UHGV virus genome: UHGV-0264650
Strand: one strand, 5' to 3'
DNA from: a virus
Length of the DNA stretch: 15,105 bases
Below are positions 1 through 15,105 of this stretch, piece after piece (positions within the stretch are counted from its first letter, which is position 1; every line of letters starts with the position of its first letter). The position numbers and the translations under genes are program-made. The notes under the pieces were generated by a model that was not told the DNA's origin, searched no databases, and was given only the letters and a program-made list of their open reading frames with translations.

Positions 1-1262
1 CCTTTGTCACCAAGCCGATCAGCTTCCGATTTCTTCTCTTTTTTCTGTTTTTTCGGCTTGTCTACTGGCTTGTCGAATCCGGTAATCGCTCCGTCATTGG
101 CAGCATTCTGTTCATTTTTCCTTGCTTCTTCTGTAGCCTGGATTGCTGCGGTCAGATCATCCTGTAGTTGCATGACCTTGCCAACGGTCTTCCCGTATTT
201 CTTCTCGTAGTTGCTGTTATATTCGTCGGTTTGCTCTCCTACTACCTCCTTCACCCATTTATAGGCGTCCATTAGTGCCTTGATTGGCGTCACCATTGCG
301 ATGATCTTCTCGGCTACCTCGCCAGCCTTGATTCTGACATCTTCAAACATGTCGATGAATTCGCCACCAGCCGTCTTCAGGGTGTTAAAGCAGGTTTTAG
401 CGAAATCAGCGCCTTCACCTAAATCCTTAACAGCTTTCGTTACAAAATCGATACCAGCAACAACCGTATCGGATACACCGAAAAGATCATCCAATTGCTC
501 AACAAGTCCCATAACCTCGACTTTAAGCTCATTCAGGGCCATGCCGGATGTGCGCGGCAACTGCGCAAACTTCTCGTTTGTTTCCTGCGTAGCCGCCTGG
601 ATTGCGTTAACCATCCTTTCTGCCGTGATCTTACCGTCCAGCATTTCGGCGCGGAATTGGCCCATTGATAACCCCATCTGGCGTGCCATTGTCTGTACGA
701 TGGTCGGGGTGTTTTCTAACAGGCTGTTGAATTCTTCAGCGCGCAACACGCCACCGTCGATAGACTGACGGAATTGACGCATTGAGTTTGACATCTGCTC
801 CGCTGACGCGCCGCCCAACGCCCCCATTTTCTGAATCGTACCTACCAGGTTAAGCAATTGCCCTTCCGTAGCGGAGGTGTTTTTTAGTGAGATAGCCAGG
901 CCTTGCCATAATTCGCCAGTATCTTTCAGGCTCTGCCCCGTCTCCCTGGATATTTCTTTCAGACCATCAAAAACCCGCCCGGCAGATTCCGCGTCGCCTG
1001 TAAGCATTTTGATTTTGACGCGTAGCATTTTGGCCTGCTCTGCCATTTCCATAAACTGTCTAACGGCCTCGGCAGCAATTAGCAGATGGATAACCCTGGT
1101 CAGTGCTTTGATTGATGTTTTCAGTGTGTTTACCTGGCGATCGGCCTGTTTAGCACCGCGCTCTATACGGTCAAAGGCCTGGTCTGCCTGTCGTTGTGCT
1201 ACAAGAAGTTGTCCTGTTTTTGCGTCAACTTCGTAATAAATTGTGCCTACACTGGTAGCCAT
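1..1262 (-). CDS. Tail tape measure protein, N-terminal ~420 codons (partial, continues past the left edge)
   Basis: ATG at 1262-1260 with GAGG (1273-1270) 7 nt upstream. I translated the minus strand from 1262 down to ~780 and found no stop: MATSVGTIYYEVDAKTGQLLVAQRQADQAFDRIERGAKQADRQVNTLKTSIKAL...GTIQKMGALGGASAEQMSNSM. Translation of the rest gave RQFRQSIDGGVLRAEEFNSLLENTPTIVQTMARQMGLSMGQFRAEMLDGKITAE, which matches the conserved tape-measure N-terminal domain pattern. It sits after the tail tube and chaperone genes. It is missing from the ORF track because its stop codon lies outside the window. The + strand ORFs 4..210, 280..768 and 877..1236 are its antisense shadows. Confidence 0.85.
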   Translation of the reverse strand, partial: MATSVGTIYYEVDAKTGQLLVAQRQADQAFDRIERGAKQADRQVNTLKTSIKALTRVIHLLIAAEAVRQFMEMAEQAKMLRVKIKMLTGDAESAGRVFDGLKEISRETGQSLKDTGELWQGLAISLKNTSATEGQLLNLVGTIQKMGALGGASAEQMSNSMRQFRQSIDGGVLRAEEFNSLLENTPTIVQTMARQMGLSMGQFRAEMLDGKITAERMVNAIQAATQETNEKFAQLPRTSGMALNELKVEVMGLVEQLDDLFGVSDTVVAGIDFVTKAVKDLGEGADFAKTCFNTLKTAGGEFIDMFEDVRIKAGEVAEKIIAMVTPIKALMDAYKWVKEVVGEQTDEYNSNYEKKYGKTVGKVMQLQDDLTAAIQATEEARKNEQNAANDGAITGFDKPVDKPKKQKKEKKSEADRLGDK

Positions 1263-1413
1263 GATTTAACCTCATGCAAAATGTGATCTATGTATCTATT
1301 TTATACAAAATGTCTTTATTTTAACGATACCGTTTTGTATAGGTGATGTAGAGAAAGATAGAAGAGATGCAGGAAGGCCGGATGTCCCGGAGGAAGTGAA
1401 AGAGGATAAGAAA

Positions 1414-1497
1414 ATGAGAAACGTAAACTACCGCCCCAACGAATATGAACGCTATGCGAACCTTATCGAAGAAATGTTAAAAACACTTAAAAAATAA
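1414..1497 (+). CDS. Candidate 27-aa ORF (MRNVNYRPNEYERYANLIEEMLKTLKK) upstream of the secreted-protein gene
   Basis: ATG at 1414 is preceded by AGAGGA (1401-1406) with a 7-nt spacer, and TAA is at 1495-1497. It is on the same strand as the 1565..1978 gene, inside the AT-rich insert. It is very short and I recognise no homology. Confidence 0.25.
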   Translation: MRNVNYRPNEYERYANLIEEMLKTLKK

Positions 1498-1564
1498 ACA
1501 ATATGCGTGTATAACTAAGTTAAAGAAAGCATTTAGCAAATCAGAATAATTACAGGGGTTGATT

Positions 1565-1978
1565 ATGAAACGGTTAGCAAAAATGGTGCTTGCTGTGATT
1601 GCTGCACTAGCATTTAACGCTAACGCTAACGAGGCCATAAACATTAACTGTGAAGAAGTGGCAAACCATGTAGCCGCATATCACGACATGATCAAAAAAG
1701 AACCAGCCGCACCCACAATTCTTTTTAAGGCAATTGATAAAAATTTTGAAGGTAAACCAGTTTATGCTCGTTGGTTTAATTATGGCCTTGTAAACGAGGC
1801 TGCTGTAGGCGTAGTCTTTGAAAACAACAGCGAAATAAAAAACAGGATAGCTAACGAGTGTAAAGCAAATAAAGTTGCTTTCGCTGAAAGAATTTTTAAT
1901 GAAGGCGGCGCTGGTGCAAAAAATCACGCAATTGTCGATTTAGGTAACGGTTTTATTGATATTGTTAGAATCAAATAA
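1565..1978 (+). CDS. Secreted (Sec signal peptide) protein of unknown function; opposite-strand moron-like gene
   Basis: ATG at 1565 with AGGGG (1554-1558) 6 nt upstream. The track's TTG at 1559 is less likely. The N-terminus MKRLAKMVLAVIAALAFNANA|NEAIN has a basic n-region, a hydrophobic core and an A-x-A type cleavage site. The mature part is hydrophilic with two Cys residues. It is the only well-supported + strand gene in the window and sits in a low-GC block. Confidence 0.75.
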   Translation: MKRLAKMVLAVIAALAFNANANEAININCEEVANHVAAYHDMIKKEPAAPTILFKAIDKNFEGKPVYARWFNYGLVNEAAVGVVFENNSEIKNRIANECKANKVAFAERIFNEGGAGAKNHAIVDLGNGFIDIVRIK

Positions 1979-1993
1979 GACAAACGCCCGGAT

Positions 1994-2671
1994 CTACCGG
2001 ACTTTTTCTTGCTTGCGATTTTCCATTCTTTTTAGCGCCTTTTTAGCGGCCTCCATTTGCTCGTCATAAGCACGTTTATTTATGTGAACATTTGGTCTAC
2101 TTCTTTCATTTCTTTCGTCTGGCGGCGTTTTAGCGCGCACTGCGGCCCTGTATCCGGTCATTGTCATATTCCATGCTTCTGATTCTGACAATCCCAGGTG
2201 AGCAACGGCAGAATAAACAAACTCAAGTACGTCAAATGTCGGCTTGTACTCGCCTTCCTGGATCGCGCCCGTGTCTTCTTCCGGCCCGTCACCAATTAAA
2301 CCGTGGTACATGCAATGTTGCGCCAGCGTGATAACATCACTTGTAGGCATCAGTCCGGGTTTTAGTCTCAATTTACCAGAAGGAGTAAACCTACATTTGC
2401 CCAATAACGGGCCTGTTTCGTCGTCTGAGCAACATTTCAGGATGCGCATTGACGTTTGCACTATCTCACCATAACACCGTGCCATAATGCGATTGCGGAG
2501 GTCTGGATCTGTAGGTAATCGTGAAGGGTATTTGCTGCCGTGGATAAGTGCGAAATATTCGACAAGCTCACTATCGTTGCCGATTTTAGCCATCGCAGCA
2601 AAGCAAGGATTAAACTCATAGCGCTTACCGTTCACCACAGCCGCAAATTGCCCTGTACGAACATGGATCAT
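1994..2671 (-). CDS. Tail assembly chaperone (assigned by position between major tail protein and tape measure)
   Basis: ATG at 2671 with AAGGTGA 5 nt upstream. The track's GTG at 2680 overlaps that SD. The gene occupies the canonical slot after the tail tube gene. It has an acidic middle region and a basic C-terminal tail (KRAYDEQMEAAKKALKRMENRKQEKVR). The family call rests on synteny only. Confidence 0.55.
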   Translation of the reverse strand: MIHVRTGQFAAVVNGKRYEFNPCFAAMAKIGNDSELVEYFALIHGSKYPSRLPTDPDLRNRIMARCYGEIVQTSMRILKCCSDDETGPLLGKCRFTPSGKLRLKPGLMPTSDVITLAQHCMYHGLIGDGPEEDTGAIQEGEYKPTFDVLEFVYSAVAHLGLSESEAWNMTMTGYRAAVRAKTPPDERNERSRPNVHINKRAYDEQMEAAKKALKRMENRKQEKVR

Positions 2672-2683
2672 AGTATTCACCTT

Positions 2684-2708
2684 AAAAGAAAAGGGGCCAA
2701 ATGGCCCC
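2684..2708 (-). terminator. Rho-independent terminator after the major tail protein gene
   Basis: The minus-strand RNA reads GGGGCC-auuu-GGCCCC (6-bp all-GC stem at 2708-2703/2698-2693) followed by UUUUCUUUU (2692-2684). It starts 19 nt after the stop of the 2727..3203 gene. Confidence 0.7.
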
Positions 2709-2726
2709 GATTGTTAATATTGGCTG

Positions 2727-3203
2727 TTATGCTGGCGGAACGTCGCCTACCGTTACCTTGCCAGCGCTTTCGCACTCAATAGACCAGGTGGAAACATCAT
2801 CATGCGGATCTTCTTCTTTAAAGGAAGTGCAAAGGAATGGGCCTTCAGTTACGTCTACAGGAGAAACGATCTTCAGCCATACATAAGGTTGTGATCCGGT
2901 GGTTTCACCTGGCGTAATTACGTGGCGTTTCAGCGCTTTCTGATTATGGATTTCTTCAGTGCGGGACACACCGTCGCCGGAGAAAGAAACGGATTTGTAA
3001 GTAACCATTGATTCTTTCGTGTAATCGGCTGATTTATCGGCGGTGGCGTCAGCGGCTTCCCATTCAACGGAAAGTGTTTTACCACGCATCATGCCTAACG
3101 CTTTGTACGCTCCAGCTTCCAGCTTCGCATTTGGACAAGCGATAGCGAAGAATACAGCAACGTCACGGCCTGTAAACGTGCCTTTTTCGCAAGTCTGAGA
3201 CAT
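2727..3203 (-). CDS. Major tail (tube) protein
   Basis: 158 aa with a strong SD (AAGAGGT, 8-nt spacer). It sits directly before the chaperone and tape measure genes and is followed by its own terminator, as expected for a high-copy structural protein. The call is by synteny and size. Confidence 0.7.
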   Translation of the reverse strand: MSQTCEKGTFTGRDVAVFFAIACPNAKLEAGAYKALGMMRGKTLSVEWEAADATADKSADYTKESMVTYKSVSFSGDGVSRTEEIHNQKALKRHVITPGETTGSQPYVWLKIVSPVDVTEGPFLCTSFKEEDPHDDVSTWSIECESAGKVTVGDVPPA

Positions 3204-3216
3204 GTTAATTTACCTC

Positions 3217-3603
3217 TTATCTTGATATGATGGTTTGAAAGGCTACGGTAAAAATAAAGCGCCCTTCTCTTGTCTGTATTGCAGGAATAGCGCCAACTGG
3301 CTTCATGTGTGTAATTTTATCAGTTTTATATTCTGTTAACATACTTTGACGGATGGCATCGGCAAGGTCTTCCACCTCACTGATATTTGCATCATTACGC
3401 GCTGAAATAACCAGGATGCGGAAATAATCACGGGTTATTGCTTCCTCACCAGCCGCGCCGCCGTTTTGCTGGATCACGATGTATCTGTCATTATTCGAAT
3501 TACTTCGCTCATTCCAGAAACGGGCCTGCAAAATATAGCCTTCATCGTATCCGTGGGATTGAATCCAATCCCTTATTTCGTCGTAAACTTCGCTGCGTTT
3601 CAT
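3217..3603 (-). CDS. Tail terminator / tail completion protein (by position)
   Basis: 128 aa. Its start overlaps the upstream stop as ATGA (3603-3600). It lies immediately upstream of the major tail protein gene, which is the usual gpU/gp17-type slot. Confidence 0.5.
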   Translation of the reverse strand: MKRSEVYDEIRDWIQSHGYDEGYILQARFWNERSNSNNDRYIVIQQNGGAAGEEAITRDYFRILVISARNDANISEVEDLADAIRQSMLTEYKTDKITHMKPVGAIPAIQTREGRFIFTVAFQTIISR

Positions 3604-4064
3604 ACTTTGTAACCTTCTACAATTTCTTTATAAATATCATCGGCGTGGTTAGGATCTTCGAATGCCTTACGCAAGAATCCAGGCTCCGCATTTGGATCCC
3701 AATAATTACCCTTTCCAGTACCACCACCAAAACTAATTACCTGTTTCGGTCCGAAATCTGAAAGGTTATTCGTTTTGCCGAAATCTTCGCGCGGCTGGCC
3801 TTTTAATGTACCCGGCATATTGTGCACCCATTCAGCGTAGCGGGCCGTATATCCCAGGCGTAATTGCATACCGTCCGCCGTGTTCCCTATGTACTGGAAC
3901 TGACTGTTAATTAAGAAGCCCGTATCGACTGGCGTCATATTAGCCGCGAAGCCACCAGCCAGCATACCGACGCGCCATAAAACTTCGTGCGTCTTTTTAT
4001 CGGTGATTTCCTTTAGCTCCTGCTTTAATCTCTCACGGACGCGTTTAACCCCCTTGATAGGCAT
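3600..4064 (-). CDS. HK97 gp10-family head-tail joining protein
   Basis: 154 aa with GGGGG SD 6 nt upstream. It contains TPVDTGFLINS, which matches the P-x-D-T-G-x-L motif I associate with the HK97 gp10 family. Its position in the neck module fits. Confidence 0.65.
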   Translation of the reverse strand: MPIKGVKRVRERLKQELKEITDKKTHEVLWRVGMLAGGFAANMTPVDTGFLINSQFQYIGNTADGMQLRLGYTARYAEWVHNMPGTLKGQPREDFGKTNNLSDFGPKQVISFGGGTGKGNYWDPNAEPGFLRKAFEDPNHADDIYKEIVEGYKV

Positions 4065-4066
4065 GA

Positions 4067-4435
4067 TTAACCCCCTGTCACGATCTTATAATCCGGCGTG
4101 TCGTTAAACATGCTCATATCCCATTCAACGATCCCGGTAATAACGTTGGCCCCAGCCACCAGCGGGTCGGAAATATTAGTGGTGTCGCCAGTGGCAATCA
4201 TCCAGCCGTTTTTCGGGCGCTGCACTGGCTGCATATTATGAAGCAGTTCGGTAAATACGGTTATTGTATTGCTAACCTCATTACCGTTTGTGTCTGTTGC
4301 AGTGCCGTCGGTGCGCTCCCATGCGCAGTTAATCAGGTATGGTGCGCCGTATACGTCGGCGTTTGTCCAGTCGTCATGCGTTACGGGGTAGATGGTGGCT
4401 AATGCCTTGTAACTGAATCGCGCAATCTTACTCAT
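4067..4435 (-). CDS. Head closure / head-tail adaptor protein (by position)
   Basis: 122 aa with GGAG SD 8 nt upstream of ATG 4435. It overlaps the upstream gene by 8 nt. It belongs to the neck module between the capsid and tail genes. Confidence 0.5.
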   Translation of the reverse strand: MSKIARFSYKALATIYPVTHDDWTNADVYGAPYLINCAWERTDGTATDTNGNEVSNTITVFTELLHNMQPVQRPKNGWMIATGDTTNISDPLVAGANVITGIVEWDMSMFNDTPDYKIVTGG

Positions 4436-4613
4436 AGCCGTAACTCCAGCTAATAACCTTTGGATGAGTTTTCGCCACGCGCGGGCAAAGAATTACCCAT
4501 AAGCCAGCATCATTGAGGTAGGCCGCCACCTGACGTCCGCTATCCGTTTTAACCCACACGCGGGTAAATAGTTTCGGCAATACTGGATTTGGTAATGTCA
4601 GGTCGTTCCACAT
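4428..4613 (-). CDS. Small hypothetical protein in the head-tail joining module
   Basis: ATG at 4613 is preceded by AGGAGG with an 8-nt spacer. The track's GTG at 4619 is too close to the SD. The product is 61 aa (MWNDLTLPNPVLPKLFTRVWVKTDSGRQ...). Confidence 0.5.
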   Translation of the reverse strand: MWNDLTLPNPVLPKLFTRVWVKTDSGRQVAAYLNDAGLWVILCPRVAKTHPKVISWSYGYE

Positions 4614-4615
4614 TG

Positions 4616-5002
4616 TCACATCCTCCTGCTCTTACCAATCCACAGCCCGGCGTGCGCGGTGTTTTCTGGATCTGGTGGAATTAGTTCGGCTGTACAATGG
4701 TGTTTGTCCAGTGAGTAAAGCAACGAATAGGCCGCCTTCCATCGCTTATTAAAATCGACATAGCGGTAAGACTGGCTTGCACCGTTCGGACCAGTCTGCG
4801 AGGAAACGTATTTATCAGCCTGGCTGAGTCCTAACAGGCCAATGAGATAAAGCTGAATCAATGTTGCAGTGGAGGACGGATAATTGGCATCAAGGCATTC
4901 ATTAACGCTATTTGCCTGCTCCACCAGCAAAGATAAAACCACGTCTGGTATTTCAATCCCCTGGCTTTCGAGATATTCCCGCGCCTGTTGTGTGGTAACC
5001 AT
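4616..5002 (-). CDS. Head-tail connector / head completion protein (by position)
   Basis: ATG at 5002 is preceded by GGAGAA with a 6-nt spacer, giving MVTTQQAREYLESQGIEIPD... (128 aa). The track's start at 5038 lies inside the terminator hairpin downstream of the capsid gene, so I reject it. Confidence 0.55.
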   Translation of the reverse strand: MVTTQQAREYLESQGIEIPDVVLSLLVEQANSVNECLDANYPSSTATLIQLYLIGLLGLSQADKYVSSQTGPNGASQSYRYVDFNKRWKAAYSLLYSLDKHHCTAELIPPDPENTAHAGLWIGKSRRM

Positions 5003-5020
5003 TTTGTTTTCTCCACATAC

Positions 5021-5049
5021 AAAAAAAATCCCCGGCATTGCGCCGGGGA
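5021..5049 (-). terminator. Rho-independent terminator after the major capsid gene
   Basis: The minus-strand RNA reads UCCCCGGC-gcaau-GCCGGGGA (8-bp stem at 5049-5042/5036-5029) followed by eight U (5028-5021). It begins 19 nt after the capsid stop codon (5068). Confidence 0.9.
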
Positions 5050-5067
5050 GCTACAGAAACATATCAA

Positions 5068-6132
5068 TCAGGTATTGCTGCCGTAGACCACTCCTGAACG
5101 ACCTTCCATGTCACGGGTGATTTGCAGACCCTCAGCGGACATGATGCGGAAGTTGTAGTTATCAGTCGGCATCATGCGCGGTAACGGTACAACACCAGTA
5201 GTCATACCAACCAGCGGGGTAATTACGCTACGGCTGCGCTGATAAGCAATGAACTCGTTGCCGGACAATGCATAGCTCTGGCGAATCTCACCAACCGGAG
5301 CGAACGGCATAATGACGCTCAGCACGCTACCGACTACAGCACCATTGACGATGTGCGGACGGGCCAGGTTAGCCATGATCTCAGGCGATACCCACATGAC
5401 GTCGTATTTAGCTACGAAGTTGGCGCGAGCCAGCTTGCCGAACTCACCAACGGTGAAGAAGTCAATGATCTTGTCGAAAACCGCAGTAGTCAGGTCGACT
5501 TTTGCGACGGTTTTTAGTTTAAGCTGCTGGGTGCTTTTGTGGTTTTTAATACCCATAGCTTTATGACCATCAACCACGATGCGATCGTTACCATTCAGGT
5601 AGAACTGGACGCGTGCTTTGTTGAATTTTTTCAGTTTCAGGCGCTGGCTATCCAGGGCAAGGTCGATGCCTACAGTATTCAAGCCCTGAGCGAGACGCCA
5701 GTTAACACCGTAACCAGCCGCGAACATCGGGATCGGGTCGCCATCGCTACCGTATTCGGTGTGATCAAAGCCGTGTGGCGCTTGACCATCCATAGACATC
5801 ACAACTTCATCATTGATGTCACCGGATACGTTGTACATTTTCAGCGTTTTACCGACTGGCAGTACGGTTTGTACACCCATCAGGTCGTTTACGATCTCAA
5901 TACCGATTTCTTCGGTGTTCAGTTCGATGATCTGGTTATCAATTTCTTTCCAGAATTCTCTTGCGAAGCCGCCGACGGCGTTACAGGCCAACATTTCAGC
6001 GGTCATGTTTGCTTTGTTTGCTGCAATCATGGCGTTATGCTGATCGTTGAAGATATTGCGTTGCGCCCACAGTTCTTTCCAATGGCTCTGCATCCGGGAG
6101 TTGGCGGCAAGGTTTTCTTTAGTAAAGTACAT
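5068..6132 (-). CDS. Major capsid protein
   Basis: 354 aa with a strong SD (AAAAGGGGA, 5-nt spacer). It follows the scaffold and decoration genes and is followed by the strongest terminator in the window. Size and position are typical of an HK97-fold coat protein. Confidence 0.8.
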   Translation of the reverse strand: MYFTKENLAANSRMQSHWKELWAQRNIFNDQHNAMIAANKANMTAEMLACNAVGGFAREFWKEIDNQIIELNTEEIGIEIVNDLMGVQTVLPVGKTLKMYNVSGDINDEVVMSMDGQAPHGFDHTEYGSDGDPIPMFAAGYGVNWRLAQGLNTVGIDLALDSQRLKLKKFNKARVQFYLNGNDRIVVDGHKAMGIKNHKSTQQLKLKTVAKVDLTTAVFDKIIDFFTVGEFGKLARANFVAKYDVMWVSPEIMANLARPHIVNGAVVGSVLSVIMPFAPVGEIRQSYALSGNEFIAYQRSRSVITPLVGMTTGVVPLPRMMPTDNYNFRIMSAEGLQITRDMEGRSGVVYGSNT

Positions 6133-6149
6133 GTTATTCCCCTTTTAAA

Positions 6150-6578
6150 TTAAGCCACGCGAACGCGGATAAAATCTTCCGCTCCCAGGGTTACGTCTTC
6201 CCGGCAGTATGCGATGATCGGATCTGGCGCTGCCTGTTCACTTGGCGCAACAAACAGTTTCACCCCGTCGGCTGCGAGAGCAATAGCTGCACCCTTAACA
6301 TAAGCGGCTGCAGGAACAAGGAGAGCAAACTCTCGGCCCTGTTCCACATAATCAGCAACAACAGTTTCATTTGCAGCGATTGCATCAGTAATGGTTTTGC
6401 CTTCGTGGAATGCCGGGTTGACGATGTACAACTGAGCTGCACCGACATCAGCACTGGTTGCTTTTGCAAACTTACCTCCGTCCAGTTTTACCAGTTCACC
6501 TGGTTTTACTGCAACCTTAGCAGTGTAGGTTTCGGTAATGGATTTACCATCAATATTTACACGACGAAAACGAGACAT
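6150..6578 (-). CDS. Putative head decoration / capsid accessory protein
   Basis: 142 aa, Ala/Val/Gly-rich and predicted beta-rich. It lies between the scaffold and major capsid genes and has the same AAAAGGGGA initiation region as the capsid gene. The assignment is by position. Confidence 0.5.
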   Translation of the reverse strand: MSRFRRVNIDGKSITETYTAKVAVKPGELVKLDGGKFAKATSADVGAAQLYIVNPAFHEGKTITDAIAANETVVADYVEQGREFALLVPAAAYVKGAAIALAADGVKLFVAPSEQAAPDPIIAYCREDVTLGAEDFIRVRVA

Positions 6579-6594
6579 TGTGATCCCCTTTTAA

Positions 6595-7863
6595 TTAGAA
6601 ATAGGTGTTAAAGTCCGGGACTTCGCCTTTTTTACCTTCGTTTGCTGCGTTGGTAGCCATCGGCGCTGCTTTGCCCAGGGATTTAAACATTGCTTCTAAC
6701 GCTTCACCGCTTAATGCGTTAGCAACAATTTCGCCGTGTACTTTTGCTACTGCGGCGCGTTTTTCTGCTTCTTCTTTATTTGCGTTTGCTGCGATCTCTT
6801 CTTTAATCGCTTTCTGATTGGTCTGTAATTCTTCAACGCTTGCCTGTACTGGTTTTAATGCCTCTGCTACTGCATTAGCGATATTGGCGGATAAGCCTTC
6901 GTTAATTTCTTTTACCAGTTCGGCGCGTTCTTCTTTGGTCAAAGGCATGGGATCGTCCTCCGATTTATTGGCCTTAATTTTTTCATTCAGGGAGAAAAGA
7001 TTAGAAAGGTGTTCAGCGAACTGAGTAAACCAGGATTTACTTTCCTCGTTGGTTGTAAGCTCGCCATTATTGAGAATAATTTTATCAGCCTGTTTTTCGT
7101 AGTTGTATCTTTCCGCACAGTTTTCATTAGTGGCGATCGTCACCTCTCTATCAGTGAAGTCCACCACGTATACATAATCAGCGTCAGGGAACATTTCCCG
7201 CGCGGCAGCGGTTAACTGTTTTTCAAGTGTGCGATAGCTATTTTCTTTCATTGCCACCGCCATTAACGGCTTCGCCTGGTCGGTATTAACCATTAAGCCT
7301 ACGCCCTGTTCCGGCGAAGCGGCTGGCGGCTCATGCAGCAAGATAGCGTCATGGTCGATCGACATGATTTTCACTACATGGTCAGCACCCTGGGCTTTCA
7401 TTTCTTCGGTGGCTGGCATACGCTGGCGATATACAGCGACGGACGACCAGATAGGATCTTTGCTTTCTCCTTTCTCCAGTGCTTTCAGTCGGGCTAATAA
7501 TTCGCGGCCCTGGCTTGAATGGCTGGCGGTTTCCACATCCACCCATTTTTCCACATAAACACGGTTGCCGCGTAACTCAACGTTTCTGTTCCACGCACCA
7601 CAAAAACCCGTGTTTAATCCTTCCGGGCTAAATGCTGAAACAAATTTACCGTCAACGGTTGGATGGCCCAGCGGTGCAAGTGTACCCTCCAGCGACTGAT
7701 AATTAGCGATAATTTCAGCTTCCGGGTAATACTCGCGATTCATAACAATATTAAATGGCAACGTATATGACGGGACAACAATATGTTCGCGCCCGTTATA
7801 CGTTTCCCGGCGAATGGTATTAGCGGTTAATTTGGTATTAACCTGAATTAATTCTTTACTCAC
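6595..7863 (-). CDS. Head scaffolding protein (possibly fused to a prohead-core or protease-like N-domain)
   Basis: GTG at 7863 is preceded by GGGAG with an 8-nt spacer. The track's TTG at 7878 overlaps the upstream stop. The C-terminal ~130 aa are Ala/Glu/Lys-rich and helical (ELVKEINEGLSANIANAVAEALKPVQASVEELQTNQKAIKEEIAANANKEEAEKRAAVAK), typical of scaffolds. It lies between the Mu F-like gene and the capsid gene. Confidence 0.6.
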   Translation of the reverse strand: MSKELIQVNTKLTANTIRRETYNGREHIVVPSYTLPFNIVMNREYYPEAEIIANYQSLEGTLAPLGHPTVDGKFVSAFSPEGLNTGFCGAWNRNVELRGNRVYVEKWVDVETASHSSQGRELLARLKALEKGESKDPIWSSVAVYRQRMPATEEMKAQGADHVVKIMSIDHDAILLHEPPAASPEQGVGLMVNTDQAKPLMAVAMKENSYRTLEKQLTAAAREMFPDADYVYVVDFTDREVTIATNENCAERYNYEKQADKIILNNGELTTNEESKSWFTQFAEHLSNLFSLNEKIKANKSEDDPMPLTKEERAELVKEINEGLSANIANAVAEALKPVQASVEELQTNQKAIKEEIAANANKEEAEKRAAVAKVHGEIVANALSGEALEAMFKSLGKAAPMATNAANEGKKGEVPDFNTYF

Positions 7864-7868
7864 GATTT

Positions 7869-8813
7869 TTACTCCCAATCTTCGCCATATTTAGAGTGCG
7901 CAACCTTATAGTTTTCTTGCGCCCGATCTAATATTCGTTCGTTTAATATGTTACCGTCTTCGTCAACTAATACGGTAATCGTGCTACATTTGCAGTTAAT
8001 AGAATTTGGGGATCTGCTCCACCATTCGCGCTGCTCATCTATGGTGTATGTTTTCCCGTGCCGCTGCGCGTGCGATAGCCTGGTAGTCGGTGACAATGCC
8101 GAAATGTGCATTTGCATAGTGCGCAGATTAAATTCTTCTGTCGCCGCTTCTGCCTCATCCATACGCGCTGTGCGTAACGCTGTGCATATTTCAGTTCGAG
8201 CAATACGTTTGCATCTGTATAGCGGTAATTGCGTCTCCTGATTCAATGTGCGCGCTATTTCCAGTGGGTTTAAACCACGGGCCATACCTTCAGTTAATCG
8301 CCGGGCCATATCCTTTTTGATCTGTGCTGTCAGCCCGCGCATTTCCTCAAATACACGGGTACGGACCAGGGCAAGGCGCGTGCGGTAAGTCGTGCTGGAT
8401 AGCACGGCAGACACATCAGGATAGGCGCTTGAGTACGTGATAGACTGGTTAGCGAGGTTGGCATATTCCTGTGCCGTGCCGCGCTGATAAGCCACCTTCA
8501 CGTAATTCTGCCAAAACCAAAAACTTTCCGGGTCGGTTAGCTCGAATATCTCATCAATCATGTCGCTGGCGTCTTCCAGCAAGTCATGTAATTCGTCGAT
8601 GTAGATCTGGAAGGTGTATTTTTTATTAACAGCCAGGCTATATTGCATTCTGTCCAGTATGGCGATATATGGATCGGCAACTTTCTTCAGGCAGACTTTA
8701 AAACGCTTGATAGCACCAGACCTTAACTTCCCTGTCATGGTCGGGTCTTCGGTGTTAGATGGCATTATCGCGGCTGGAGGTATTCGCCTGATTATTTTCT
8801 TCACCTTCATCAT
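7869..8813 (-). CDS. Head morphogenesis protein, Mu F / SPP1 gp7 family
   Basis: It contains RCKRIARTEICTALRTARMDEAEA (the A-R-T-E core typical of Mu F-like minor head proteins) and lies directly after the portal gene. The start is uncertain. ATGs at 8819, 8813 and 8810 overlap the portal 3' end, and ATG 8738 lies 16 nt after the portal stop. Confidence 0.75.
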   Translation of the reverse strand: MMKVKKIIRRIPPAAIMPSNTEDPTMTGKLRSGAIKRFKVCLKKVADPYIAILDRMQYSLAVNKKYTFQIYIDELHDLLEDASDMIDEIFELTDPESFWFWQNYVKVAYQRGTAQEYANLANQSITYSSAYPDVSAVLSSTTYRTRLALVRTRVFEEMRGLTAQIKKDMARRLTEGMARGLNPLEIARTLNQETQLPLYRCKRIARTEICTALRTARMDEAEAATEEFNLRTMQMHISALSPTTRLSHAQRHGKTYTIDEQREWWSRSPNSINCKCSTITVLVDEDGNILNERILDRAQENYKVAHSKYGEDWE

Positions 8814-10125
8814 CGTCATCCTCTTCCGTTTCTACTTCACTGGCTGGGCCATCGTATCCGGCAGCCTCGCGGATCTCATCGCCGCTAAATATTTCTTCAC
8901 CAGTAGCCAAACAAGCCTGATTGATTTGCGCCATCTTGTCTGCGGCTTCCAGTAGCTCTGCTTTGGTCATGGCGTTAAGGTCGTCCCATAGCACTGATAC
9001 ATCTACTGGCATACTGATAAGGCGTAGATCTGCCATCTTGCGGAACAGATCTTCAATCTCGCCACCGATTTCCTCCCTGCGGGTCATGCAGCGGCTGTTG
9101 AAGTAACGCAGGTCTTCTGTTGATGCGCGTTCTCCCTGCTGGTTCCCAACCAAGATGCGGGTTGGAATATCAACACCAGCGGCGGCGGTTTGCAGGTTTA
9201 CGTCATAGGTTGATGACGGGTCAGATACGGCAGTAACCAGCGGGCTTACTGTCGCACCCTGTAACGCCATCATTACGTCATTACCCTTATTCATTTCAGC
9301 CGCAGCCTCATTGAATCTTTCGCGTAACTCTGTAACGTCGCAATCGTATGTTGCAGCCAGGGAGCGGAAGTCAATCTCTTTATCGAACGAAATGGCAAGC
9401 TGACGCGCTGCGTTTTTCAGGAATGATTCACCACTACCGCCTTCCACTTTTTCCAGTGATACGAATGCGTTGTAGGAAGGTTCAAGGAAAGCGATGACAT
9501 CATCAGAATAGTCGCCAAAGATAAATATGCGGTCAGGGTGGATCTTTCTGGCAATGGTCTTACTGTTAATGCGTTCTTTGTATTCCCACCACGTTGGCAG
9601 GCCATAGTTTTCATTATCCGGGTTTTCTTCGAAGTCCTTCGGTGTAAGAGCGCCAGCCCACACAGGGGTAAATTTTGCAATGCCTACGCCTTTTGTCACT
9701 GGCTGATCCCACGGCTTGTTATCTCTGATATGAATTAACAGACCAGAGTAACGACCAATGAGGCGGCGGCGATCACATTCAGCAACAGTGCGCCAAAATC
9801 TGTTGTTAAATTTCTTCTTGATTTCTCTTTCCCACGGCGTTTCCTTTTTCGCTTTCTCGTCTTCAGTTCCTTCAATCATCTTTGGCTTGGTGCGCCAGCA
9901 AGTCGTAACAATCTTTTCTACAGCACCGTGAGCGATGCCGCCGCGTCTGTACAGTTTGTATAGATCGTGATACGTGATCTCTTCTTTGAATCCGTATTCG
10001 CTCCACGCAGCATCACGTTTGGCATCTATCCCCATAGTGAACGGATGTGCCGCTGCATAGCGGGCAAAGGCCGCCTGGCGTTGTGACAAGGCAGCATTAA
10101 CCGCCAATTCTAAATTGGATGGCAT
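8755..10125 (-). CDS. Portal protein
   Basis: ATG at 10125 with GGAG 8 nt upstream. The track's ATG at 10146 has no SD. The product is ~456 aa, follows terL and has an acidic C-terminal tail (EVETEEDDDDEGEENN). Size and position fit a portal. Confidence 0.85.
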   Translation of the reverse strand: MPSNLELAVNAALSQRQAAFARYAAAHPFTMGIDAKRDAAWSEYGFKEEITYHDLYKLYRRGGIAHGAVEKIVTTCWRTKPKMIEGTEDEKAKKETPWEREIKKKFNNRFWRTVAECDRRRLIGRYSGLLIHIRDNKPWDQPVTKGVGIAKFTPVWAGALTPKDFEENPDNENYGLPTWWEYKERINSKTIARKIHPDRIFIFGDYSDDVIAFLEPSYNAFVSLEKVEGGSGESFLKNAARQLAISFDKEIDFRSLAATYDCDVTELRERFNEAAAEMNKGNDVMMALQGATVSPLVTAVSDPSSTYDVNLQTAAAGVDIPTRILVGNQQGERASTEDLRYFNSRCMTRREEIGGEIEDLFRKMADLRLISMPVDVSVLWDDLNAMTKAELLEAADKMAQINQACLATGEEIFSGDEIREAAGYDGPASEVETEEDDDDEGEENNQANTSSRDNAI

Positions 10126-10236
10126 AATGTTTACTCCTGAATACATGTTTACGCGTTGCTACGCGAAAAATAGAAAAACTTGTGGGGGATTGTGAGACAG
10201 ATTTTATGTAGCCAATTGAGAATTATTCTTGTTCAT

Positions 10237-10255
10237 CTTCGAAAATTTTTCGAAG
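10237..10255. repeat. Perfect 19-bp palindrome CTTCGAAAA-T-TTTTCGAAG in the terL-portal gap
   Basis: Read directly from the sequence: 10237-10245 is the reverse complement of 10247-10255. It lies in a 127-bp AT-rich non-coding gap. Its function is unknown. Confidence 0.9.
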
Positions 10256-10273
10256 TTGATAATAATCAATAAC

Positions 10274-11752
10274 TTAAAATCCGCGCAGGCGTTTAGGTAA
10301 CATAAGACCCATCGCCTGTGGTTGGCTTAATTCAGTGATCCCCCATACCATCGCATCCATACGGTCAGGGGATTTTTTAGCGGTAGCTGGCACATATTCC
10401 ATCATTTGATTTTCCAGCGTGTATAGCTCACCAGTGTGTGCCACCCTTCCTTGTGCATACAGTGCCGATATTGGTTCAGCGCGGGCGAATTTACCTTTAC
10501 TTGCGTGCACCTTAACAATGCGGCCTTTGAATCCGGCATTGCGTAGTGTGGCCTCTGCCATATCACCACCCTGGTTGGTTTCGATAACCATCGCGTCAGC
10601 TTCATGGATGTTGTAGGCGTTCATTGATGCCTGCGCCCAGTCGTTAGGTGACATACGGCCTGAATAGTCGCCATCAACAGAATACTGAGCATTCTTGCCA
10701 CCACCATAAGCGGAACATGCCATGATCCCCGTTTCGTCCGACTCATCAGATGATGTTGTCGCCGGGTCAATGGCTATCACAGTGCGGATTTTCTCCTGCG
10801 TTATCTGCATTCGGTGTGCTGCGGTTATCATTGCTTCAGTCCACAATGCGCCTTCTTCGTCGAATTTACGCGGGCGCTGCATGTACTGGGCTTCAAATGA
10901 CCGTCTGTGCGCCTTCAGTCCGGCTTCATGGGTGTCATTGTGTTTTTTAGGCCATAGCCAGCCGTCCGGCAGGTTGTGAGCGATAGGAATGGCGAACTCG
11001 TTTTCAGGGTACAGATCCCAATAATCCAGGCTGTTGTCGATCTTCACTGGCAGGTTAAGGTGATACCACTTTTCACCACTGCCGCCGCGTAACAGGTAGC
11101 CGGACAAATCATCGTAGTGGATGCGCTGCATGATGACGATAACAGGCGTTGTTTGCACTGCCAGACGCGATGCAAGCGTATCGTTATAGTTGGTGTTCAC
11201 CTGCTTTCTCACCACGTCAGAGTAAGCGTCAGCGGGTTTTAATGGGTCGTCGATGATTAACGCGCCATTAAATCCTGATTCCATGTACCCCGCACGGAAC
11301 CCGGTCACCTGACCAAGTGATGACGTTGCATACACGCCGCCGCCGTATTCGGTCCACCACATCGATTTTGAGTTGGCATCGTTGCGGATCTTCATGGGCC
11401 ACATTGCCTGATAGTCAGGCGTACAGATCATGTTTCTTACAGTCGAGGAGTTGAGTAGCGCCAGGTTGTTGGAATAGGAAACGTGAAGGAATCTTGTGCG
11501 GGGATTTATTGCGAGGGACCGCGCCATCATATTGATAGTCGCGATCATGGTTTTGCCGTACCCTGGGGGAATGTTAATGATGAGTCGGGTTATCTCACCA
11601 TTAATAACGCGTTGCAGTGCATCACGGATGGCTAAATGATGGCCTGAGATTAACATCTTCGTTCCGTTCGCTTGTTTATAGAAGTAGCGATTGAAAAACA
11701 GGCCATCGTTTTCACATTTGGACTGAATAACTCGTTCTTTGATTGTCAACAT
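10274..11752 (-). CDS. terL: Terminase large subunit
   Basis: ATG at 11752 is preceded by GAGGTG with a 5-nt spacer (alternative GTG at 11758). It has a Walker A-like PPGYGKTM and a Walker B-like ALIIDDPLKP, followed by a C-terminal nuclease-type region. At 492 aa it lies directly after terS. Confidence 0.93.
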   Translation of the reverse strand: MLTIKERVIQSKCENDGLFFNRYFYKQANGTKMLISGHHLAIRDALQRVINGEITRLIINIPPGYGKTMIATINMMARSLAINPRTRFLHVSYSNNLALLNSSTVRNMICTPDYQAMWPMKIRNDANSKSMWWTEYGGGVYATSSLGQVTGFRAGYMESGFNGALIIDDPLKPADAYSDVVRKQVNTNYNDTLASRLAVQTTPVIVIMQRIHYDDLSGYLLRGGSGEKWYHLNLPVKIDNSLDYWDLYPENEFAIPIAHNLPDGWLWPKKHNDTHEAGLKAHRRSFEAQYMQRPRKFDEEGALWTEAMITAAHRMQITQEKIRTVIAIDPATTSSDESDETGIMACSAYGGGKNAQYSVDGDYSGRMSPNDWAQASMNAYNIHEADAMVIETNQGGDMAEATLRNAGFKGRIVKVHASKGKFARAEPISALYAQGRVAHTGELYTLENQMMEYVPATAKKSPDRMDAMVWGITELSQPQAMGLMLPKRLRGF

Positions 11753-11754
11753 AA

Positions 11755-12240
11755 TCACACCTCATCTTCAACTTCCTGGACGATGCGGGCGATCTCTTCT
11801 TTCGTTACTTCAACCCGGACGGGTGCTTCCTCCCTGTTGCCGACGATCTCCTGTGTGACGCGTTCACCATATTTACGCGGTTGCAGTTTTGCCAGTAACC
11901 ACTTGCGCGTTTCAATCATCAGTTGATGGCGGCGGCATTCATCTTTATCAATGTTCTCCGCTGCATCGGCTATATCTATGATTTCATCAGCCAATACCTC
12001 AAACCCTATTTCCTTCGCGCGTATGTACATGTCCGAAAACTCCGGAACATCTCTGAACCATTTAAGGATTGTCGAACGCGTTGGCATACCTGGCATCTTC
12101 GAGATCTTATTAATACTCTTACCGTCCGCCACCAGCTCACAGATCTCTAATGCCTTTTCTTCGGTATAACCATGCGGACGGCCCACCCTTTTTGCGGCTG
12201 GCTTTTTATCGTCAGCCTTCGCCTTTTTCGTGCGGGCCAT
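11755..12240 (-). CDS. terS: Terminase small subunit (N-terminal helix-turn-helix)
   Basis: 161 aa with GAGG SD 6 nt upstream. It has a basic N-terminus followed by an HTH-like segment (EEKALEICELVADGKSINKISKMPGMPTRSTILKWF). Its stop abuts the terL start. Confidence 0.8.
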   Translation of the reverse strand: MARTKKAKADDKKPAAKRVGRPHGYTEEKALEICELVADGKSINKISKMPGMPTRSTILKWFRDVPEFSDMYIRAKEIGFEVLADEIIDIADAAENIDKDECRRHQLMIETRKWLLAKLQPRKYGERVTQEIVGNREEAPVRVEVTKEEIARIVQEVEDEV

Positions 12241-12250
12241 AATTCACCTC

Positions 12251-12496
12251 TTAATTATCTTTTTCAAATCTTAATTTAAATTCATTCATCATCTTTTCTA
12301 CTTCCTGTTCGGAAAGATAGATGGTTTCATTATTTTCTGCTGAATCAAGTGCCTTTCTTATTTCATCTGCTATTTTTAGCTCCTCATCGTTCACAACGTC
12401 ACCTTTTAATATTTGTTGATGATATATACGCAAGCCACAAAACTTGCGCAGTATGTTAATACTTCCAACCAGTCGAATAGCTCTTTCACTGTTCAC
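12251..12496 (-). CDS. Hypothetical protein with an acidic C-terminal half; start uncertain
   Basis: The frame is open from GTG 12496, which lies 3 nt after the last mini-ORF stop. The only in-frame ATGs are in the last 13 codons. An internal GTG preceded by AAAGGTGA with a 4-nt spacer would give a 46-aa product (VNDEELKIADEIRK...). I recognise no family. Confidence 0.45.
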   Translation of the reverse strand: MNSERAIRLVGSINILRKFCGLRIYHQQILKGDVVNDEELKIADEIRKALDSAENNETIYLSEQEVEKMMNEFKLRFEKDN

Positions 12497-12499
12497 CCT

Positions 12500-12571
12500 T
12501 CACATAATCGAAAGCGCCCATGTAATAAGGACGATAGCCAAAACCATATAGATAAAATCTGACTCTCTCAT
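12500..12571 (-). CDS. Mini-ORF 10: 23-aa single-helix hydrophobic peptide MRESDFIYMVLAIVLITWALSIM
   Basis: ATG at 12571, AAGGTGG SD with a 5-nt spacer, TGA at 12502-12500. Confidence 0.55.
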   Translation of the reverse strand: MRESDFIYMVLAIVLITWALSIM

Positions 12572-12585
12572 ATTGTCCACCTTAC

Positions 12586-12630
12586 TTACGCAAAGAAAAT
12601 GATAACAGTTAACAGCGAACTTATAGCCAT
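12586..12630 (-). CDS. Mini-ORF 9: 14-aa hydrophobic peptide MAISSLLTVIIFFA (weakest member)
   Basis: ATG at 12630 and TAA at 12588-12586. There is no recognisable SD and it is very short. I list it only because it fills the sole gap in the array and has the same character as the others. Confidence 0.2.
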   Translation of the reverse strand: MAISSLLTVIIFFA

Positions 12631-12646
12631 GATTAAGAAATCGCGG

Positions 12647-12721
12647 TCAGACATTGATAATAAACCCCACAATAACAACCGCTGCGATACATACGAATAA
12701 TACAGCTTCGATAGTTTCCAT
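12647..12721 (-). CDS. Mini-ORF 8: 24-aa single-helix peptide METIEAVLFVCIAAVVIVGFIINV
   Basis: ATG at 12721, AGGTGA SD with a 4-nt spacer, TGA at 12649-12647. Confidence 0.55.
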   Translation of the reverse strand: METIEAVLFVCIAAVVIVGFIINV

Positions 12722-12729
12722 ATATTCAC

Positions 12730-12798
12730 CTATTGAGTCAGCGCGGTCATGGTAAGAACAATCGCAACGATCAGGAAAAAGAAATCAAGCCATTTCAT
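12730..12798 (-). CDS. Mini-ORF 7: 22-aa single-helix peptide MKWLDFFFLIVAIVLTMTALTQ
   Basis: ATG at 12798 overlaps the stop of mini-ORF 6 as ATGA. GGGAG SD with an 8-nt spacer, TAG at 12732-12730. Confidence 0.55.
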   Translation of the reverse strand: MKWLDFFFLIVAIVLTMTALTQ

Positions 12799-12860
12799 TT
12801 TTTAAACTCCCGATAAACATCTACGGCAATGACTACAACTACAGCCACCAGCAATAGCAT
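12795..12860 (-). CDS. Mini-ORF 6: 21-aa single-helix peptide MLLLVAVVVVIAVDVYREFKK
   Basis: ATG at 12860 lies 1 nt after the TGA of mini-ORF 5 (TGAgATG). The SD is weak, so initiation is probably by coupling. TGA at 12797-12795. Confidence 0.45.
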   Translation of the reverse strand: MLLLVAVVVVIAVDVYREFKK

Positions 12861-12861
12861 C

Positions 12862-12969
12862 TCATATGCGTTCATTGACACTACCTATAACCAGACCAAT
12901 GATGATAATTACGGCTACTACGCCCAACATCATTCCGCACATAATAGCCAGTAGTTCGAATATATCCAT
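12862..12969 (-). CDS. Mini-ORF 5: 35-aa single-helix peptide MDIFELLAIMCGMMLGVVAVIIIIGLVIGSVNERI
   Basis: ATG at 12969, AGGTGA SD with a 4-nt spacer. This is the C-terminal half of the track's 70-aa TTG-start ORF 12862..13074, whose N-terminal half overlaps mini-ORFs 3 and 4 in other frames. Confidence 0.6.
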   Translation of the reverse strand: MDIFELLAIMCGMMLGVVAVIIIIGLVIGSVNERI

Positions 12970-12977
12970 GCAGTCAC

Positions 12978-13052
12978 CTATACAACATTTTTCCACCAGA
13001 AATAGATAATGACGGCGACCAACGACCACCAGATAGGACCGTAAATATTCAT
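12978..13052 (-). CDS. Mini-ORF 4: 24-aa single-helix peptide MNIYGPIWWSLVAVIIYFWWKNVV
   Basis: ATG at 13052, GAAGG SD with an 8-nt spacer, TAG at 12980-12978. Confidence 0.5.
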   Translation of the reverse strand: MNIYGPIWWSLVAVIIYFWWKNVV

Positions 13053-13063
13053 GGTGAATACCT

Positions 13064-13138
13064 TCAGCTTTCAATGAATATCATGATCGCCAGCCATACA
13101 GCGACGCATAAAGAAAGGATAACGAGCGGGTCAATCAT
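13064..13138 (-). CDS. Mini-ORF 3: 24-aa single-helix peptide MIDPLVILSLCVAVWLAIMIFIES
   Basis: ATG at 13138, GGAGGGG SD with a 4-nt spacer. It overlaps the end of mini-ORF 2 by 8 nt. TGA at 13066-13064. Confidence 0.55.
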   Translation of the reverse strand: MIDPLVILSLCVAVWLAIMIFIES

Positions 13139-13247
13139 CTCGCCCCTCCAACCAGTGCTTGATCTTTGCGTTTATTAGTGCAACTGCAATAAAACCCACC
13201 AGATATACAGAAATGCCGATCAATCCGGCAATGATATAATCATCCAT
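13131..13247 (-). CDS. Mini-ORF 2: 38-aa peptide MDDYIIAGLIGISVYLVGFIAVALINAKIKHWLEGRDD (one helix plus a charged tail)
   Basis: ATG at 13247, GGTGA SD with an 8-nt spacer, TGA at 13133-13131. Confidence 0.55.
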   Translation of the reverse strand: MDDYIIAGLIGISVYLVGFIAVALINAKIKHWLEGRDD

Positions 13248-13251
13248 AACA

Positions 13252-13320
13252 TTATTCACCGACCAGTAATATTACAGCGGCAGCCATTCCGATAAATAAA
13301 CCTGACAGAAAAGTAAGCAT
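13252..13320 (-). CDS. Mini-ORF 1: 22-aa single-helix peptide MLTFLSGLFIGMAAAVILLVGE
   Basis: ATG at 13320 lies 2 nt after the TGA of the 185-aa gene (GGGGGTGAttATG), so the SD is GGGGG with a 5-nt spacer. TAA at 13254-13252. Confidence 0.55.
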   Translation of the reverse strand: MLTFLSGLFIGMAAAVILLVGE

Positions 13321-13322
13321 AA

Positions 13323-13880
13323 TCACCCCCGTTTAAAGCTCATAACACGCGGTACAAGCGCTTCTTTTGCTTTCGGCTTACGTTTGCCTTTCTTAGCTGG
13401 TTTTTGCTTGTCTTTTGCCTCATTAGCAATATCCCTTGCCTCTTGTGCGCTAAGACGTTCGGTTACTTCTTCTGCCTGCATTGCTGCAACCTGTGCTTCG
13501 TTTGATTCATCCAGGATTGGGAAGAATGCGTCAAAGATGCGGCCTACCATGTAAGCGTAAGTCTCGTTCGCCGGATGAGTTGGATCAGTGGTCGCCACGA
13601 CGCCAACATCACTTAGAACGTGGAATGTAGTGTGGGCCGCTTCATATACCAGTGTTCCTAACTCATTGTCGAATACTGCGATCACATAGAAATTACCGCC
13701 TTTCTCACCAGTACAAGTAAGCGTTAATCCTCCTGCCAGTTCGAAATCAGGTTCGATTGGTATTCCGGCCCTTTCGCAAAATTCATAAAACATGTCGCGG
13801 GTCGGGCAGAAGAAAACTGTTGTATGCTCAAAGAGCGGAACTTTGAATTGAGGCAACTTAATGCCTTTAGCCTTAGCCAT
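13323..13880 (-). CDS. Hypothetical protein with a Lys-rich C-terminal tail; first gene of the accessory cluster
   Basis: 185 aa. ATG at 13880 is preceded by AGAGGAA (13892-13886). The N-terminal ~120 aa look globular, followed by a helical acidic linker and the tail KDKQKPAKKGKRKPKAKE. I recognise no family. Confidence 0.7.
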   Translation of the reverse strand: MAKAKGIKLPQFKVPLFEHTTVFFCPTRDMFYEFCERAGIPIEPDFELAGGLTLTCTGEKGGNFYVIAVFDNELGTLVYEAAHTTFHVLSDVGVVATTDPTHPANETYAYMVGRIFDAFFPILDESNEAQVAAMQAEEVTERLSAQEARDIANEAKDKQKPAKKGKRKPKAKEALVPRVMSFKRG

Positions 13881-13900
13881 CAGAATATTCCTCTATCCTG

Positions 13901-13936
13901 AAAAATATAACCCCCGCAAAACTGGACACCGCAGGG
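13901..13936 (-). terminator. Possible weak intrinsic terminator or attenuator upstream of the accessory cluster
   Basis: The minus-strand RNA reads CCCUGC (13936-13931), a 13-nt loop, GCGGGG (13917-12), then G, then UUAUAUUUUU (13910-13901). The stem is 6 bp including one G-U pair and the loop is long, so this is marginal. Confidence 0.3.
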
Positions 13937-14158
13937 AGTGAAAACAGCTATAAAACACTAAAACGGCGCTGCATAAGTACAGTTTTTAGAATTTTATAAA
14001 ACTGGAGAATGGTGCTTTCTTCTACCCAGGTAGCGCCGGACCTGTTAATGGGACTGTTGATCCGGTATTACGTGTTTTTGACTTTTCCGCCGTCGCTCGC
14101 GGGAAGGATTGGCCCGGTTATGGCTGGCTGGCAGAAACGGCGACACGTCCACGCGCTG

Positions 14159-14629
14159 TTATTCTTTGCGTATGCACTGCGTCTTGATGTAGTCCTGCAA
14201 TCCGGTGATCTTCGCGTCTTTCTCTTTTAGTTGTTCTCTGAGGGATAGATAAGCCGATTCAGCGTCGGGAGTGAGTCTACAGGCGGCTCCATCAATGGCG
14301 CTGGCGGTTCCGGTGGGGTCGGACACTCGCACGGGCGTTGCGTTGACGCGCAACCGGATAGTACCGTTATCAATGCCAGTGCGCAGATCGGCAATGTCAG
14401 ATCTGATAGCTTTAATCTCATCGTGATACCTCTTATCAAGTTTTGACAGTTCGGCGTTTCGCTCCTTCATCTGCTGAATAGTGTTACTTGCCGTCTTCAG
14501 TGCGCCTTTCGTCACCGTGACTTGTTCCTGTAACCTTGCCGCCTCACCCTGGTAATAACACGTTACGGCGGTCAGCCCGGCAATAATGCAAACAACAACG
14601 GCGATGATTAACGTCTTCACCTTGTCCAT
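14159..14629 (-). CDS. Rz: i-spanin (Rz-like)
   Basis: 156 aa with an N-terminal TM anchor ([26 protein letters not shown]) followed by a long helical, charged periplasmic domain. Its start overlaps the endolysin 3' end by 13 nt. It contains an embedded lipoprotein ORF in another frame, the classic Rz/Rz1 arrangement. Confidence 0.85.
14227..14421 (-). CDS. Rz1: o-spanin (Rz1-like outer-membrane lipoprotein), fully embedded in Rz in another frame
   Basis: ATG at 14421 is preceded by AAGAGG with a 7-nt spacer. The 64-aa product is [64 protein letters not shown], with lipobox LSGC and a short Pro-rich mature peptide as in lambda Rz1. The track's TTG start at 14439 adds 6 unlikely codons. Confidence 0.85.
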   Translation of the reverse strand: MRLKLSDLTLPICALALITVLSGCASTQRPCECPTPPEPPAPLMEPPVDSLPTLNRLIYPSENN

Positions 14630-15105
14630 TTTTCACCCCATTCGCAAACGGCATATTCAACATCTCGGCGGTTTACCAGGCCTTGCCACTTCTTACCACC
14701 AGCGTATACCCAGCGTTTAAGCTGTGCGCACGCTTCCGATTTCTTGCCGTCATTAAGTAGCTTTAATAAGGTTGATGTTTTGAAGTTGGTTGCGCCTACG
14801 TTATAGGCGAATGAATAAAGTGCTGCGCGGGTAAAATCTGATATTTCGACTTTGATATATGGGTCAATCGCTTTTGCGGTCTTGTGTAGATCTTTATTTA
14901 ACAAAGCATCGCATTCTGATTGCGTGTAAGTCTTACCAAGCATGATGTCTTTTCCGACGTGTCCATAACATATCGTGTAAACACCGATGACATCTCTGTA
15001 TGGCTTATACTCAACGCCTTCAAGATCTTTTATCATCACCGCCGCAATAGCGATCGCCCCACCAGCCGACGCCGCAACAATCTTGTTTTTCAGCGATTGG
15101 CTAAT
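14617..15105 (-). CDS. SAR endolysin, P21 R-like lysozyme (partial; the true start lies beyond the right edge)
   Basis: The frame stays open upstream of the track's GTG (15039) to the window end: [44 protein letters not shown]... The Gly/Ala-rich weakly hydrophobic N-segment is a signal-anchor-release domain. The E-x8-D-x5-T catalytic spacing is present ([17 protein letters not shown]). From memory, the sequence is closely colinear with phage 21 R. Confidence 0.9.

Follow-up and report, generated by a model that had tools for sequence, protein, structure and literature searches.

We show by comparative sequence analysis that positions 13320-12406 on the minus strand of the window (the whole 15,105-nt stretch of viral DNA analysed here, UHGV-0264650) are a segment of an operon with eleven independent protein-coding genes, and these mini-ORFs are very probably real, translated genes for membrane peptides. 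They are tightly packed between the lysis and the DNA-packaging genes of a gut coliphage genome, start with ATG or GTG, are 22-38 codons long and each encode a hydrophobic helix. Every gene has its own Shine-Dalgarno (SD) sequence and start codon, the junctions are either overlaps or gaps of 2-18 nt, and the genes are distributed over all three frames and end at conserved stop codons. A preliminary description of this DNA had proposed ten ATG-initiated ORFs on the minus strand of 12500-13320, in one operon with lysis genes on one side and packaging genes on the other; all ten were found with the peptide sequences as given there and their position was confirmed, but an eleventh gene (12489-12406) had been missed, and the start codons of ORF 6 and ORF 9 had been misplaced.

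Layout of the mini-gene array

The upstream flank of the array is a 185-aa gene (phrog_1365; 13323-13880; this and all further features are on the minus strand), which is translationally coupled to the array and adjoins it in 53/53 relatives with an upstream flank (the sequence of L051 ends before this gene); its product has HExxH in the relatives and YEAAH in the window copy. Mini-gene I (13252-13320; 22 aa, MLTFLSGLFIGMAAAVILLVGE) is joined to it via TGAttATG, and family I is present in 22/54 genomes, being 69 nt in every copy with a dN/dS of 0.22; L016 lacks a 73-nt cassette (13322-13250) which spans this gene. Mini-gene A1 (13131-13247; 38 aa, MDDYIIAGLIGISVYLVGFIAVALINAKIKHWLEGRDD) belongs to a family found in 46/54 genomes (dN/dS 0.19) with a C-terminal tail of variable length, and overlaps by 8 nt with mini-gene A2 (13064-13138; 24 aa, MIDPLVILSLCVAVWLAIMIFIES; 48/54 genomes, 75 nt in 48/48, dN/dS 0.27). 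Mini-gene E (12978-13052; 24 aa, MNIYGPIWWSLVAVIIYFWWKNVV) has counterparts in 34/54 genomes (75 nt in 34/34, dN/dS 0.28), with two independently disrupted copies in L023 and L009. Mini-gene G (12862-12969; 35 aa, MDIFELLAIMCGMMLGVVAVIIIIGLVIGSVNERI; 25/54 genomes, dN/dS 0.13) is the frame which, when extended upstream, gives a 70-aa ORF with a TTG start, and is missing from L016 as an exact start-to-start cassette (12969-12876).

The start codon of mini-gene B (ORF 6; 12795-12875; 26 aa, MNAYEMLLLVAVVVVIAVDVYREFKK) was corrected to 12875 (MNAYEMLLL...), which is five codons before the start noted previously, gives a 14-nt overlap with G and has a TAGGTGA SD sequence in genomes without the preceding gene; the family is found in 52/54 genomes (81 nt in 51/52, dN/dS 0.21). 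Mini-gene D (12730-12798; 22 aa, MKWLDFFFLIVAIVLTMTALTQ) overlaps with B through ATGA and is represented in 50/54 genomes (69 nt in 49/50, dN/dS 0.11), followed by mini-gene H (12647-12721; 24 aa, METIEAVLFVCIAAVVIVGFIINV; 23/54 genomes, 75 nt in 23/23, dN/dS 0.24), which has family K as its allele at this position. The start of mini-gene F (ORF 9; 12586-12654; 22 aa, MSDRDFLIMAISSLLTVIIFFA) was also corrected, to 12654 (MSDRDFLIMAISS...), with an 8-nt ATGTCTGA overlap with H; family F is present in 34/54 genomes (69 nt in 33/34, dN/dS 0.26), and one lineage has lost its start because the upstream gene carries a synonymous substitution in the codon overlapping it. Mini-gene J (12500-12571; 23 aa, MRESDFIYMVLAIVLITWALSIM) comes from a family in 19/54 genomes (dN/dS 0.29), and is absent from L002, L016 and L042, in which an 86-87-nt cassette (12586/7-12501) is missing.

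The eleventh gene, mini-gene C (12406-12489; 27 aa, MKELFDWLEVLTYCASFVACVYIINKY), has a GTG start after AAGGGTGA in the window and an ATG start in all relatives (dN/dS 0.065). Since it is ATG-initiated and present in 50/54 relatives, and is replaced in the other 4/54 by the homologous family S, the 81-aa gene previously placed at 12496-12251 is a mis-call, which reads mini-gene C off-frame and fuses it with a downstream 47-aa gene. The latter (12251-12394; GTG start; RefSeq WP_021537953.1) encodes an acidic soluble protein and is a 155-nt insertion of 30% GC between the array and the TerS gene, with AGGTGA repeats on both sides, and does not belong to the array. The downstream flank is the gene for the small terminase subunit TerS (11755-12240), which is of the Sf6 type (Pfam PF20901, E = 7e-37).

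Promoter-like and terminator-like sites in the array were at chance level by consensus scan, which is weak evidence (5 promoter-like sites vs 5.9 ± 2.4 in shuffles), and from this lack of signals of its own we infer that the array would be expressed from the late transcript, together with the lysis, packaging and head genes. For an autonomous, prophage-expressed unit of the moron or superinfection-exclusion type, with its own promoter and terminator, the scans showed no excess of either signal, which is again weak evidence.

Conservation across the mEpimmI coliphages

The window belongs to the mEpimmI (mEp021-like) group of temperate coliphages, a group described previously and reported to equal lambdoid phages in its prevalence in the human gut (PMC11893012). 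It has 84-92% DNA identity and a shared gene order with mEp554, mEp010, mEp044, mEp013, mEp021, mEp515 and MagusPhagus, and collinearity with the mEp021-group genomes covers the lysis, packaging and portal genes. We compared 54 genomes over the interval from the HExxH-protein gene to the small terminase gene, where the array families, which are restricted to these coliphages, are always located. Each genome contains 3-13 array genes of 20-47 aa, drawn from approximately 26 families in a fixed order and giving 43 arrangements, of which that of the window is unique, while the flanking genes are 84-97% identical. Whole genes are gained or lost as start-to-start cassettes, with indels matching single-gene units exactly. 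D (12798-12730) is a paralogue of J (12571-12500), with z = 6.4 vs shuffles, a relationship between E and F is possible (z = 5.4), and many families are positional alleles of one another (H/K, I/N/R/O/W, L/J and C/S). The sequence relationships show that the array genes are a lineage-specific set of multigene families which are partly paralogous, and the earlier view that the peptides share no similarity is only partly correct.

Among the 493 gene copies in the 54 genomes, 492 start with ATG and one with GTG, an SD core of 4 nt or longer precedes 400 of them, and together the copies cover 91% of the array span, with junction gaps clustering at −8, −4 and +2 to +18 nt. The pooled dN/dS was 0.186 in frame vs 1.03 and 1.50 when read in the alternative frames, with a range of 0.04-0.29 within families, and was 0.126 for TerS and 0.075 for the 185-aa gene in the flanks. 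Summed over families, there were 121, 77 and 237 variable sites at codon positions 1, 2 and 3, respectively, and 77% of aliphatic columns were at least 90% conserved. Together with the finding of only three independent disruptions among the 493 copies, this in-frame dN/dS indicates that these are real genes, and shows, at the level of sequence, that each array family is under purifying selection. Separate translation, as proposed in the preliminary description, agrees with the conservation of frames, starts and stops, the variation at synonymous sites and the differences in gene number between relatives.

The control suggested in that description, with shuffled sequences and the plus strand, was carried out by counting ATG-initiated ORFs of 20-60 codons in which some stretch of 15 residues reaches a Kyte-Doolittle score of 2.0 or more. 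The real minus strand of the segment has nine such ORFs, eight of them with an SD sequence and covering 735 nt, whereas 1000 dinucleotide shuffles gave on average 0.88 ORFs, 0.14 with SD and 99 nt covered (maxima 4, 2 and 486 nt, respectively). There were no qualifying hydrophobic ORFs on the plus strand of the segment, nor on either strand of the remaining ~14 kb of the 15.1-kb window. The eleven genes represent ~6% of the window length, and RefSeq leaves the interval unannotated; GenBank phage records contain the genes only in part and in wrong frames. For such short peptides the comparative signal is exceptionally clear, so that the locus could be a benchmark for small-ORF callers.

Peptide properties and related systems

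Each peptide is approximately one uncharged hydrophobic helix with a core of 13-27 residues, in agreement with the single membrane helix per peptide predicted earlier, and in six families no residue follows the helix. The N-terminal flank is mostly acidic (M-x3-D/E) and the C-terminus is absent or basic, with 32 acidic and 6 basic residues in the N-terminal flanks and 25 basic and 15 acidic residues in the C-terminal flanks, and this charge pattern predicts an N-out/C-in topology (helix and topology calls were made from charge counts and hydrophobicity scales). The residues I, V, L, A, M and F make up 63% of the total, and the best 17-residue segments have a mean Eisenberg hydrophobicity of 0.63-1.00 and a helical moment of 0.04-0.24, i.e. 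they are uniformly hydrophobic; the same calculation on YohP, AcrZ and IbsC gave similar values. With at most 50 aa, one hydrophobic segment of spanning length and low amphipathicity, the peptides have the features of small single-pass membrane proteins.

As suggested previously, the peptides fit no described family, since scans of Pfam, NCBIfam and PHROG were all empty. Holin families gave no match at E ≤ 1 for the ten window peptides scanned (PHROGs and Pfam, the latter for the peptides other than C), and a weak match to holin phrog_920 (E = 0.04) was found for family M, a 47-aa family which is not in the window. Pinholins and class II holins have two transmembrane domains (TMDs), class I holins three and class III holins one with a large soluble domain, and all classes have a charged cytoplasmic C-terminal tail; the single uncharged core of each array peptide does not correspond to a holin, pinholin or antiholin architecture. 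All peptides compared with the 66-aa holin of the closest phage had Smith-Waterman z ≤ 1.9 (12/12), and thus show no sign of the similarity expected of an antiholin derived from the cognate holin. Releasin (DUF2730, Mu gp25) was rejected as there was no Pfam match and the peptides lack the soluble domain. Type I toxins (Ibs, ShoB, Ldr, Hok, TisB, DinQ) had no match at E ≤ 1 in Pfam or NCBIfam, and neither strand of 11700-14200 matched an Rfam family at E ≤ 1; with no Rfam antitoxin RNA, promoter sites at chance level and genes coupled head to tail, the layout is not that of a type I toxin-antitoxin system. Searches for tandem DNA repeats in the array gave none.

In size and form the peptides are like YohP, AcrZ, MgrB, IbsC, ShoB, Ldr and TisB, which are 19-50 aa with a single helix and no signal peptide. 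In contrast to the coupled polycistronic array, these bacterial small membrane proteins are encoded by single, separately regulated genes, with antisense RNA for the type I toxins. Because of their shortness, translation of the array peptides would end while they are still inside the ribosome tunnel, and their insertion into the inner membrane would thus be post-translational; they probably share the route shown for the 27-aa YohP, via SRP and YidC or SecYEG (PMC7549839). The staphylococcal psm-alpha locus (four peptides of ~21 aa) and aureocin A70 also have several leaderless peptides of 20-30 codons with their own SD sequences on one transcript, but those peptides are amphipathic, often cationic and act on the membranes of other cells, whereas the array peptides are uniformly hydrophobic with acidic N-termini. 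An operon of amphipathic peptides (PSM-alpha, leaderless bacteriocins) was rejected on these grounds, with the moments of 0.04-0.24 comparing with 0.59 for PSM-alpha3.

Candidate functions

The endolysin gene lies ~1.3 kb upstream of the array, which follows the entire holin-endolysin-spanin cassette. The endolysin (14617-15105, the ORF passing the end of the window) has an N-terminal Gly/Ala-rich, SAR-like membrane segment, with an anchor of the SAR type and lysines in a short cytoplasmic head; it is followed by an Rz-type i-spanin (14159-14629; Pfam PF03245, E = 4.5e-26), and the holin of the closest phage has two helices. From its sequence this neighbouring cassette looks like a SAR-endolysin and two-helix-holin system, which makes a link between the array and lysis more concrete; the preliminary description rightly remarked that the peptides lack the two-helix layout of a pinholin, but overlooked this cassette.

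Our tentatively preferred reading, which is possible but falls short of probable, is that real array genes encode late inner-membrane peptides tuning the adjacent lysis switch. Late in infection the peptides would build up in the inner membrane and adjust the membrane-dependent switch by which the two-helix holin and SAR endolysin bring about lysis. This could happen via contacts between helices, with the holin or the SAR anchor as partner, or via an additive influence on how far the membrane is energised, and the gene content of the array would then be a rheostat for lysis timing that can evolve. Single-TMD proteins with such effects are known: Mu releasin is required to free the SAR endolysin, in which Lys6 and Lys7 account for this dependence (PMC9239132), and the 64-aa ORF52 of BSPM4 modulates holin timing (PMC11657625). 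The Mu and window endolysins have the same type of SAR anchor, with lysines in the short cytoplasmic head. While Mu releasin gp25, BSPM4 ORF52 and antiholins such as T4 RI are single-pass inner-membrane adjusters of SAR endolysin or holin firing, they are unlike the array peptides in being encoded by one gene per phage, of 64-100 aa or more and with a functional soluble domain. The Gordonia phages have up to four 'holin-like' transmembrane genes in 16 organisations among 77 phages (PMC9671378), and thus high diversity in gene content is compatible with a role in lysis. As in the array, these and the mycobacteriophage F1 genes (LysF1a/LysF1b, PMC13056207) are adjacent small transmembrane genes near the endolysin in varying combinations, and most of them have no assigned family. 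They differ in that the genes number no more than four and encode proteins of 79-168 aa that have 1-4 helices together with charged soluble domains, as opposed to bare helices, and in that they directly follow lysA in phages of Gram-positive hosts, whereas in the coliphage array the spanin and 185-aa genes intervene; such an organisation was stated not to have been described for Gram-negative phages (PMC9671378).

Several observations argue against a role in lysis. The array content follows the endolysin and Rz alleles only weakly (Spearman 0.16 and 0.17, respectively), no better than TerS or TerL, and follows the 185-aa gene alleles best (Spearman 0.37); the peptides are unlike holin helices, and between them and the lysis genes lie the gene for the spanin, a probable terminator hairpin and the 185-aa gene. 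Known lysis regulators also come as one or two per phage, usually with a soluble domain.

A broader interpretation, which we put forward as a rather unlikely one on the basis of the sequences, is that the locus could be a type of phage accessory module not recognised before, in which bare transmembrane helices form a library shuffled as cassettes, with every helix evolved to dock on a particular membrane protein of the host, the lysis system or a competitor. If so, phages would possess a combinatorial 'TM-helix pharmacopoeia', with recombination at shared SD/start junctions re-assorting its genes one at a time. Should every helix have a target of its own, natural inhibitors of membrane proteins would be available from the array. 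The mEp isolates include natural variants with 5, 7, 8 and 10 array genes, and with cultured phages growing on E. coli K-12 they offer a tractable system, which could show the roles of bare transmembrane micro-proteins in infection, any effect on lysis timing in a SAR-endolysin system, and the birth, duplication and shuffling of such arrays.

Anti-defence or exclusion is almost as likely as lysis timing. The peptides could be a counter-defence and competition battery, itself a doubtful proposition, in which each helix would block or hijack a different inner-membrane protein of the host or a rival phage (abortive-infection membrane effectors, DNA-entry factors of superinfecting phages, host proteases or transporters) and turnover would reflect an arms race. 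This agrees with the extreme presence/absence polymorphism of the array between flanks of 84-97% identity, with positional alleles resembling exchanged specificities, with the weak correlation to lysis-gene alleles, and with the aliphatic conservation within families, which fits specific helix-helix recognition as known for the bacterial small membrane regulators AcrZ and MgrB. However, with no promoter signal inside or just upstream of the array, the expression in a lysogen needed for classical superinfection exclusion is unlikely, late expression would be too late against most defences, and evolution within families is purifying and not diversifying. The conserved aliphatic positions fit specific partners, though not necessarily lysis proteins, and they also speak against an effect without partners, in which membrane mass or occupancy of YidC/SRP would shut down host envelope biogenesis or dissipate the proton motive force as with type I toxins, and only total dose would matter. 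Such an effect would suit the minimal, highly hydrophobic architecture shared by all families and the variation in gene number, as though dose were the variable, and overproduction of many hydrophobic peptides of this size (such as IbsC, ShoB and YohP) depolarises membranes; it is nevertheless improbable, as swaps between I, L, V and F should then be free, yet dN/dS is 0.04-0.13 in several families and most aliphatic columns are conserved, and neither a fixed gene order nor conserved positional identity is needed for a dose effect.

The remaining readings give the peptides themselves no function. It is very improbable that the coupled mini-ORFs serve to pass on and attenuate ribosomes from the 185-aa gene to TerS, with the peptides as by-products, even though coupling is unbroken from the 185-aa stop codon to ~10 nt before the TerS start in relatives without the 47-aa insert, and TerS is typically required at a low level: selection acts at the amino-acid level (dN/dS 0.19 in frame vs at least 1.0 off-frame), the hydrophobic helix is retained in all ~26 families, arrays of 3 and 13 genes would attenuate very differently, and in the window the soluble 47-aa gene intervenes between array and TerS. 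The chance that there are no genes here, and that the ORFs are fortuitous in a T-rich non-coding region (such as one with a packaging site), remnants of a degraded multi-pass gene or parts of one frameshifted gene, is close to negligible. The empty RefSeq annotation and a GC content of 40% vs 47-50% in the flanks would be in its favour, but the shuffle and strand controls speak against chance, as do the codon-position pattern and frame-specific dN/dS, the retention of ATG starts in nearly every copy, the use of three frames with conserved stops, the gain and loss of genes as single units, and the lack of Rfam matches and tandem repeats, while the low GC is explained by the 54% T at codon position 2.

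Mini-genes between the 185-aa gene and the small terminase gene

The window is related to the mEpimmI (mEp021-like) temperate coliphages, a group described previously (PMC11893012), and in minus-strand order it carries the endolysin gene (14617 to the window end at 15105), the Rz spanin gene (14629-14159), the 185-aa gene (13880-13323) directly ahead of the mini-gene array (13320-12406), a 47-aa insert (12394-12251), the Sf6-type small terminase (TerS) gene (12240-11755), and then the large terminase and portal (8755-10146) genes. ORFs on the minus strand of 12300-13500 were listed down to 20 codons, which reproduced the ten hydrophobic peptides that the preliminary description had proposed for 12500-13320 from the sequence alone. 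While all ten ORFs were confirmed, comparison with relatives moved the start codons of two of them and added an eleventh gene: the sixth gene (B) starts at 12875 (MNAYEM..., 26 aa) and the ninth gene (F) at 12654 (MSDRDF..., 22 aa), and the additional gene (C, 12489-12406) has a GTG start (MKELFDWLEVLTYCASFVACVYIINKY). The gene order is thus I, A1, A2, E, G, B, D, H, F, J and C. The 81-aa gene called at 12496-12251 is a fusion artefact: its first third reads gene C out of frame, and its last 47 codons (12394-12251) are a separate gene for a soluble protein, known as WP_021537953.1 in the RefSeq prophage annotation. All three reading frames are used by the eleven mini-genes, and the junctions comprise TGAttATG, two 8-nt overlaps, one 14-nt overlap, one ATGA overlap and gaps of 8-14 nt.

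For an estimate of chance occurrence we counted ATG-initiated ORFs of 20-60 codons containing a 15-residue window with a Kyte-Doolittle score of at least 2.0. The real strand of the array has nine such ORFs, eight of them with a Shine-Dalgarno sequence (SD), compared to means of 0.88 and 0.14 and maxima of 4 and 2 in 1000 dinucleotide shuffles. None was present on the opposite strand of the array segment or on either strand of the other 14 kb of the window, and runs of at least three were confined to the array locus within 347 kb of DNA from related phages. There was no Rfam match on either strand of the array region and no tandem DNA repeat in the array; the only direct repeats, at two gene starts, were short and weak. 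We found neither scattered stops, nor a lack of purifying selection, nor shuffle-like runs, nor one longer gene, all of which the preliminary description had listed as arguments against its own reading.

The array is an unannotated, lineage-specific, cassette-shuffled set of single-helix micro-protein genes, and belongs with the known phage small membrane proteins. NCBIfam gave no match at all for any window peptide, and the matches in Pfam and PHROGs were weak, with neither a score near the curated cut-off nor any holin or toxin family among them. A tblastn search of 50,697 phage genomes with the concatenated peptides found just the seven mEpimmI-group phages, and a degenerate DNA pattern for MKWLDFFF found 36 IMG/VR contigs, all within the TerS-positive set. 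No array was found upstream of the distant Sf6-type TerS relatives (38-48% identity, L093-L095), and a search of genome contigs with the 185-aa protein gave no match. The RefSeq annotation (PGAP) is empty over about 670-780 nt between the 185-aa and 47-aa genes, and PHANOTATE-based GenBank records list some members as 'hypothetical protein' alongside off-frame fusions. The mini-genes are unmentioned in the paper describing the phage group (PMC11893012), where neither 'transmembrane' nor 'small ORF' occurs, and the words 'prophage', 'tandem', 'terminase', 'holin' and 'lysis' do not occur in the Enterobacteriaceae microproteome preprint. The nearest described cases are the actinobacteriophage lysis cassettes with up to four 'holin-like' transmembrane genes, which are highly variable between related phages and of which multiple-gene sets are, according to the authors, unknown in Gram-negative phages (PMC9671378), together with the single accessory transmembrane-domain regulators of lysis, Mu releasin (PMC9239132) and BSPM4 ORF52 (PMC11657625).

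Conservation and turnover of the mini-genes in related phages

Relatives were gathered using TerS as anchor, giving 47 IMG/VR loci and seven GenBank phages. One locus (L051) was cut off upstream of the interval, and the 53 relatives with the upstream flank plus the window make 54 genomes with 47 distinct interval sequences. In 53/53 of these relatives the 185-aa gene and TerS enclose an interval of 320-1160 nt. The 54 genomes contain 493 mini-gene copies (3-13 per genome, median 9), taking up 91% of the array span. The start codon is ATG in 492, the sole GTG being that of gene C in the window, and 400 of the 493 are preceded by an SD with a core of 4 nt or more. The set comprises 204 unique peptides. 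Gene length is near-constant within families, being 75 nt for A2 (48/48), E (34/34) and H (23/23), and 69 nt for D (49/50). Summed over families, there are 121, 77 and 237 variable sites at codon positions 1, 2 and 3, respectively, and dN/dS ranges from 0.04 to 0.29 in families with at least 10 copies. The pooled dN/dS is 0.186 in frame versus 1.03 and 1.50 in the other two frames of the same alignments, with values of 0.126 for TerS and 0.075 for the 185-aa gene. On this comparative evidence, the mini-genes are real genes, with each family evidently under purifying selection.

Decayed copies were also sought at the DNA level with length-filtered queries, and just three independent events came to light: in gene E a start-codon loss and a 1-nt frameshift, and in gene F one loss of the start codon common to four near-identical contigs (L018, L026, L032, L034). 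In the latter, a synonymous AAT to AAC substitution at the last-but-one sense codon (Asn) of gene K, which is three codons from the gene end, removes the overlapping ATG of F (ATCAATGTCTGA to ATCAACGTCTGA, e.g. L018 2505-2515). The remainder of F is intact in these contigs, and an internal ATG would give a 14-aa version, the form that the preliminary description had proposed for the window.

Clustering at 70% identity gave about 26 families, after removal of one off-frame artefact lying across gene C ('family Q'). The families follow one another collinearly in every genome: [I/N/R/O/W/Z] - A1 - [T/P] - A2 - E - [X] - G - B - [L/J] - D - [H/K] - F - [J/Y] - M - [C/S]. Nearly all genomes (46-54 of 54) have C or S, B, D, A2 and A1, the other families being accessory, and with 43 different arrangements in 54 genomes (that of the window being unique in the sample) it is clear that the gene content of the array turns over fast. 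Among the GenBank phages, the array has 5 genes in mEp021, 10 in mEp554 and mEp010, and 12 in MagusPhagus. In pairwise alignments the differences consist of whole-gene cassettes with breakpoints at start codons or SDs, examples of which on the minus strand of the window are G (12969-12876), E+G (13053-12876), I+A1 (13320-13139) and J (12586-12501). Alternatives at the same position are homologous (I/O/R, J/L, H/K, C/S, E/U and B/P, z = 6.9-9.7), and D and J are paralogues inside the window (z = 6.4); the set therefore resembles a multigene family growing by duplication and divergence, and looks like one that is re-assorted at conserved translation-signal junctions.

Neighbouring genes and transcription of the array

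Translational coupling joins the 185-aa gene to the array in every case, and of the alleles compared, those of this gene follow array content most closely. Its product had no Pfam match and no PDB sequence or profile match, and the AlphaFold2 model (mean pLDDT 45.7) was unusable. A zincin-type HExxH motif, LxHExAHxTFH, is present in 8/8 aligned relatives, and one database source labels a relative as 'PolyVal metallopeptidase superfamily'. The window copy reads LVYEAAHTTFH, with Tyr for the first putative metal-binding His (codon 79, 13644-13646, minus strand). In phage mEp013 (L005) an HNH endonuclease gene (1298-1783) lies between the array and a truncated 185-aa gene, with the alignment limited to residues 1-126, and this insertion is another sign of a recombination or insertion hot spot at the junction of the two. 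At the other end of the array, the 47-aa gene (minus strand, GTG start, MNDEELKIADEIRK...) encodes an acidic soluble protein without a Pfam or PHROG family, and sits on a 155-nt insertion with AGGTGA repeats on both flanks and a GC content of 30% (47% for the window), which only some relatives carry. The homologue of the window portal gene in an E. coli FAH prophage (L055, 5555-6050), which follows the large terminase, is named 'anti-CBASS protein Acb1 family protein' in RefSeq, and the homologous gene is called a portal protein in the MagusPhagus record; the Acb1 label is either a mis-annotation or denotes a portal with an Acb1-like domain.

The mini-genes, with their coupled translation signals, lie among the late genes. 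With regard to transcription, promoter-like and terminator-like matches in 11700-14700 were at the level of shuffled sequence, from which we infer that the late transcript includes the array, which is probably transcribed late. After Rz and upstream of the 185-aa gene, the minus strand has an intergenic hairpin with a T-run, at about 13901-13936 (CCCTGC ... GCGGGG, then TTATATTTTT), which escaped the consensus scan because of its long loop; the mEp021 and mEp013 records have an annotated rho-independent terminator at this site. To reach the array, late transcription would have to read through this hairpin or be antiterminated. In relatives, PHANOTATE also calls small ORFs in the stretch from Rz to the 185-aa gene; these are non-hydrophobic and were judged spurious. 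The lower GC content of the array (40% versus 47-50%) is due to 54% T at codon position 2.

Peptide properties, lysis genes and possible roles

The peptides have a median length of 24 aa and a single uncharged core of 13-27 residues each. The N-terminal flanks hold 32 acidic versus 6 basic residues, with a recurring M-x3-D/E motif, and the C-terminal flanks 25 basic versus 15 acidic residues, with six families ending with the helix; by the positive-inside rule this predicts an N-out/C-in topology. The helical hydrophobic moment is 0.04-0.24 at a mean hydrophobicity of 0.63-1.00, similar to YohP, AcrZ and IbsC and unlike the amphipathic PSM-alpha3 (moment 0.59) and TisB (0.37) in the same calculation. 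By composition, the mini-gene products are bare hydrophobic helices.

The endolysin has a short Lys-containing head followed by a Gly/Ala-rich hydrophobic segment, as read in the closest phage, which is typical of SAR endolysins, and in relatives the holin is a 66-aa protein with two helices, a combination which suggests a pinholin-type lysis system. The endolysin ORF in the window (14617-15105, minus strand) runs off the window end, and the call with a GTG start at 15039 is too short; the full-length endolysin of relatives has 163 aa. Relatives also encode a separate 65-aa protein with hydrophobic segments upstream of the holin (L001, MagusPhagus, 445-642, MIECLIIAVVIIYLAGVILMGAF...), outside the window and not a member of the array.

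Our preferred guess, a tentative one, is that the array peptides adjust the membrane-dependent switch formed by the two-helix holin and the SAR endolysin, with the number and identity of the genes providing an evolvable setting of lysis time. The peptides would insert into the membrane post-translationally, as peptides of 22-27 aa cannot leave the ribosome before termination, with YohP as a precedent (PMC7549839). The idea of a holin decoy was dropped, as the array peptides lack similarity to the holin helices. The main rival, in which the peptides are specific transmembrane-helix ligands aimed at host or competitor membrane proteins, is only a little less likely: it is favoured by the fast turnover of gene content and because array content is weakly coupled to the lysis alleles (Spearman 0.16-0.17, versus 0.37 for the 185-aa neighbour), and disfavoured by the lack of any sign of lysogenic expression. 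At least 90% conservation was seen in 77% of the aliphatic columns, the conserved residues being not just special ones, which argues for constraint beyond bulk hydrophobicity; that the peptides merely load the membrane or the insertase in bulk is improbable. A translational relay along the coupled genes is given very little credence, and with the in-frame dN/dS being so far from that of the other two frames, we consider it barely conceivable that these are not genes. Cultured K-12 phages with naturally differing mini-gene numbers allow the function of the array to be tested directly.
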